Assembly: GCA_963819655.1 (NCBI GenBank)
Contig: CAWFXA010000002.1
Location: 1,376,001-1,440,000, forward strand
Direction: 5' to 3'
Source of the DNA: an uncultured Chloroflexia bacterium
GTDB lineage: Bacteria; Chloroflexota; Limnocylindria; Limnocylindrales; CSP1-4
Length of the DNA stretch: 64,000 bases
Part shown: positions 1 through 64,000 of the stretch, piece after piece
Position numbering within the stretch: position 1 is the first letter of the stretch
Layout: every line of letters begins with the position of its first letter
Notes under the pieces: model-generated
Seen by the model: only the letters and a program-made list of their open reading frames with translations
The model's database searches: none
Told to the model about the DNA's origin: nothing
Made by a program: the position numbers and the translations under genes

Positions 1-210
1 GAGCGGGGCCTCGCTCGGCTCTCGGCCGAGCAACGCGCCTCCGTGGTTCTCGTCTACTACCTCGACCTACCACTCGCCGATGCCGCGCAGGCAATGGGCG
101 TCCCGGTCGGTACCGCGAAGTCCCGGCTCAACCGGGCGACCAGCGCGCTGCGAGCGGCCATCGAAGCCGACGATCGCGAACCAGCGCGTGTCGGGGAGCA
201 GATCGCATGA
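1..210 (+). CDS. ECF RNA polymerase sigma factor, C-terminal part (region 4), truncated by window edge
   Basis: Frame 1 reads ERGLARLSAEQRASVVLVYYLDLPLADAAQAMGVPVGTAKSRLNRATSALR, a typical sigma-70 region 4 HTH. Stop overlaps the next ATG (ATGA). Confidence 0.9.
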   Translation, partial: ERGLARLSAEQRASVVLVYYLDLPLADAAQAMGVPVGTAKSRLNRATSALRAAIEADDREPARVGEQIA

Positions 211-1913
211 TGAACGACAGGTTTTCCGCCCAGCTCCGACAGCACCTGCTCACGACCGCTGACGAGCGACCCGCTGACGGTCGGCTCGCAGCGATCGTCG
301 AGGGCGTCGCCGTCACGCCGCAACGCCACCCACTCGTGGCGCGGCTTCCGTGGTTCCTGGGCCGCATCGACCCGTTCCCGTCTGCGGCGATGCGCTATGG
401 GCTCATCGCCGTCGCCCTGATCATCGCGATCGTGGGGGCGGCCCTCGCCGTCGGCTTTGGGCCGGCTCGGCGCACGGTGTTCGAGGGGACGTGGACGTCG
501 ATCGACCCCGCGGACGGCAGCACACAGACGCTGGTCGTCGGCGCCGGGACGCGCCCCGCGGTGCATTTCGAAGACGCGTTTGCGACCGGTGCCGCTTGCG
601 TGGCCGACGAGGTGAAGGTCTTCACAATGGACGGGACCGGGACGATCGTCGAGGACCTCCTCCATGTCACGTGGCCGGAGGGCGGTGGATGCGGCCTCAC
701 GAAGGTCGAAGTGGGTCCAGGGTCCTACACCCATGACCAGGCGACCGACACCCTCGTCGACGGCCTGGCGCTGACTTGGACTCGGCTCCGGGGCTCGGTC
801 GTGCCGCCCAGCAGCACGCCGGTCACAGAGCCGTCCCTCGCGACCCGATCACCTTCACCGTCTCCGCCGCCGACGCCTCACCCTGGGGAAGCGACGTTCA
901 CCTCGACTACCCACGGGTTCTCGATGGGTGTCCCTGAGGGCTGGCAGACCAGACTCGCCACGGAGCCGTGGACCGGGGGACAGCTGGACTTCGACTCGCC
1001 GGCGGCTGACGTCATCTTCGACCCCAGACGCGGAAACGGCCTGTATCTGCTCGTGGCCTCGCAGCCGTTCGTCGATATGAGCGAGGACGCCTGGAGGGCC
1101 TCGGTCCTCCAGTGGACCTGCCGCGGCCATCGCGGCGGTGAGATGTGGAGCTGGAGTGTCGACGGGGCCTACTCGTATCAGCAAGGTCCCTGCAACAGTG
1201 GCTCCATCATCGCAACGGACACACGCGGCTACCTCATCCGAATGGTCGCGTCGAGCGACGAGCCGGGACTCGCCGATACCTACGACTGGGACTGGCTCAA
1301 GTCGGTACTGGAAACGGTCGACCTGCGCCCGGAGGACGCGTTCGACCCACCCAGCGCGGGGGCACCGGTCCCACAGTGCGCCGACATCGCGGCCGGCGCC
1401 ACGTACATCAATCGGTTCGGGACTCCGAAACTCCGGGCGACGGTCCCGGTCGGAGCGCAGAGCTTGTGGCAGGGCTACCGGGACGAATTCATGTTGGGCA
1501 AAACGTGCCCGTTCGGAGACCTGCTCACGATCGACGCATCGATCGTGGACGCCGTCATCAACCACGCGTGCGACCCGTGGATGAGATCACCGGTGGGTTT
1601 CGGGACGCTGGCAGAGGCCGCGGAGGCGATCGTCGCCCAGCCGGGCCACCGGACGTCCGAACCGACCGAGGTCACGATCGCCGGCAACGCCGCGCTCCGA
1701 CTCGAGATCTCGACTGAAGGCAGCACCTGCACCAACGGGATCGGCCTGTGGTACGGCAATGAGTTCGGCCTCGATCGGGACGCGATCGTCTACCTGGTCG
1801 ACGTGGACGGGGTAACGCTCGCGATCGCGGTCTGGTACGTCCGATCCGCGACGACGCCGCCCCAGCTCGCCGAGGCGGAAGCGATCGTCGCCTCGATCCA
1901 GATCGAACGCTGA
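207..1913 (+). CDS. Putative anti-sigma-like membrane protein with large modular extracytoplasmic region
   Basis: 568 aa, coupled to the ECF sigma. Short N-terminal cytoplasmic part, one TM helix (YGLIAVALIIAIVGAALAVGF), Pro/Ser/Thr linkers separating about 3 domains. Confidence 0.7.
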   Translation: MMNDRFSAQLRQHLLTTADERPADGRLAAIVEGVAVTPQRHPLVARLPWFLGRIDPFPSAAMRYGLIAVALIIAIVGAALAVGFGPARRTVFEGTWTSIDPADGSTQTLVVGAGTRPAVHFEDAFATGAACVADEVKVFTMDGTGTIVEDLLHVTWPEGGGCGLTKVEVGPGSYTHDQATDTLVDGLALTWTRLRGSVVPPSSTPVTEPSLATRSPSPSPPPTPHPGEATFTSTTHGFSMGVPEGWQTRLATEPWTGGQLDFDSPAADVIFDPRRGNGLYLLVASQPFVDMSEDAWRASVLQWTCRGHRGGEMWSWSVDGAYSYQQGPCNSGSIIATDTRGYLIRMVASSDEPGLADTYDWDWLKSVLETVDLRPEDAFDPPSAGAPVPQCADIAAGATYINRFGTPKLRATVPVGAQSLWQGYRDEFMLGKTCPFGDLLTIDASIVDAVINHACDPWMRSPVGFGTLAEAAEAIVAQPGHRTSEPTEVTIAGNAALRLEISTEGSTCTNGIGLWYGNEFGLDRDAIVYLVDVDGVTLAIAVWYVRSATTPPQLAEAEAIVASIQIER

Positions 1914-2035
1914 GTCGAAAGCGCGATGCTCCCAGTCGGTGCGGTGAAACACGAGATCTGACACCGCCTCGGCGACGACAAGGATGGAACCTTTCGACGC
2001 CATTCTTTCCACATCATGAGTAACCGATAGGAGGG

Positions 2036-2608
2036 ATGAGCATGCGAACGATCGTCGCCGCCCTGTTTGGCACGCTCCTCGTCGCCGGCTGCGCCGGCGC
2101 GACGGGCAGTGCCGCGCCAGCCGCCTCAGCTCCGGCACCGAGCACCCCAGCGTCAGTCGATCCGTCGCCGGCGGCATCGGTGGCGTCCCCGGGCGCCACG
2201 CCGAGCGCGAGCGGCGCGTTCGGCGGCATCGTGCACTACCAGCTCGACGGAGCCGCCGCCACGACGGAGGTCGACCTCGTCGCGGATGGCGCGACCGTGT
2301 CCGGCACGGCCGTCACGACGTTCCGCGGAAGCACCCACACGGTCCGGCTCGGGTGCGCCACTCGGAACGGCGATACATGGGCCCTCGGCGGCACGATAGA
2401 GCAGACCACGGTTTCCGGCGAGCGTGCCGGCGACTGGTCGGCGGTCATCGTCAAGGACGGCTCGCCCCAGCAGATCGGGATCTGGCTCTCCGCCCCCCCG
2501 TCGGCCGGTAGCGACTGCGATGCCTTCCTGGCATCGACCGATTTCGCCAACATCGGTCTTGAGAACTTCAACCCCGTGGAGTCCGGCGCGCTGGTGCCCC
2601 CCGCCTGA
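2036..2608 (+). CDS. Hypothetical lipoprotein
   Basis: Lipobox LVAG-C, Ala/Ser/Pro linker, AGGAGG RBS. Confidence 0.8.
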   Translation: MSMRTIVAALFGTLLVAGCAGATGSAAPAASAPAPSTPASVDPSPAASVASPGATPSASGAFGGIVHYQLDGAAATTEVDLVADGATVSGTAVTTFRGSTHTVRLGCATRNGDTWALGGTIEQTTVSGERAGDWSAVIVKDGSPQQIGIWLSAPPSAGSDCDAFLASTDFANIGLENFNPVESGALVPPA

Positions 2609-2761
2609 TCCGGCGCCCTGAGCGCGAGCCTGAACCGAACGCCTGGCGGCGTACGAAGAGAGTCGCCGGCCCGGTCGGCCGCGGTCCGGCTGAGCGCCCG
2701 ACCGGCACGATGCTGGCACGTCTCGAACGACTCAGCGTTGCCGAGCCCCTGAGGGCGCGAC

Positions 2762-3295
2762 CTAACCTTCCCACTCGTCGACTTTGGGGCGGGTCCGCAG
2801 GTCGACGAGCTCCGACACCCAGTCGCGAAGCCGGAGGAGATGCTCGCCGTAATGTTCGGCGCCGGCCTTTCGGATCCACTGGTTCGCCGCCTCGTCGGGT
2901 CCGCGCAGGCCGGACCACGCCTCGAGCATCCAGGCCCTGGCTGCGTTGGCGTCAGCCCAAACACTCTCCCAGGGCTCGGCCTTCGTGGCGGCGAGGATCG
3001 CAGCGTTCCGTCCCTCGACGTCGATCTCGTGAGGCACGTATGAACGGGCAGCGATGTCGAGGAGCTGGGTCCGTGCCTCGGCCATCCACGCCCCGAGATG
3101 GGCGACCAGGTCCTTCACGCTCCAGTCAGGGTCACGGTAGTAACCCGGTGCGAGCCGCTCGTCGTCGCTGAGCAAGTCCACGAATGCGGTGATCGCCTTC
3201 CATCGCGAATGCGCGAGCTCGACCTCCGCGGCATAGGCTTCCTCGAGGCGCCACGGCAAGTTCTGTGCCGTCGGTTCATTGAGTTCGTTCAACAT
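2762..3295 (-). CDS. DinB/ClbS-DfsB-like (maleylpyruvate isomerase N-terminal-like) protein
   Basis: WSVKDLVAHLGAW and HYGEH metal-binding motifs; AGGAGG upstream. Confidence 0.75.
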   Translation of the reverse strand: MLNELNEPTAQNLPWRLEEAYAAEVELAHSRWKAITAFVDLLSDDERLAPGYYRDPDWSVKDLVAHLGAWMAEARTQLLDIAARSYVPHEIDVEGRNAAILAATKAEPWESVWADANAARAWMLEAWSGLRGPDEAANQWIRKAGAEHYGEHLLRLRDWVSELVDLRTRPKVDEWEG

Positions 3296-3313
3296 CGGAA
3301 ACCTCCCCTCCTC

Positions 3314-3748
3314 CTAGCGGTTGATCACTGCGCTCGTCCACGCATCGACGGTGTCCAGTGCCGCTGCCAGATCGGCGTCGAGCCCGTATCGACGGGCGAC
3401 ATCGGCCGGTGACGGGTAGCTGACCTTCGTCTGGTAGCCGTCCTCCCAGACGATCACTCGCAGCGGCAAGTCGAGTGCGGCCAGCGGCGCGGCGTCGATC
3501 ACCGGCGTCGTGCTCGACGGGCTGCCGACGATGAACAGCTTCGTGTCGCGCAAGGCGAGCCCGATGCGCCGTGCCTCGTCGCTGTGGTCGATCACCGCGA
3601 AGACCTTCAGTCCTCGCGCTGCCACGACTGCGGAGAGCCGAGCCACCGTCTCGGCCATCGACCACGGACTCACCTTCGTGACGACGATCTGGTCATCGCC
3701 GCTGCGCGGATCCGACCCGTGGCGGTGCGCTGATGGTTCGCTCGGCAT
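3314..3748 (-). CDS. DUF302 domain protein
   Basis: ETVARL...GLKVFAVIDHS...AALDLPLRVIVWED. ATG at 3748 follows an AGGAG RBS; the longer ORF start is unlikely. Confidence 0.8.
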   Translation of the reverse strand: MPSEPSAHRHGSDPRSGDDQIVVTKVSPWSMAETVARLSAVVAARGLKVFAVIDHSDEARRIGLALRDTKLFIVGSPSSTTPVIDAAPLAALDLPLRVIVWEDGYQTKVSYPSPADVARRYGLDADLAAALDTVDAWTSAVINR

Positions 3749-3914
3749 CGGGACTCCTGGATCGGATGGAGATCGCCATCGTTTCGCGCCGGCCGATCCG
3801 CCGTCTTGCGTCAGATGACTCCAAACGCAGCGGCGCAAGGTCTTGCCCCGCCACGTGCCGGCGGTTGACAATGCGGTCGGACAGAGCAAGGTGCCCACGC
3901 TCGCGTACCGCCCC

Positions 3915-6877
3915 ATGATCGACCCCCATTCCCCCCTGAACGACGAACGGCAAGTCGACCGTCGCCGGCCCGGCAACCTGGTCGGGCGCGAGACGGAGAT
4001 GGACCGCATCCAGGCGTTCCTCGCCACGGCCCGGACCGATGGCGGCGCCCTGCTGGTCACCGGCGAGCCAGGGATCGGAAAGACCGAGCTCCTCGATGCC
4101 GCCGCGGAGGTCGCTGCGGCGGCAGACACCCGGATCCTCCATGCGGCCGGCGTCGAGTTCGAGGCCGGGATGAGCTTCTCCGGTCTGAACCAGGTCCTAC
4201 TCCCGCTCCTGGACGTGTTGCCGCAGCTTCCGGCCGTCCATCGAGACGCGCTCAACGTCGCACTCGGCTTCGGCGAGGGCGTCGCCCCCGAGCCGGCTCG
4301 TCGTGTCGAATGCGGCGCTCTTGCTGCTGCGCGATGGCAGCGACCGATCGACCGTTGCTCGTCATCCTCGACGACCTGCCCTGGCTGGACCGAGCGAGCG
4401 CCGGCGTGCTGAGCTTCGTCGCGCGGCGCCTCGAGGGCAGCCAGGTCGGCGCTGATCGGGGCGTCGCGGACCGGAGAGGAAGACTTCTTCGATCACGGCG
4501 GCTTGCCCGAGCTCGAGGTCGAGCCGCTCGTTGACGGCTCGTCACGGCAACTGCTCCAGACACGCGCTTCGCCGACCTCGTGCCTCCCGTTCGCGAGCGC
4601 ATCCTTGAGGAGGCACAGGGGAACCCGCTCGCGCTGTTGGAGCTTCCCCTTGCGCTCGGGCCGTCCATCCGTGCGTCCGCCGACGGCGCTGCCGTCGACG
4701 CTCCCGCTCGGTCGACGGCTCCAGGCGCTGTTCGGATCGCGGATCACCGGGCCTCCCGCCCCGGACACGGCAGCTCCTGCTGCTCATGGCGCTCGATGGC
4801 ACCGGCGACGTGCGCGTTCTGGAGGTGGGATCGGCCCCGAACGCCGGCTATCGCGATCTCGCCGCGGCAGAGCAGGCACGACTCGCCTACCTGGACGAGG
4901 CGACGCACCGGCTCGCGTTCCGCCACCCGCTCATCCGCTCGGCCGTCGTCGACCTCTCGCAGGCCGAGGAACGTCGAACCGCGCATCGCGCCCTGGCCGA
5001 CGTGTGGGCGGACCAGCCAGACCGCCGGGCGTGGCATCTCGCCGAGGCGACCGTCGAGCCGGACGAGTCGGTGGCGGCGCAGCTCGAGGCGTACGGCGGC
5101 GCGGATCCTCGCCCGAGGTGACGCCGTCGGTTGCGTCAAGGCGCTGACTCGATCGGCTGATCTCAGTCCACGGAGCGCGGATCGTCATCGGCGACTGGCT
5201 GCGGCCGCCTACATCGGCGCCGACGTGGCCGGTGATCTCGGCAACGCCTCGCAGGTGCTCGCAGAGCTCCGGCGCGGGGACACCGAGGTCGAGGGATCCC
5301 TGCAAGCGGCCATCGCCGCGTCTGCGTTCCTGCTGTAGGCCGACGGGGATATCGCGACCGCCCATCGTCTGCTGGTCGGTGCGACTCGAGAGCCGTCAGG
5401 GCGCCCTGACGCCCGCGATCCCGTCCTTGCCGAGGCGCTCCACTCGCTGATGATGGTGTGCTCGCTACGGCGGGGAGGAGGACCTTTGGCGGTCGTTCGA
5501 GGATGCGATGGCGCGCAGCCGATGGGATCCCCATCGCCCTCGATCTGAACAGCAAGATCTTCGCGGATCCCGCGCGTGCGGGGGCTACGGCGCTCGAGGC
5601 ACTCGACTCGGCGATCGCCGCGCTCGCTGACGAGTCGGACCCGGCCCAGATCATCCGGATCGGGATGTCGGCCTCCTACGTCGACCGGCTCGAAGGATGT
5701 CGAGACGCCCTGTGGCGCGTCGTCCGCGACGCGCGTGAAGGCGGCGCGGTCGCGTCGGGCATCACCGCCATGATCGAGCTAGCGTTGACGACCTCTAGGC
5801 GGGTCGCTGGGATGAGGCCGAGCGACTGGTTGACGAAGCGATCCAGGTCTGCGAGGCCCACGGATACGATGCCTTGATATGGCCGTGCCGGTTCTGTCCA
5901 AGCCATTATCGCGGCTGGACGGGGCGACGCTACAACGGGCCGCGGAGCTATCCGGACGAGCTCGTCCAGTGGGCCGGACCACGGGGGATCCGTGCAGGTC
6001 AATCGTGGGCCTGGCAGGTGCGTGGGCTGGCCGCGCTCGGGCAGAGGTGATTTCGAGGAGGCCTACCAGCAGGCGAGCAGAATCAGCCCACCTGGGCCTT
6101 CTCGCGCCGCACACGCCGCATGCCCTCAGGGTGCTCATGGACCTGGTCGAGACGGCAGTTCGCACCGGTCGTGATGCCGAGGCGGCGGCGCACGTCGCCG
6201 CGATGCGAGAGGCAAACCTCGCCGGATTGTCGTCGCGCCTCGCGCTCGTGGTCGGCGGATCGACCGCGATGGCGGCACCCGATGACACGGCGTTGGAGCT
6301 GTTCCAGGTGACCCTGGCGCTCCCGGGGATCGAGCGGTGGCAGTTCGACCACGCTCGAGTGCGGCTTGCCTACGGCGAACGCCTGCGGCGCAGCCGGGCG
6401 ATGATCGAGGCACGGGAACAGCTCAACGCCGCGCTCGCGATCTTCGAGCGCCTCGGCGCCCGACCCTGGGTGGACCGCACGACCGCCGAGCTGCGCGCGA
6501 CGGGACAGACCAAGCCGCGTGCCGGTGACAACGTCCTGGACCGGCTCACGCCCCAGGAGTTCGAGATCGTGACCCTCGCGGCGTCGGGCATGACCAACAA
6601 GCAGATCGCGGAACGGCTGTTCCTGTCGCATCGGACCGTCGGCGGTCACCTCCACCGAGCCTTCCCCAAGCTCGGTGTCTCGACCCGAGCGGCCCTCCGC
6701 GATGCGCTGGAGTCCCTCCCGCACGGAGCAACACCCGCTCAACTACCGATCCTCCCCGGTCGGCGCCCGCTAGTCGAATCGTCCGCGCGAGGCCGAATCG
6801 GGTCATTTGACCGAAGAGCGCCCTCCGACGTTGCCCCGACCATCGACCTACTCGCGGTAGCAACAGGAAGGACGTGA
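3915..6877 (+). pseudogene. Large AAA-ATPase/LuxR-HTH transcriptional regulator, broken by many frameshifts and an in-frame stop
   Basis: N-terminal LVGRETE...GEPGIGKT Walker A, LDDLPWLD Walker B, GNPLALLEL and AFRHPLIRSAV lie in successive frames. C-terminal LTPQEFEIVTLAASGMTNKQIAERLFLSHRTV is a LuxR HTH. TAG at 5336-5338. Confidence 0.85.
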
Positions 6878-6881
6878 CCTC

Positions 6882-7679
6882 ATGAAGATCGTCGTCATCG
6901 GCGGCACCGGGCTGATCGGCTCGAAGGTCGTCGCGGTGCTCACCGAGCACGGCCACGAGGCCGTCCCGGCCTCACCACGCCTCGGCATCAACACGATCAC
7001 CGGCGAAGGACTCGCCGAGGCCCTCGACGGCGCATCGGTCGTGGTCGATGTGTCGAACTCACCGAATTTCGAGTACGCGACCGCGCTCGACTTCTTCGCG
7101 ACCTCGACCCAGCACCTGCTGATGGCCGAGGCGGCTGCGGGGGTCGGGCATCACGTCGCGTTGTCGGTCGTCGGGACGAAGGCGCTGTCCGAGGGAGGCG
7201 ACCTCACGAAGACGACCGCCGGGTACTTCCTGGCGAAGCTCGTCGAGGAGGCGCTGATCCGGACGTCGTCGATCCCGTACTCGATCGTCCACGCGACCCA
7301 GTTCTTCGAGTTCATCAAGAGCATCGCCGACAGCGCCACCGACGGCAGCACGGTCCGGTTGCCGCCGGTCGCGTTCCAGCCGATGGCGGCCGCCGACGTC
7401 GCCAAGGCCGTCGGCCGGGTCGCGGACGGGTCGCCGGTCAACGGCATCGTCGAGGTCGGCGGTCCGGAGACGTTCCCGTTCGACGAGGCCGTCCGGCGTG
7501 CCCTCGCGGCGACGAACGACCCGCGGACGGTCACCGCCGACCCGTCTGCGACGTACTTCGGCATCGCCGTGGACGAGCGCTCGCTCGTGCCCGGGGACGG
7601 GGCGATGGTCGGCGAGATCCGTCTCGACGACTGGCTCCGCGAGAACGCCGCCGTTCCGGCGGCGGCCGCCGCCAGGTAG
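6882..7679 (+). CDS. NAD(P)-binding SDR/NmrA-like oxidoreductase
   Basis: MKIVVIGGTGLIGS Rossmann motif; ATQFFEF motif. Confidence 0.9.
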   Translation: MKIVVIGGTGLIGSKVVAVLTEHGHEAVPASPRLGINTITGEGLAEALDGASVVVDVSNSPNFEYATALDFFATSTQHLLMAEAAAGVGHHVALSVVGTKALSEGGDLTKTTAGYFLAKLVEEALIRTSSIPYSIVHATQFFEFIKSIADSATDGSTVRLPPVAFQPMAAADVAKAVGRVADGSPVNGIVEVGGPETFPFDEAVRRALAATNDPRTVTADPSATYFGIAVDERSLVPGDGAMVGEIRLDDWLRENAAVPAAAAAR

Positions 7680-7745
7680 GCGTGGGCCGGTCGGTCTTCT
7701 GGCACCAGCCAGTGAACCAAGGAAGAACGAGAAAGGACGTACAAC

Positions 7746-8626
7746 ATGAGCACCACCACTGAGCGGGCGGGAGCGCCCGAGGCGGCCGATCGATCACCGA
7801 ACGCGAGCGCGAGCAGGTCGAGCGTGCGAACGCGACCACGGCGACGCCGGTGGTCTTCATCCACGGGCTGTGGCTGTTGCCCTCGAGCTGGGACAAATGG
7901 GTCGCGCTCTTCGAGGAGGCCGGGTACGTCGCGCTGACGCCAGACTGGCCCGATGATCCCGAAACGGTTGAGGAAGCCCGGGCGGAGCCCGAGGTCCTCG
8001 CCAAGAAGACCCTGAAGCAGGTCGCCGATCACACGACCGAGGTCATCTCTGGCCTGAAGAAGAAGCCAGTGATCATGGGGCACTCCACTGGCGGTCTGCT
8101 CGCGGAGATGCTCGCGGGGCAGGGCCTCTCGGCGGTCACCGTGGCGATCGATCCCGGAGTCTTCCGCGGCGTCCTGCCACTGCCGCTGTCGGTGCTGAGG
8201 TCCGCAGGCCCGTTCCTGATCAACCCGCGCAATCGCGGCCGCGCGCTCACGCTCACGTTCGACCAGTTCCGATACGCCTGGACGAACAACCTGGACGAGG
8301 ACGAGGCGATGGAGCTCTACGACAAGTTCCATGTCGCCGCCTCGGGGATATCGCTCGCGCAGATGGGCAATGCGAACCTCAACCCATGGACCGAAGCGAA
8401 GGTGGACACGAAGAACCCGGACCGCGGCCCCTTGCTGATCATCGAGGGCGAGAAGGACCACACGGTGCCGTGGGCGATCGCGGACGCTGCCTACAAGCGG
8501 CAGAAGCGCAACCCCGGCGTGACGGAGATCGTGAAGATCCCGAACCGAGGCCACTCCCTCACGATCGACCACGGCTGGCGCGAGGTCGCCCAGACCGCGC
8601 TCGATTTCGTCAAGAGGTTCGCGTAG
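7746..8626 (+). CDS. Alpha/beta hydrolase (one frameshift near 7795)
   Basis: PVVFIHGLW, nucleophile GHSTGG, D and H of triad (EKDHTVP, RGHSL). ATG 7746 with AAGGA RBS lies in another frame. Confidence 0.85.
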
Positions 8627-8712
8627 CGATCGCTCCGTCGACCCTCAAGGAGCGGGCCACGCAACGACCGTAGGCTAGCGCTAGCCGGCTCAGGCCAGAG
8701 GTCGAGCCAGTT

Positions 8713-8754
8713 GACGGAACCAGCGAGGTCGATGCCTCGCTGGTTCCGTCGTTT
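8713..8754 (+). terminator. Strong hairpin, probable terminator after the hydrolase
   Basis: Perfect 16-bp stem GACGGAACCAGCGAGG/CCTCGCTGGTTCCGTC followed by GTTT. Confidence 0.6.
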
Positions 8755-8828
8755 CGAACGGATCGCAGGAAGATGACCCTCGCCCGCAGCCGAGAGATCG
8801 GGACGTCGAAGAACCGAAGGGAGCGCGA

Positions 8829-9068
8829 ATGATGCCCGACTCCACGGAGCCCGTTAGCTTCGAGACGCAGGTCAAGCCGATGTTCCGCGAGCGTGACCGA
8901 GAATCGATGGAGTTTGCCTTCGACCTCTGGTCCCGCGATGAGGTCAGCGAACACGCAGACGCCATCCTCGCCCGCCTCAAGGCCGGCACGATGCCTTGCG
9001 ATGGCGCTTGGCCTCCGGCCCAGGTCGCCCTCTTCGAGCGTTGGGTCGCAAGCGGCAAGCCGCGCTGA
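8829..9068 (+). CDS. Small conserved hypothetical protein (cytochrome-c-like outline without CxxCH)
   Basis: AGGGAG RBS; VSFETQVKPMF...GTMPCDGAWP...LFERWV. Confidence 0.7.
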   Translation: MMPDSTEPVSFETQVKPMFRERDRESMEFAFDLWSRDEVSEHADAILARLKAGTMPCDGAWPPAQVALFERWVASGKPR

Positions 9069-9173
9069 CCATTCGCGAGATACGCGAACCCCGGCCTGAT
9101 GGTTCTCTTCGGACAAGAGATCGGGCCATCGAAGGTCCTTGGCGGCTCACCCCGCGGAGGTTGCTCGACTCCC

Positions 9174-9758
9174 TCATCGTCCCGCGTCGGGGCTGCACGG
9201 ACGTTGGTAGCGGTCCTCGTCCCGCTGCAGCTCGAGGAAGTGGTTGCCACCTCCCAGCGTGCCGAGCTGCGACAGGGCGCGGTCGAACCAGACGTCCTTG
9301 ACCGACTCGGGCTTCACGATGCCCATCGCCTCCAGCGCGACCTCGCGGTCGACCGGGGTCTTGAGCCCGTGGAAACCGGTCGGGACGCCCCGATCGATGT
9401 CGGCCAGGACCGCGTCGAGCACTGCCGACGGCAGGTCCTCGACGGTCAGGTCGGTCTCGACGAGGGCGACACCGCAGCCGATGTCGACGCCGATCGCGTA
9501 CGGCACGACGGCCTTGTCGGCGAACAGCACGCCACCGATCGGCATGCCGTAGCCGGCATGACCGTCGGGCATGAGCGCGACGTGGTCGATCGCGAACGGC
9601 AGGTTCGACACGTTGGTCGCCTGCTCGAGCGTGCGCGGGTCGAGCTCGCCGGCCCACGACTTGATCGGCACGCGGCCGGGCTTGGTGACGATGGGCAGCG
9701 CGGTGGAGGTCGCCTTGGCGGCGGTCGTTGACGTCTCTGAGGTCTCGATGGTCGACAT
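9174..9758 (-). pseudogene. rtcB: RtcB family RNA ligase, N-terminal half only
   Basis: ALMPDGHAGYGMPIGGV, AIGVDIGCG, QLGTLGGGNHFLELQ. Homology stops after RDED (about 9213) and I find no HSGSRG continuation in any frame. GGAGG RBS before ATG 9758. Confidence 0.9.
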
Positions 9759-9789
9759 GATCGCTGGACCTCCGGCCAGCATTGTGAGG

Positions 9790-9864
9790 TGGGGTGGTCG
9801 TCGGAGTCGAACCGACGTCTGCTGGCTCCACATGCCACGGCCTTCTGTCAGGACGACGACCACC
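9790..9864 (-). tRNA. Degenerate tRNA-His(GUG)-like RNA
   Basis: 8-bp acceptor GGTGGTCG/CGACCACC plus CCA (His-type G-1), T8, T-loop GGTTCGACTCC, anticodon arm TGGC-AT-GTG-GA-GCCA. D-arm is non-canonical and the T-stem/acceptor junction is 1 nt short. Confidence 0.65.
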
Positions 9865-9880
9865 ACGGGGAGCAGGGGAC

Positions 9881-9915
9881 AAAACGAAACCGGCTCCTCG
9901 GATGGAGGAGCCGGT
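9881..9915 (-). terminator. Intrinsic terminator/attenuator upstream of tRNA-like RNA and rtcB
   Basis: 11-bp stem ACCGGCTCCTC/GAGGAGCCGGT followed by TTCGTTTT on the minus strand. Confidence 0.75.
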
Positions 9916-9942
9916 CGGAAGGCGGCAGGACGCAGCCGTGCG

Positions 9943-10071
9943 CTACCCCTGTCGATGCCTCCGATCGGTCTCCAGCCGATGACCGCGTGACTCGCGGACA
10001 CGACGGACAAGCCGAACGCCCAGCGGGCGTTTCGGTCGATCGCGTCGGTATCGCGGTTGGCGCTTGGTCAT
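9943..10071 (-). CDS. Putative 42-aa leader peptide (15 Arg, 2 His)
   Basis: GAGG then ATG 10071, MTKRQPRYRRDRPKRPLGVRLVRRVRESRGHRLETDRRHRQG, stop 27 nt before the terminator stem. Confidence 0.4.
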   Translation of the reverse strand: MTKRQPRYRRDRPKRPLGVRLVRRVRESRGHRLETDRRHRQG

Positions 10072-10343
10072 CACTGGCCTCGTTCTGTCATGGACGTCCC
10101 ATGCCGGCGGCCGCAGCGGCACGGAGGCGGGAGGGATACACGCCCAGCTGTCAGTGAACCTTGCAGAGCGCGACGAACGTCGGATCGCGGGGTCGAGTCC
10201 GCGGTCCCCTTTCCGTGCTGCTACCATCTCGCTCGCTGCGAACCTGACGCGTGGAGCGCGACCTCGGTCCCCCTCCTGGGCGTTAGGCGAACCAGCCCAT
10301 CGACACCGACCTATGGGGTCGCTCGCGAAGGAGATGTTTCGTC

Positions 10344-12287
10344 ATGTTTCGAGTCGAGAACGCCGACTTCATCGCGGATAAGCTCGCTGCAGAACTACTC
10401 CCATACCAGGAGTACCGCGAGGCTTACAAGAATTCCGAGGAAGCCATCCAGCGTCGGATGGGCCTCGACGGATCCACGTCCAATGGCCGAGTCGAGTTTG
10501 ACGTGGATTGGGCCCTCTTCACAGCCACAGGGAACTGGTATCTCTCGTGCTCGGACAACGGTGATGGCATGTCTCGAGTCGAGTTGACGCGATACATGAC
10601 CACATTGGCCGTGCGCGGCGCCGGCAACAACCAGGGCCTCACAGGGAACCAGGGAATGGGCCTGAAGATCAGCGGTCCTACCCGCCACAAGCGAGGCGTC
10701 CTCATCCGAACGATGAGGGACGGGGAACGCTGGATGCTCCAGATCGGTTGGAACGGTGAGAATTATGCCCTGATACCGCTCGGTCCCGAGGGAGAGGTCG
10801 TTGTCCCGGTGCCCGAGAGCATGTTCCCTGGCTTCACTCGCGACCAGGCTTCGGGGACGGTCGTTACCTTCCTCGGCAATTCGGATGACGACAACACCTT
10901 CAGTCCGAACGACCGCCCGCGTGGATGGATGTTCAAGTACTTAAACCAACGATTTCACCGCTTGTCGGATGGGAGTGTGGACGTATTTGTCCGTGTGCCA
11001 ACGGGCGACGAGGACGAGTGGCCGCGTTCGCCGGAGGATGCCTCCGAGCGTCAGCGCGGCGCCGGCGGACGCACGTTCAATCTCTCGCGTGTGAAGGGAA
11101 CTGCAAATGTCTGGGATGACGCGGCGGACCGACAGGACGGTGGAAGCAATTCAGATAGTGAACATCGTGGATTTGTAGACCTGTCCGGCGACGCTGCAGC
11201 TGACATACCCGCCGCGAGGCTCCACTGGTGGGTGCTCCCCGCCGGCGCAGGGTCTGACGTGTCGTCCAGAACCTCGAGTGGTGGCAGTCTGGCGGTGCTG
11301 TTCCAGAACGAGCTACATGACTGGCGAACGTCCGGTCAAGCGAACCCATTCTTCGCGCGCCTCGGAGTCCTGTACGGAAAGACCCGGATCGCGTTCATTC
11401 TTGAGCCGCTTGGTGGCACCATCGCCTCCGATTTCGCGCGCGCTCACGTCCTTGTTGGCGGCCGACCTGTGTTCGAGAGCGACGCCTGGCTCACATGGTC
11501 GGAGCAGTTCCGGGCCGCCATGCCTGAAGAAATTCGCCGAACGATGGCGGAGGAGCAGGCACGTATCCAGGAGGAGGATCCTGAACGCGCCCGTCGGATC
11601 CGCGATCGACTTAAGGACGTCTTGCAGTTGCTGCGGCCACGCCGCTTTCGACGCGACGACCGCGGGAATGCTCGTGCAACGGGTCCCGTTGTGACGGGCG
11701 CGGGCGCAGGTTCTGGGTCCGTTACCGAACGCGCGGGGACTGGCCGTCGGCGTGGTACACAAGCACGAGGAATCGGCGCCGTGCTCAGTCAGCTCGACGG
11801 CCAGGACAGCGAGGTCGCCAGCGAGGTGTACTCCATGCTTCACCTCGACCCACGGTGGGTGACTGAGGCGGAGGCGGAGGACTTTCCGATTGTCAACGGC
11901 AATGGAATCGGTTTGAAGGATCGCGCTGCCGCAGTGGCTGGTGAGGACGGGGCAACCGCGGGGATCCTGCTACTCAACCGTGATTTTCGCGGATACCAAG
12001 CGATTCTCGCCGCCGTCAACGATTGGGCCAATCCTGATGGCGATGAATCAAAGGCGCACGTCATCGAGGACGTCGCGCGCGAGTGGATCGAGCAGAAGAT
12101 GGTCGAAGCCGTCTCGGGACTGCGGCAGCTTGAGAATGGATCGACTTGGTTGCCAGGCAATTACGATGATGCGTTGAGCCCCATGGCTTTGACAGCCGTC
12201 TTCATGGCCGACCGCTACCACACCCTTCGGGAGGTGCGTCGCCAGGCAGGCTCGTTCCGCGCCCCAGCGACATCGGCTCCTGCGTAG
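10344..12287 (+). CDS. GHKL (MORC/HSP90-like) ATPase with uncharacterised C-terminal region
   Basis: REAYKNSEEA, SDNGDGM, GNQGMGLK and GTVVTF GHKL motifs; AAGGAG RBS; codon usage less GC-biased than flanks. Confidence 0.8.
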   Translation: MFRVENADFIADKLAAELLPYQEYREAYKNSEEAIQRRMGLDGSTSNGRVEFDVDWALFTATGNWYLSCSDNGDGMSRVELTRYMTTLAVRGAGNNQGLTGNQGMGLKISGPTRHKRGVLIRTMRDGERWMLQIGWNGENYALIPLGPEGEVVVPVPESMFPGFTRDQASGTVVTFLGNSDDDNTFSPNDRPRGWMFKYLNQRFHRLSDGSVDVFVRVPTGDEDEWPRSPEDASERQRGAGGRTFNLSRVKGTANVWDDAADRQDGGSNSDSEHRGFVDLSGDAAADIPAARLHWWVLPAGAGSDVSSRTSSGGSLAVLFQNELHDWRTSGQANPFFARLGVLYGKTRIAFILEPLGGTIASDFARAHVLVGGRPVFESDAWLTWSEQFRAAMPEEIRRTMAEEQARIQEEDPERARRIRDRLKDVLQLLRPRRFRRDDRGNARATGPVVTGAGAGSGSVTERAGTGRRRGTQARGIGAVLSQLDGQDSEVASEVYSMLHLDPRWVTEAEAEDFPIVNGNGIGLKDRAAAVAGEDGATAGILLLNRDFRGYQAILAAVNDWANPDGDESKAHVIEDVAREWIEQKMVEAVSGLRQLENGSTWLPGNYDDALSPMALTAVFMADRYHTLREVRRQAGSFRAPATSAPA

Positions 12288-12297
12288 AAGGAGTGCC

Positions 12298-12777
12298 CTA
12301 GGAAGTCCTAGGCACAGGTCCGGCATCGACGGCCTGCATAACCTCTCGGACCGCTTCCTTTGGGTCCGTGTGCTCCCAGAATCTAAGAATGGTCCACCCA
12401 TGAGCCCGCAATTTGTTTTCGGTGTCTATGTCTCGACGGCGATTGGCTTCGATCTTGGCTTGCCACCATTTCGAATTCGCCTTGGGAGATGACCCATGCT
12501 CTGGACATCCGTGCCAGAAGCATCCGTCGATAGAGATCGCAACCCTGCTGGACATGATCACGAAGTCCAGCCGACGTCGGGGTACGAAATCGAGGGTGAC
12601 CTGAGCCTCGACGGCTACGTCAGCACTGCTGAGCACTGACGCCCAAGCGATCTCCGGAGCAGTCCCACTCCGTCGCACAGCGAGCATCCTTGAGCGAGCA
12701 GCCTCCGACGACGCGCGTGGTCGCGCGTCTCGCTGAGGTCGTCGCCGCGGCTGCCGCGCGGACAGCCCTCTGGCCAT
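12298..12777 (-). CDS. vsr: Very short patch repair endonuclease (annotated ORF is fused to the upstream gene)
   Basis: RSRMLAVRRSGTAPE...DGCFWHGCPEH...KWWQAKIEANRRRD...GWTILRFWEH. Own ATG at 12777. Confidence 0.85.
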   Translation of the reverse strand: MARGLSARQPRRRPQRDARPRASSEAARSRMLAVRRSGTAPEIAWASVLSSADVAVEAQVTLDFVPRRRLDFVIMSSRVAISIDGCFWHGCPEHGSSPKANSKWWQAKIEANRRRDIDTENKLRAHGWTILRFWEHTDPKEAVREVMQAVDAGPVPRTS

Positions 12778-14739
12778 CAGAGCCCGCTCAAGAATGTTGG
12801 CGATCCGGGACAGACGGTCGTTGGCCGCAATGTAGTCGGCGTAACTCTCCTGAGACTCCTGGATTAGGGCGTCGTAGGTAATCCAGGAGGCGCCAATCGT
12901 TCGGAGGACATCGGTCACGGTTTTGAGATCGGCTCCCGTTGGAGGGCCACCTACAACAGCGATCAGCCGGATTTCTTGTGGCTCATTGGGGTATTTCTCT
13001 CGAAGCACCTTCGCAAGTGCCGAGCCATATTTGTTGAGTTGTTCGGAGAGGTCCCAGACCGTCGTTTTCGTGCCATAGCGCTTCAATTCGATCACGATGT
13101 TCGTCCCGGCCGCAGTGCGATATCGGATATCAATTCGGCCGGCGCGCTCGTCGGGGCTGAGCCTGTCCGTGACCTTTCTGAACTCCCTCATGACGCTCTG
13201 CTCTATACGAGCATTCGTGGATGCGCGCTCCCAAGAAGGATGTAACAGCCACAAGTGATCGAACAAGAAAGCCTGGAGCGCCCTTTCCTTGGCGTTGGCG
13301 TCGACTAAACCAGCGAAGCTCTCAATCACACCAAGTCGGCCGCGAACAATTTGGTGGTACTCAGCGGCCTCCAAGTCATCGATGGACAGAACCAGGCCTC
13401 GCAGAGCGTCGACCTCGAGGCGGTCGCCCAATTCGCCAGTCCGGATCAGGAGCTTCTGGAACTTGAGCTTTTCAAATCCCAGGATTCCGTACCTGTAGAG
13501 CTCGCGCCGCGCGTCGTCGTCCTGCTTGGGAAATGAGCCAATACGGCCGAACAAGTCTTTCGCGAAGCTCTGACTCCCCGCATCGAGCGTTTCGTACCAC
13601 TCAGTAACAACAGGATGCTCGAGAGCCTTGCCGAGAGCATCCTCCTTTCGCCATTGACCCCAAGCGTTCTCCACGCGCCTAAGGAGATCCGTCCTGACGA
13701 AGTTCCGCAGCGCCTGGTACCGAGGGTCGGTCTCTTTCAGGCGTTGTCTGTCGCTGGTCGCTATGTCGGGCTGGCCGTCCGAATCGACGAAGTCGGCTCG
13801 TATCTCGCCCATGAGATACTTGGTGTAAATGCCGCCCGCTCGGATGTCGGACAGGATGTCCTCCTGGACTAGCTTTCCCCAAGCAAGAATGGTCACGGCC
13901 GTGTTCTCGTCGTCGACACCACGTTGCTCGTCCAGGGTTCCTATCCAGCCCGTTACCTCAAGTCCAGTTGTGGGGTCAATGATTCCCGATATGCGCTCAG
14001 CCTTCTTGGCATTTGTGCACAGCCTTTCGTACGTGTCATCGACACGCCCGATTGACCAGAGGTACTCAACCTTAGGGAAGTAATCACGATCTCCGACACC
14101 GATTGCGCGCCCGTTGATTTGGACCTCGAATCGGTTTGACGGCCCAATGATGCTGAACCGCCTTGCCAGGCGGCGGCGAAGCGCAACCTCGGTAGCCGCA
14201 CCAAGGTTCAACCGCAGCTGCCGCAGGCGAAGCTCGGTACCCCTCTCCAGCCCAATTGAAGTAGGCGCGATCGGGGCAGGTCGGTAGGAGGTTTGACCCG
14301 CGGCAATTTGCGATTCGACGTCGGCCGTCCGGAGAATCAAACCCGCTCTGGCAATTCGAAATGACCTCCCGCGGCCGGAGCGCTTTGCGCTGCGGACCTC
14401 GATCTCGTTGGCGATCGCGAAGAGCGACAGCTTGCCAATACCTTTGCGACCCATGACATGCCGCTGGTACTTGGGCGTCAGCGCACCCTGGTTCGCCCTC
14501 CGGCGGTAACCGATCATCAGAAAACGGTCGTTCAGATCGGCCTCGGACATCCCATGTCCGTCATCCGTAATCGTGATGGATTGACGTGCCGTGTCGAGAA
14601 CAATGGTCACGAGAGTGGCATCGGCATCCCAGGCATTTGCGACCACCTCCGCCAAAACTGCGGGGATGTTGCTGTAGAGGTTCAGTCCAAGGTGCTCAAG
14701 CACATTCAGGCTTAGCCGCATCTCGTACGGCGAAATCAC
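12776..14739 (-). CDS. GHKL-ATPase-fused restriction endonuclease, BbrUII/HgiDII-like family
   Basis: LSLNVLEHLGLNLYSNIPAVLAEVVANAWDADA, DDGHGM, MGRKGIGKLSLF; C-terminal GRIDI...VVIELKR PD-(D/E)XK motif; adjacent to a C5 MTase. Confidence 0.8.
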
Positions 14740-15909
14740 GCGTCCGCGCCTTGGTTGAGGGCCACGAGGAGGGAGGTGGTCAGTGCCTCCGAAAGGAAGG
14801 GTGGAACCGCATTGCCAATGAGCCTAGAAAGAGAAGTGCGGTGCTCGACCTGTGAAAACGTCACAAAATCAGGGATGCACTGGAGTCGGGCGGCCTCATG
14901 CGGCGTCAAGGTTCTCGGCGCCTCGGGGTGGACATATCGACCTTGACCCATTGAGCCGAAGCCGGACGTGACGGTCTGCGCAGGGGCGGCCCATTCCAAC
15001 CGGCCGTACATACTTTTGTATGAGTGACTGCTGCGGTGGCAAGCGGGACGCAGTCGGTTAGGAAGATCCAATTCTCCGCTTAGGTCAAGCCACCGGATCC
15101 GCCGACGATTTGTATGAGAGACAGTGGCGGGTTCGTCCCTCCTTTCCGTTGAGGGAATTCCGGCCAGATCGCCGATTGCCCACCGCACCGTTCGTCGAAT
15201 CGTCACATTCCCTATCGAATCGAGCACCTTTTGTGGATCGATAGTTTCGACCCGCGAAGCCAACAACACGTGTCGACGCCGTGACTGGGGAACACCAACA
15301 TCGAGAAGTCGGATGACACGCTCTGCGACGGTGTATCCACTGCCCTTGAGAATTTGCGTCGTCCTGCCAATCGAATCGTGTGCATCGTGTACCACGGCCG
15401 GCACATTCTCGATGATGACAGCCCGGGGTTTGAGCACTAGCGCTGCTCGCGCCATTGCGACGTAGAGGCCGTTTCGTGGGTCATCACGTCGGGTGTGATT
15501 GTTTAGATCGGAGTGACCCTGACACGGTGGACCGCCGACGAGGAGATCCACTCGCCCGACGCGGTCTGCGAGCGCACGCTCGGTTTGTGTTTGCGGCTCC
15601 GTGCCTTGGCCAGGGAAGATTTCCTGAACAGACGTCTTCAGGACGGTGGCCGAGGGGAAGACGGATTTATAGACAGCGACAGCGTCTGGATCCAGGTCAA
15701 CTGCGAGGCGAGTATCAATGCCGGTTGCCATTCGGTTTGCTGCGCGGGCGACTCCAAGCGACAAGCCACCGCAACCACAGAAGAGGTCTACGAGGGCGAG
15801 CCGTTGAATGCCCTCGGTAAAGTCAGGAAGTCGATTTCACGAAGAAAGAGCCTGTCGAGTCGACAGGCTCTTCCTGATCAAACGGCAGCTCGAGCGCCGC
15901 TTCCATCAT
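14736..15909 (-). CDS. dcm: DNA (cytosine-5) methyltransferase, 5' end frameshifted near 15836
   Basis: Motif I LVDLFCGCGG lies upstream of the called TTG. GGPPCQGHS, IENVP, GVPQSRRR, RTLTPHEAARLQ and IGNAVPP are present. Removing one A from GTGAAAT restores starts at 15840/15909. Confidence 0.9.
15846..15872. promoter_or_regulatory. Perfect 27-nt palindrome containing GTCGAC
   Basis: AAGAGCCTGTCGA-G-TCGACAGGCTCTT. On the minus strand the stem runs into TTTCTTC. Confidence 0.55.
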
Positions 15910-15946
15910 CCCTTGGAGAGCATAGCCGCTGGTCGTGCACAGCCGA

Positions 15947-19079
<3,133 letters not shown>

Positions 19080-19264
19080 TCTGCTGTCTCCTCACCTCAT
19101 CCGCGGTAGCTGCCGCACGGTCGTTGTCGTGTCGTTCGTCGAGGTCCCTGGGGCGGCTCGCCGTTGTGTCCACGGGGACGGCAAGAGCGTCAGGTCGGGC
19201 GTTCTCAAGCGATGATTGCGACTCTCGAACGATACGCTTCGAGGGGTCGAGAGTCAAGCCCTAA

Positions 19265-19313
19265 ACACAAGATGTAGTGGTCGTGCTGCGTGGCCGACCG
19301 CTAGATGTGGTGG
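19265..19313. promoter_or_regulatory. Tandem NrdR boxes
   Basis: ACACAAGATGTAGTGG (19265-19280) and CCGCTAGATGTGGTGG (19298-19313) match acaCwAtATaTwGtgt, are 33 bp apart, and lie upstream of nrdJ. Confidence 0.85.
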
Positions 19314-19319
19314 TTTGGC

Positions 19320-19426
19320 CATTTCCACGCACGATCGTACCTGGTCCACGTTCCGCGGCGGGTTGTCCACGTGCGGGTGGTGCCGTGTCCACGGTGCGTG
19401 GGCGGGTTGTGCACTGGGTTTCCACC
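19320..19426 (+). promoter_or_regulatory. Helically phased DnaA-box-like array
   Basis: TCCAC/TGCAC cores at 19324, 19345, 19366, 19388, 19410 and 19421, including TTGTCCACG. Confidence 0.5.
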
Positions 19427-19505
19427 GTACCGTAACAGAACATGTGTGCGGTTTTGAGCGGTTCGCGGCTCGGGCGCGGCGGATCCACCGGGCCGCGGTG
19501 GCCCG

Positions 19506-19547
19506 GTGCCCGCGGCCCGGCCCGACGTGCCCGCGGCCCGGCCCGAC
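19506..19547 (+). repeat. 21-bp tandem duplication
   Basis: GTGCCCGCGGCCCGGCCCGAC x2. Confidence 0.85.
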
Positions 19548-19557
19548 GTCCGCGAGT

Positions 19558-19725
19558 CCGCCAGATACTCGCCGGGGGAGTCTTCGGCGGCCTTCGTGGC
19601 CGCTTGAGGCTTCCGATACGGGATGCGCGTGCACGCGGAGCACGCCGCGGCGCTTGGGATCGGCCAATCCGACCCCCGATGGGCCCAATTCCGCGCCCAA
19701 GACTCCGGGGGCGAGTAATTGGCGG
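19558..19725. repeat. Family A inverted-repeat doublet (REPIN/MITE-like), 168 nt
   Basis: CCGCCAGATACTCGCCGGGGGAGTCTTCGGCG (19558-19589) and inverted copy CCGCCAATTACTCGCCCCCGGAGTCTTGGGCG (19725-19694). Confidence 0.85.
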
Positions 19726-19753
19726 GTAAGAGCCCCGGCTCACTATCGGGCAG

Positions 19754-20478
19754 ATGGAAGACATGCGGTTCGGAGCCACGATCCGGGCGGTACGCATCAA
19801 GCGCGGCTGGCGCCAGACTGACCTGGCCGCGAAGGCGGGAGTCTCGCAGGCCACGGTCTGGCGAGCGGAACGCGGTCACATCCCAGAGATGACCTTGGCC
19901 GCGATCCGCCAAGCTGGCGGCCGCACTCGAGATCCGCGTCGAGCTGCTGCCGCGCGGCCGCGGCGCCGACCTCGATCGCCTCCTCAACGCGCGGCACTCG
20001 GCATTGCACGAGTCATTCGTTCGAGCCATCGCGCACGACTTCCCGGAGTGGGAGATGGCGTCCGAGGTGTCGTTCGCGATCTGGGCTGAGCGAGGCGTGA
20101 TCGACCTGCTCTTGTGGCACCCGGGCCGGCGGGCACTGCTGATCATCGAGTTCAAGACCGAGCTCGTCGACGTCGGTGAACTGCTGGGCACGATGGATCG
20201 TCGGCGGCGGCTCGCGCACGAGATCGCCCAGCAACGTGGCTGGGTCCCGAGGATCCGTTTCGACCTGGGTCGTCCTCGCCGCGTCACGCACGAACGAGAG
20301 GCGGATCGCCGAACACCGCACGGTGCTTCGGAATGCCTACCCGGCCGACGGTCGCAGGATGCGGCGATGGCTTCGGGATCCGGAAGGCCCGATCGCAGCT
20401 CTCACGACTTGGGCGGAGACGACTCGAGGATCGACCGCTCCGGTCCGGCGAGTTCGGCGGGCCGCGCGGAACACGTGA
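19754..20478 (+). CDS. XRE-family HTH fused to PD-(D/E)XK nuclease-like domain (two frameshifts, about 19910 and 20252)
   Basis: IRAVRIKRGWRQTDLAAKAGVSQATVWRAERG, then EVSFAIWAERGVIDLLLWHPGRRALLIIEFKT. Colinear with the intact paralogue at 44520-45266. Confidence 0.8.
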
Positions 20479-20489
20479 TGGTCATAAGG

Positions 20490-20679
20490 CCGTCAAATAC
20501 TCGCCCCGGGAGTCTTCGGCGCGCAGTCGGGGCGCAGTCGGCGCGCAGTCGGGGCGTTCGCGGCTAACAGGGAGCGTGACTCGTGCGTGAGTTGAGCCCT
20601 GGCAGGCCCGTGAACCGTGGCTGGGGGGTTCACCTCGCCAGATTCCGCGCCTAAGACTCCCAGGATGGGTATCTGGCGG
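20490..20679. repeat. Family A inverted-repeat doublet, 190 nt
   Basis: CCGTCAAATACTCGCCCCGGGAGTCTTCGGCG (20490-20521) and inverted CCGCCAGATACCCATCCTGGGAGTCTTAGGCG (20679-20648); internal GCGCAGTCGG x3. Confidence 0.85.
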
Positions 20680-20801
20680 AGTTTGAGGCCGCGCGGCGGA
20701 GCCCGAGGCCGCAGAGCGGGACCGCGGAGCGGCCGGAGGCGCGCGGAGTCCGAGGCCGCAGGCGGCCGCGGGTACGGGCGTCCGATCCAGCGTCGCCCGG
20801 A

Positions 20802-21116
20802 TCAATCGAGGTGGAAGACCTCCTCGAGACGTTGGTGGAACCCCGTCGCAGGATCGGTCAGCGGGTCGATCAATGCCGCCATCTCGGCTTGCCAGCGGGC
20901 GTTGATCGGGCTGGCGGCCATCGACGCCCGGAACGCCGCGAAGTCGTCGACGACGAGGTAGGCGAACAAGTCGTCCCCCCGGATGAAGATCGAGTAGTCG
21001 CGGCAGCCAGCGGCCTTCAGTGCCGCGAGCATCTCCGGCCAGACCGCCGCGTGGCGCCGGCGGTATTCGGCTTCCTGGCCAGGCAGGAGCCGCATCGTGA
21101 ACCCCACTCGTTCCAT
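20802..21116 (-). CDS. rhaM: L-rhamnose mutarotase
   Basis: MERVGFTMRLLPGQEAEYRRRHAAVWPEM...LEEVFHLD; GGAGGAGG RBS. Confidence 0.92.
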   Translation of the reverse strand: MERVGFTMRLLPGQEAEYRRRHAAVWPEMLAALKAAGCRDYSIFIRGDDLFAYLVVDDFAAFRASMAASPINARWQAEMAALIDPLTDPATGFHQRLEEVFHLD

Positions 21117-21204
21117 CGATCCTCCTCCCGAATCGGTGAGCCCCGGAAGCAGACGCCTCCGGGGCTCGGACTGCCGTTGGAGGACGGCAGGCGGCGAAGA
21201 CGAT

Positions 21205-22284
21205 CTAGAAGTTGAAATCGTCGATGTTCTCCGGGGTGAACTCGAAGGGCGGGCCGAGGATGACGACGCTCTTCTCCCCGATCGTGTAGGGCTGGTCGTT
21301 GTTGAGGCCGGGGACGCTGAACGTCTCGCCGGGGGCTCCGGTGATCTCGCCGTTGACGAGCTTCGCCGCGACGTAGTAGGCGAGGTAGCCAAGATCCGGG
21401 ACGCTCCACAGGCCGAACTTCGGCGTGGTTCCGTCCTTGACGAAAGCCTTCATGTCGTTCGGCAGCCCGAGGCCGGTGACCTTGACGGCGCTGCCCGCTT
21501 GCTTCACGACCTGCGCGGCCGCGAGGATGCCGACGGTCGTCGGCGCCACGATGACCTTCAGGTTCGGGTACTTCTGGAGCAGGCCGTTGGCCTCGGTCGT
21601 GCTCTTCGTGGCGTCATCGTCGCCGTAGACGGTCTCGACGAGCTTGAGGTTCGCGAACTTCGGGTCCTTGAGCGCGGTCTCCATGTCGGCGATCCAGGCG
21701 TTCTGGTTCGTCGCCGTCGCTGTGGCGGACAGGATCGCGATCTCGCCGGTGCAGTCGGTCGCGAGGTCGCAGGCCCATTGGGCCAAAGCTCCGCCGATGA
21801 GGCTGAAGTCGGTCTGGTTGACGAAGACGTCGTAGGCGCCTTCGGCCGGGCTGGAGTCGTACCCGACGACCTTGATGCCGGCGTCCTTGGCAGCCTTCAG
21901 GGACGGTGCGACCTCGTCGGCGCCCGTAGCGGACACGACGATGGCGCTATACCCCTGCGTGGTGGCGTCCTGGATGAACGGGATCTGCTCGGCCGCCGTG
22001 GAGCCTTGCGATCCGATCTGGGTGAACTTGCCGCCAAGTTCGGTTGCGGCCTTCTGGCCGCCCTCGGCGGCAGCGTCGAAGTACGGGTTGTTGACGGCCT
22101 TGGGGATGAACACGATGTTCAGATCACCGGCCGCGGCACTCCCCCCGGCAGATGCCGCGGCGCTCGGCGCAACGGATGCCGCCGCGCTCGGCGCCGCGCT
22201 CGAGCCCGGGCTCGAGCAGGCAGCGGCGAGCAATGCCGCGGCGGAGACCAGGGCGATGACGCGCCCGCTTCGTGTCGATGTCAC
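21205..22284 (-). CDS. rhaS: Rhamnose ABC transporter substrate-binding lipoprotein
   Basis: Lipobox LAAAC, FIPKAVNNPYF, VTGLGLPN, FGLWSVPDLGY; GAGGAGG RBS; cluster context. Confidence 0.9.
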   Translation of the reverse strand: MTSTRSGRVIALVSAAALLAAACSSPGSSAAPSAAASVAPSAAASAGGSAAAGDLNIVFIPKAVNNPYFDAAAEGGQKAATELGGKFTQIGSQGSTAAEQIPFIQDATTQGYSAIVVSATGADEVAPSLKAAKDAGIKVVGYDSSPAEGAYDVFVNQTDFSLIGGALAQWACDLATDCTGEIAILSATATATNQNAWIADMETALKDPKFANLKLVETVYGDDDATKSTTEANGLLQKYPNLKVIVAPTTVGILAAAQVVKQAGSAVKVTGLGLPNDMKAFVKDGTTPKFGLWSVPDLGYLAYYVAAKLVNGEITGAPGETFSVPGLNNDQPYTIGEKSVVILGPPFEFTPENIDDFNF

Positions 22285-22300
22285 TGGAAGACCTCCTCTG

Positions 22301-23360
22301 TCATGGGCTGACGACTTCACCAGGGCCGGCCGAGCCGGCCGACGTTCGTCGGCCTCCGCGAGCTCGATCCATGGCTGACTTGGCCTGATGAGCAAGGTTG
22401 GGGATGACCACCGAGACGATCAGAAGCAAGCCCACGGAGATGCTCTGGATCTCGGCCGAGATGTTCGTCAGGCGCAGGACGTTGCCCAGGATCGCGAGGA
22501 CCAATGCGGCCAGCGCGACGCCGGGGATCGTGCCCCGGCCGCCGAAGATGTTCACGCCGCCCAGCAGGACAACGGTGACCACGGTCAGGGTCATGCCCTG
22601 CCCGATATCCGCCCGGGCGCTGGCGAAGCGGGCGGTCAGGATGACCCCTGCGAGCGCCGACACCACGCCAGATAGGACGAACAACCACAGTTTGATGCGC
22701 GCCACTCGGACACCCGAGTAGCGCGCAGCGGCGGCGTTCTTGCCGACCGCGTAGATCTGGCGCCCGATCCAGGTGCCGTGCAGCACGACCCCCAGGACCA
22801 GGGCCAGGCCGAGGAAGACCAGGAAAGGCCACGGGATCGGCGTGCCCGGTACGGTGCCGAAGCCGAACGATGTGAACGATTCGGGGAAGCCGGTGACGCC
22901 CTTGGGTCCCAGGATCCCGAGCGCAAGCCCACGGAACAGCGCGAGCGTGCCCAGCGTGACGACCAGGGACGGGAGCCCGAAGCGCGTAACGAGCAGGCCG
23001 TTGAGCACGCCGCCGAGCGGCGCCGACGAGCAGCACGACTGGGATCCCGACCTCGAGCGGGATACCCGCCGCGAACAGGAAGCCGAGCAGGGCGCAGGAC
23101 AGGCCCGCCATCGATTCGACGGACAGGTCGATCTCGCCGGCGATGATGATCAGGGTCATCGCGAGGGCGATGATCGCCACCTCGATCACGGCCGTGACCA
23201 GGTTCGTGAAGTTACGCGGGGTCAGGAAGACCGGCGAGACAGTCGTACCCACCCAGATCAGCCCGAGGACGAGCACGATCAACAGCGTCTCCCACCGGAC
23301 GAGCGAGCTCAGGACCGAGCGCCCTCGGGCGCTCACAGGGGTGGTCACGGAGGCGGTCAT
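22301..23360 (-). CDS. rhaQ: Rhamnose ABC transporter permease (frameshift about 23015)
   Basis: IIAGEIDLSVES in one frame; NGLLVTRFGLPSLVVTLGT...LLGGVNIFGGRG in the next. Confidence 0.88.
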
Positions 23361-24394
23361 CGGGCACGCGCCCGCGCTGTCGAGCGCTGGAGCCGGCGCA
23401 GGAGGTATCCGTCGAGAGCGACCGCGGCCAGGATCACAATGCCGTAGATCGCCAGCAGCCAGAACTGCGAGAAGCGCAGCAGGACGAGGGCGTTGGAGAT
23501 GAAGCCCAGGAAGACCGCGCCCAGTCCCGCCCCGACGACCGTGCCGGACCCGCCGAAGATGGCGACCCCGCCGACGACCACCGCGGCCACGACCTGGAGA
23601 GTGACGCCCGTGGCGGATGTCGCGTTGATCGTCCCGAACTCCATACCCCACAGGACCCCGGCCAGCCCGGCCAGCAACCCACACGCCGAGAAAGCGACGA
23701 AGGTGACCAGGCCCGCCCGGATGCCGAGGATCTCGGCGGCCTCCGGGTTGCTGCCGACCGCATAGATCTGCCGGCCGAAGCGGGTCTGGCGAAGGACGAT
23801 CGCGGCGACCACCACGATGACCAGCGCGATCACGAAGAAGAGCGGGATCCCGACGATATTCGCCCGCGCGAGGGCCGTGTAGCCCTCCGGGAGGTCCGTC
23901 AGCGTGACCTGCTTGCCGCCCGCGAGGAGGAAGACGATTCCCCGGTAGATCGACAGCGTGCCCAGGGTTGCGACGATCGCCGGCACCCGCAGCGCACCTA
24001 CGACGATCCCATTGATCATGCCGAGGATCAGTCCGAGGAGGAGACCGGCGGCGATCGCCACGGGCATGTCGAGCAGCCGTTGCGCGAGCACATCGGCCAC
24101 GACGAAGGCGACGAGACCCATGGTCGACTCGACCGAGAGGTCGACGTTGCGGGTCAGCACGACCACTGCCTGGCCAACCGCCGCGATGCCGATGATCGAG
24201 GCCAGGACCGTGACCTGGGTCAGGTTCGAGATCGACAGGAACTGCGGCGCCTGGATGGCGACGAACGCGCCCAGAACGAGCATGACGACGAGCAGGCTCA
24301 GCTCGCGCTGGCGGGCGACGACCGCGAGGATCCCGCCAAGCGGCCCGGAGGGTGGGGCCGGCGCGGCCATGGCGACCTCAGACATGGACGCCAT
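23357..24394 (-). CDS. rhaP: Rhamnose ABC transporter permease
   Basis: LTRNVDLSVES, VPAIVATLGT, VVVGGVAIFGGSG. Confidence 0.88.
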   Translation of the reverse strand: MASMSEVAMAAPAPPSGPLGGILAVVARQRELSLLVVMLVLGAFVAIQAPQFLSISNLTQVTVLASIIGIAAVGQAVVVLTRNVDLSVESTMGLVAFVVADVLAQRLLDMPVAIAAGLLLGLILGMINGIVVGALRVPAIVATLGTLSIYRGIVFLLAGGKQVTLTDLPEGYTALARANIVGIPLFFVIALVIVVVAAIVLRQTRFGRQIYAVGSNPEAAEILGIRAGLVTFVAFSACGLLAGLAGVLWGMEFGTINATSATGVTLQVVAAVVVGGVAIFGGSGTVVGAGLGAVFLGFISNALVLLRFSQFWLLAIYGIVILAAVALDGYLLRRLQRSTARARAR

Positions 24395-25919
24395 CCGCCA
24401 CGGTGTCGGCCGCCTGCCCGGTGGCCGCGAACATGACGGACTCCTCGGTCGCGTCGTCTCGGCCGATCTCGGCGGTGATCGCCCCCTCGTGCATGACGAG
24501 GATGCGATCGGACATCGCCAGGACCTCGGGCAGGTCGCTGGAGATCAGGATGATGGCCAGGCCCGAGGCCGCCAACTCCGAGATGATCCGGTGGACCTCG
24601 ACCTTGGCCCCGATGTCGATGCCGCGGGTCGGCTCATCCAGGATCAGCACCCGTGGCTCCGTGGCGAGCCACTTGGCCAGCACGACCTTCTGCTGATTGC
24701 CACCGGATAGCGCCGCGACGAGCTGATCCACCCCAGTCGTCCGGATCTGCAGCTGGTCGGCGTATCGGGCGGCGATGGCCCGCTCGGCGGATCCCCGGAC
24801 GAACAGGCGAGGGAATAGCCGCGTCAGGATCGGCAGGGTCACGTTGGAAGCGATCGAGAAGTCGAGGACGAGACCGTCCTGGTGACGATCCTCGGGCACG
24901 TAGGCGATGCCCGCCGCCAGCGCCGACGAGGGGTTGTCGAACGCCACGCTCTCTCCCCTCAGGAAGACCTCACCGCTCTCGGCGCGGTCGATCCCGAACA
25001 GGACACGCGCGACCTCCGTCCGCCCGGCCCCGACCAGGCCGGCCAGCCCGACGATCTCGCCGGTTCGGACGCTGAACGAGACATCGCGGAAGCTCTCGCC
25101 GCGCGTCAATCCGCGCAACTCCAGCAGCACCTCACCGACCGGCGACTCGACCTTGGGGAAGAGCGAGACCGCCCGACCCACCATGTGGCGGACGAGGTCG
25201 GCGGTCGTGAGCCCGGCTGTCGGAGCCGTGACGACATGACGGCCGTCCCGGAACACCGTCGCGGTGTCGCACAGGTCGAAGACCTCTTCCAGCCGGTGGC
25301 TGACGAACAGTACGGCGACGCCACGATCGCGGGTCTGGCGGACGATCGTGAAAAGGCGCTCGACCTCATGCGCGGAGAGCGAGGCAGTGGGTTCGTCGAG
25401 GATGAGGACGCGCGCCTCGATCGACAGTGCCTTGGCGATCTCGATGAGCTGCTGGTCGGCCATCGACAGCCCTCGGACGATGGCACCGGTGTCCATCCGG
25501 ACGCCCAGCCCGTCGAAGATGCGCGCCGCAGCTCGCCGCATCTCGCGCCAGTCGATGGACCCAAGGGCGGCAACCGGCGCGTGGGCCATGAAGACGTTCT
25601 CGGCAACGCTCAGGTCGGGGAAGAGACGCGGCTCCTGGTGGACGACCGCGATGCCCAACGATCGGGCGTGTGCCGGACCATGGAGCGCGATCTCCTCTCC
25701 GTCGAGCCAGATCGAACCGGAGTCCGGCTGATACACGCCGGCCAGGATCTTGACGAGGGTGCTCTTGCCTGCTCCGTTCTCGCCGACCAGGGCGTGGATC
25801 TCGCCCGCACGGAGCTCGAGCGAGACGTCGTCGAGCGCCTGCGTCGCGAGGAAACGCTTCGAGATGCCGCGGAGTTCTGCGCGCGGAGGCGTCGCCGTTT
25901 CCGGCGCAATCGCGGTCAC
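24378..25919 (-). CDS. rhaT: Sugar ABC transporter ATP-binding protein (two ABC domains)
   Basis: GENGAGKS, LILDEPT, LSGGNQQKV. GTG 25919 overlaps the regulator stop. Confidence 0.92.
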   Translation of the reverse strand: MTAIAPETATPPRAELRGISKRFLATQALDDVSLELRAGEIHALVGENGAGKSTLVKILAGVYQPDSGSIWLDGEEIALHGPAHARSLGIAVVHQEPRLFPDLSVAENVFMAHAPVAALGSIDWREMRRAAARIFDGLGVRMDTGAIVRGLSMADQQLIEIAKALSIEARVLILDEPTASLSAHEVERLFTIVRQTRDRGVAVLFVSHRLEEVFDLCDTATVFRDGRHVVTAPTAGLTTADLVRHMVGRAVSLFPKVESPVGEVLLELRGLTRGESFRDVSFSVRTGEIVGLAGLVGAGRTEVARVLFGIDRAESGEVFLRGESVAFDNPSSALAAGIAYVPEDRHQDGLVLDFSIASNVTLPILTRLFPRLFVRGSAERAIAARYADQLQIRTTGVDQLVAALSGGNQQKVVLAKWLATEPRVLILDEPTRGIDIGAKVEVHRIISELAASGLAIILISSDLPEVLAMSDRILVMHEGAITAEIGRDDATEESVMFAATGQAADTVADGVHV

Positions 25920-26776
25920 GGTCGCCGGCCCATCGACGACCGAGCCTGGGCCCGGTCGGAGGCGGCCGACGGATCGATCAGCCGGACGTCGATGCCGCGC
26001 TCGCGGAGCCCGGCGACCATCGCGTCGGGCGAGCGCTCGTCGGTCAGGACGATGTCGATCTGGTCGGTCGGGCAGAACGTCGCGAACGCCGCGCGCTCCC
26101 ATTTCGTGCTGTCGACGATGGCGATGACCTCACGCGCGGCGGTGACCATCGAGCGCTTGATCTGCGCTTCCTCATCGGTCGCATCGCTGAGGCCCGACTC
26201 GAGCGTGAAGCCGGCGGCGCCGAGGAAGGCCTTCTGGACGTTGATCCGGCTGAAGAGACCGTCACCCAACTGACCGACGACCGACAACGCCTCCCAGCGG
26301 ACCCGGCCGCCGAGCATCAGGACCGTGATCCCGGGATGACCGGCGAGTTCGGAGGCGATCCGCAGCCCGTTCGTGATGACCGTCAGTTGGCTCCATCCGC
26401 CGCGCGCCTTGAGGTGGCGGGCGACCGACAGTGCCGTCGTGCTCGCATCCATGACGATGCTCTCGCCGTCCTGGACGAGCTCCGCGCCGGCGGCACCGAT
26501 CCGCCCCTTCTCGTCCGCCTGGAGGCGCTCCCGGATGTCGAACGACAGCTCGGGGCGGCTGCGATCCCTTGCCATCGCTCCGCCGTGCGTGCGCACGAGG
26601 CGGTCCTGGGACTCGAGCATGACGAGGTCCTTGCGGATCGTCACCGCCGAGACGTGGAACTGTTGGGCAAGGTCCGCGACCCGAGCGCGGCCGTGTTCCT
26701 CGACGATCCGGGCGATGCGCTCCTGCCGTTCACGTGCGAAGACGTCCTTCGACGAGGCGCTGGGAGGGTCGGTCAC
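25916..26776 (-). CDS. DeoR/GlpR family transcriptional regulator of rhamnose genes
   Basis: ERQERIARIV...VSAVTIRKDL...RTHGGA; DASTTA; ITNGL. Confidence 0.92.
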   Translation of the reverse strand: MTDPPSASSKDVFARERQERIARIVEEHGRARVADLAQQFHVSAVTIRKDLVMLESQDRLVRTHGGAMARDRSRPELSFDIRERLQADEKGRIGAAGAELVQDGESIVMDASTTALSVARHLKARGGWSQLTVITNGLRIASELAGHPGITVLMLGGRVRWEALSVVGQLGDGLFSRINVQKAFLGAAGFTLESGLSDATDEEAQIKRSMVTAAREVIAIVDSTKWERAAFATFCPTDQIDIVLTDERSPDAMVAGLRERGIDVRLIDPSAASDRAQARSSMGRRP

Positions 26777-26845
26777 GGCCTGTCCTTTCCCCGGGTACGT
26801 GACGCAGCGGGGTGCGAAGGGTGGCTTCGTTTGGATCGCTCGGGC

Positions 26846-26900
26846 ACAGTAGACGGTAAGCGAATGCAATGTCAAGAAAGCAATTGAAATCATATGAAAC
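26846..26900. promoter_or_regulatory. Divergent rha promoter region with 10-bp-spaced GAAA direct repeats
   Basis: Minus-strand TTGACA (26875-26870)-18 nt-TACTGT. GAAA at 26876, 26886 and 26896, as expected for a DeoR-type operator. Confidence 0.55.
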
Positions 26901-27030
26901 ATGTGGCAGGCTAGCGATGCGCACACGCCAGCCCGCTCCGGCCGGTGGGGAACGTTGCCCAGCTCCTCCGGCGCAACGCCGTCGCTTCGTCGGCCGGGGC
27001 GGGCACTACCATCGGCCGACGGAGGCACAG

Positions 27031-28196
27031 GTGACCAGCAACCCAACCGTTGTCGCGGCCCTCAGAGCACAGCGGATCGAGTTGCCCTCGTGGGCGTTCG
27101 GCAACTCCGGCACGCGTTTCAAGGTCTTTGCCCAGAAAGGCGTGCCGCGGACGCCGCAGGAGAAGGTCGCCGACGCCGCGCAGGTCAATCGCTTCACGGG
27201 CGTGGCGCCGAGTGTCGCTCTGCACATCCCGTGGGATCGCGTCGACGATTACGGCGAGCTGGCCCGACATGCGTCGGACGTCGGCGTCCGGCTGGGCACG
27301 ATCAACTCGAATGTCTTCCAGGACGACGACTACATGCTGGGCAGCGTCTGCAACCCGGATGCGGGCGTGCGTCGCAAGGCGCTCGACCACCTGCTTTCGT
27401 GCATCGACGTCATGGACGCCACGGGGTCACGCGACCTGAAGCTGTGGTTCTCGGACGGCACCAACTACCCGGGCCAGGACGACATGCGCGCCCGCCAGGA
27501 CCGGCTTGCCGAGGCGCTCGCGGCCGTCCACGCCCGGCTGGGGCCGGACCAGCGGATGCTCCTCGAATACAAGTTCTTCGAGCCGTCGTTCTACACGATG
27601 GACGTACCTGACTGGGGGACCGCCTACATCCAGTGCGTCGCTGCGGGGCCGAAGGCCGCGGTCGTCGTCGATACCGGCCACCACGCCCCGGGCACGAACA
27701 TCGAGTTCATCGTCGCGTCGCTGCTCCGGGCGGGCGCCTCGGCGGCTTCGACTTCAACTCCCGGTTCTACGCCGATGACGATCTCATGGTCGGGTCGGCC
27801 GATCCATTCCAGCTGTTCCGGATCATGCACGAGGTCGTGCAGGCGGGTGGCCTCGGCGAGGAGGCCGGCGTGGCGTTCATGCTCGACCAGTGCCACAACA
27901 TCGAACCGAAGATCCCAGGCCAGATCCGATCCGTGATGAACGTCCAGGAGGCCACCGCGAAGGCTCTCCTGGTGGATGCCGAAGCCCTCGCCGACATGCA
28001 GGGACGTGGCGACGTGCTCGGTGCCAACGCCGTCCTGATGGATGCGTACGACACAGACGTCCGACCGTTGCTCGCCGAGGTGCGCACCGGACTGGGGCTC
28101 GATCCCGACCCGCTCGCCGCCTATGCGAGGTCAGGCTACGGGGAGCGGATCGTGGCTGAACGTGTCGGTGGTCAGCAGGCGGGCTGGGGCGCATGA
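27031..28196 (+). CDS. rhaI: L-rhamnose isomerase (frameshift about 27737)
   Basis: IELPSWAFGNSGTRFKVF, LHIPWD, LEYKFFEP, DTGHH, FDFNSRFYADDDL, DQCHNIE. Confidence 0.93.
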
Positions 28197-30254
28197 GCGT
28201 CGGGTCGCTGACCCCGAATGCGGATCCGCCGGTCGGGGCGCTGCTCGAGCGTTCGAACCGTCTGGGGTCGGACACGCGCATCACGAATTACGCCGGGGGT
28301 AATACCTCCGCCAAGGGGGTCGGGATCGATCCGGCGACGGGGGCGCCGGTCGAGCTGATGTGGGTCAAGGGCTCGGGTGGCGACCTGGGTACGCTCATGG
28401 AGACGGGCCTGGCCGTCCTGCGGCTGGAAAGGCTGCGCGCCCTCGTCGACGTCTACCCGGGGGTCGACCGAGAGGACGAGATGGTCGCCGCTTTCGACTA
28501 CTGCCTCCATGGTCGCGGCGGCGCCGCGCCGTCGATCGACACGGCGATGCATGGACTCATCGATGCCGACCACGTCGATCACCTTCACCCGGATTCGGGC
28601 ATCGCCCTGGCGACCGCCGCCGACGGGGAGGCCCGGACGCGTGAATGCTTCGGCGACCGTGTGGTCTGGGTCGAGTGGCGGCGCCCGGGTTTCCAGCTCG
28701 GACTGGACATGGCCAAGGTCCGTCGCGACCACCCCGAGGCCATCGGCGCGATCCTCGGAGGGCACGGGATCACCGCCTGGGGTGACACGTCGGAGGAATG
28801 CGAGGCGCGTTCGCTCGAGATCATCCGGACCGCGGAGCGGTTCATCGCGGACAACGGCCGGCCCGACCCGTTCGGGCCACTGATGAGGGGCTTCGAACCG
28901 CTCCCCGAAGCCGAGCGCCATGCGCGTGCCGCCGCACTACTGCCGCTCATCCGCGGCCTGGCTTCGACCGATCGCCCCGTAGTCGGGCACTACACCGACA
29001 GCGACGTCGTGCTCGATTTCCTCGCCCGGGCCGAGCACCCCCGGCTTGCGGCACTAGGCACGTCCTGTCCCGACCACTTCCTGCGAACGAAGGTGCGGCC
29101 GATGGTCCTCGATCTACCGCCGACCGCCGAGCTGGAAAAGGTCGTCGCGCGACTCCGTGAGCTGCACGAGGCGTACCGGGATGGCTACCGCGCCTACTAC
29201 GAGCGGCACGCCACGCCCGACAGCCCACCGATGCGCGGCGCTGACCCGGTCATCGTGCTCGTGCCGGGCGTCGGCATGTTCTCGTTCGGGGCCGACAAGC
29301 AGACCGCCCGTGTCGCCGGCGAGTTCTACGTCAACGCGATCAACGTCATGCGTGGCGCGGAGGCGCTGTCCACGTACGCGCCGATCGACGAGGGGGAGAA
29401 ATTCCGAATCGAGTACTGGGCCCTCGAGGAGGCGAAGCTGGCACGGATGCCAGCCCCGAAGCCGTTGGCCGCGCGCGTCGCATTCGTAACCGGGGCGGGA
29501 TCAGGGATCGGCAGGGCGATCGCCCAACGGTTGGCCGCAGAAGGGGCGTGTGTGGTCGTCGCGGACATCGATGCTGCCAGTGCGGATGCGGTCTCGCGCG
29601 AACTCGGCGGGTCCGATACGGCGATCGGCCTGACCGCGGACGTGACCGATGAGGAGCAGGTGGCCGAGGCCTTTCGGAAGGCCGTCCTGTCATTCGGTGG
29701 CGTCGACCTGATCGTCAACAATGCGGGCCTGTCGATCTCAAAGTCACTGCTCGAGACGACCGTCCGCGACTGGGACCTGCAGCACGACGTCATGGCACGG
29801 GGATCCTTCCTCGTGTCGCGCGAGGCGGCTCGGATCCTGATCGACCAGGCGATGGGTGGCGACATCGTCTACATCGTGAGCAAGAACGCCCTCTTCGCGG
29901 GTCCGAACAACGTGGCCTACGGGGCGTCGAAGGCGGACCAAGCGCACCAGGTGCGCCTGCTCGCCGCCGAGCTCGGCCAGTACGGCGATCAGGGTCAACG
30001 GCGTCAACCCGGACGGGGTCGTCCGTGGTTCGGGGATCTTCGCGAAGGGCTGGGGCGCCGATCGAGCCCGGACCTACGGGATCCCCGAGGACAAGCTCGG
30101 TGAGTTCTACGCGCAGCGAACGCTGTTGAAGCGAGAGGTACTCCCGGAACACGTCGCTGCGGCCGTGTTCGCGTTGACCGGGGGAGACCTGAGCCAGACG
30201 ACGGGTCTCCACATCCCCGTCGATGCGGGTGTCCCGGCGGCCTTCCTGCGGTGA
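28193..30254 (+). CDS. rhaD: Bifunctional rhamnulose-1-phosphate aldolase/short-chain dehydrogenase (frameshift about 29990)
   Basis: TNYAGGNTSAK, VDHLHPD, GTSCPDHFLRTK, EYWALEEAKL, VTGAGSGIG. C-terminus VNGVNPD...VPAAFLR is in a shifted frame. Confidence 0.92.
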
Positions 30255-31696
30255 CCGGCGGGCTCGTCGCGGCCGTGGATCTCGGCGCGTCGAGCGGCCG
30301 CGTGATGGTCGGGCGGGTCGCACCGAATGAGCTGGAGCTGCTCGAGATCCACCGCTTCCCCAACGACCCAGTCCGGCTCCCGGACGGCTTCCACTGGGAC
30401 ATTCTGCGTCTCTACCACGAGGTCCTCGCCGGCCTCCGACAAGCGGCAAGCGCCGCCGACGACCTGGTCAGCATCGGCATCGACACGTGGGGCGTGGACT
30501 ACGGCTTGCTGGATGACGCCGGGTCCCTCCTTGGCGATCCGTTCCACTATCGCGATGGGCGGACCGCGGCCTCCATTGAGGTCGTACACGCGATCGTCTC
30601 GCCGGACGCGCTGTACGCCCGGACGGGACTCCAGTTCCTGCCGTTCAACACGATCTACCAGCTGGCGGCCGCGCGTGGGACCTCGGCCCTCGAGCTGGCC
30701 CGGACGATGCTGCTCATCCCCGACCTCCTGGGCTACTGGCTCTCGGGCGTTCGCGTAGCGGAGGTCACGAACGCATCAACCACGGGACTGCTCGACGTCC
30801 ATCGACGTATCTGGGACGAGGAGCTCAGCGCATCGCTCGGCATCCCACCATCGCTGTTCGCGCCCCTCGGCAATCCCGGCGAGGTGATCGGACCGCTGCT
30901 GGACGATGTCCGTCTCGAGACCGGGGTGTCCGAAGCGACCCGACTGACGTTGGTCGGATCGCATGACACGGCCTCTGCGGTCGTCGCCGTCCCGGCCGAC
31001 GTCCACGATTTCGCGTACATCGCCTGCGGCACCTGGTCGCTTGTCGGCCTGGAGCTCGATCGGGCGGTCCTGACCGAGGACAGTCGACAAGCCAACTTCA
31101 CGAACGAGGGCGGGGTCGACGACCGCGTCCGTTTCCTGCGGAACGTCATGGGTCTGTGGCTTCTCCAGGAATCCCTTCGGACCTGGGATCAGGAGGGCCA
31201 TCCCGAACGGTTGCCGGCATTGCTGATGGCCGCCGGCGAGCTTCCGCCCGGTGGACCCGTGATCGACCCGGACGACGCGTCGTTTCTCCCGCCGGGGGAC
31301 ATGCCGTCCCGGATCGCCGCAGCCTGTCGCCGACTCGATCAGCCCGTGCCGGCCACGCGGCCGGGCCTGGTGCGATGCATCCTCGACAGCCTGGCGCTGG
31401 CCTATAGCCGCGCCGTCCAGGATGCGTCGCGGCTCTCGGGGCGGACCGTGCAGGTCGTCCACCTGGTGGGCGGTGGCGCGCGCAACTCGCTCCTGTGCCA
31501 GCTTACCGCCGATGCCTGCGAGGTCCCGGTCGTCGCCGGCCCGGTGGAAGCCACCGCGCTGGGAAATGCGCTGATCCAGGCCCGAGCCAGTGGGCTCCTG
31601 GCCGGCGATCTTGAGGCTCTGCGGGCCCTCGTCCGCTCGACGCAGGACATCCGGCGGTACGAGCCAAGCACGCCGCTCGCCAGACCGGGGGAGTAG
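30251..31696 (+). CDS. rhaB: Rhamnulokinase
   Basis: AVDLGASSGR, IDTWGVDY, SHDTASA, GTWSLVG, NFTNEGG. Confidence 0.93.
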   Translation: MTGGLVAAVDLGASSGRVMVGRVAPNELELLEIHRFPNDPVRLPDGFHWDILRLYHEVLAGLRQAASAADDLVSIGIDTWGVDYGLLDDAGSLLGDPFHYRDGRTAASIEVVHAIVSPDALYARTGLQFLPFNTIYQLAAARGTSALELARTMLLIPDLLGYWLSGVRVAEVTNASTTGLLDVHRRIWDEELSASLGIPPSLFAPLGNPGEVIGPLLDDVRLETGVSEATRLTLVGSHDTASAVVAVPADVHDFAYIACGTWSLVGLELDRAVLTEDSRQANFTNEGGVDDRVRFLRNVMGLWLLQESLRTWDQEGHPERLPALLMAAGELPPGGPVIDPDDASFLPPGDMPSRIAAACRRLDQPVPATRPGLVRCILDSLALAYSRAVQDASRLSGRTVQVVHLVGGGARNSLLCQLTADACEVPVVAGPVEATALGNALIQARASGLLAGDLEALRALVRSTQDIRRYEPSTPLARPGE

Positions 31697-31754
31697 GGAT
31701 GCGCATCGCGCATCGAGGGCGTCCAAGCGCCGCTGGAACGTGCACGTCGTGTTC

Positions 31755-31821
31755 GTCGAGGGCTGAGGGCCGGAACGTCTCGCCGCCGCACTCCCTCGAC
31801 ATGCGCCGGGTGCATACGAAC
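31755..31821 (+). repeat. Family C hairpin repeat, copy 1
   Basis: GTCGAGGGCTGAGGG...CACTCCCTCGACATGCGCCGGGTGCATACGAAC. Confidence 0.75.
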
Positions 31822-31978
31822 TGTGAGGAGAGGGCTACCGACAAGCCCTTGCGCGCGCATTCACGTGGTGCATGACGATGGAGTGGCCGCGTGACCCACA
31901 GGGGCCGTGTCGCCGGGCGACGGTATCATCGGCGCCCGACTGCGCGAAGGTCACCCTCGGACCCGAGAGGAGCACGCG

Positions 31979-32380
31979 ATGAACGTCAAGGACATCGAAG
32001 GCGTCGGCGCGGCCCAGGGCGCCAAGCTCGAAGCCGCCGGGGTTCGCACGACGGACGAGCTGCTGGAGCGCGGCGCGACGCGCAGCGGCCGCGAGGAGCT
32101 CGCCGCGGCGACCGGCATCAGCCCGAAGTCGATCCTCGAGTGGGTCAACATCGTCGACCTGTACCGGATCGATGGCGTCGGGTCGGAGTTCTCCGACCTG
32201 CTGGAGGCCGCCGCGGTCGACACCATCGCGGAGCTGGCCCAGCGCAACGCGAAGAACCTCGCCGAGACGTTCGCCGAGCTCGACATGGCACGCAACACCG
32301 TCCGCCGGATCCCGTCCGAGACCGAGGTCCAGGGCTGGATCGATCAGGCGAAGGCCCTGCCCCGCATCGTCGAGTACTGA
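31979..32380 (+). CDS. DUF4332 (helix-hairpin-helix) domain protein
   Basis: DIEGVG...KLEAAGVRTTDELL...DLYRIDGVGSEFSDLLEAA; GAGGAG RBS. Confidence 0.88.
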   Translation: MNVKDIEGVGAAQGAKLEAAGVRTTDELLERGATRSGREELAAATGISPKSILEWVNIVDLYRIDGVGSEFSDLLEAAAVDTIAELAQRNAKNLAETFAELDMARNTVRRIPSETEVQGWIDQAKALPRIVEY

Positions 32381-32403
32381 GGCCTGGTCCCAGCGCTTCT
32401 TTG

Positions 32404-32469
32404 GTCGAGGGTGAGGGAGGGAAGCATCCCCCGGCACACTCCCTCGACATGCGCCGGGCGCATACGAAC
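32404..32469 (+). repeat. Family C hairpin repeat, copy 2
   Basis: GTCGAGGGTGAGGG...CACTCCCTCGACATGCGCCGGGCGCATACGAAC; 32/33 identical to the 3' part of copy 1. Confidence 0.75.
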
Positions 32470-32586
32470 AAAGGAGAAGCGGGGCCGCGGGAGGCGGCGC
32501 TGCCGCGCGCCACAGCGTGCCCACATTCACCTGGTGAATGACGAGGGAGTGCTCTGACGAGCAGCGCGCCCGGTGCGGCAAACCGA

Positions 32587-32656
32587 ACTTTGTCCGGCCT
32601 ATTGACAAAGTAGCGGTGACGGGTAGGATGCCCTTTGTCCACTCACCGGACGAAGT
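32587..32656 (+). promoter_or_regulatory. Sigma-70 promoter with two 25-bp ROK-type operators
   Basis: ACTTTGTC-N9-GACAAAGT (32587-32611) overlaps TTGACA (32602); TAGGAT at 32624; second site CCTTTGTC-N9-GACGAAGT (32632-32656). Confidence 0.75.
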
Positions 32657-32694
32657 CCGTGAGGGGCGTGGCAGGAGGGGCCAGAGCACCGCCC

Positions 32695-33849
32695 GTGGCA
32701 CGCACCGAGTTCCCGGCCAAGGCGACCCACGCACAGACGCGCGCACACAATGCGGCGCTCGTCCTGCGGGCGCTGTACGACCTCGGCCCGATCTCGCGCG
32801 CGGACGTCGCTCGGCTGACCGGCCTCACTAGGACCAGCGTCGGCGAACTTGTCAGCGACCTGGAGCAGGAAGGCCTGGCCATCGATGTCGGGCGCGGCCC
32901 GAGCACCGGCGGCAAGCAGCCGACCCTCGTCGCCCTGAACGCCGGGGCGCGAACGGTCATCACCCTCGACCTCGGCGAGCGGACCTTCACCGCGGCCCTG
33001 GCCAACCTCCGCGGCGAGATCGCCGCGCGCGTGAGCCGGGACCTCGACGGGCGCGATGGGGACGAGGCCGTCCAGGTCGTGCACGAGCTCATCGATGAAG
33101 TCCGTGCCGCGGCGACCAGCCCGATCCTCGGCATCGGCGTGGGCACCCCCGGCATCGTCGACCAGACCGGCACGATCCGCTGGGCCGTCAGCCTCGACTG
33201 GCAGGACCTGCCGCTCGCGCGGATCCTCCAGGAACGACACGACCTCCCGACTGTCGTCGCCAATGACAGCCGCGCCGCGGCCTTTGCGACCTACCTGTTC
33301 AGCGGCGATGAGCGCCCGGCGAACCTGGTCGTGGTCAAGGTCGGGCGCGGCATCGGCGCGGGCCTCGTCCTGAGGGACCAGCTGTTCGGTGGCGACGGGG
33401 AGGCGGCCGGTGAGATCGGCCACGTCGTCGTCGATCCCGACGGCGTCGAGTGCCACTGCGGCCGCTTCGGCTGCCTCGAGACCGTGGCGAGTGCCCCCGC
33501 GATCCTGCGCGCCAGCGGCGCCGCAAGCCTGGACGAGTTGGCTGACAAGGCCGCCGCTGGCGACCCCGATGCGCTGAGCGTCGTCCGGACCGCCGGCCGA
33601 GCAGTCGGTGGGGCGATCGCCCACCTGGTCGGAGCGCTCGACGTCCGCCGCATCACGCTGGTCGGCACGGTCACCGCCCTCGGCGAGCCATGGCTGGCCG
33701 CCGTCCGCGAGGAAGCCACGCGACGGAGCCTGGCCGCGACCGGCCGCCCCACCACCATCCTCGATGGCGGGACCGGCGAGGACGTGACGCTCCTCGGGGC
33801 CTGCGCGCTGCTGCTGACGCGCGAGCTCGGGCTGACGGTGCATCGATGA
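32695..33849 (+). CDS. ROK family transcriptional repressor (NagC/XylR-like); start uncertain
   Basis: N-terminal HTH ISRADVARLTGLTRTSV; GEIGH...CHCGRFGCLE. Confidence 0.9.
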   Translation: MARTEFPAKATHAQTRAHNAALVLRALYDLGPISRADVARLTGLTRTSVGELVSDLEQEGLAIDVGRGPSTGGKQPTLVALNAGARTVITLDLGERTFTAALANLRGEIAARVSRDLDGRDGDEAVQVVHELIDEVRAAATSPILGIGVGTPGIVDQTGTIRWAVSLDWQDLPLARILQERHDLPTVVANDSRAAAFATYLFSGDERPANLVVVKVGRGIGAGLVLRDQLFGGDGEAAGEIGHVVVDPDGVECHCGRFGCLETVASAPAILRASGAASLDELADKAAAGDPDALSVVRTAGRAVGGAIAHLVGALDVRRITLVGTVTALGEPWLAAVREEATRRSLAATGRPTTILDGGTGEDVTLLGACALLLTRELGLTVHR

Positions 33850-34826
33850 TCGAGCCGCTCGATCGCCACGATCCGCTCGATGGCCACCGCCCGGGTCCCG
33901 TCGCAGGCATCGATATCGGTGGCACAAAGATCGCAACGCTCATCGTCGACTCCGACGGCGCCGTCCTCGGTCGTGCGACCCACGCCTCCTCCGTGGGTGA
34001 CCAGGGCGGCGCCGTCCTCGCCATCGCCGCCTGCCTGGATGACGCGCTCGGCAGCGCCGGCCTCAGGCGCGTGGACCTTGTGGCGATCGGTGTCGGCGTC
34101 CCGGGCCGCGTCGACCCGAAGCGCGGCCACGTGACCCTCGCGGTGAACCTCGGCTGGACCGACTTCGCGTTGCGGGACGCGCTGGAGCTCGAGCTCGGGC
34201 TTCCGGTCGTCATCGAGAACGACGTCCGTGCCGCCGCAATCGGCCTGCACGAACGTGGCGTCGTCGGTGACACCAACGACCTCGCCTATCTCGCGGTCGG
34301 TACCGGTATCGCGGCCGGTGTCGTGCTCGACGGTCGACTCCATCGCGGTGCCCGCGGCCTTGCCGGCGAGATCGGCCACGCCATCGTCGATACCGACGGC
34401 CCGCGCTGCGTCTGCGGCCAGCAGGGTTGCCTCGAGGCGTTCGCCTCCGGACCCTCGATCGCCCGGCGCGCGGGCGCGCCCTCCGCCAAGGCGGTCTACG
34501 ACGCGGCCGTGTCCGGCGATCCGGCCGCCACCGAACTCATCGACGACGTCGGGCGACGCCTCGCCTGGGCGATCCACACGCTGGTCATGACCTACGACGT
34601 CCAGCGCGTCGTGGTCGGCGGCGGCGTGTCCCATGCCGGTACGCCGTTCGAGGCCCCGCTGCGTCGGGAGCTCGCGCGCTTGCGTGCCGCGTCGGATCTG
34701 GCCGGGGAGCTCTTGCCGGCCGACATCGTCGATGTCCTGCCACCGGAAGCCGAAGCCGGCGCATGGGGCGCCGTCGCCGTGGCGAGGACCACCTACCAGG
34801 GATCGGAGGTGGTGAGCCACGCCTGA
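33846..34826 (+). CDS. ROK family sugar kinase
   Basis: GIDIGGTK, IENDVRAAA, GEIGH...CVCGQQGCLE; no HTH. Confidence 0.9.
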   Translation: MIEPLDRHDPLDGHRPGPVAGIDIGGTKIATLIVDSDGAVLGRATHASSVGDQGGAVLAIAACLDDALGSAGLRRVDLVAIGVGVPGRVDPKRGHVTLAVNLGWTDFALRDALELELGLPVVIENDVRAAAIGLHERGVVGDTNDLAYLAVGTGIAAGVVLDGRLHRGARGLAGEIGHAIVDTDGPRCVCGQQGCLEAFASGPSIARRAGAPSAKAVYDAAVSGDPAATELIDDVGRRLAWAIHTLVMTYDVQRVVVGGGVSHAGTPFEAPLRRELARLRAASDLAGELLPADIVDVLPPEAEAGAWGAVAVARTTYQGSEVVSHA

Positions 34827-34893
34827 CCCGATCCAGCGAATCCGTTGGCAACGCCACACAACGACCGGACGGAAGAAGCTTCAAGGAGGAGCG

Positions 34894-36288
34894 ATGGACA
34901 CGAAGACGAAGAAGTACCTCGGGTTGCTGCTGGGGGCGATGTTCGCCATCTCGGCATGCACCGGGACCACCCAATCTGCCGCGCCCGCGTCGCAGGCAGC
35001 CCCGAGTGCCGAGGCCAGCGTGGCCCCGAGCACCCCCGCCGAATCGGCCTCGCCGAGCCCGCTGGCAGTCGACCCGGCCGAAGCGGTCATCCAGAACGTC
35101 GAACCGAACGCCGAGATCGGCCTCTGGACGTTCTGGCTGTCGCCGACGTTCGACGGCTGGATCAAGGACGCGATCACCCGGTTCGAAGGGACGTACCCGG
35201 GCGTCAAGGTCAACTGGGAAGATCATCAGGCGACCTTCCAGGACGACCTCAAGAACTCGTTCGCGGCCGGCAACGCCCCGGACGTTATCAACCTGTCGGT
35301 CGGCGAGGGCTGGGTGTCCGACTACGCCACCCGCGACCTGCTGCTCGAGCTCGACAGCCGCGTCCCGGCCGAGGTCAAGGACATCTACTTCGACGGTCTG
35401 TGGAAGGCCCAGAACGTCGACGGCAAGAACTTCCAGTTCCCGTTCTATCAGGGCGTCAGCGTGGAGCTGATCAACACGCGCCACTTCGAGACCGCCGGTC
35501 TCGACCCCGCGGCGTTCCCGAAGACCGTCGCGGAGCTGCCGGCCTTGTGCGCCACGCTCAAGGAAAAGGCCAGCGTCGTGTGCGACCTGCGCCTGACCGT
35601 CAACGACCTCCTCGCGCAGATGGTGTACGAGGGCGACGTCGACGTGCTGTCGGCCGACGGCAGTGCCTTCACCTTCGATTCGCCCGCTGCGGTCGAATGG
35701 CTCCAGATGTATGTCGATATGGTCGCCGCCGGCACCGTCGACAATGCCGCGTTGACCACCCCTGACGATCGCGTCGGGCTGCTGATCTTCTCGGCCGGGC
35801 AGGCGCCGTTCTACCAGACCGGCCCCAACCTGATCCGCGAGGTCAAGTCGAACAACGCATCTCTGTATGAGGACCTCGCGGTCGTGCCGGCTCCTGTCGG
35901 CAAGTCCGGAGTCCTCGGCAAGGGCCTGATGGGCATGTCCGTCAAGGCCGACACGAAGTTCCCCAACGCGTCCATCGCGCTGGCCCAGTTCTTCACGAAC
36001 CCGCGCACCATGACCGAGCTCGCCAAGCAGTCGGCGGTCTATCCGTCGTCGGCCAAGGCGTTCGAGGACCCGTACTTCAGCACCACCACGGACCTGATCG
36101 AGGACAGCGTCCGACCCATCGCCGGCGAGACCATCGCCAAGTACGCTGACATCGTGCCGACGGTTCCGAACAAGGCCGACGTCAACGCCATCGTTCTCAG
36201 CGCGGTCGAGAAGGCCCTGTTCGGCGGCGTGCCCGCCCAGCAGGCGCTGACGGATGCCGTCGCCGAGGCCAACAAGCTGCTCGACTAG
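34894..36288 (+). CDS. Carbohydrate ABC transporter substrate-binding lipoprotein
   Basis: Lipobox ISAC, FEGTYPGVKVNW, AAGNAPDVINL; GGAGGA RBS. Confidence 0.9.
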   Translation: MDTKTKKYLGLLLGAMFAISACTGTTQSAAPASQAAPSAEASVAPSTPAESASPSPLAVDPAEAVIQNVEPNAEIGLWTFWLSPTFDGWIKDAITRFEGTYPGVKVNWEDHQATFQDDLKNSFAAGNAPDVINLSVGEGWVSDYATRDLLLELDSRVPAEVKDIYFDGLWKAQNVDGKNFQFPFYQGVSVELINTRHFETAGLDPAAFPKTVAELPALCATLKEKASVVCDLRLTVNDLLAQMVYEGDVDVLSADGSAFTFDSPAAVEWLQMYVDMVAAGTVDNAALTTPDDRVGLLIFSAGQAPFYQTGPNLIREVKSNNASLYEDLAVVPAPVGKSGVLGKGLMGMSVKADTKFPNASIALAQFFTNPRTMTELAKQSAVYPSSAKAFEDPYFSTTTDLIEDSVRPIAGETIAKYADIVPTVPNKADVNAIVLSAVEKALFGGVPAQQALTDAVAEANKLLD

Positions 36289-36374
36289 CGAGCTGCGTCC
36301 CCAATCGGCCCGCCTCCCGTTCCCCCACGGAGGCGGGCCGAACCCTTGCCAAGGACCGACAAGGATCTGACCCG

Positions 36375-37256
36375 ATGATCGGCAATCGACGCGCGACGCC
36401 GTACCTGTTCCTTCTCCCAGCCCTCGTCCTGCTCGGCGTGTTCGTGTTCTATCCGATCGTCGCCGTCTTCTGGTTCAGCCTCACCGACTACGACATCGTC
36501 CGGCCGCCGGTCTTCGTCGGCCTCGACAACTTCGCGCGCCTGCTCGACGACGACACGTTCAAGCTCGCGTTGGTGCACTCATTCGTCTACCTGCTCGTGA
36601 CGCCGATCCTCATCGTCCTGTCGATCTGCCTCGCGATCATCGTCAACCGGAAGCTGCGCGGGATGCACATCTACCGCGCGCTCTACTTCGTGCCGGCGAT
36701 CAGCGGCAGCATCGCGATCGGGCTGTCGTGGCGCTGGCTGTTCGACCGGAGCGGGTTCATCAACTCGATCCTCCAGTCGTGGGGTGTCATCGATGAGCCC
36801 GTCCAGTGGCTGGCGACGCCCGCGTTGGTCCTGCCGATCGCGATGATGCTCACGATCTGGGCGGGCATCGGCTACTACTCGGTGATCTTCCTGGCCGGGC
36901 TGCAGAACGTGCCCGAGGAGCTGTACGACGCCGCCCGCATCGACGGCTGCAACGACTTCCAGAAGCATCGCTACGTCAGCATCCCGGCGCTGCGGCCACA
37001 GATCGTGTTCGTGGCAGTCATCTCGAGCCTTGCCGCGCTGAAGGTCTTCGACGAGATCTACGTCCTGACGAACCGGACCGGCGGCATCCTCGACAGCGGC
37101 GTGACGATGGTCTTCTACCTGTGGGAGCAGGCGTTCCAGCGGAGCAATGCCGGATACGCGTCAGCGATCGCCATCGTGCTGCTGGTCATCACGCTCGGGT
37201 TCTCGATCGTCAACGTCCGCTTGCTCGAGCGCGGCGCCGTGGGTGAGGGCCGATGA
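36375..37256 (+). CDS. Carbohydrate ABC transporter permease
   Basis: FLAGLQNVPEELYDAARIDG EAA motif. Confidence 0.92.
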   Translation: MIGNRRATPYLFLLPALVLLGVFVFYPIVAVFWFSLTDYDIVRPPVFVGLDNFARLLDDDTFKLALVHSFVYLLVTPILIVLSICLAIIVNRKLRGMHIYRALYFVPAISGSIAIGLSWRWLFDRSGFINSILQSWGVIDEPVQWLATPALVLPIAMMLTIWAGIGYYSVIFLAGLQNVPEELYDAARIDGCNDFQKHRYVSIPALRPQIVFVAVISSLAALKVFDEIYVLTNRTGGILDSGVTMVFYLWEQAFQRSNAGYASAIAIVLLVITLGFSIVNVRLLERGAVGEGR

Positions 37257-38140
37257 GCGCCACGACCATGGCGGATATCCGGGTCGCCGAGCGGTCCCGC
37301 CGACGCTCTGACCGGCCGGGCCGCTGGCTACGCGGCGGTGCGTGGTACCTCGTGCTGAGCGCGCTGGCGTTCATCACGGTCTTCCCCTTCGCCTGGATGT
37401 TCCTGACGTCGATCAAGGGCCCGACCGACGCGATCACCTCGGTACCGCCGCAGTTCCTGCCGAACGACCCGACGATCGCGAACTACCTCAAGGTCTGGGA
37501 CACACTGCCGATTCCTGCGTACTTCCTGAACTCGACGACCGTGGCGGTGGCGACCGGTCTCTTGAACGTGCTGGTCGCCGCGATGGCGGCCTATCCGCTG
37601 GCCAAGATGCGGTTCGCCGGTCGGGACTTCGTGTTCTACCTGCTGCTCGCGACGCTGATCGTGCCGGCCCAGCTGACCTACATCCCGAGCTTCATCCTCG
37701 CCGTCAACGTCTTCCACTACTACGACTCGCTGCCGGCGCTCATCCTCCCGAACATCGTCAGTGCCTTCAACATCTTCCTGCTGCGCCAGGCCTTCCGGGG
37801 CGTGCCCAATGACCTTGTGGACGCGGCCCGCGTCGACGGCGCCGGGGAGTGGCGGATCTGGTGGTCGATCCTGCTGCCGATCGTGCGCCCGTCGCTTGCC
37901 GCCGTGGCGATCTTCACGTTCGTCACGTCGTGGAACGACTTCCTGTGGCCGTCGCTGATGCTGCACACGCCGGAGGGGATGACGCTGCCGGTCGGGCTCG
38001 CGGCGCTGCAGGGGTTCTTCGCGTCCGATTCCCGCTCGATCGCGGCGGGGGTCACGATCACGGTCGTGCCGATCCTGCTGTTCTTCGTCGTCGTGCAGCG
38101 CTACTTCGTGCGCGGGCTGTCGGGGGCCGTCAAGGGATGA
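37253..38140 (+). CDS. Carbohydrate ABC transporter permease
   Basis: VPNDLVDAARVDGA, FVTSWNDFLWP. Confidence 0.92.
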   Translation: MSATTMADIRVAERSRRRSDRPGRWLRGGAWYLVLSALAFITVFPFAWMFLTSIKGPTDAITSVPPQFLPNDPTIANYLKVWDTLPIPAYFLNSTTVAVATGLLNVLVAAMAAYPLAKMRFAGRDFVFYLLLATLIVPAQLTYIPSFILAVNVFHYYDSLPALILPNIVSAFNIFLLRQAFRGVPNDLVDAARVDGAGEWRIWWSILLPIVRPSLAAVAIFTFVTSWNDFLWPSLMLHTPEGMTLPVGLAALQGFFASDSRSIAAGVTITVVPILLFFVVVQRYFVRGLSGAVKG

Positions 38141-38147
38141 TGCCCGG

Positions 38148-39785
38148 GTGACCGAGGCGATCCTCTCGAGGGTGATGCTCGCGTTCGAGGGGGAGGTGCT
38201 GCCGGAGTCGGTGGCGCGTCGGTTGGCTGGTGGACCGGTGGCGGGGGTGACGTTGTTCCGGCACCACAACGTGCGGACGCCGGGACAGGTCCGGGGGCTG
38301 ACCGATGCGGTGCAGGCGGCGGCGCGTGCCGGTTCTCCGGCTGGTGGCGTCGCCGGTTCCACGGCTCGTGGCGTCGCTGGCTCCCCATCGTCGCCGATCC
38401 TCGTCGGCGCCGACCAGGAGGGCGGGCAGTTCATCGCTCTGGGCGACGGCTCGACGCCGTTCGCCGGCAACATGGCCCTCGGCGCGGTCGACGACGAGGT
38501 GCTGACCGAGCGCGTGGGTCGCGCGATCGGCGCCGAGGCGCGGGCGATGGGCGTCAACGTCGTTTACGCGCCGGTGCTCGACATCGCGTCGAACCCTCCG
38601 AACCCGGCGCTCGGGATCAGGGCGTTCGGCGACGATCCGGCACTCGTCGCGCGGCACGGGGCGGCGATGGTGCGCGGTCTCCAGGCGGCCGGTGTGGCGG
38701 CAACTGTCAAGCACGCCCCGGGGGCTGGGGAGGCCGCCGCCGATCCGCACCATCGGCTCGCCACGGTCGGCGCCTCGCGCGCGACCCTTGACACGCGCGA
38801 GTTCGTGCCGTTCCGCGCGGCGTTCGCGGCGGGAGCCCGAATGGCGATGTCGGCGCATGTCGCATTGCCCGCCGTGACGGGTCGCGATGACCTGCCCTCG
38901 ACGTTGTCGCGGGCCGTGATGACCGACCTGCTGCGGCGCGATCTGGGCTTCGAGGGCGTGACGATCTCCGATGCGCTCGACATGGGCGCGCTCGCCCAGG
39001 GTCCCGACCAGGTGGTCGACGTGGTCGCGGCCGTGCGGGCCGGCGTCGACCTGCTGTTGTGCGGCGCGGATCCGGCCGCCATCGAGCGGATCGAGCGGAC
39101 GCTCGTCCAGGCGGCGCACCGCGGGCTGTTCGACGAGGCCGAGGTGGCCGGCACGGAACGTCGTGTTGCAGCTCTCCGGTCGTGGCTCGGCTCGGCCGGT
39201 CCAGCGCCGGATCTCGCCGTCGTCGGTGGCGCGGACCATCGGGCGCTCGCCGCGGAGCTCGGCGCGCGATCGATCACGCTGGTGCGCGATCTGGCCGGGC
39301 TCCTGCCGGTTCGCTGGGGCGCATACCGGCGCGTTCTCGCCGTCATGCCCCGACCGTCGGACCTCACCCCGGCCGACACCTCGTCGACGGTCGCGCCGAC
39401 CCTTGCGGCCGCCCTCCGTCGCTACCATGCGGACGTGGACGAGGTGGTGGTCGAGCCCGAGTCGAACGCGGGGGCTATCGCCGCGATCCGTGACCGCGCA
39501 CAGGCCGCGGATCTCGCGGTCGTCGGCACCATCGACGGGCACCGGCTCCGTTCCCAGATGGCGCTCGTCGACGCCGTCGCGTCGACCGCCACGCCGACGA
39601 TCGCGGTCGCGCTTCGTGGGCCGTGGGACGTGGCGGCCTATCCGGCGGGCGTGACGGCCCTGGCGACCTACTCGATCCTGCCGGGCTCCCTCGAGGCGCT
39701 GGCTGCGGTCCTCGCCGGGGAGGGCGTGGCGAGCGGCCGACTGCCGGTCAGCGTGGGGCAAGCCGCTGTCCTCGCCGATGCCTGA
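38148..39785 (+). CDS. GH3 beta-N-acetylhexosaminidase-like protein
   Basis: ADQEGG, YAPVLD, KHAPGAG...DPH, ISDALDM; C-terminal GH3 domain. Confidence 0.85.
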   Translation: MTEAILSRVMLAFEGEVLPESVARRLAGGPVAGVTLFRHHNVRTPGQVRGLTDAVQAAARAGSPAGGVAGSTARGVAGSPSSPILVGADQEGGQFIALGDGSTPFAGNMALGAVDDEVLTERVGRAIGAEARAMGVNVVYAPVLDIASNPPNPALGIRAFGDDPALVARHGAAMVRGLQAAGVAATVKHAPGAGEAAADPHHRLATVGASRATLDTREFVPFRAAFAAGARMAMSAHVALPAVTGRDDLPSTLSRAVMTDLLRRDLGFEGVTISDALDMGALAQGPDQVVDVVAAVRAGVDLLLCGADPAAIERIERTLVQAAHRGLFDEAEVAGTERRVAALRSWLGSAGPAPDLAVVGGADHRALAAELGARSITLVRDLAGLLPVRWGAYRRVLAVMPRPSDLTPADTSSTVAPTLAAALRRYHADVDEVVVEPESNAGAIAAIRDRAQAADLAVVGTIDGHRLRSQMALVDAVASTATPTIAVALRGPWDVAAYPAGVTALATYSILPGSLEALAAVLAGEGVASGRLPVSVGQAAVLADA

Positions 39786-39794
39786 CCGGATACA

Positions 39795-39962
39795 CCGCCA
39801 GATACTCGCCCGGGGAGTCTTGGGCAGGGTCCACGGCTCGTCACGGCCATGGCGGGCAGGTCGCGGAGATGATTCGTGCACGGCGACACGGCGAAACGAT
39901 CCGAATCGCGCTCGATCGGGCTGGATTGCTCGCCTAAGACTCCCACGGCGAGTTTTTGGCGG
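39795..39962. repeat. Solo family A inverted-repeat doublet, 168 nt
   Basis: CCGCCAGATACTCGCCCGGGGAGTCTTGGGCA (39795-39826) and inverted CCGCCAAAAACTCGCCGTGGGAGTCTTAGGCG (39962-39931). Confidence 0.85.
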
Positions 39963-39989
39963 AGTAGAGCGATCTGGCGGGCAACTCGC

Positions 39990-41027
39990 ATGACGCTCCG
40001 CGACGAGATCCTCGAACAGCCCGAGGTCGCGGCCCGCTTTCTGCGCCGCGCCCCCGAGGTCGTCGGACCGCTCGCCGACACGATCCGCGAGCGCGGGGTC
40101 GACCACGTCGTCATCGCCGCCCGCGGCACCAGCGACCATGCCGCGATCTACGCCCAGTACGTCCTCGGCGTCCGACATGCGCTGTCGGTCGGGTTGGGGA
40201 CGCCGTCGGTCATCTCCCTGTACGGAGCCCAGCCGCGGCTCGACCGCTCGCTCGTCATCGGGATCAGCCAGTCGGGCGCGTCGCCCGATGTCGTTGCGGT
40301 CATCGAACTCGGCCGCCGCCAGGGCGCCCCGACACTCGCGATCACGAACGAGCCGTCGTCGCCGCTGGCGCTGGCAGCCGAGACATCGATCGACCTCGGA
40401 GCCGGTCCGGAGCTGGCGGTCGCCGCGACCAAGACCTACACGACCGAGCTCCTGGCGATCGCCGCGTTGTCGGCGGCGATGACCGGCGAACCGGCCGACA
40501 GCGCGGCCCTCGTCGCGATCCCGGACGCGATGGCCGAGGCGCTCGTTCTCGAGCCCGACGTCGAGTCGATGGCGCGCGACCAGGCCGCGGCAGATCGCCT
40601 GCTCGTCATCGCGCGCGGGTACGAATATGCGACCGCGCGTGAGTGGGCGCTCAAGCTCAAGGAGCTGGCACGGGTCTTCGCTGACCCGTATTCCGCCGCC
40701 GACTTCGAGCACGGGCCGCTCGCCCTGCTCGAGCCTGGTGTCCCGGTCCTCGCGACCGTCCGGCCCGGCCCGACGGAGGCACCGCTCGTCGCGTTGCTCG
40801 AGCGATTGCGCGCCGAGCTCGACGCGGAGATCGCGGTCGTCTCCGATCGGCCGGCCGCGCTCGCGGTCGCGCGCTGGCCGTTCGCACTCGCGGAAGGAAC
40901 GCCGGAATGGCTCGGCCCGATCGTGTCGATCGTGATCGGCCAGCTCCACGCGCTCCATCTGACCAAGGCGCGTGGCCTCGATCCCGAGCGGCCGCGCAAT
41001 CTGAACAAGGTGACCCGCACGCGCTGA
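39990..41027 (+). CDS. Double-SIS domain protein (GlmS C-terminal-like; probable glucosamine-6-phosphate deaminase)
   Basis: EILEQP, ARGTSDHA, ISQSGAS, AVAATKTY, EWALKLKE, PRNLNKVT. Confidence 0.88.
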   Translation: MTLRDEILEQPEVAARFLRRAPEVVGPLADTIRERGVDHVVIAARGTSDHAAIYAQYVLGVRHALSVGLGTPSVISLYGAQPRLDRSLVIGISQSGASPDVVAVIELGRRQGAPTLAITNEPSSPLALAAETSIDLGAGPELAVAATKTYTTELLAIAALSAAMTGEPADSAALVAIPDAMAEALVLEPDVESMARDQAAADRLLVIARGYEYATAREWALKLKELARVFADPYSAADFEHGPLALLEPGVPVLATVRPGPTEAPLVALLERLRAELDAEIAVVSDRPAALAVARWPFALAEGTPEWLGPIVSIVIGQLHALHLTKARGLDPERPRNLNKVTRTR

Positions 41028-41181
41028 ACGCGGGCTCGGAACTGCGGCGTGCGCCGATGCGTCGTGCATCCGATCGTCAGCCCGAGACGAATCCTGCGGT
41101 GACAACGGGCCACGCCGTTCCCCCGTCACGCGGGTTTCGGTCTTACACTGCGCCAACGACATCGAGAGACTCGGAGGGTCG

Positions 41182-41622
41182 ATGCGTCGCCGTCGCATCT
41201 GGTTGAGACGTCTCACGAAGGCCGCCGCCACGGTGGTCGTCGGAGCGATGCTCGGTTTTCTGGTGCCGAGCGTCCTCGCCGACGTGAACGCCAAGCCCGA
41301 GGTCCAGGCGCAGAGCGCCGAATCGCCGGTCGCGCGTCAGTTCATCACCGCGTTCGTCGCGGATGACCAGGTGACCCTCGACCTCCTGCAGATCGGTGCC
41401 GACACGAAGGCCAAGGCCTCGCGCTTCAAGGCCGAGTACGTCAAGGTCGATCCGCCGGTGCACCTCGGGTCGTGGATCATCGGTGGCGGCCTGACCCTCC
41501 ACGCCTACGCAGCTCACGTGGTCGATCAGTCAGGCGTGGAGGATCAACTGGCCTGGCGGGTCGCGACCGGGGCAGGCAGCGTGGGCCTGATCGACCCGCC
41601 CGCATCGACGACGACGCCATGA
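41182..41622 (+). CDS. Hypothetical membrane-anchored protein
   Basis: GGAGG RBS, basic N-terminus plus TM helix, stop overlaps the next ATG. Confidence 0.7.
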   Translation: MRRRRIWLRRLTKAAATVVVGAMLGFLVPSVLADVNAKPEVQAQSAESPVARQFITAFVADDQVTLDLLQIGADTKAKASRFKAEYVKVDPPVHLGSWIIGGGLTLHAYAAHVVDQSGVEDQLAWRVATGAGSVGLIDPPASTTTP

Positions 41623-42413
41623 CAAGCGAACCCGTGCGGGAACCGGACGCCGACGAGCCCGTCCTGGAGCCGCGCACCGAACCCGAAACGCCCGCGCAGG
41701 CCGAATCGGAGGGCGCGGTCGCCGCGACCTCGGCCGGCTCGGATGAGGCGGTCGCCGCGACGTCGGCCGGCGAGGACGCGACGGCAGCTGTCGAAGGGCA
41801 GCCGGCCGCCGATGCCCAGCAGTCCACCGAAGAAGCGACAGCGGCCACGCTGGCTGCGGCAACCGCGCTCGACGTCCCGGCCGGAAGTGGCGATGCCGCC
41901 GCCGTTGCCGACACGACCGTCCCCGCCAACCCCGAGGCGGCGCCGACCGTCGAGCCCACGACGGAAACCGCGAAGCAACGCCGGCGCATAGTGGTCATCG
42001 CCGGCCTGCGGCGCGTGCTCGCCTTCGCCCTGGCGGTCCTCCTGTTCGCCGGCGGGGTGGCCATCGGCCTCAGGGTCTTCGAGATGAACCAGCCGGCTGC
42101 CCCAGTCACGGCGACGATCGACTCCGCCGCGACCCCACCCGCTGTCGCACAGGAATTCATCAGGGCGCTCGCCACGAACGACGCGGATGCCCTGCGTTCG
42201 TCGCTCGATCAGCAGCCGCACAAGGACATCACGGACGAGATGACGCGATTCGGCATCCATCGCGTCCAGAGCATCGAGACGCTGAAGACCGAGATCGATG
42301 GCACCCGGTCGGCCACGGAGATCATGATGATGGCCGAGAACGCCGACGGCCTCGGGTTCGGCATCAACCTAGTCATCCTCGTCGATGGCGGGAAGATCGA
42401 GGGCTTCCGATGA
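41619..42413 (+). CDS. Hypothetical membrane protein with acidic low-complexity N-terminus
   Basis: ATG 41619 (ATGA overlap), Ala/Glu/Thr-rich region, one TM helix, C-terminal domain resembling the upstream protein. Confidence 0.7.
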   Translation: MTSEPVREPDADEPVLEPRTEPETPAQAESEGAVAATSAGSDEAVAATSAGEDATAAVEGQPAADAQQSTEEATAATLAAATALDVPAGSGDAAAVADTTVPANPEAAPTVEPTTETAKQRRRIVVIAGLRRVLAFALAVLLFAGGVAIGLRVFEMNQPAAPVTATIDSAATPPAVAQEFIRALATNDADALRSSLDQQPHKDITDEMTRFGIHRVQSIETLKTEIDGTRSATEIMMMAENADGLGFGINLVILVDGGKIEGFR

Positions 42414-44407
42414 AGGTAGGACCGCCGAAGGTCGGATCGCCGATCCCCAAGGTGCGCGACGTCGGCTCCCACATGGCGTTCATGTGGGACAAGAACCTGC
42501 TGCGGCTGGCCGTGCTCATCAGCGTCCTGGCGGTGTTGGTCGCAGTGAACGGGGCGCGTGGCGTCATGGAGGGCGCGATCGCCGCGATCGGCCTCCTGCC
42601 GGTCCTGGCCCTCCAGATGATGTTCGTGGCCTTCCTGATCATCTTCCAGTTCGTGATCATGTTCTGGTTCCTGTCGCGACCGCGGAAGTACACGACCACC
42701 CCCGACGACGCCCAGATCGACCTCTCGTTCGAGAACTACCGGGGTCAGCCCGACCTCCTCGAGCATGCCAAGAGCACGGTCAGGATCCTGCGCGGCCAGA
42801 GCGCGTTCAAGGCTGCGGGCGGCGAGATGCCGAAGGGCATGCTGCTGTCCGGCCTCCCGGGCACCGGCAAGACATTCCTGGCAGGCTGCATCGCCGCCGA
42901 GGGAAAGCTGCCGTTCATCTATATCGACGCGTCGTCGTTGCGCGGCATGTTCTGGGGCATGGACGCGCTGATGGTCATGAAGCTGTTCCGTGACGCCCGC
43001 GGTCTGGCTCGGAAATACGCCGAACCCGGCGAGCGCGGCGTCTGCATCCTGTTCGTCGACGAGCTCGATTCCATCGGTCTTGCGCGCGGGGGGCAGGGGA
43101 CCGGCGTCGGGATGCCCGGCGGCGTCTTCGGCGGTGGGTCGGGCGGTCTCAACACCCTGCTCAATCAGATGGACTCGCTCGGCGATCACGTGGAGGATCG
43201 CTGGTCCCACAAGCTGCTGCGCTGGTTCGGGCTCGTCCGTGGACCGGTCCGCAACAAGCCGCTCGTGTTCGTGATCGGTGCGACCAACCGACCCGAGGTC
43301 CTGGACTCGGCGTTGACGCGACCGGGTCGGCTCGATCGCATCCTCGAGGTGTACGCGCCTGACGGCGACGGTCGGCGCGACATCATCACGCACTACCTCG
43401 CGAAGAAACAGCACGACCCCGACATCGACATCGATTTCATGATCGGCGACTCGATCGGATGGACCCCGGCGATGATCAAGACGATCATCAACGAGGCCCT
43501 CGTCTCCGCCCACGAGGAGGGGCGCGACCGGCTGACCTATCGCGACTGGCTGGCGGCGGCCGACGCCCGGACGTTGGGGCTCAAGCAACCGATCCGACGG
43601 ATGCACGAGGACGACCGTCGGTCGATCGCGTACCACGAGGCGGGCCACGCCGTCGCGGCGTATTACCTCCAGCCCGAGAACCGGATCATCAAGGCGACGA
43701 TCATCCGGCGCGGCGGCGCGCTCGGTGTCGTGCAACCGCAGCCGCGCGAGGAGCGCTACACCCGCCACGCGCGCCAGTTCGAGACACAGATCATGACGTT
43801 CCTCGGGTCTCGCGCGGTCGAGGAGGAGATCCTCGAGACGAAGATGACCGGCGCATCGTCCGACCTGATGGTCGCGTCGTCGATCGCCCTCAGCTACTGC
43901 GGCATCTTCGGGATGGGCTCCGGGCTGCTCGTCATGCCGCCGCAGCAGAACGCGCTGGCGTACCCGATGCCGATCGCCCGGATGGCCGCGTCATTGCTCG
44001 ACACGCTGATGATCGAGACGAAGCGGCTGGTGCGCGAGAAGGAGTACGCCGTCCACGCGGTGGCCGCGGCGCTGCTGGAGAAGGGCGAGCTGATCGGCAC
44101 CGAGCTCGAAGCGGTGTTCGAACAGGCGGATGCGCGGAACGCCGATGCGGCCGCTCCGTTCGAGCGTCAGCTCTTCTCGCTGCCGCGCCTGTTCGACGAG
44201 CCTGGTCAGGGCGCCCCGGGCGCAACCGAATGGCCGGCCGACTCGACCGGGGCCGCGGCGGCGTCCTGGGAGCTTCTCGGCGAGCCCGGCTCGGCGCTCC
44301 CGTCGCGAACGTCGTGGACGCTGTACCTCGAGCCGGGTCAGATCCCGCCGGACGATTTCCACGCTCCGCCGAAGTTCCGGCCGGGGGACCCGCCGCCCCG
44401 CGACTGA
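42410..44407 (+). CDS. FtsH-like AAA+ ATPase/M41 zinc metalloprotease
   Basis: GLPGTGKT, FVDELD, GATNRPEVLDSALTRPGRLDR, AYHEAGH, GASSDL. Confidence 0.88.
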   Translation: MKVGPPKVGSPIPKVRDVGSHMAFMWDKNLLRLAVLISVLAVLVAVNGARGVMEGAIAAIGLLPVLALQMMFVAFLIIFQFVIMFWFLSRPRKYTTTPDDAQIDLSFENYRGQPDLLEHAKSTVRILRGQSAFKAAGGEMPKGMLLSGLPGTGKTFLAGCIAAEGKLPFIYIDASSLRGMFWGMDALMVMKLFRDARGLARKYAEPGERGVCILFVDELDSIGLARGGQGTGVGMPGGVFGGGSGGLNTLLNQMDSLGDHVEDRWSHKLLRWFGLVRGPVRNKPLVFVIGATNRPEVLDSALTRPGRLDRILEVYAPDGDGRRDIITHYLAKKQHDPDIDIDFMIGDSIGWTPAMIKTIINEALVSAHEEGRDRLTYRDWLAAADARTLGLKQPIRRMHEDDRRSIAYHEAGHAVAAYYLQPENRIIKATIIRRGGALGVVQPQPREERYTRHARQFETQIMTFLGSRAVEEEILETKMTGASSDLMVASSIALSYCGIFGMGSGLLVMPPQQNALAYPMPIARMAASLLDTLMIETKRLVREKEYAVHAVAAALLEKGELIGTELEAVFEQADARNADAAAPFERQLFSLPRLFDEPGQGAPGATEWPADSTGAAAASWELLGEPGSALPSRTSWTLYLEPGQIPPDDFHAPPKFRPGDPPPRD

Positions 44408-44519
44408 TCGCGCCTCGACCGGGCACATCAGCCGAAGGCCTTTTTCCGCCAGCTATCGCTGCACCGTTGCGCAGTCGGCGATAAGTCCGGGTTGAGCCTC
44501 GCTCGCCAGAATCGCATCG

Positions 44520-45266
44520 ATGGACTCGATGCAGCGGTGCGGCGCCACATTTCGGGCCGTCCGGATCAAGCGGGGTTGGCGACAGATCGATGTCGCGGCG
44601 CGAGCTGGGGTGAACCGCTCGGTCGTTTCGGCTATCGAGCGCGGCCATCTCGAGAACGTGTCGATCGGCACGCTCCTCGAGATCGCGCGCGCCCTGGACA
44701 TCCAGGTCACGTTCGGTACGCGGTGGCGAGCCGGGGACCTCGACCGACTCGTCAGCGGTCGACATTCTCGGCTTCATGAAGCCGTCGGGAGGTGGTTCGC
44801 CACCGCATTGCCCGACTGGATCCTCGCCCCGGAAGTCTCGTTCTCGTTCTTTGGGGAGCGGGGCGTCATCGACATCCTGGCCTGGCACCCCGGCCGGCGC
44901 GCCCTTCTGGTGATCGAGCTCAAGACCGATCTCGCGGATGTGAACGAGCTGATCGGCACCATGGACCGGCGGCGGCGGCTCGCGTGGGACATCGCCAAGG
45001 AGCGAGGATGGGAGCCGCTCACCGTCTCGAGCTGGGTGCTCGTGGCCGGTGGACGGACGAATCGCGCTCGGATCTCCGCGCACAGAACGCTGCTCCGCAC
45101 GGCGTTTCCGGTCGATGGACGGACCGTCGCCGGTTGGTTACGACGGCCAGATCGGGATATCCACGCGCTCTCGCTCTGGGACAGGGTGCGTGATGACGGC
45201 GGTTCCGGCGACTTTGCGGCCCGGCATCGGGTGCGACGACGGTCCGCGGCGTCTGTCCGACCATGA
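44520..45266 (+). CDS. XRE-family HTH fused to PD-(D/E)XK nuclease-like domain (intact paralogue)
   Basis: FRAVRIKRGWRQIDVAARAGVNRSVVSAIERG; EVSFSFFGERGVIDILAWHPGRRALLVIELKT. Confidence 0.85.
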   Translation: MDSMQRCGATFRAVRIKRGWRQIDVAARAGVNRSVVSAIERGHLENVSIGTLLEIARALDIQVTFGTRWRAGDLDRLVSGRHSRLHEAVGRWFATALPDWILAPEVSFSFFGERGVIDILAWHPGRRALLVIELKTDLADVNELIGTMDRRRRLAWDIAKERGWEPLTVSSWVLVAGGRTNRARISAHRTLLRTAFPVDGRTVAGWLRRPDRDIHALSLWDRVRDDGGSGDFAARHRVRRRSAASVRP

Positions 45267-45443
45267 ACTACGCGGATGGCAGCGACCTTAGGTCTTGCAG
45301 GAGTCGGGTCGACGCCGCTCTGTGCCCCGCCGACCGGCCATAAGGCGGCCATCGATGCGCGATGTGCATGGTCGACGGCGTTGCAACCGTCGCCGCGGGC
45401 CTGGAGCCCGACATTAGGTCGCTGTGATGCGCGTACTTCATGG
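45261..45443. repeat. Family B element, 183 nt, three related 32-33-nt units
   Basis: CCATGAACTACGCGGATGGCAGCGACCTTAGG (+, 45261-45292); inverted units at 45371-45339 and 45443-45412 (CCATGAAGTACGCGCATCACAGCGACCTAATG). Confidence 0.8.
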
Positions 45444-45569
45444 TCGCGGGGAGTTGCGCGGGCCGGGGAGGGCCGGGCGGGTCGGGGAGGGCCGGGCGCC
45501 TTGGTCGTCGGGAGGCGGGTCGGGGGTCGTGCGCCGGGCGGGCCTCGGGCCTCCGGGCGGGGCACGCGG

Positions 45570-46430
45570 CTACAGGTCGCGCCGCCGCAGCGAGACGACC
45601 GCCAGGACGAGCACGACCACGATCCATGCCGCGCTCCACGCGAGGAACGTGGCGGGCGGTGGTGCCGATGCGAAGAACGGGTTGGCGTCGGCCGCCGGGC
45701 CGGCGCCGCTGATCGCGCCGGCTACGACCAGCTGCGGTTCGAGGCTGTAGATCGTTCCGCGCCACAGCCCGTCGCTCGGCAGGAGCCAGCGCGACGCTTC
45801 GGCCGCGGCGACCAGCGGCCCCGCGTCGAAGAACCGCCCGATGCCCGCGAAGACGCCGGCCATCCAGCCCAGGCCGAACAGCACGACGCAGATCGCCCCG
45901 CCGGCGATCGCCGGCAGCCGCGTGCTCAACAGCATCGCGAACGTGAGCAGGACGACCGCCTGGGCAGCCAGGAAGACAACGGCCAGCAATGGCTGGGGCG
46001 GCGTGTAGCCGGACACCAACCGGACCGCCGCGATCTCGAGCAGCCCGGAGCCGGCGGCATAGGCAGCGATGACGACCACGAGACCGAGCCACCGGCCGAC
46101 GATCAGATCCGCTCGACGGATCGGCCGCGCGAGCATGGCGTGTGCCACGCCGGACTCGAGGTCCGCCGCGATCGCCGGCGCCCCGAGGAATGCCGCGGTC
46201 ATGGCCAGCACGAAGCTGAACATGAACGCCACCAGGATCTGGACCTGCGAGACCCCGAGCACGATCTCGAGATCGGGCGTCCCGCCGTCGCGCGCGAGCG
46301 TCACGAGTCGCTCGATGCCCCACGTGGTGAGCGCGACGCTGACCACCGTCAGCGCGAACAGGACCGCGAGGATGCGCCGTCGGGCCGTCTCGGCGACGGT
46401 GAGGCGGGCGATGATCAGGATCGCTCTCAT
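45570..46430 (-). CDS. ABC-2 type transporter permease
   Basis: IARLTVAETARRR, DLESGVAHAMLARPIRR, ends SLRRRDL. Confidence 0.88.
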   Translation of the reverse strand: MRAILIIARLTVAETARRRILAVLFALTVVSVALTTWGIERLVTLARDGGTPDLEIVLGVSQVQILVAFMFSFVLAMTAAFLGAPAIAADLESGVAHAMLARPIRRADLIVGRWLGLVVVIAAYAAGSGLLEIAAVRLVSGYTPPQPLLAVVFLAAQAVVLLTFAMLLSTRLPAIAGGAICVVLFGLGWMAGVFAGIGRFFDAGPLVAAAEASRWLLPSDGLWRGTIYSLEPQLVVAGAISGAGPAADANPFFASAPPPATFLAWSAAWIVVVLVLAVVSLRRRDL

Positions 46431-47356
46431 GACCGGTCGGCCGTGTCGCCGACGACGTGCATGAACAGCTCCTCGAGCGTGCCGCGACCCATGTCCACGG
46501 CGTGCACGCGGCCTCCGGCCGTCACGATCGCCGCGACGACATCGGGGATGTCCTCGTCACGGACGCCCGTGATCGTGAGCCAGTCGTCGTCATCGGTCGC
46601 GACCGCGCCGAACCGGGCCAGGCCGGCGAGGCCGGTCGCCGGAAGGTCGGTCACGCGAACGCGCAGCTGGGTATCGCCGAGCAGGTCGTCGATCCGGCCG
46701 TTGGCGAGCACCCGGCCGTGGTCGACGATCGCGACGCGATCGCACACGCGCTCGACCTCGGTCAGGAGGTGGCTGTTGAGGAGCACCGTCGCGCCGGCCT
46801 CGCGGGCCCGTCGGACGATGGCACGGACGTCGGCGCGCCCGACCGGGTCGAGCGCGGAGGTCGGTTCGTCGAGGATCACGAGACGTGGGTTGCCGAGCAA
46901 TGCCACCGCCAGCCCGAGCCGTTGCTGCATGCCCTTCGAGAAGCTGCCGACGGCGTCCCCGGCGCGGTCGGACAGGCCCACGTCGTCGAGCGCACCGTCG
47001 ATCGCGGCCGCGGACGCCGGCGCGCCGCCATCGACCGCCCGGAGCCGCGCGTGAAGCTCCAGCACCTCCCGTGCGCGCAACCACGGTTGGTAGCGGAAGA
47101 GCTCGGGCAGGTAGCCGATCTCGCGCCGCGCCGCACGATCGCCGAGCGGCGCGCCGAGGACCGTCGCGCCGCCGCCCGTCGCGCGCGCCAGCCCGAGGAG
47201 CAGCTTCACCGCTGTCGTCTTGCCTGCGCCGTTGGGGCCGAGGAAGCCGAAGATCTCGCCCGGTTCCACGCGCAGGGTCAGGTCGACCAGGGCATCTGTT
47301 CGGCCGTAGCGCTTCGCCAGGCCACGGGCGTCGATGATCGGGTTGCCCGCGATCAC
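46427..47356 (-). CDS. ABC transporter ATP-binding protein
   Basis: GPNGAGKT, FSKGMQQR, ILDEPT. Confidence 0.92.
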   Translation of the reverse strand: MIAGNPIIDARGLAKRYGRTDALVDLTLRVEPGEIFGFLGPNGAGKTTAVKLLLGLARATGGGATVLGAPLGDRAARREIGYLPELFRYQPWLRAREVLELHARLRAVDGGAPASAAAIDGALDDVGLSDRAGDAVGSFSKGMQQRLGLAVALLGNPRLVILDEPTSALDPVGRADVRAIVRRAREAGATVLLNSHLLTEVERVCDRVAIVDHGRVLANGRIDDLLGDTQLRVRVTDLPATGLAGLARFGAVATDDDDWLTITGVRDEDIPDVVAAIVTAGGRVHAVDMGRGTLEELFMHVVGDTADRS

Positions 47357-47366
47357 CTGCGCGTGC

Positions 47367-47975
47367 TCAGCCTTCCCGCGTCTGCGTCGGTGTCGCCTCG
47401 AACGTGATCTCGGCGTCGAACGCCGGCTGGTCCTTGATGTACGCCGGCTCGAGCGATCCCATGTTGCCGCGCAGAGCGTCGGCCCAGCGCAGGCCCTTGC
47501 AGGTCGCCGTCCCGACAAGGCCCGTGTCGTCGGCCTGGGTGACCGTCACGATGCAGCGGGTCGGATCGGATGTCGTCCAATGCTCGAACCCGACGATCCG
47601 ATCGAGCGTGACGAACGCGGTCTGCCCGAACGGGCTCCCGGAACCCATCGCGCCCATCACCCGGACATACCAGCCGTCCGCGCTGCGGAACGTGGCCTCG
47701 GCACCGAACGTCGGCTCGTATGTCCCGCCGCCGCCGAGCTGGTCGAGCACGATCGGCGGGTCCTCACCGACGGTCACCGTGGCGTGGCCCTCGCGATAGG
47801 TCGCTGCCGGCGACGGCATCGCGAAGTCGGGCGCCTGGGGGTCGTAGCCGAGCAGGTATTGGCAGCCGCCCAGGATCGATGCCGTCGCGAGAAGCGCCAG
47901 CACGAGCGCCGCCTCGGACCGCGACGCCGCCTCGGACCGCGACGCAGCCGCAGACCGGCGGAAGCGCCGACCCAT
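47367..47975 (-). CDS. Hypothetical lipoprotein
   Basis: Lipobox ILGG-C; ATG 47975 just after the ccsA stop. Confidence 0.7.
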   Translation of the reverse strand: MGRRFRRSAAASRSEAASRSEAALVLALLATASILGGCQYLLGYDPQAPDFAMPSPAATYREGHATVTVGEDPPIVLDQLGGGGTYEPTFGAEATFRSADGWYVRVMGAMGSGSPFGQTAFVTLDRIVGFEHWTTSDPTRCIVTVTQADDTGLVGTATCKGLRWADALRGNMGSLEPAYIKDQPAFDAEITFEATPTQTREG

Positions 47976-47980
47976 GGTCG

Positions 47981-48928
47981 CTACAGGCCGGAGTACGAGT
48001 GCAGCCCGCTGAACCAGAGCGAGCCGGAGTACGTCACGAGGACCATGCCGAACCCGACGACCAGCAGCAACGCGGCCGGCCGTCCTGCCCACGAGCGCTG
48101 GTTGCGGGCATGGAGGTAGACCGCGTAGATCAGCCATGTCACGAGGGCCGCGGTCTCCTTCGGGTCCCAGCCCCAGTAGCGCGACCACGCGATCGACGCC
48201 CACCATGAGCCGAGGATGATCATCGTCGCGAAGATCGGGAAGCCGATGATCACCGCCCGATAGGCGACCTCGTCGAGGACCTTGTGCGACGGCAGCCACG
48301 CGAACCGATCGTCCTGGCCCTGGATCAGATAGCCGACGCCGGCAGCGAACGCGGTCGCGAAGATCCCGTACGACAGCACCGCCATCCCGACATGGATCGT
48401 CAAGAGGGGCGGGTTCTGGAGAGCCGGCACCAATTGCGAGATCTCGCGCGGCAGCGACGAGGCGTACAGCAGCAGCGCCAGGGCAACGCCGAGCGGGAGG
48501 AAGCCGATCGACCGGATGGGATAGCGGTGGGCGAGCAGCGCGTAGCCCGCGACCATCGATGTCGCGAACGCGACCGTGAACTCGAACATGTTGCCCCACG
48601 GTCCACGCCCGACAACGATGCCGCGCAGCAGCAGGGAGCCGCCGAGCGCGGCCGCCGCCACGATCGTCAACCACGTCGCCGCGACGGACAACGGGCTCGG
48701 CGAGGCCGCGACCGACGGCCCGCCGGTGGCGCTGCGCGATGACGACGTCACGAACGCGCCGGTCACGACACCCGCATACGCCGGCTGGTTGGCGGCGCCC
48801 AACGCTGGGAGCCCCACTCGCCGCCCATTCGCCAGCATCACGGCGTGACCGACATGCGCCGCGAACGCGAGCGCGACGAGCACGACCCCGATGGGGAAGA
48901 GCATCGACGAGAGTTCGGCCATGGTCAT
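47981..48928 (-). CDS. ccsA: System II cytochrome c biogenesis protein CcsA/ResC
   Basis: PWGNMFEF, LVPALQ...IHV, WWASIAWSRYWGWDPKE (WWD motif), GLHSY. Confidence 0.92.
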   Translation of the reverse strand: MTMAELSSMLFPIGVVLVALAFAAHVGHAVMLANGRRVGLPALGAANQPAYAGVVTGAFVTSSSRSATGGPSVAASPSPLSVAATWLTIVAAAALGGSLLLRGIVVGRGPWGNMFEFTVAFATSMVAGYALLAHRYPIRSIGFLPLGVALALLLYASSLPREISQLVPALQNPPLLTIHVGMAVLSYGIFATAFAAGVGYLIQGQDDRFAWLPSHKVLDEVAYRAVIIGFPIFATMIILGSWWASIAWSRYWGWDPKETAALVTWLIYAVYLHARNQRSWAGRPAALLLVVGFGMVLVTYSGSLWFSGLHSYSGL

Positions 48929-48971
48929 CGCCTCGTTGACGTTCGGCGCGGGCCCGCGGTTGCGGCGGGCC

Positions 48972-49454
48972 TCAGGCCACCGCAGCGCCGCCCGGCTTGG
49001 GGCCGGTCGAGCGAGCGACCGGGACGGGTCGCGCCTTGACGTTGAGCACGAGCCCGCAGTTCGTGCAGGTATCGATCTCGGCGGGCCGGCCGAGTCCGCA
49101 CATCGGGCAGATCACAGCCAGCTCCTCCTCGCCGCGCTCACAGCGCAGCGTGCCGGACGTGTAGATCAGCCCGTGCTGGCGGCAGAACGGCAATCCGGGC
49201 GGGAAGATCGGCTGGCCGTCGCTGCCGATACGGGCGACCTGGGGACCCTCCTCGAGGTTCAGCTTTGCCCGCGGCTTTGTGGCCTGGTAGCCAAGGATGC
49301 CGAGCATCGTGAAGGTCAAGAGCGGGCCGACGACGCCGAGGAAGATCAGCAGGGGAAGCAGCCCGACGACACTGCTCCAATCCGGGATCACGAACATCTC
49401 CGTGATGTCGAGGATCGTGTTCCAGATGCCGTTCAGCGTGTCGACGACGTTCAC
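48972..49454 (-). CDS. Membrane protein with C-terminal zinc ribbons
   Basis: One TM helix; CRQH, CERG, CPMC and CTNC motifs. Confidence 0.7.
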   Translation of the reverse strand: MNVVDTLNGIWNTILDITEMFVIPDWSSVVGLLPLLIFLGVVGPLLTFTMLGILGYQATKPRAKLNLEEGPQVARIGSDGQPIFPPGLPFCRQHGLIYTSGTLRCERGEEELAVICPMCGLGRPAEIDTCTNCGLVLNVKARPVPVARSTGPKPGGAAVA

Positions 49455-50014
49455 GACCGCATGCTACCCGACGGTGGTCGACCTCGACGCGGATTGCCTC
49501 GCTTGACCGTCGCGCCGCGTCCGGGTTTCCAGGGCTCGCGCTCCGGCTCCTCGTGTGCGCTCGGCGGTCGACGGTTCCCGATCGCCGGAGCCGCGAGGTG
49601 CCGTCGATCGAGGCGGCCGAGCAGCCAGGCCGTGCCCGCCGTCCGGGCGCCTTTCGCGTGCAGCGCCGTCCGCAACGCGCGGTCGTCGGTGATGACGAGG
49701 AGGCCCCCGACGCCGGTGGGTCCGGCCGCGGCCCCCGTCTGATCGGCCAGGCCCAGGATCAGGTCGTCCGCGGAGCGCCGCCCCGCATGGCGGACGATCA
49801 GCCCGGCCGCGATCCGCTCCCCGCGGAGGCCCGCGTCGGGCGCACCGTCGAACACGAGCTCGACGCCGATGTGCGCCGGGATGGCGCCACGCAGCCGACC
49901 GATCAGCGCCGCGGGCGGCACCTGATCGCCACCGCGAGCGAGAGCGGGCAGGAAGTTCGAGCCGTCGACGATCAGTCGATCCGTGGCGGCGAGAGGGTCA
50001 CGATGATGTGTCAC
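49451..50014 (-). CDS. NYN/PIN (YacP-like) domain protein
   Basis: LIVDGSN, LVFDG, SADDLI, VITDDRAL acidic PIN-like motifs. Confidence 0.75.
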   Translation of the reverse strand: MTHHRDPLAATDRLIVDGSNFLPALARGGDQVPPAALIGRLRGAIPAHIGVELVFDGAPDAGLRGERIAAGLIVRHAGRRSADDLILGLADQTGAAAGPTGVGGLLVITDDRALRTALHAKGARTAGTAWLLGRLDRRHLAAPAIGNRRPPSAHEEPEREPWKPGRGATVKRGNPRRGRPPSGSMRS

Positions 50015-50059
50015 CGGCGAATCGTACGCGCACGGACGCCCACGGCTACGATCGGGTGC

Positions 50060-50917
50060 GTGAGCCTGCTCCTGCTGGTCGACCTCGACGGTGTCGTGTA
50101 CCGGGGCGCCGAGCCCATCCCTGGTGTCGCGGCCGTGCTGGCCGATCGAGCCGCGCGCGGGGACGACGTCGTCTATGTCACGAACAACTCGATGCACTAC
50201 CGCGCCGACTACGTCGCGCGGCTGTCGTCCATGGGCTGTCCTGTCTCCGCCGAGCGCGTCGTGTCCTCGTCGCGCGCGACCGCGCTCCACATCGTCAACC
50301 ACGAACTGGGGATCCGCCGCGTCCTCGCGCTCGGCGCCGGCGGGCTGGAACGCGAGCTGGGCGACGTCGGGCTCGACGTGGTCACGGCCGGGCACGCCGC
50401 CACGCGGATGCACCAGGAGGGGATCGACGGCTGGACGGCAGCCGGCGCGCCCGATGCGGTCGTGACCGGGCTCGACCCGAATCTGACCTACCTCCGCCTG
50501 GCGGCCGCTGCCGACTGCATCCGCGCAGGCGCCCGTTTCATCGCCACGAACCGTGATCCCGTCTACCCCACCGAGCGGGGTTTGCGCCCCGGAGCAGGGG
50601 CGATCGCCGCGGCGCTCGAGGCGACGACAGGCGTCACGCCGCTGTCGATCGGCAAGCCGGAGCCGCACCTGCTCGAGCTGGCCGCGGAGGCCGTCGGCCG
50701 GACGGCGGCTGAGGCCGTCATGATCGGCGATGGGATCGGCACCGACCTGGCGGCGGCGCGCGCGGTCGGGGCTCGGAGTGTGCTGATGCTGACGGGCGTG
50801 ACGACCCGCGCTGATCTCGAAGCGTTGCCGGAGGACGCCCGACCCGATGCGGTCGCGACCGATTCGGCGGAACTGGCCGCGGCGCTCGACGCGTTCGAGC
50901 GATCACCCGGAACCTGA
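50060..50917 (+). CDS. HAD-IIA family hydrolase (NagD-like)
   Basis: DLDGVVY, VTNNS, ATNRD, IGKPEP, MIGDGIGTD. Confidence 0.92.
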   Translation: MSLLLLVDLDGVVYRGAEPIPGVAAVLADRAARGDDVVYVTNNSMHYRADYVARLSSMGCPVSAERVVSSSRATALHIVNHELGIRRVLALGAGGLERELGDVGLDVVTAGHAATRMHQEGIDGWTAAGAPDAVVTGLDPNLTYLRLAAAADCIRAGARFIATNRDPVYPTERGLRPGAGAIAAALEATTGVTPLSIGKPEPHLLELAAEAVGRTAAEAVMIGDGIGTDLAAARAVGARSVLMLTGVTTRADLEALPEDARPDAVATDSAELAAALDAFERSPGT

Positions 50918-50942
50918 GGTGGGCACGGGACGTCAGCGGCCC

Positions 50943-51368
50943 ATGCGATGCCTGAGCATCCTCGCGTCGGTCGTATTGACGGTCGTCCTGTGTGCCTGCG
51001 ACACGAGCTCACCGGATCCTGGCGGCGCGGGGCCCGTCGACGTGACCGGTGACTGGCAGATGACGTCGGGCACGATCGATGGCGGGCCCTTCCCAGCCGT
51101 CGATGACGCGCCGATCACGCTCTCGGTCACCGGGACCCAGATCAGCGGGCGAGCGGCCTGCAATCAGTACGGTGGCGAGATCGTCGTCGAGGACGGGCGG
51201 CCGCGCTTCAACTTGACGTCGATGACCGAGATGGCGTGCGCCGAGCCGGTGATGGCAGCGGAGGCCGCGTTCAACGCAGCACTGCCACGGGTCGTCGGCG
51301 CGGCACGTCACGGCGAGCACCTGACGCTCACAGGGCCCGGCGTCGAGCTTCTTTTCGAGAGCCGCTAG
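50943..51368 (+). CDS. META domain lipoprotein
   Basis: Lipobox LCAC; ISGRAACNQY; TEMAC. Confidence 0.85.
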   Translation: MRCLSILASVVLTVVLCACDTSSPDPGGAGPVDVTGDWQMTSGTIDGGPFPAVDDAPITLSVTGTQISGRAACNQYGGEIVVEDGRPRFNLTSMTEMACAEPVMAAEAAFNAALPRVVGAARHGEHLTLTGPGVELLFESR

Positions 51369-52465
51369 TCGACGGCCAGCTCCGGGATCCCGGCCGCCCA
51401 CGCATCGAACTCGGCGCGGAGCGGCGTGAGTGTCTCCTCGTCCGCGAAGGCGACGTTGAGGGCATGCCGGTCGATCGCCCACAGGTCACGCAGTGACAGC
51501 CCGATCAGCTCGTGGGCGGCGATGTACTCCTCGGACAGCGTGAGGTCCGACACGGTCAGGTCGTCCGTATTGAGCGTTACTGGAACGCCCAGCCGGTAGA
51601 GAGGCCCGAGCGGATGCTCGGCGACCGACGGCACGCTGCCGGCCTGCCAGTTCGAATGCGGCGCCATGTCCAGGGTCACGCCGCGCGAGCGCAGCTCGGC
51701 GCACAGCTCTGGGTCCTCGATCGCTCCTGGACCGTGGGCGATCCGCTCCGGATCGATGACGAGCGCTCGACGGACCTGTGCCGCGCCGCCCCACTCGCCG
51801 GCGTGGATCGTCATCCGCAGGCCGTTCGCGCGAGCGGCCTCGAACGAGCGGGCGTGTGTCAGCGGATCCGGGAACGCCTGCTCGAGGCCGGCCAGGTCCC
51901 AGGCGGTCAGTCCCTGGTCGATGAACCGGGCCGCGGTCTCTGCCAGCTCCACGTTCCGTTCCGGATCGTGCGAGCGCAACGCAGTCGAGATCATCCGCAC
52001 CGTGACGCCGGTCCGTGCCGCCGCGGCGTTCGCGCCGCGACAGACCGCCGCGATCCCGTCCGCGAGCGACAGGCCGCGCGCGACGTGGAGCAACGGGCCC
52101 CAGCGGATCTCGACGTAGCGGACGTTGTCGGCGGCCTTCGCCTCGACGAGCTCCGCGGCGATCCGCTCGAGTGCCTCGGCGTCCTGCATGAGCGCGATCG
52201 GCAGATCGAACGCCTTGAGCAGCTCGGCCTGTGACGTCGACGGCATCGCGCCGACGAGCGCACCCGACATGCCGACCCAATCGCGTGGCGCATCGACCCC
52301 GCGCGTGCGTGCCAGCTCGAGGGCTGTGTCGATGCGCACCGAACCGTCGAGATGGAGGTGGAGCTCCGCCTTCGGCATCGCCTCGATAAGTCGCCGGCGG
52401 GCCGCACGCGCGACGTCGTTCGCGGCCGCGGCGTCGAGCGGCCGCAGGTCATCGAGGGTGGTCAT
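51365..52465 (-). CDS. add: Adenosine/adenine deaminase
   Basis: PKAELHLHLDGS, TIHAGE, RIAHG, LNTDD. Confidence 0.92.
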   Translation of the reverse strand: MTTLDDLRPLDAAAANDVARAARRRLIEAMPKAELHLHLDGSVRIDTALELARTRGVDAPRDWVGMSGALVGAMPSTSQAELLKAFDLPIALMQDAEALERIAAELVEAKAADNVRYVEIRWGPLLHVARGLSLADGIAAVCRGANAAAARTGVTVRMISTALRSHDPERNVELAETAARFIDQGLTAWDLAGLEQAFPDPLTHARSFEAARANGLRMTIHAGEWGGAAQVRRALVIDPERIAHGPGAIEDPELCAELRSRGVTLDMAPHSNWQAGSVPSVAEHPLGPLYRLGVPVTLNTDDLTVSDLTLSEEYIAAHELIGLSLRDLWAIDRHALNVAFADEETLTPLRAEFDAWAAGIPELAVD

Positions 52466-52471
52466 GCGCCG

Positions 52472-53485
52472 ATGCTACGATTCCGCGGCCCTGACCGTCG
52501 AGCCTGGAGGACGCCGCTGACCCGCATCCGCGACCTGACGCGCAACACCCTGGCGGTCGTCATCTGGCTGGCCGCAGCCACGGCTATCGCGTTGGGGACC
52601 GCCGGCATCGTCGCGGGGATGGATTCGCCGGCTGCCGACGGCAGCGATCGGACCGGACGAACTGGCCGCGGCGACTCCCAGGTCGACGCGTCGCTCGACA
52701 AGGTCGAGGAGCAGATGCGCGACCTGTCGGGCGCCATCGGGAGCCTCAACGAGCAGGCCCGTGTGGTCCTCGCCTCGCTGGCGAGCAACGAGGTCGAGCC
52801 GGTCGATACCGCGACCGCCATGGGCACGGCGCTCGTCGCGGATATCGAGGCGCGTATCGACCGGATCCAGGAGGCCCTGGACGCGGTGCCGATCGTCGGC
52901 ACCCAGGCCGCGGAGTACGAGCTGACGCCCGCGACCGGTGAGCGGTATGCGTCGTATCTCGGTGGGCTGGCATCGACCAGGGGCGTCACCGAGGCGTGGA
53001 CTCGCCTGACCGTCGCGTCGTTGAGCGCCAACCGGATGTCCACGCTGCTCGCCGCCCACGACGAGGCCGTCGTAGCGGCCGCTGAGGAGGGCCGGAGGGC
53101 GGCGTATGACCGAGCGCTCGGACATCTCGATGACGCCGATGCCGCGATCGCCGACGCACGGACCCTGCGCGACAGCCTGGCCGCCACGGTCGACGTCACC
53201 ACGCTCGACGAATGGCTGGACCGCAGCAGGGCCTATGACGTCGCCCTGCGCGCGTTGTACGTTGCGGTCCAGCGCGCGGATGGCCGCGTCACGACCGCCG
53301 TGCGCGAGGCGATGCGGAAAGAAGAGGCGGCCAAGGCCCGCCTGCCACCGGATACGCGCTCGCTGGTGCTGATCATGTCGGACATCGGTCGGGGCGGGAT
53401 GAACGCATCGGCGATCGCGATCGAACAGGCCCATGCAGACCTCGAGGAGGCGCTCGCGCCGCCGCTCGCCGCACCGTCTCCCTGA
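52472..53485 (+). CDS. Hypothetical membrane-anchored helical protein (start uncertain)
   Basis: Long GC3-biased ORF with N-terminal TM and coiled-coil-like helices. Confidence 0.65.
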   Translation: MLRFRGPDRRAWRTPLTRIRDLTRNTLAVVIWLAAATAIALGTAGIVAGMDSPAADGSDRTGRTGRGDSQVDASLDKVEEQMRDLSGAIGSLNEQARVVLASLASNEVEPVDTATAMGTALVADIEARIDRIQEALDAVPIVGTQAAEYELTPATGERYASYLGGLASTRGVTEAWTRLTVASLSANRMSTLLAAHDEAVVAAAEEGRRAAYDRALGHLDDADAAIADARTLRDSLAATVDVTTLDEWLDRSRAYDVALRALYVAVQRADGRVTTAVREAMRKEEAAKARLPPDTRSLVLIMSDIGRGGMNASAIAIEQAHADLEEALAPPLAAPSP

Positions 53486-53580
53486 CCCTCGCCGGCAGGT
53501 AAACTGCCGGCACAGCATCGCGACCGCCGCGACAGGGGCACCGCCAGCGGCCTGCAATCCCGGGAGGATCCGTACCCACC

Positions 53581-55092
53581 GTGCAGCTTCGTGTCGTCAC
53601 CGACCAGCCATGGGATGTCAAGGCCGACGTCCTGGTCATCCCGATCATCGGTGAGCCGTCGTTCGACGGCCCGCTCGACGAGCTCGATCGCCGCACGGGT
53701 GGCGAACTGCGCGCTCTCGCCGAATTCAGGGAGCTGAAGGCCAAGCGGTACACGTCGGCACTGGCACCGGGCGGCGAGCTGCCGGCGTCCTGGCTCCTCA
53801 CGGTCAGCGCAGGCGACTCGGACAAGGTCGATCGCGAGGTCGCGGTTCGCGTCGGCGCCACCGCCGAGCGACGGCTTGCCGGTCGCGTGGTGCGCAGCAT
53901 GGCCGTGTGGCTGGCGCCGCTGGTCGACGCAGACGGGTTCGATGGGGACGTCGCGACGGCCGCCGAGCTCGTCACTCGCGGCGTGATCGAGGGCTCCTAC
54001 GACCCCAAGGCGATCTACCGTCCGGAGATCGAGTCGGCGCCGCCGAAGCTCGACGAGCTCATCCTGATCGTGCCCGGTGGCGACACTGCCGCCGCGACGG
54101 CCGGAGCCGAGCGCGGGGTGATCATCGGCGAGGGGGCCAACACCGCGCGGACGCTCTCGAATCGGTCGGCCAACGATCTCTCTCCCGAGGTCATGGCCGA
54201 TGAAGCCCGAGCCATCGCCGAGCGCCATGGCCTGTGGATCGACGTCATCGACGACACGCGCGCCACCGAGCTCGGGATGGGCATGTTCATGGCGGTCGGC
54301 CGCGGGTCGGACAACCCGCCGCGCATGATCGTCATGCGCTCGGGCGGTGAAGGCGAGCGGGACAGGCGCGACCGGCACGTGGCCATCGTCGGCAAGGGCG
54401 TGTGCTTCGACTCCGGCGGCATCAGCATCAAGCCGTCCGACCGGATGGAAGAGATGAAGATGGACAAGACCGGCGCATGCACGGTCATCGCCGCGATCGA
54501 GACTGTGGCGCGGCTGGCGCCCGGGACACCGTTGCTCGCCGTCGCGCCGATGGTCGAGAACATGCCCGGCCCGCATTCGACCCGGCCGGGCGACATCGTG
54601 ACCGCGTTGAACGGCAAGAAGGTCGACATCACGAACACCGACGCCGAGGGGCGGCTGATCCTCGGTGACGCGATGACCTACGCAGAGCGGCTTGGGGCGA
54701 CCCACCTCGTCGACGTCGCGACCCTCACGGGCGCGGTCGCCCGGGCGTTGGGGCATCTCGTGACCGGCGCCTTCGGCGAGCCGCAGAGCTGGTATGACGA
54801 CGTCAGCGCCGCCGCCCGCCGGGCCGGTGAGCGCTACTGGCAGCTGCCGTTGATCGACGACTACGTCCCGGACATGGAGAGCTGGTACGCGGACCTCCAG
54901 AACGCCGGGTCGGCCGAGGGCTCGCTGGTCAAGAGCGGCCTCTTCCTGCGCGAGTTCGTGACCGTGCCGTGGGTCCATCTCGACATCGCCGGGACGGGCT
55001 ACTACCGCAAGGCGCAGCCGTTCGGGGCGCGCGGGGCCACCGGCGTCTCGCACGCGACGCTCGTCGAGCTCGCGCTGGCCGGGGCCGCCTGA
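53581..55092 (+). CDS. pepA: Leucyl aminopeptidase (M17)
   Basis: VGKGVCFDSGG, MKMDKTGA, NTDAEGRL, DVATLTGA, HLDIAG. Confidence 0.93.
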   Translation: MQLRVVTDQPWDVKADVLVIPIIGEPSFDGPLDELDRRTGGELRALAEFRELKAKRYTSALAPGGELPASWLLTVSAGDSDKVDREVAVRVGATAERRLAGRVVRSMAVWLAPLVDADGFDGDVATAAELVTRGVIEGSYDPKAIYRPEIESAPPKLDELILIVPGGDTAAATAGAERGVIIGEGANTARTLSNRSANDLSPEVMADEARAIAERHGLWIDVIDDTRATELGMGMFMAVGRGSDNPPRMIVMRSGGEGERDRRDRHVAIVGKGVCFDSGGISIKPSDRMEEMKMDKTGACTVIAAIETVARLAPGTPLLAVAPMVENMPGPHSTRPGDIVTALNGKKVDITNTDAEGRLILGDAMTYAERLGATHLVDVATLTGAVARALGHLVTGAFGEPQSWYDDVSAAARRAGERYWQLPLIDDYVPDMESWYADLQNAGSAEGSLVKSGLFLREFVTVPWVHLDIAGTGYYRKAQPFGARGATGVSHATLVELALAGAA

Positions 55093-55123
55093 CGACAGCG
55101 CGGTCCGATCCGGCGAGCGGTCG

Positions 55124-55765
55124 ATGGAGCCGCTGAGCCTGGTCCTCGCCGTCGCCGGCGGGGCGCTCGGGGTCGCGGCCGACCGATTCGCCACCCGTTG
55201 GCCGGAGCACGACGAAGAGCACCCGCCGGGCCGCCGCGTCGACTGGCGCACGATCCTGTGTGGCGCGACCGGGGCGGTCGCGCTCGGTCTGTTGCCGCTC
55301 CGGTTCTCGGCCGACGTCCTCGCGTTCGTCGCGTTCGGTGCCTGGTTCGTGACTCTTGTCATCGGGTTGGCCACGGATCTCGATCAACGGGTGCTGCCCG
55401 ACGAGCTGACGCTGCCGGTGATCCCGCTCGCGCTCCTCTACGCGGCGTCGGGTCTGAACCCGCTGGTCGGTGGCGGGCTGGTCCTCGCGATCGTGGCGGC
55501 CATCGCTATCCCGGCCGTGCTGTACCTGCCGTCGTTGCCGTTCGGGGCGGGCGCCTTCGGGATGGGCGACGTGAAGTTCCTGGCGGGGATGGGGTTGATG
55601 CTCGGTGGCGACCGTGCGCTCAGCGGGACCCTGTTCGGGCTGGTCCTCGCCGGTCTGGTGCTGCTGGTGCTGCTCTTGACGCGGCGGATCGGGCGCAAGA
55701 GCTTCATCCCGTTCGGTCCGTTCCTGATCATCGGGGCGCTCTGGGCGGTGCTGGTGCGGGGGTAG
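55124..55765 (+). CDS. A24 family (prepilin) peptidase
   Basis: TDLDQRVLPD, GMGDVKF, IPFGPFL. Confidence 0.88.
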   Translation: MEPLSLVLAVAGGALGVAADRFATRWPEHDEEHPPGRRVDWRTILCGATGAVALGLLPLRFSADVLAFVAFGAWFVTLVIGLATDLDQRVLPDELTLPVIPLALLYAASGLNPLVGGGLVLAIVAAIAIPAVLYLPSLPFGAGAFGMGDVKFLAGMGLMLGGDRALSGTLFGLVLAGLVLLVLLLTRRIGRKSFIPFGPFLIIGALWAVLVRG

Positions 55766-55776
55766 CGTGAGGTAGC

Positions 55777-56671
55777 GTGAGCGCAACGGTCGGGCCGCCA
55801 CCGGATGACATCGATCGCATCGCGCGCGCTCTCGGTTGGCGCCCCACGTCGTTCCGGCCAGCTGCCCCTGAACGCGGTCTGTCGGGAACGGCGGCTCGCT
55901 GGATCGTGGGGGAGGCCCATGCGGGCGGGGGTCGTCGCTCGGCATTCGTGAAGATCGGGGCGACCGGGCTCACCGCCGATTGGACTCGACGGGAGCACCG
56001 CACCTACGGGACGATCCGCGGCTGGTTCCTGCCCGAGGTCCTCGGGTTCGACGATGACGGATCGCGGCCGGTCCTGGCCCTCGAGGACCTGTCCGACGCG
56101 GACTGGCCGCCGCCCTGGTCGAACGTGCGGGTCGCCGCCGTGCTCGACGCCGTCGGGGCCATCCACGAGACGGAGCCGCCCGCCCATCTGGAGTGGGAAG
56201 ACGAGGATGGCGAAGCGGATTGGCGGGCCATCGCCGGCGACCCGGCCGCGTTCCTTGCGCTCGGGCTGTGCGCGGCGGACTGGCTCGCCGAGTTCCTGCC
56301 AAAGCTGCGGGCCGCGGCCGGCGCCGCGCCACTCACGGGTGACGCGCTCGTCCATCTCGACATTCGGAGCGACAACCTGTGCATCCGTGACGGACGCGCA
56401 GTGATGATCGATTGGAACCATGCGCGCCTGGCCAACCCAGACCTGGACATCGCGTTCTGGCTCCCGAGCCTTCATGCGGAAGGCGGGCCAGCGCCCGAGG
56501 CGATCCTCCCCGAGCAGCCCCGAGCTTGCGGCGTGGGTCGCGGGATTCTTCTGTGCACGGGCCGGTCAGCCGCCGATCCCCGACGCGCCCCACGTGCGTG
56601 CCCTGCAGCTCGCCCAGGCGCGCACCGCGTTGCCGTGGGCGGCACGTGCGCTGGGGCTGTCGGCGCCATGA
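55777..56671 (+). CDS. Aminoglycoside phosphotransferase/kinase-like protein (frameshift about 56520)
   Basis: AFVKIG, LALEDLS, LVHLDIRSDN, IDWNHA. C-terminus ELAAWVAGFF...WAARALGL is in a shifted frame. Confidence 0.82.
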
Positions 56672-56742
56672 CTGGTCGTGCCGGGTCGGGCATTGTGCGG
56701 GCCGCGGCCGCCGCTGCTCATCCTGCGGGCCGCGGCCGCTCA

Positions 56743-56924
56743 TCATGAACAACGCGCATGAGGACGGCCTTATGACAGGCGACGGCTCGGTCTGACGCCC
56801 GTTCGGCACCTCGAACGTGCATATCGCGCCTAGCGAGCGACCTTAGGCGGATCGTGACGCCCCGCTCGGGCCTGAAACAGACGAGAACGGGCCACAAGGT
56901 TGCCCTCATCCGCATTCTTCATGG
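56743..56924. repeat. Solo family B element, 182 nt
   Basis: TCATGAACAACGCGCATGAGGACGGCCTTATG (+, 56743-56774), middle unit (+, 56815-56847), inverted CCATGAAGAATGCGGATGAGGGCAACCTTGTG (56924-56893). Confidence 0.8.
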
Positions 56925-57057
56925 TCGGGAGGATCGGGAGGATCGGGAGGGCCGGGAGGGCGAGCCCGGATTCCGAGAGGCCCGCGAGGGCCGGGAGGGG
57001 GATCGCCGGGATGGTCGAGAAGGCCGCGTTGGTGGCGACGGCCGCGAGGGCTCGGGA
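56922..57057 (+). repeat. Degenerate 9-bp tandem repeat (GGATCGGGA/GGGCCGGGA)
   Basis: ggtcgggaggatcgggaggatcgggagggccgggagggcg... Confidence 0.7.
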
Positions 57058-57251
57058 TGTCCCGCACGTGTCCCGCACCACCTCGCAGGTCCCACGACCG
57101 CACCGGGACCATCGACCCATCCGGTGCGGGTCGCGTGCATGGATAGACTGCCAAGGACAATCTCTGGACTCGACGGGTATCATCCCGGGGAGCCGGAAAC
57201 GGGGTCGTCCTGCGGCTGTGCCAGTCCGAGGGCGTCGACCCACCGGCGGGT

Positions 57252-58733
57252 GTGACCGTCGCCCGACGCCGTGCCCCGTCCCATGGTGTCGCCTACGGAG
57301 CCTGCTCGCACGATGACGTCGCCCACGTGATCCGCCGCTCCCGTCGTTCGGACGTTCCCCGCACAGGAAGCCCCGGACCGACTGGCTGGTCGAACCCGGT
57401 CGGGCCGACGCCGGCGCGCCGGATCCGCCGTCACGTTCCCACGCTCGTCCTGCTGATCCCGCTCGTGGTGGGGCTGCTCGGGTCGCCCGCGGCGACCTCG
57501 TCGGTCCGTGGCGACGAACTGTCCGACGCGAAGGCGAAGGCGGCCGCGATCAAGAAGGAAGTCGCCAAGCAGAAGGCCCAGATCGCCGCGATCAACGACC
57601 TCCAAGCGGGTCTGTCCGCGGAGATCGCCGACACGAAGAACCAGCTCCGGAAGATCGGCGCCGACCTCGACGCGGTCCGCAAGAAGATCTCCCAGATGCA
57701 GGCCAAGATCAACGAGGTCAAGGCCGTTTACGAAGACCTTGTCAAGCAACTCGTCGCGATGGACGCCGAGCTCCAGCGGGTCATGGCGCAGGAAGCCGCG
57801 AAGCGGGTCGAGCTCGCGGAGCGGCGTGCCCAGCTCGCCGATCGGGTCCGCAGCGCATACGACACCGACCGGACCTCGCCGCTCGAGACGTTCCTGTCCG
57901 GTGGCTCGTTCACCGACCTGCTCGCGGAGATGTCCTACTACATCGATGTCGGCGAGCAGGACCGCGCCCTCGCCGACCAGATCGCCAAGGCCAAGGAGAC
58001 GCTCGCGGCGATCCACCAGACCGTGGCCGATACGCGCGCACGCACCAACGTCCTGCGCCAGGAGACCGCCGCCCAGAAACGCGATCTCGACAAGGCGATG
58101 CGTGCGCTGCAGGAGACGAAGAAGGAGCTCCGCCGGCTCGAGAAGCAGGTCGCCCGGACGCTGGCCCAGCAGAAGGCACGCTTCGCCGCGCTCGCGCGCA
58201 ACAAGAAGAACGCCGCTGCGATCATCCGCCAGGCCGCGATGGACCAGAAGAAGCTCCAGCGCGAGATCAACGCGATGATCGCCCGGCAGGTCGCGCGCGG
58301 CAACATCCCGAGTTCGTTCAACGGCACGATGCGCTGGCCGATGGACGAGTTCTCGGTCAGCGGCGAGTACGGCTGCAGCTCGTTCGAGTACTACGCGCCC
58401 GGCAACGGCTGCGCGCATTTCCACAACGGCATCGACCTGGTCGCCCCGTACGGCACGCCGGTCAAGGCCGCAGCCGCGGGCGAGGTCGTGTATGTCGGCT
58501 GGAACTGGGCCGACGGGGCCGATCCGGCCTGGATCGTCGTGGTCGCCCATTCCGGGAACCTGAAGACCTGGTACGCGCACATGCAGCCGAAGCGGCCGGT
58601 CGCGGTCGGGGACTCGGTGAAAAAGGGCCAGACCGTCGGCTACGAAGGCAGCACGGGCCACGCGACCGGGCCGCACCTGCACTGGATGACGGAGCTCAAC
58701 GGCAACTTCGTGAACCCGCGTCTGTTCCTGTAA
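57252..58733 (+). CDS. Coiled-coil M23 family peptidase (EnvC/murein hydrolase-like); true start probably downstream
   Basis: Signal/TM segment, long coiled coil, HNGID, YAHM, GSTGHATGPHLHW. Confidence 0.9.
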   Translation: MTVARRRAPSHGVAYGACSHDDVAHVIRRSRRSDVPRTGSPGPTGWSNPVGPTPARRIRRHVPTLVLLIPLVVGLLGSPAATSSVRGDELSDAKAKAAAIKKEVAKQKAQIAAINDLQAGLSAEIADTKNQLRKIGADLDAVRKKISQMQAKINEVKAVYEDLVKQLVAMDAELQRVMAQEAAKRVELAERRAQLADRVRSAYDTDRTSPLETFLSGGSFTDLLAEMSYYIDVGEQDRALADQIAKAKETLAAIHQTVADTRARTNVLRQETAAQKRDLDKAMRALQETKKELRRLEKQVARTLAQQKARFAALARNKKNAAAIIRQAAMDQKKLQREINAMIARQVARGNIPSSFNGTMRWPMDEFSVSGEYGCSSFEYYAPGNGCAHFHNGIDLVAPYGTPVKAAAAGEVVYVGWNWADGADPAWIVVVAHSGNLKTWYAHMQPKRPVAVGDSVKKGQTVGYEGSTGHATGPHLHWMTELNGNFVNPRLFL

Positions 58734-58844
58734 CGCCGTTCACCAGACGTTGACGCCGGTACGGGCGAGAGGCTTCGGGGCCCCGTGCTAGCATCGCCAA
58801 CAGACCCTCATCGACAGACCCGCATCGACATCGGGAGGCGCGCT

Positions 58845-60197
58845 GTGACTTCGAAGCGCACGATGGCGATCATCCTTGCGGGTGGTGAAGGCGAGCGCCT
58901 GTCGATCCTGTCGCAGGAACGGGCGAAGCCGGCCGTACCGTTTGGTGGGAAGTACCGGATCATCGACTTCACGCTGTCCAATTGCGTCAACTCCGACATC
59001 CACGACGTCGTCGTCCTGACGCAGTACAACCCGCGCTCCCTCAACGACCACATCGGCCTCGGCCGGCCGTGGGACCTCGACCGGAACCAGGGCGGCGTGA
59101 AGCTGCTGCAGCCGTATATCGCGCGCGGCAAGGTCGCCGAGTGGTACCGCGGGACCGCGGACGCGGTCCTGCGCAACATGAACGTCATCGAACACGACCC
59201 ATCCGACACGGTCGTGGTCCTCGCCGGCGACCACGTCTACAAGATGGATTACCAGCCGTTCATCGCGGCCCACCGCCGTCGCCGGGCCGACGTGACGATC
59301 GCCGTCCGGCGCGTGCCGCTCGCCGAGGCGTCGCGCATGGGCGTCCTCGCGCTCGACGAGAACGACCGAGTCATCGAATGGCAGGAGAAGCCCAAGCAGC
59401 CCAAGACCGACCTCGCGTCGATGGGCGTGTACGTCTTTTCGAAGAAGACGCTCCGGCGCTGGCTGTCGGAGGACCGCGTCGACTTCGGGCGCCACGTCAT
59501 CCCGGCCATGCTCGAGGCCGGCGCGCGTGTCTTCGGCTACCGCTACAACGGCTACTGGCAGGACGTCGGCACGATCCAGTCGTTCTGGGAGGCCAACATG
59601 GCGCTCCTCGAGGACGATCCCGAGCTCGACCTGTACGACAAGGAGTGGGTCATCCATACCCGCTCCGAGGAACGCGCGCCCGCCAAGGTCGGCCCCACGG
59701 CGCAGGTCCATCGAAGCCTCATCAGCCACGGCTGCGTGATCAATGGGACGGTCGTCAACTCGGTCCTGTCGCCGGGCGTGCGGGTCGATGTCGGCGCCGT
59801 CGTGCGCGACTCGATCGTGATGTTCGATTCGGTCATCCGCTCGAGCGCCGTCGTCGACCGCTCGATCCTCGACAAGGAGGTCGTGGTCGGGCAGGGCGCG
59901 ATCGTCGGATCGGGGCCGTACGACGACCGCCCGAACAAGGGGGAGCCGACCCGCCTAAACACCGGCATCACGGTCGTCGGCAAGCGCGCGCTCATCCCGC
60001 GCGGCGCCCACATCGGCCGAAATGTGCGCGTGGCTGCCGACATCCGGACCAGCGACTTCGTGAAGAAGGTCATCAAGAGCGGCGAGTCGGTCGACCGACG
60101 CGCCCGCGGCCGCAGCACTCACGACCACGGACAGGGCGTCGATGTCCACGAGGTCGCCACAGGTGTCGCGACAGGAGCCGGGCGAGGCGGTCGCTAG
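58845..60197 (+). CDS. glgC: Glucose-1-phosphate adenylyltransferase
   Basis: [10 protein letters not shown]...[34 protein letters not shown]; GGGAGG RBS before GTG. Confidence 0.95.
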
Positions 60198-60239
60198 GGC
60201 CATACGGCGCAAAGTCCTGCCTCGTGGTATGGATAGGCC

Positions 60240-61154
60240 ATGCGCCGGCGATCGCTCAGCACCCGGCCGCTCCGGGCGCTAGTCGCCCTTGGACTGCTGA
60301 CCGTCCTCGTCGGCTGTGACGCGACGGCCGGGTCCTTGTCGACGCCCGGGGGGAGCCAGGGGGCGCTTGAATCCAAGGTGCCGACGCCGACCGTCGCGCC
60401 GACACCGCGACTGACCCTGCCGGCAACGCCGGCGGAACCCACAGCGCCACTCCGGCCGTCGGCGACACCGGTCATGCCTGAACCTACCCCCGCACCGACC
60501 GCCCGCCTCGACCCGGCACCCAAGCCCGGCCCGTTTACGATGAACCTGTATCGGCGGGGCGACTTCGCCAGCCAGGTGACGAAGATGTACTGCGTGCCCG
60601 GCGCGATGCAGACGATGATGAACGTCATGGACCGCGGCGCCACGAAGGCGTCGCGAGCCGTCCAGGACCGGCTCTATCGACTCGCCCGCCGCCTGTCGAC
60701 CGATCGATTGCGTGGTCATGGTGCGGAGCCAGAGGGCTGGGCCCGAGGGCTCGAACGGCTCGGCTACGGTCAGTACGAGGTCAAGGTCTCGAACTCGCGC
60801 AAGGGCGCGATCAGGGCGGCGGCACGTGCACTCCGTGAAACCAACCGCCCGGTCGGCCTGCTCGTGTGGCGCGGTGCGCATGCCTGGGTGATGACCGGGT
60901 TCAAGGCCACGGCCGATCCGGCCATGACCGAGTCCTTCAGCGTGACGCACGTCCGCATCGTCGACGTCTGGTATCCGCGCGTCAGCTCGATCTGGGGTGC
61001 GTCGGTCGAGCCGAACACGCTGGTTCCCTTTGACAAGCTCGATGACGACTACCTGCCCTTTAGGCGGCCGCTGATGCGTTACCCGGACAAGGACCGCCGA
61101 TTCGTGATCGTCGCGCCCGTCGCCGACCTCGGTGCGTCCGACCCAATCGGCTAG
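60240..61154 (+). CDS. Lipoprotein with papain/C39-like cysteine peptidase domain
   Basis: Lipobox LVGC, Pro/Thr linker, SQ...YCVPGAMQ, GAHAWVMTG, IVDVW. Confidence 0.7.
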   Translation: MRRRSLSTRPLRALVALGLLTVLVGCDATAGSLSTPGGSQGALESKVPTPTVAPTPRLTLPATPAEPTAPLRPSATPVMPEPTPAPTARLDPAPKPGPFTMNLYRRGDFASQVTKMYCVPGAMQTMMNVMDRGATKASRAVQDRLYRLARRLSTDRLRGHGAEPEGWARGLERLGYGQYEVKVSNSRKGAIRAAARALRETNRPVGLLVWRGAHAWVMTGFKATADPAMTESFSVTHVRIVDVWYPRVSSIWGASVEPNTLVPFDKLDDDYLPFRRPLMRYPDKDRRFVIVAPVADLGASDPIG

Positions 61155-61166
61155 ACTCCGCGGGCC

Positions 61167-61778
61167 ATGCCTTCCGCCGACCCCGGCGCACCCTCACTGC
61201 GCCCGGCCGACGTCGAGCGCTGGCTCAGCGACCTGGGTCTAGAGCCAGTCGACCGGGCCGAGCGCGATGGGATCGCCAGCTGGGATCTCGTGCTCGACGG
61301 GCGCCGCCGCTTCGATCTTCGGGTGACGATCATCCTCGACCCGTCGCTGGCCCTCATCTGCTGGGCCCATTTCGCGCCGCCGATCGGCGACATGTTCCGC
61401 AAGTCGTACCGCAAGCTGCTCCGCTGGAATGACGAGTTCCCGTTCGCCAAGTTCGGGATCGGCGAAGACGAGCGGCCGCTGCTGTCGATCGAGCTTCCGA
61501 TCGCGGATGTCGCGGCGGCAGCCACAGCGGACCGGCTGGGCCTTGCCCTCGCACGGATCGTCGGAATCGCCGACCGGTTGCTGGACGAATCGGCGGTCTG
61601 GCTATGGATCGGCGGTCGGATGCCCGATCAGTCGGGCCGGACGCCGCGCAACGCCGCGTTCCTTGCGCGGTACGACGACCGGCTGATGGAGCTCGGGCCC
61701 CCGGAGCTCACGGCCGCAGAGCTCGCGCCCGCGGAGCTCGCGCACGCGCCGCTTGGCGATGGCGAGGTCGTCTCGTGA
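61167..61778 (+). CDS. YbjN domain (type III chaperone-like) protein
   Basis: YRKLLRWNDEFPFAKFGI resembles the YbjN/CesT family core. Confidence 0.65.
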   Translation: MPSADPGAPSLRPADVERWLSDLGLEPVDRAERDGIASWDLVLDGRRRFDLRVTIILDPSLALICWAHFAPPIGDMFRKSYRKLLRWNDEFPFAKFGIGEDERPLLSIELPIADVAAAATADRLGLALARIVGIADRLLDESAVWLWIGGRMPDQSGRTPRNAAFLARYDDRLMELGPPELTAAELAPAELAHAPLGDGEVVS

Positions 61779-63802
61779 GGGCGTGGCGGTCCGGCCGGCC
61801 TGCGGGAATCGTCCTGCTCGCGGCCGTCGCTGTCGCGGCCACCGGGCTGCTGGGCAGCCCCACCGACGTCCGCGCCGCGACCCCGGACCTCACGATCGTC
61901 GGCGCCGCGCGTTACGACGTCCAGCCGGCGCAGCAGCGGATCCGCGTCACCGTCGATCTCACGCTCACGAATCGGCTGCGCGACACGAAGACCAAGAGGT
62001 ACTTCTTCGATCATGCGTTCCTGGCCGTGCTGCCGGGTGGGAGCGGCTATCGGCTGAGCTGGGCGGGCAGTGGCCAGCCGACGGTGTCCGTCGCGCGCAA
62101 GACCAAGACACACACGCTCCTGCGGCTCAACCTCGCACAGGACCTGAACAGCGGCAGGACCGCCGCGTACCGCCTCACGTTCGATCTCAAGGATCCGGGC
62201 GGCCAGCCGACGCGCGACCTGCGCATCGGCAACACGCTCGTGTCGTTCCCGGTGTGGGCATTTGCGAGCGACGAGACCGCGGGCAGCTCGGTCACCGTGG
62301 TCTTCCCCAAAGGCTATGAGATCGCGGTCGAGGCGGGCCGGATCCCCGCGCCGACGACGGCGAGCGACGGTCGGACGATCTTCCGGAGCGGCGTCCTCTC
62401 CAAGCCCCTCGACTTCTTCGCGTACCTCGTCGGCGACCGTCCGGGTGCCTATACCGATTCGACGGTCGAGACCACCGTGCAGGGCCAGCCGGTCGAGGTC
62501 ATCGTCCGCGCGTGGTCCGACGACAAGCCGTGGGCCCGGAAGGTCGGCCGCCTGCTCGCGACCGCGCTCCCGGCGCTGGGCGCCCGGATCGGCCTGCCGT
62601 GGCCCGACTACGACCAGCCGCTGACCGTGCAGGAGGCCGTCAGCCGGTCGACCGGTGGCTATGCCGGCATCTTCGACCCCTCGGCGGGGACGGTCGCCAT
62701 CGCCTACTACGCGGACGACTTCGTCGTGCTGCACGAGGCGGCGCATGCCTGGTTCAACGGCTCGCTGCTCGCCGACCGCTGGGCGAACGAGGCATTCGCC
62801 TCCTATTACGGCGCGGTCGCCGCCGAGGACGCCAGCATCAAGGTCACGACCGACCGCCTGACGCCCGAGCTCGAAAAGGCGAAGATCCCGCTCAACGACT
62901 GGGCCCCGGTCGGAAGCCTCGAGGTGGCGCAGGAGGACTACGCCTACGCGGCGTCATTCACGCTCGCCAAACAGATCGCCGAGCGCGCCGGACCCGACGG
63001 TCTGCGGGCCGTCTGGGGGGACGTGTCGGATCGGCTCAGCGCCTACCAGCCGGTCGGCGGCGGGGACGAGATCGTGGGCGGCCCGGTCGACTGGCGAGGT
63101 CTGCTCGACCTGCTCGAGGCGCGGAGCGACACGACGTACGACGACCTGTGGAGGACGTGGGTGGCACGGCCCGAGGACCTGCCGCTCCTCGACGCGCGGC
63201 TGGGCGCACGGTCCCGGTACGACGCGTTCCTCGGGGTGGTCGGTGAGTGGGACGTCCCGCTGTCGATCCGCGACGCGATGCGCGCCTGGCGTTTCGAGGA
63301 CGCGACCGCGCTCATCGATGGCGCGGAGGACGTGTTGGCCCTCCGCGGCAGGGTGGAGCGGGCGGCGTCGGCGGCCGGGCTGACCGCGCCGGCCTCCCTG
63401 CGGGAGACGTTCGAGGACGACGACGGCTTTGACGACGCGATCGCCGAGGGCGGCGCCGAGCTCGAGGCGATCGATCGCTACGTGGCCGCGGACGCCGAAC
63501 GTCCGGCGGCGGTGTCGCCGCTCATGACCCTCGGGATGTGGAGCCAGCACCCGGACGCCGACCTGGTCGCGGCGCGGGAGGCATTCGCGCGCGGTGAGCT
63601 GGCCGCATCGGTCGCGGCGTCGGACGCAGCTGCCGCGACGTGGGTGACTGCGGAAACGGTCGGGCAGGGCCGGGCGTTCAGCATCGCGACGATCGTGATC
63701 GCGCTGCTGTTCCTGCTCACGCTGCTGGTCGTGACGGTGAGGCGACGGCGACGGCGACACGTCAGGATGCAGGCGACGCGGCTCCGGACCGGACCAGGAT
63801 GA
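61775..63802 (+). CDS. Surface-anchored gluzincin (M1-like) metallopeptidase
   Basis: Signal peptide, VLHEAAHAWF...WANEAFA (HExxH + E), C-terminal TM followed by RRRRRR. Confidence 0.8.
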   Translation: MRAWRSGRPAGIVLLAAVAVAATGLLGSPTDVRAATPDLTIVGAARYDVQPAQQRIRVTVDLTLTNRLRDTKTKRYFFDHAFLAVLPGGSGYRLSWAGSGQPTVSVARKTKTHTLLRLNLAQDLNSGRTAAYRLTFDLKDPGGQPTRDLRIGNTLVSFPVWAFASDETAGSSVTVVFPKGYEIAVEAGRIPAPTTASDGRTIFRSGVLSKPLDFFAYLVGDRPGAYTDSTVETTVQGQPVEVIVRAWSDDKPWARKVGRLLATALPALGARIGLPWPDYDQPLTVQEAVSRSTGGYAGIFDPSAGTVAIAYYADDFVVLHEAAHAWFNGSLLADRWANEAFASYYGAVAAEDASIKVTTDRLTPELEKAKIPLNDWAPVGSLEVAQEDYAYAASFTLAKQIAERAGPDGLRAVWGDVSDRLSAYQPVGGGDEIVGGPVDWRGLLDLLEARSDTTYDDLWRTWVARPEDLPLLDARLGARSRYDAFLGVVGEWDVPLSIRDAMRAWRFEDATALIDGAEDVLALRGRVERAASAAGLTAPASLRETFEDDDGFDDAIAEGGAELEAIDRYVAADAERPAAVSPLMTLGMWSQHPDADLVAAREAFARGELAASVAASDAAAATWVTAETVGQGRAFSIATIVIALLFLLTLLVVTVRRRRRRHVRMQATRLRTGPG

Positions 63803-64000
63803 GGTCCGCGGCGAAGGGCAGTGTCATGACCACGGAACGGGGACGCCGACTCCGACCGTTGACGATCCTCGCAACGGCGGGCCTGATCGCCGTGGTCGCC
63901 TCGTTCGCGTCGCCTGTCGCCGGGACGGTCAACGCAGCCGACGACTTCCTGCGGCTCGGCGCCGACGCCACCTACCGGGTCGATCCGGGCGATCGACTCG
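63799..64000 (+). CDS. Probable paralogue of preceding peptidase, N-terminus only
   Basis: ATGA overlap; signal peptide then AADDFLRLGADATYRVDP, resembling AATPDLTIVGAARYDVQP of the upstream gene. Confidence 0.6.
   Translation, partial: MRSAAKGSVMTTERGRRLRPLTILATAGLIAVVASFASPVAGTVNAADDFLRLGADATYRVDPGDRL

Follow-up and report, generated by a model that had tools for sequence, protein, structure and literature searches.

Organization of the locus

The window, the whole 64,000-nt stretch of DNA that was analysed, belongs to the genome designated G000. A cloverleaf element, 75 nt long and read on the minus strand from 9864 to 9790, is located between a leader (10085-9881) and the beginning of an rtcB gene (Table 1). 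The 3′ end of the element and the rtcB ATG (9758-9756) are separated by 31 nt, in agreement with the distance given in a first-pass annotation made from the sequence alone. That annotation had interpreted the element as a tRNA-His-like RNA, serving as a co-expressed mimic, a decoy, a backup tRNA or a cis-acting sensor for the RNA ligase RtcB.

Table 1. Positions of the features around the cloverleaf element and the rtcB pieces, counted from the first letter of the window
Feature	Position	Strand	Basis
rtcB N-terminal fragment	9216..9758	-	Pfam RtcB 2.3e-34, profile positions 1-167 of 426
Displaced rtcB fragment, residues 354-378 of the 442-aa G114 ORF	2677..2751	-	tblastn and blastn
Insert between rtcB pieces, ~6.5 kb: DUF302, AAA_16/LuxR-type regulator, NmrA-like gene, alpha/beta hydrolase	2752..9215		
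Block of 5.8 kb: two HATPase_c_3 proteins (one fused to a Vsr-like endonuclease), C-5 cytosine methylase	10126..15946		
Degenerate tRNA-His(GUG) paralog (pseudogene)	9790..9864	-	Sequence lesions and homologous intact copies in relatives
Spacer, 31 nt, with conserved rtcB ribosome-binding motif GCUGGCCGGAGGUCCAGC (SD GGAGG at 9773-9769)	9759..9789	-	
Intrinsic terminator: 12-bp stem GACCGGCUCCUC/GAGGAGCCGGUU (9888-9916) and U-rich tail (9881-9887)	9881..9916	-	
Proposed antiterminator 3′ strand, overlapping the terminator 5′ arm	9907..9922	-	
Proposed antiterminator 5′ strand GGAGACCGAUCGGAGG, within the last third of the sORF	9958..9973	-	
Leader sORF, 42 codons and TAG, SD GAGG at 10081-10078	9943..10071	-	
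Two leader hairpins inside the sORF: P1 10035-10012, P2 9999-9981	9981..10035	-	

The gene that had been annotated as rtcB is indeed present downstream of the element; what is left of it there is an N-terminal fragment only. Homology to intact RtcB stops at 9216/9215, where the frame continues into unrelated sequence up to a stop at 9174. When the 442-aa ORF of genome G114 is used as the tblastn query, residues 12-212 align at 9815-9216, including an in-frame read-through of the upstream spacer. A second, displaced piece lies beyond an insert of unrelated genes, and its HGAGR motif reads HRAGR; a third piece, corresponding to residues 333-351 of the G114 query, is outside the window at C2 1370928-1370872. 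No other rtcB was found in the 3.49-Mb assembly. The rtcB gene of G000 is therefore destroyed and exists in pieces only. The other flank of the cassette has been disturbed as well: in G000 an insertion, the 5.8-kb block, separates nrdJ (window 19454-15947) from the leader, while G006 lacks the block and its nrdJ-leader distance is 122 nt.

Structure of the cloverleaf element

All of the structural features listed in the first-pass annotation can be recognized in the sequence, including those typical of a tRNA (8-bp acceptor stem, encoded CCA, T-loop, GUG anticodon, G37) and those that are unusual (A32, a 4-bp anticodon stem and a D-loop without A14 or GG). The acceptor stem is formed by GGUGGUCG and CGACCACC, with eight base-pairs including G-1:C73 (G-1 and GUGGUCG against CGACCAC and C73), and is followed by CCA. 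The T-loop is UUCGACU and the anticodon loop is AUGUGGA, consisting of A32, U33, GUG, G37 and A38. The histidine identity set, G-1 paired to C73 together with the GUG anticodon, is thus kept. The remaining parts of the element are less regular. Four of the five pairs of the anticodon stem form (UGGC/GCCA), with a G.G mismatch at 27:43, and the D stem has three of its four pairs, the 11:24 position being U.C. Among the universal tertiary nucleotides, U8 and the T-loop are present, while A14 and G18G19 are gone from the D-loop, UGACAGAA. The elbow contacts between D-loop and T-loop have been lost with them. The T-stem/acceptor junction (65/66) is one base short: the window copy reads CCGA-CGACC there and the relatives have CCGACCGACC, so that either the T stem or the acceptor loses one pair. 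Neither this gap nor the mismatch at 11:24 figures in the first-pass annotation. A full cloverleaf with a 7-bp acceptor, 4-bp D, 5-bp anticodon and 5-bp T stems is formed by the copies in relatives, whereas the window copy does not form it.

The usual tRNA finders do not recognize the element. ARAGORN reported no tRNA genes over the whole window, and no Rfam family matched the window at gathering thresholds; in E-value mode the Rfam tRNA model RF00005 gave the element 19.4 bits against a threshold of 29 (E 0.21). Its single-strand fold is marginally better than that of shuffled sequences (z -1.93; three of 200 shuffles fold equally well) and favours an 11-bp extended helix over the cloverleaf. 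A covariance model built from relatives, the approach that the first-pass annotation had advised, gave a clear answer. The model, made from five intact copies in relatives only and searched over 346,512 bases, scored the window copy at 51.8 bits (E 2.4e-10). In the alignment the element also lies at the homologous position, preceded by the terminator of the leader and followed by the ribosome-binding site of rtcB. The combination of homology and synteny rules out a cloverleaf that arose by chance.

One of the unusual features is shared with an intact tRNA. Both A32 and the UGGC/GCCA stem are found in L086, an intact metagenomic copy; because ARAGORN accepts L086 as a tRNA, A32 is not to be regarded as a lesion. 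Taken as a whole, the element at 9864-9790 is, with good confidence, a decaying copy of an accessory tRNA-His(GUG) that is part of an rtcB cassette of Ca. Limnocylindria with a probable attenuator leader. The window element itself is most likely an inert relic, or at best a processable acceptor/T-arm minihelix.

Relation to the housekeeping tRNA-His

ARAGORN found 50 tRNA genes in the whole genome, of which the sole tRNA-His is located at C2 1451830-1451905 on the minus strand and scores 68 bits with the Rfam tRNA model. A further ARAGORN prediction, a "tRNA-???" at C2 1366936-1367030, had no Rfam support and was dropped. The similarity between the housekeeping tRNA-His and the window element is loose over the full length, and the T-arms differ.

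The element might be an att-site remnant of the housekeeping tRNA-His, the two together bounding a genomic island. The housekeeping gene is on the same strand about 66 kb away, and partial 3′ copies of it occur in five other genomes of the genus, which indicates that tRNA-His serves as an integration site in this genus. The exact 3′ run common to the two, however, is only about 8 nt long and the T-arms are unlike; the first-pass annotation was thus borne out in treating the element as something other than the 3′ half of the housekeeping gene. The element is also full-length, with no 5′ truncation, and the slot between the leader and rtcB is occupied likewise in relatives where the housekeeping gene lies on another contig. 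The short 3′ identity, the full length and the conserved slot rule out an att remnant or island boundary, an origin that we consider extremely improbable.

The accessory tRNA-His in related genomes

The relatives that carry the cassette are soil bacteria of the Chloroflexota, Ca. Limnocylindria. Their gene order is nrdJ (class II ribonucleotide reductase), leader, tRNA-His where it is present, and rtcB. The RtcB N-terminus is present in five of 61 related genomes, and the DNA upstream of rtcB in 12 of the 131 genomes of the genus, G000 counted, one of these 12 matches (G100) being merely a 34-nt terminator-like stretch. ARAGORN places a tRNA-His(gtg) directly upstream of rtcB at four of 11 genus loci (G006, G114, G026 and G131), and the conservation of a cloverleaf upstream of orthologous rtcB genes, on which the first-pass annotation had staked its interpretation, is thereby established. 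Among 49 loci of RtcB relatives on genome contigs, four have a tRNA-His(gtg) and none has any other tRNA by ARAGORN. After removal of duplicates these add one distant carrier, L038, whose RtcB is 68% identical, bringing the intact tRNAs to five of 18 genome loci. When metagenome contigs were scanned for the pattern of the terminator, 18 stretches were obtained, two of which (L075 and L086) contain a tRNA, in both cases a tRNA-His by ARAGORN; the rtcB ribosome-binding motif is found within 190 nt downstream in ten of the 18 stretches. No tRNA occurs within 1.5 kb of rtcB at any of the loci retrieved from outside Limnocylindria.

The intact copies are canonical, with 5-bp anticodon and T stems, and score 53.5-63.2 bits with the Rfam tRNA model. 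In the six distinct ARAGORN-positive copies 98.5% of 132 pair cells form, and seven of the 22 cloverleaf pairs show compensatory changes on both sides. The covariation score of this alignment, which was fitted to the model, was reached by none of 500 shuffles, and slid controls pair at 32-52%. A MAFFT alignment of five copies gave a similar picture (97.7% paired, six pairs with changes on both sides). The nucleotides U8, A14, G18G19, A21, G53, the T-loop UUCGA, C61, the GUG anticodon and G-1 are invariant in the five intact copies. G-1 is paired to C73 in five of the six distinct intact copies, the exception being G114, which has A73. Loop positions 32, 37 and 38, on the other hand, differ between lineages. 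Based on this pattern of substitution, the intact copies are under selection as tRNAs.

The rtcB-linked copies are merely 71-80% alike between lineages. A housekeeping tRNA-His is separately present in G006, G114, G026, G131, G020, G036, G128 and G129, with 91-100% identity to that of G000. By sequence comparison, the rtcB-linked tRNA-His is therefore a second, fast-evolving copy that exists beside the housekeeping gene.

Decay and loss of the accessory tRNA

Apart from the intact copies and the housekeeping gene, the covariance model found three degenerate copies, each with its own damage. The first is the window copy. The copy in G128 (70.5 bits) has D-arm deletions and a 6-nt anticodon loop. 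In the G129 copy (47.6 bits) the GUG loop is replaced, and the 5′ end is cut by the end of the contig. In G036 and G151 the tRNA has been deleted, leaving a 3′ remnant of about 8 nt. Of the 18 distinct genome loci with a conserved terminator, five have an intact tRNA, three a degenerate one and ten none. These states are scattered within clades of the RtcB N-terminal tree, in which 13 of 27 inner branches are unresolved. As judged from these sequences, the spare tRNA is dispensable and fast-evolving, and has been lost or has decayed several times. Since it is absent from ten of the 18 cassette loci, control of rtcB does not need the tRNA; and since both G128 and G129 have a degenerate tRNA beside a single-frame rtcB, the tRNA decays independently of rtcB.

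Two other explanations of the irregular window copy have to be considered. According to the first, which is close to the first-pass annotation, the window copy is a still-working tRNA mimic, decoy or cis sensor, and its odd D-arm is an adaptation instead of damage. The copy does keep an acceptor with G-1:C73, CCA, the T-loop and the GUG loop, its A32 occurs in the ARAGORN-positive L086, and the leader beside it is 90% identical to that of the relatives, with an open sORF frame. Against this, the deviating features of the window copy are seen in none of the six distinct intact copies, and other lineages have unrelated lesions (G128 and G129) or clean deletions (G036 and G151), the different lesion or deletion in each lineage being the pattern of neutral decay. 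With the partner rtcB destroyed, a working sensor or decoy in G000 is in any case improbable, and no rsr or YrlA match was found in this genome. A functional mimic at this position is consequently unlikely.

The second explanation is that the lesions are errors of sequencing or assembly and that the organism carries an intact accessory tRNA-His. The junction lesion is a one-base deletion within a CC run, and rtcB frameshifts occur in the assemblies of several relatives; as those frameshifts could be sequencing errors, the single-base lesion of the window copy could be one too. The D-loop, however, differs from that of every intact copy by several substitutions, not indels, and the rtcB break is a multi-kilobase rearrangement. 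The best DNA read runs covered at most 0.41 of the sampled words, and run X1 showed relatives only. Errors of this kind are a very improbable source of the whole set of lesions.

A different question is what the tRNA does at the loci where it is intact. It may be mainly a processing signal, with RNase P and 3′ trimming cutting the leader off the rtcB mRNA so that decoding is irrelevant. The placement of the tRNA, with the terminator on one side and the ribosome-binding site of rtcB on the other, would suit such a role, as would its fast evolution, and where the tRNA is lacking the spacer contains other small hairpins. For a substrate of RNase P alone, however, the anticodon arm would be superfluous, and ten of the 18 genome loci do without the tRNA altogether. 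The invariant GUG anticodon, the G-1:C73 pair (in all but one of the distinct intact copies) and the invariant tertiary nucleotides argue for a usable tRNA-His rather than a cleavage signal alone. A role confined to processing is accordingly rather doubtful, and a tRNA that can function as such is the preferred reading.

The leader

The leader, which the first-pass annotation had not noticed, aligns across 15 loci (15 sequences), and that of the window is 90% identical to the leader of the relatives. Its first part is occupied by an sORF, which has an SD, a start codon and a frame of 39-43 codons in all 14 leaders with a 5′ end. The stops are TAG in 11, TAA in two and TGA in one, and the distance from the end of the sORF to the terminator arm is 24-27 nt. 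In G000, +1 and -1 indels shift the middle 20 codons, and the frame stays open. Diversity at the three codon positions is 12.3/13.5/9.5; since there is no excess of variability at position 3, conservation applies to the frame and not to the peptide itself. Open frames of 39-43 codons are common in G+C-rich DNA. A search of the sORF peptides against Pfam and NCBIfam found no family at E<=1, except for one hit at 0.083. A real small protein is ruled out by the lack of both a family and a third-position excess.

No run or enrichment of regulatory codons was found in the 14 sORF peptides. There is a single conserved His codon, located 6 nt from the antiterminator strand; based on this spacing, sensing of His codons was rejected, since only single codons are available and they are too near the antiterminator strand.

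The 3′ part of the leader is formed by a strong intrinsic terminator, in which 98.8% of cells are paired in the 15 sequences, with energies of -21.4 to -23.3 kcal/mol. Upstream of it, hairpin P1 shows compensatory changes. Folding of the leaders without the terminator 3′ arm brings the 5′ arm into a helix with GGAG.CCGAUCGGAGG at the 3′ end of the sORF in 15 of 15 sequences; the strand complementary to GGAG.CCGAUCGGAGG is CCUUCCGACCGGCUCC. In this putative antiterminator 91% of 201 cells pair, compared with 32-69% when the strands are slid. Covariation is weak, two of 14 pairs being changed on both sides and 115 of 500 shuffles reaching the observed percentage paired. The proposed antiterminator is thus backed by conserved complementarity, not by covariation. 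At equilibrium, the terminator is the predicted fold of the full leader for 14 of the 15 sequences. Since equilibrium favours the terminator, read-through needs kinetic help or the help of a ribosome.

No Rfam family, T-box included, matched the leader at gathering thresholds. The sub-threshold matches were nhaA-II, on the opposite strand (24.3 bits against 70.4), and ilvB-OMG in the L018 leader (24.5 bits against 95.9). A T-box-like leader was rejected for lack of an Rfam match and because, by eye, there is no UGGG box to pair with a CCCA 3′ end. Further copies of the leader, such as a regulon would have, were not found in the genome, the next nhmmer match having an E-value of 0.032. In L083 and L080 the same leader precedes an ORF that has no match in Pfam, in the 131 genus genomes or in Atlas.

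Expression and proposed mechanism

The tRNA starts 3-17 nt past the terminator/U-tract and ends 31-80 nt before the rtcB start. This tight spacing of terminator, tRNA and rtcB leaves no room for a promoter belonging to the tRNA. Co-expression of the tRNA with rtcB, as the first-pass annotation had proposed, is therefore plausible, and the two are presumably co-transcribed. The other half of that proposal, a mimic, is not supported, since most of the oddities that suggested it (the D-loop and the weak stems) are lesions of the window copy. A consensus promoter scan of 9600-10400 gave no sites; shuffled sequences also gave none, and the scan hence has little power.

RNA libraries contain parts of the cassette of the relatives. 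Coverage of the sampled words was 0.11-0.16 in six RNA-library runs. From three of these (X15, X16 and X17), contigs were obtained over the leader, the tRNA and the rtcB 5′ end of relatives. A 451-nt contig from X15 runs from the leader to rtcB across a diverged segment of the length of a tRNA, and contigs of 75 and 78 nt from X17 match the tRNA alone. Two RNA-library contigs join the leader to the spacer without a tRNA. These contigs prove neither transcription nor RNA ends, and DNA may be present in the libraries.

Based on the arrangement of the sORF, the terminator and the alternative helix, the most likely function of the leader is ribosome-dependent attenuation, by which the spare tRNA-His and RtcB would be induced together. 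Ribosomes that translate the sORF to its stop would cover the 5′ strand of the antiterminator and keep that helix open, so that the terminator would form and the cassette would be off. If translation were slow or blocked, the antiterminator could form before the polymerase arrives at the terminator 3′ arm, and transcription would read through. The read-through transcript would provide the spare tRNA-His and the RtcB ligase together, the tRNA being freed by RNase P and by 3′ trimming to the encoded CCA. In this way the cell would answer damage to its translation machinery by a "replace and repair" response. The direction of regulation in this scheme is inferred from the positions of the pairing strands, and the spare tRNA would presumably be charged and used.

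A more extended form of this scheme may be proposed, in which Limnocylindria control rtcB without RtcR: a leader-peptide attenuator would gauge translation and deliver RtcB together with a spare tRNA-His, which would escape a nuclease attacking tRNA-His through its variable positions 32, 37 and 38, the window holding a fossil of the system. This extended form is tentative, possible but less than probable.

Comparison with known systems

The closest parallel is the trn L-array of Anabaena. The array consists of redundant tRNA genes that are normally silent and are induced when translation is impaired (PMC8421152); in cyanobacteria it is co-regulated with rtcB, which it adjoins in some species, and it has been proposed to replenish the tRNA pool or to act as a sink for tRNA nucleases. 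The likeness lies in a redundant tRNA that is linked to rtcB. The observations that bear on a possible induction in Limnocylindria are the position behind a terminator and the RNA-library contigs. The L-array (PMC8421152) has up to 43 tRNAs, is controlled by promoter direct repeats and is spread by horizontal transfer, whereas Limnocylindria have a single tRNA-His in the rtcB 5′ UTR, behind a terminator/antiterminator leader.

The leader itself resembles the leader-peptide attenuators, which include those of the trp and his operons and the leaders by which resistance genes sense antibiotics. Both combine an SD-bearing sORF and an intrinsic terminator, and the rtcB leader has a proposed counterpart of the alternative helix, which would use one strand of the terminator and overlap the sORF. 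Unlike the trp and his attenuators, the rtcB leader has no run of regulatory codons and its sORF is long (39-43 codons), and it would control an RNA ligase and a tRNA instead of a biosynthetic or resistance operon.

Some phage-encoded tRNAs have altered anticodon loops and evade the anticodon nucleases of the host. The spare tRNA-His is similar to these in being redundant, with a fixed anticodon and with variable loop positions 32, 37 and 38. In contrast to them, it is chromosomal and linked to a repair ligase, and no nuclease that targets tRNA-His was identified.

The Y RNA YrlA is reportedly tRNA-like; it has no anticodon arm and binds Ro60. The window element differs from it in deriving from a complete tRNA-His with a full anticodon arm. 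The first-pass annotation had drawn an analogy with such Y RNAs while seeing no rsr gene. The absence was confirmed, as a search of G000 with the Rsr protein of G114 gave no relative, and the analogy was not, as the YrlA model RF02553 has no match in the G000 genome; identity with a Y RNA is ruled out on both counts. One of the 131 genus genomes, G114, does have an rsr gene (TROVE and vWA_Ro60) with a YrlA-like RNA (44 bits against 69, E 4e-7), and these form a separate, divergently oriented insert adjoining the cassette. In Salmonella, an rsr-Y RNA-rtcBA operon is reported to be controlled through RtcR/CARF by damaged tRNA (PMC7790460, PMC10159003). A tRNA-shaped RNA adjoining rtcB is common to both, the Salmonella system being one that responds to tRNA damage, whereas no RtcR or sigma-54 control is evident for the rtcB cassette.

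A literature search, with supplements outside its reach, found no paper on a tRNA-His upstream of a bacterial rtcB or on an rtcB attenuator.

Significance

The first-pass interpretation is partly right for the family, in which a tRNA is co-encoded with rtcB and probably has a role in stress, and is wrong for the window copy. The main yield is the cassette defined in relatives, which consists of a probable leader-peptide attenuator, an accessory tRNA-His and rtcB. For annotation, the window copy illustrates that decaying tRNA paralogs go unnoticed by tRNA finders, and that relics of this kind may lead to functional cassettes in related genomes. The leader provides a concrete and testable candidate for the way in which RtcB may be switched on in bacteria without RtcR/sigma-54. 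A single accessory tRNA, as seen here, can be hard-wired to an RNA-repair ligase, with states that range from intact to decayed to deleted, and the link between stress tRNAs and rtcB in cyanobacteria would be extended to another phylum with a different control logic. If the extended form of the mechanism is true, Limnocylindria would possess a cis-encoded "repair plus replace" module, of which the window holds a fossil.

Surroundings of the rtcB leader

In the relatives nrdJ is followed by the leader, a conserved small open reading frame with a terminator and a proposed antiterminator, and then by rtcB. In the window a 5.8-kb insert (10126-15946) that is not present in the related genome G006 separates nrdJ from the leader. 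The block carries three genes, two for HATPase_c_3 proteins and one for a C-5 cytosine DNA methylase (see the table), and has the look of a restriction/defence islet. The leader itself also occurs in front of a different open reading frame. In two metagenome contigs, L083 (234-827; 163 bits with nhmmer) and L080, the full leader precedes another open reading frame and rtcB is not there; the first 110 aa of that frame had no match in Pfam or in the genus and gave no Atlas lead.

The genome G114 carries an rsr gene, encoding a Ro60 homologue, together with a YrlA-like Y RNA, both oriented divergently from the rtcB leader. No other rsr of this kind was found among the 131 genomes of the genus. 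The YrlA-like RNA scores 44 bits, which is under the 69-bit threshold, with an E value of 4e-7.

The 95-nt 'tRNA-???' with a two-base anticodon that ARAGORN calls in the source genome, G000 (contig C2 1366936-1367030; L074 4936-5030), is probably a false positive, since it has no match in Rfam at E<=0.05.

Features of the rtcB locus and its relatives
Feature	Source	Positions	Strand
HATPase_c_3 protein, 647 aa	window	10344-12287	+
HATPase_c_3 protein, 813 aa, Vsr-like endonuclease at C-terminus	window	12298-14739	-
C-5 cytosine DNA methylase	window	14736-15764	-
rsr (TROVE and vWA_Ro60 domains) plus YrlA-like Y RNA	L072 (G114)	7566-9362	
Additional RtcB C-terminal-part fragment	L009	5836-5970	
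Additional RtcB C-terminal-part fragment	L024	2069-2317	
Additional RtcB C-terminal-part fragment	L057	1501-1908	
Additional RtcB C-terminal-part fragment	G000 C2	1370872-1370928	
rtcB-linked tRNA-His, housekeeping-like D-arm	L013 (G114)	1682-1756	
rtcB-linked tRNA-His, housekeeping-like D-arm	L038	1396-1470	

Possible rearrangement of rtcB, and copies of tRNA-His

Additional fragments of the C-terminal part of RtcB, found close to rtcB or some kb away from it in G026, G129, a G128 contig and G000, hint that the 3' end of the gene has repeatedly been rearranged or partially duplicated. In the assemblies L045/L014 (G151), L009 (G026), L044, L055 and L046, rtcB is broken over two or three frames, with additional in-frame stops in G151 and L044; these may be real pseudogenes or assembly indel errors.

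Five genomes of the genus (G009, G090, G111, G002 and G013) contain incomplete copies of the housekeeping tRNA-His, derived from its 3' part and located 1-3 kb away from the complete gene or at other places. Elements that integrate at tRNA-His usually leave such a footprint. The rtcB-linked copies of G114 and L038 have a D-arm, UAGCUCAA.GGCAGAGC, that is closer to that of the housekeeping tRNA-His than to the GUCGUCCAACGGCAGG type seen in the remaining rtcB-linked copies. This resemblance, which holds although the RtcB of G114 groups with those of G000 and G129, suggests either that the housekeeping gene has converted these copies or that there are two old alleles.

Follow-up and report, generated by a model that had tools for sequence, protein, structure and literature searches.

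Why should a gene for a restriction-fold nuclease lie between two doublets of one and the same inverted repeat? The question is raised by 64 000 nt of DNA (referred to here as the window, with positions counted from its first letter) from a member of the class Limnocylindria, which are uncultured bacteria of soil and sediment. In REPIN–RAYT systems and TIRtrons, an enzyme gene is flanked by cognate inverted doublets (available portions of PMC3116915 and PMC3733652). Even for REPIN–RAYT it is an open question how short dispersed repeats come to spread and what lets their enzymes persist, and many repeat families have no known enzyme (PMC3733652, in the portion available). A preliminary description of the window proposed a REPIN/RAYT-like layout with a different enzyme, and the analysis supports this: cognate doublets flank the gene, and the enzyme combines an XRE helix-turn-helix (HTH) with a PD-(D/E)XK domain.

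A nuclease gene between two doublets

Four units of 32 nt, termed R1, form two inward-facing doublets of 168 and 190 nt around the gene, leaving 28 nt to its ATG and 11 nt from its stop codon (Table 1). These coordinates agree with the preliminary description, as do a solo R1 doublet and a paralogue with a doublet of another family, both present in the window. The neighbours of the gene are nrdJ and rhaM.

Table 1. Positions of the repeats, genes and promoters in the window
Feature	Position	Strand	Remarks
R1 unit 1	19558-19589	+	left arm of the doublet 5' of the nuclease gene
R1 unit 2	19694-19725	-	right arm of the upstream doublet; outer end overlaps promoter box
Competence-type promoter (predicted), window gene	19712-19747	+	two direct-repeat boxes 11 bp apart and weak -10; score 22.4
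XRE-HTH + PD-(D/E)XK nuclease gene	19754-20478	+	~240 aa; one extra base near each of 19913 and 20254
R1 unit 3	20490-20521	+	left arm of the doublet 3' of the nuclease gene
R1 unit 4	20648-20679	-	closes the downstream doublet
Two solo doublets	31789-31885, 32437-32551		family flanking another paralogue, G000:C2:963484
Insertion of ~211 nt	39776-39986		operon junction; holds solo R1 doublet; absent in G134 and G108
Solo R1 doublet	39795-39962
Competence-type promoter (predicted), paralogue	44478-44513	+	score 32.1
Intact paralogue gene	44520-45266	+	248 aa
R2 doublet	45258-45446		window paralogue's own family
Solo R2 doublet	56742-56925		G134 region ~255 nt shorter here

The DNA between the doublets does code for an XRE-HTH/nuclease protein, but not in a single open frame, an extra base being present at each of two places. 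At locus L066 the orthologue has an intact frame, the same four units and the same nrdJ–rhaM junction (the downstream spacer of the window exceeds its counterpart there by 22 nt, or two helical turns), and the extra bases are missing from short-read contigs of related strains, that at 19913 in two of four runs and that at 20254 in all four. Assembly error is the likeliest cause and probably explains the frameshifts, the alternative being a lesion private to the strain. Genes for NrdJ (16087–19079), a sugar permease (22301–23684) and a rhamnose-isomerase-like protein (26869–27936) also look frameshifted, which is consistent with indel errors of assembly. An error specific to GATC was considered as the cause; the other apparent frameshifts in the window sit in other contexts.

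Each unit was at first credited with a small ACTC/GAGT hairpin. The core is present, but the imperfect palindrome extends over the whole unit, and the folding of single units is weak (z from −1.9 to +0.1 over eight strands); a whole doublet can fold (z −3.25). A search of Rfam for structured RNA across 19000–21200 gave no match at E ≤ 1.

Upstream of nrdJ (19270–19450) lie conserved boxes, several TCCAC repeats and a GAAC-N4-GTTC-like site, which resemble NrdR sites, DnaA boxes and an SOS box, respectively; all are kept in relatives without the nuclease gene. Elsewhere in the window (12298–15764), an operon encodes an 813-aa protein, a GHKL ATPase that ends in a Vsr-like domain, together with a C5 cytosine methyltransferase; the fusion of ATPase and Vsr-like domain may be a read-through of two genes.

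The nuclease family and its competence-type promoter

The XRE HTH and the E..D..ExK motif proposed earlier are backed by the fold of the intact window paralogue and by conserved residues. An alignment-based structure model of this paralogue (pLDDT 81.9) was used, and a single-sequence model of the L066 protein (pLDDT 34.8) was left out. Structure comparison likens the modelled N-terminal domain to the XRE HTH of HipB and C.AhdI (Z 11.3) and the C-terminal domain to NucS-like 2vld_B (Z 9.4, rmsd 3.1, 104 residues) and, with Z of 8.3–8.5, to Card1, Can2 and McrBC. As modelled, the C-terminal domain has the restriction-like fold and the E...D...ExK residues of the PD-(D/E)XK superfamily. Residues E105, D118, E133 and K135 of the paralogue are invariant in all 24 aligned homologues, and 92 of 99 homologues have an intact catalytic motif; among the 12 full-length paralogues of the host genome (G000), seven keep ExK and five lack its lysine.

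Pfam matches were HTH_3/HTH_31 and a weak YhcG_C PDDEXK, and no Pfam family matched the nuclease domain above its cut-off. The Foldseek output was nearly all HTH matches, and the nuclease fold rests on the structure comparison given above. Matches to the PADLOC Control_protein model are confined to the HTH, those to PDC-S02 are weak (E about 0.006–0.01 over ~35 residues), and the ESM Atlas returned hypothetical HTH clusters only, with scores <0.9. Profiles of DUF559 and MTES_1575 had no match in G000 at E ≤ 0.001.

The family is large, with 2328 matches among 8000 candidates and 613 clusters at 50% identity (E ≤ 1e-30). A family gene was found in 106 of 131 genomes of the host genus, including all 24 of good quality; in a sample of the phylum it was found in 8 of 121 genomes, all within the class Limnocylindria, and records of related loci are nearly all from Limnocylindria or Chloroflexota. 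Besides its 12 paralogues, G000 carries two HTH-only relatives. A per-residue scan for specificity (top positions 182, 177, 45, 102, 37 and 32) was confounded by clade and set aside.

A promoter box precedes these genes. It is a pair of direct repeats with a distance of 11 bp (roughly GATAAG-N5-GGTGAG) and is followed by a weak -10, which lies some 7 nt ahead of the start codon. In the window gene the ATG follows the promoter by 6 nt, and the transcript is probably leaderless. With a matrix trained on the promoters of 97 nuclease genes, 23 sites in G000 score ≥18, versus two in a shuffled genome. At this score the box also precedes comEA-comEC, comM-dprA, comF, radC, recJ and two uvrD-like genes; yraN, a tlyA-recN-xer operon and topA have boxes scoring 16–17, and parA, a MalT-like regulator and several unnamed genes have the box too. 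The assignments of ComEC, ComM/YifB, DprA, RadC, RecJ, RecN, TlyA and TopA are above curated cut-offs; those of ComEA, ComF, YraN and the UvrD-like proteins are below them. Altogether the box marks 25 of the 3170 genes of G000, nine of the 12 paralogues among them. It is conserved in relatives at comEA (24/24) and comM (18/25), with no case on the opposite strand and none at nrdJ (0/27).

The circularity of a matrix trained on the nuclease genes is avoided by the reverse test. When the matrix is built from comM promoters only, 80 of the 97 nuclease promoters score ≥8; the same score is reached by 3 of the 97 when these are reverse-complemented and by 9 of 600 genes drawn at random. Nine genes from another family of the class were held out: six have the box and three a doublet. 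Because the box is common to DNA-uptake genes, the nuclease genes are probably expressed during competence. On sequence grounds, the direct-repeat box defines a predicted competence regulon of ~25 genes in the Limnocylindria (for example at L192:112-150, L201, L202 and L203). Candidate regulators are the MalT-like gene at C2:608689 and an HTH-only gene at C2:885264 whose product has 87 aa, both of which have the box themselves. The best-scoring box of all (G000:C1:624126, L198) precedes a possible ORF of 27 codons on the strand opposite the last part of an ABC transporter operon.

Pairing, phasing and mobility of the doublets

Within G000, 17 copies of R1 are recovered at ≤6 and at ≤8 mismatches, an 18th by a degenerate pattern, and three locally shuffled genomes gave 0, 0 and 1 matches. 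The 18 units pair up into nine inward-facing doublets, of which two flank the gene and seven are spread over six further sites; all nine are intergenic and seven are 167–169 nt long. Each G000 paralogue is associated with a different repeat, eight of the 12 with copies elsewhere and two with their own doublet only; two have none.

The preliminary description could have been refuted by repeats no commoner beside these genes than elsewhere, and the opposite is found. In a neutral scan for inverted repeats within 300 nt of genes, a doublet lies near 8 of the 12 paralogues of G000 versus 200 of 3138 other called genes (p 1e-7); one of these eight is a probable chance match in coding DNA, and with a stricter score the counts are 5 of 12 and 102 of 3138. 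At 79 loci of other genomes, a doublet is present at 52 of 147 gene ends (22/73 upstream, 30/74 downstream), compared with 15 of 376 control gene ends. Complete loci have a doublet on at least one side in 40 of 68 cases, on both sides in seven, and none detectable in 28. Downstream doublets often start inside the last codons of the nuclease gene, at about +650 to +670 (many of loci L031–L109), so that the doublet encodes a variable C-terminal tail.

Units from 45 loci belong to one 33-nt superfamily, whose matrix, seeded on R1, fits 94 of 140 arms. Complementary changes are in excess along the unit's axis, on which the best four of 435 column pairs all lie; G-T and A-C mismatches occur as often as the columns predict, with no strand bias. 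Repeat and protein diverge together, as a comparison of the kind called for in the preliminary description indicates. Units differ by 8.0 mismatches within a locus and by 9.7 to 18.4 between loci, and the more two proteins differ, the more their units do (rho 0.35, 45 loci). Kinship matters in such a comparison, since 56 of 99 loci adjoin nrdJ. At the nrdJ site, host and nuclease distances are uncorrelated (rho 0.04, 40 loci), and hosts 3–7% apart often have nucleases 35–50% apart. Among the 22 loci at this site that have units, unit distance goes with nuclease distance once the host is controlled for (partial r 0.38, p 0.001), but not with host distance (−0.16), the host marker being 330 nt only and linked to the site.

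Solo copies go with the variant resident in a genome. The variant of G126 occurs in two of 30 genomes, those with sister proteins (clades were read from a quick tree), both beside the gene and at solo sites; those of G137 and G108 occur in seven and five of 30 genomes, respectively, with most copies in the genome for which each is named. Orphan units also exist: six of R1 in G134, seven of R1 in G024 and five of the G108 variant in G021, and no close cognate gene was found in these genomes. Moreover, a 93-aa HTH-only gene without the competence box (G000:C2:1489338-1489616, L196) is flanked on both sides by a palindrome family that ranks among the most abundant in the genome, with the core TGATGCGCATGGGCCGCATCA, and its repeats co-diverge in G134 and G108 (orthologues L318 and L319); the G108 protein is 65% identical and its repeats have changed too. 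The earlier proposal that the nuclease maintains or spreads its cognate repeats is thus favoured by the pairing, the co-divergence and the empty sites described below, but strict dependence on the nuclease is not, given the HTH-only gene and the orphan doublets.

Of the unit pairs, 74 face inward and none outward, and unit start-to-start distances cluster at 104, about 115, 125, 136, 146 and 157. Phased doublets were detected with the matrix seeded on R1, within one subfamily group. For 58 spacer-independent doublets the best period is 10.6 bp (R 0.74 at 10.5), which none of 2000 smooth nulls reached; when each 70%-identity protein cluster contributes a single doublet (n = 24), p is about 6e-5. 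In G000, R1 spacings are 125, 134–136 and 157, a second family has spacings of 132–165 in steps of ~10.5, and R2 has 174, 184–185 and 195 (20 pairs, of which five nested ones and two others, at 157 and 204, were left out); two further small families are less regular. In Paramecium, an approximately 10-bp periodicity in the length of internal eliminated sequences (IES) has been read as looping of dsDNA between protein-bound ends (PMC3408717, in the part available); these elements are eukaryotic, have a DDE enzyme (PiggyMac) and serve here solely as a precedent for phasing. By the same reasoning, the helical phasing of the doublets (~10.5 bp) points to looping of double-stranded DNA and not to an ssDNA hairpin of the REPIN type, and the hairpin analogy drawn at the outset is probably wrong in detail.

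The doublets are insertion polymorphisms. The preliminary description had asked for empty sites in relatives, and these exist: in G134 and G108 the two genes at the solo R1 site are directly joined, while at the same site G074 and G024 carry R1 doublets and G021 another variant. Elsewhere a tandem pair of doublets is an insertion of 424 nt with a 213-nt period, and another solo site is one of 290 nt; both are empty in G134. Insertion lengths vary (about 211, 424, 290 and 255 nt), and their ends are not fixed, lying 13–64 nt past the units. No clean target duplication was seen at these insertions, although at one site the stop/start junction is repeated in degenerate form, and for G000:C1:414686 none of five relatives matched both flanks. 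At the nrdJ site, 22 of 27 genomes (a set chosen partly for having one) hold a family gene, from several clades; the other five are without it, and G134 keeps only a remnant unit. Inspection by eye of the neighbours of the six solo sites showed no transposase. The preliminary description could also have been refuted by a RAYT/IS200-605 transposase flanked by the same repeat; such an enzyme was considered as the mobiliser and rejected, PF01797 having no match in G000, which is 91% complete.

Other repeats of G000 may be recorded here. Five inverted doublets of AACTCCC-like heptamer repeats, of a kind associated with four-helix-bundle genes, form one cluster at G000:C2:10668-36753. A GTAG-bearing cluster lies at C2:7793-7987, though no Y1 transposase was found. 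A further dispersed family of ~50 nt, with the core CCTCGGGCCGATGGCG, occupies about 15 sites (e.g. C2:538284 and C3:363529) and could be tied to no paralogue. Palindrome arrays of TGACC-N3-GGTCA and of GTCAC-N3-GTGAC occur at several loci each, with copies beside the paralogues G000:C2:1528758 and C2:76660.

A proposed partnership in natural transformation

The likeness to REPIN–RAYT and TIRtrons extends from the single-copy enzyme gene with cognate flanking doublets to solo intergenic doublets, empty sites, a spacer conserved better in length than in sequence, and several enzyme–repeat pairs per genome (PMC3116915 and PMC3733652, in the portions available). The enzyme is different, however, being HUH/Y1 in REPIN–RAYT and XRE-HTH plus PD-(D/E)XK here. 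The GTAG/CGTC tag of REPINs is present in only 2 of 18 R1 units; REPINs number hundreds per genome and these doublets tens. In the present system, moreover, the spacing is helically phased and the gene has a competence-type promoter. In their short length, terminal inverted repeats and empty sites the doublets also resemble MITEs.

A second relative in kind is Ssn–NTS, in which SsnA and its repeats modulate transformation in Neisseria (PMC11893778, available text). Here, too, a non-transposase nuclease has its own co-varying flanking repeats and a predicted link to natural transformation. Ssn, however, is a single-domain GIY-YIG protein (cd10448), whereas the present proteins have two domains, an HTH of the dsDNA-binding type and another nuclease fold; and Ssn–NTS has the SRM where the present system has phased doublets, the SRM consensus having no match on either strand of the window gene's two flanks. 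YraN and CoiA are PD-(D/E)XK ssDNA nucleases of transformation that act as partners of a helicase (ComM or RadA) and resolve D-loops, and also tie this fold to competence; their account mentions no flanking repeats, whereas many paralogues are found here, each with an HTH and cognate repeats (PMC13663708, in the part available). The host has a separate yraN-like gene, below curated cut-off, with the same promoter box. Fusions of C proteins with REases in PvuII-type R–M systems share an N-terminal C-protein-like XRE HTH, a restriction-fold nuclease and operator-like sites near the promoter, and come with a methyltransferase (PMC3850674, available portion). The sites of the present family, in contrast, are dispersed mobile doublets, and a search of 99 loci with one C5-MTase query gave no match. 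No description of the nuclease family or the promoter box, and no paper using the name Limnocylindria, was found in a literature search confined largely to papers free of subscription and to main texts of the Ssn and REP surveys, whose supplements could list such genes; the accessible part of a repeat-mining preprint (10.64898/2026.09.22.753630) makes no mention of such a system. The system works like REPIN–RAYT and Ssn–NTS but belongs to neither. These comparisons suggest a third kind of partnership between repeats and an enzyme, evolved independently of the other two and probably acting during natural transformation.

How might it act? The reading that we prefer, with a probability of about 0.5, is that of a competence-induced, site-specific looping nuclease that keeps and spreads its cognate doublets via host recombination. 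Expression of the nuclease would begin along with that of the natural-competence genes. The XRE-HTH, dimeric or in a higher oligomer, would read a cognate, imperfectly symmetric dsDNA site of ~33 bp, and two inward-facing sites a whole number of helical turns apart (104–157 bp) would be joined in a loop, allowing the PD-(D/E)XK domain to nick or cut near the doublet. PD-(D/E)XK enzymes are not known to have strand-transfer chemistry, so that insertion would need host steps: the recombination and repair functions expected to be active at the same time (DprA, ComM, RecJ, UvrD and RecN) would copy the doublet to new gene junctions or re-insert it there. A LigD-like gene is also present in the host. 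Host recombination would further exchange gene-plus-doublet cassettes whole at hot spots, the nrdJ promoter being one, while every paralogue retained its own repeat family. Several observations sit awkwardly with this reading. The HTH-only gene and the orphan doublets weigh against strict nuclease dependence. Against the reading as a whole stand the homologues without a detectable doublet, the small number of loci with one on both sides (7 of 68) and the paralogues without the ExK lysine; insertion lengths vary, and a clean target duplication was not seen.

The competence promoter would also suit a host tool resembling SsnA, which cuts incoming ssDNA at cognate hairpins and so tunes the integration of donor DNA (self versus non-self), the spread of repeats being a by-product. 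SsnA/NTS (PMC11893778) and YraN/CoiA (PMC13663708) are precedents as far as their available text goes, the arms of the unit covary about its axis, and the whole doublet folds. Helical phasing would be unexpected of an ssDNA hairpin, though, single units fold weakly, the mismatch counts show no strand bias and the XRE-HTH resembles dsDNA-binding repressors; we regard this as unlikely. Somewhat less likely again is that the HTH alone matters, with the doublets as looped operators or architectural sites moved by host recombination and the nuclease domain in some other job, e.g. structure-specific trimming in transformation. Repressor loops fit the phasing just as well, the promoter-proximal unit overlaps the promoter box, orphan doublets persist, and the HTH-only gene at G000:C2:1489338 has its abundant repeat family, with both changed in G108. 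But solo doublets sit beside unrelated genes and within narrow gaps of operons where close relatives have none, and so do not make up a conserved regulon; many doublets are 3' of the gene or overlap its 3' end, and the catalytic residues have been kept in nearly all homologues.

Selfish defence or homing fares worse and we consider it improbable. The protein made in competence would guard its gene and doublets against incoming empty alleles, or cut the recipient and favour replacement by the cassette, as an addiction or as erosion of hot spots that drives rapid change of specificity. The different subfamilies at one nrdJ site in close hosts speak for it, as do up to 12 diverged paralogues per genome and the competence promoter. 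Yet no methyltransferase-like partner was found with the C5-MTase query, the five chosen genomes that lack the gene at nrdJ have lost it without evident trace, and retention in every good-quality genome of the genus makes the family look domesticated. The preferred looping nuclease shares with these three alternatives one assumption, namely that the protein would recognise its cognate doublet in some form. Coincidence does not share it: MITE-like repeats mobilised by an unrelated transposase would gather in permissive space around a dispensable regulator gene. Genes and doublets do both prefer gene junctions, and the transposase profile search covered Y1 only; but the distinct family of each paralogue, the co-divergence, the specificity of the variants, the lack of Y1_Tnp in G000 and the lack of a visible transposase beside the six solo sites leave this reading largely refuted and very improbable indeed.

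If the partnership is of the kind proposed, it adds a third enzyme class to repeat biology, with one specificity per paralogue and hundreds of diverged pairs (the 613 clusters), and its predicted requirement for two dsDNA sites is testable in vitro. The family would supply small nucleases (240 aa) with long natural recognition sites, and the shared box offers a predicted competence regulon for an uncultured and abundant class of soil bacteria. The dynamics of repeats would be tied to natural transformation, a tie so far shown for SsnA in Neisseria. A bolder version is possible but tentative, namely a new class of transformation-coupled mobile DNA in which some 12 competence-induced looping endonucleases per genome, each with a phased two-site address, cut the resident chromosome at tens of programmed sites while DNA is being taken up and move doublets without transposase chemistry. 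If true, it would give each lineage its own recombination hot spots, enzyme and address co-diverging as the hot spots turn over.
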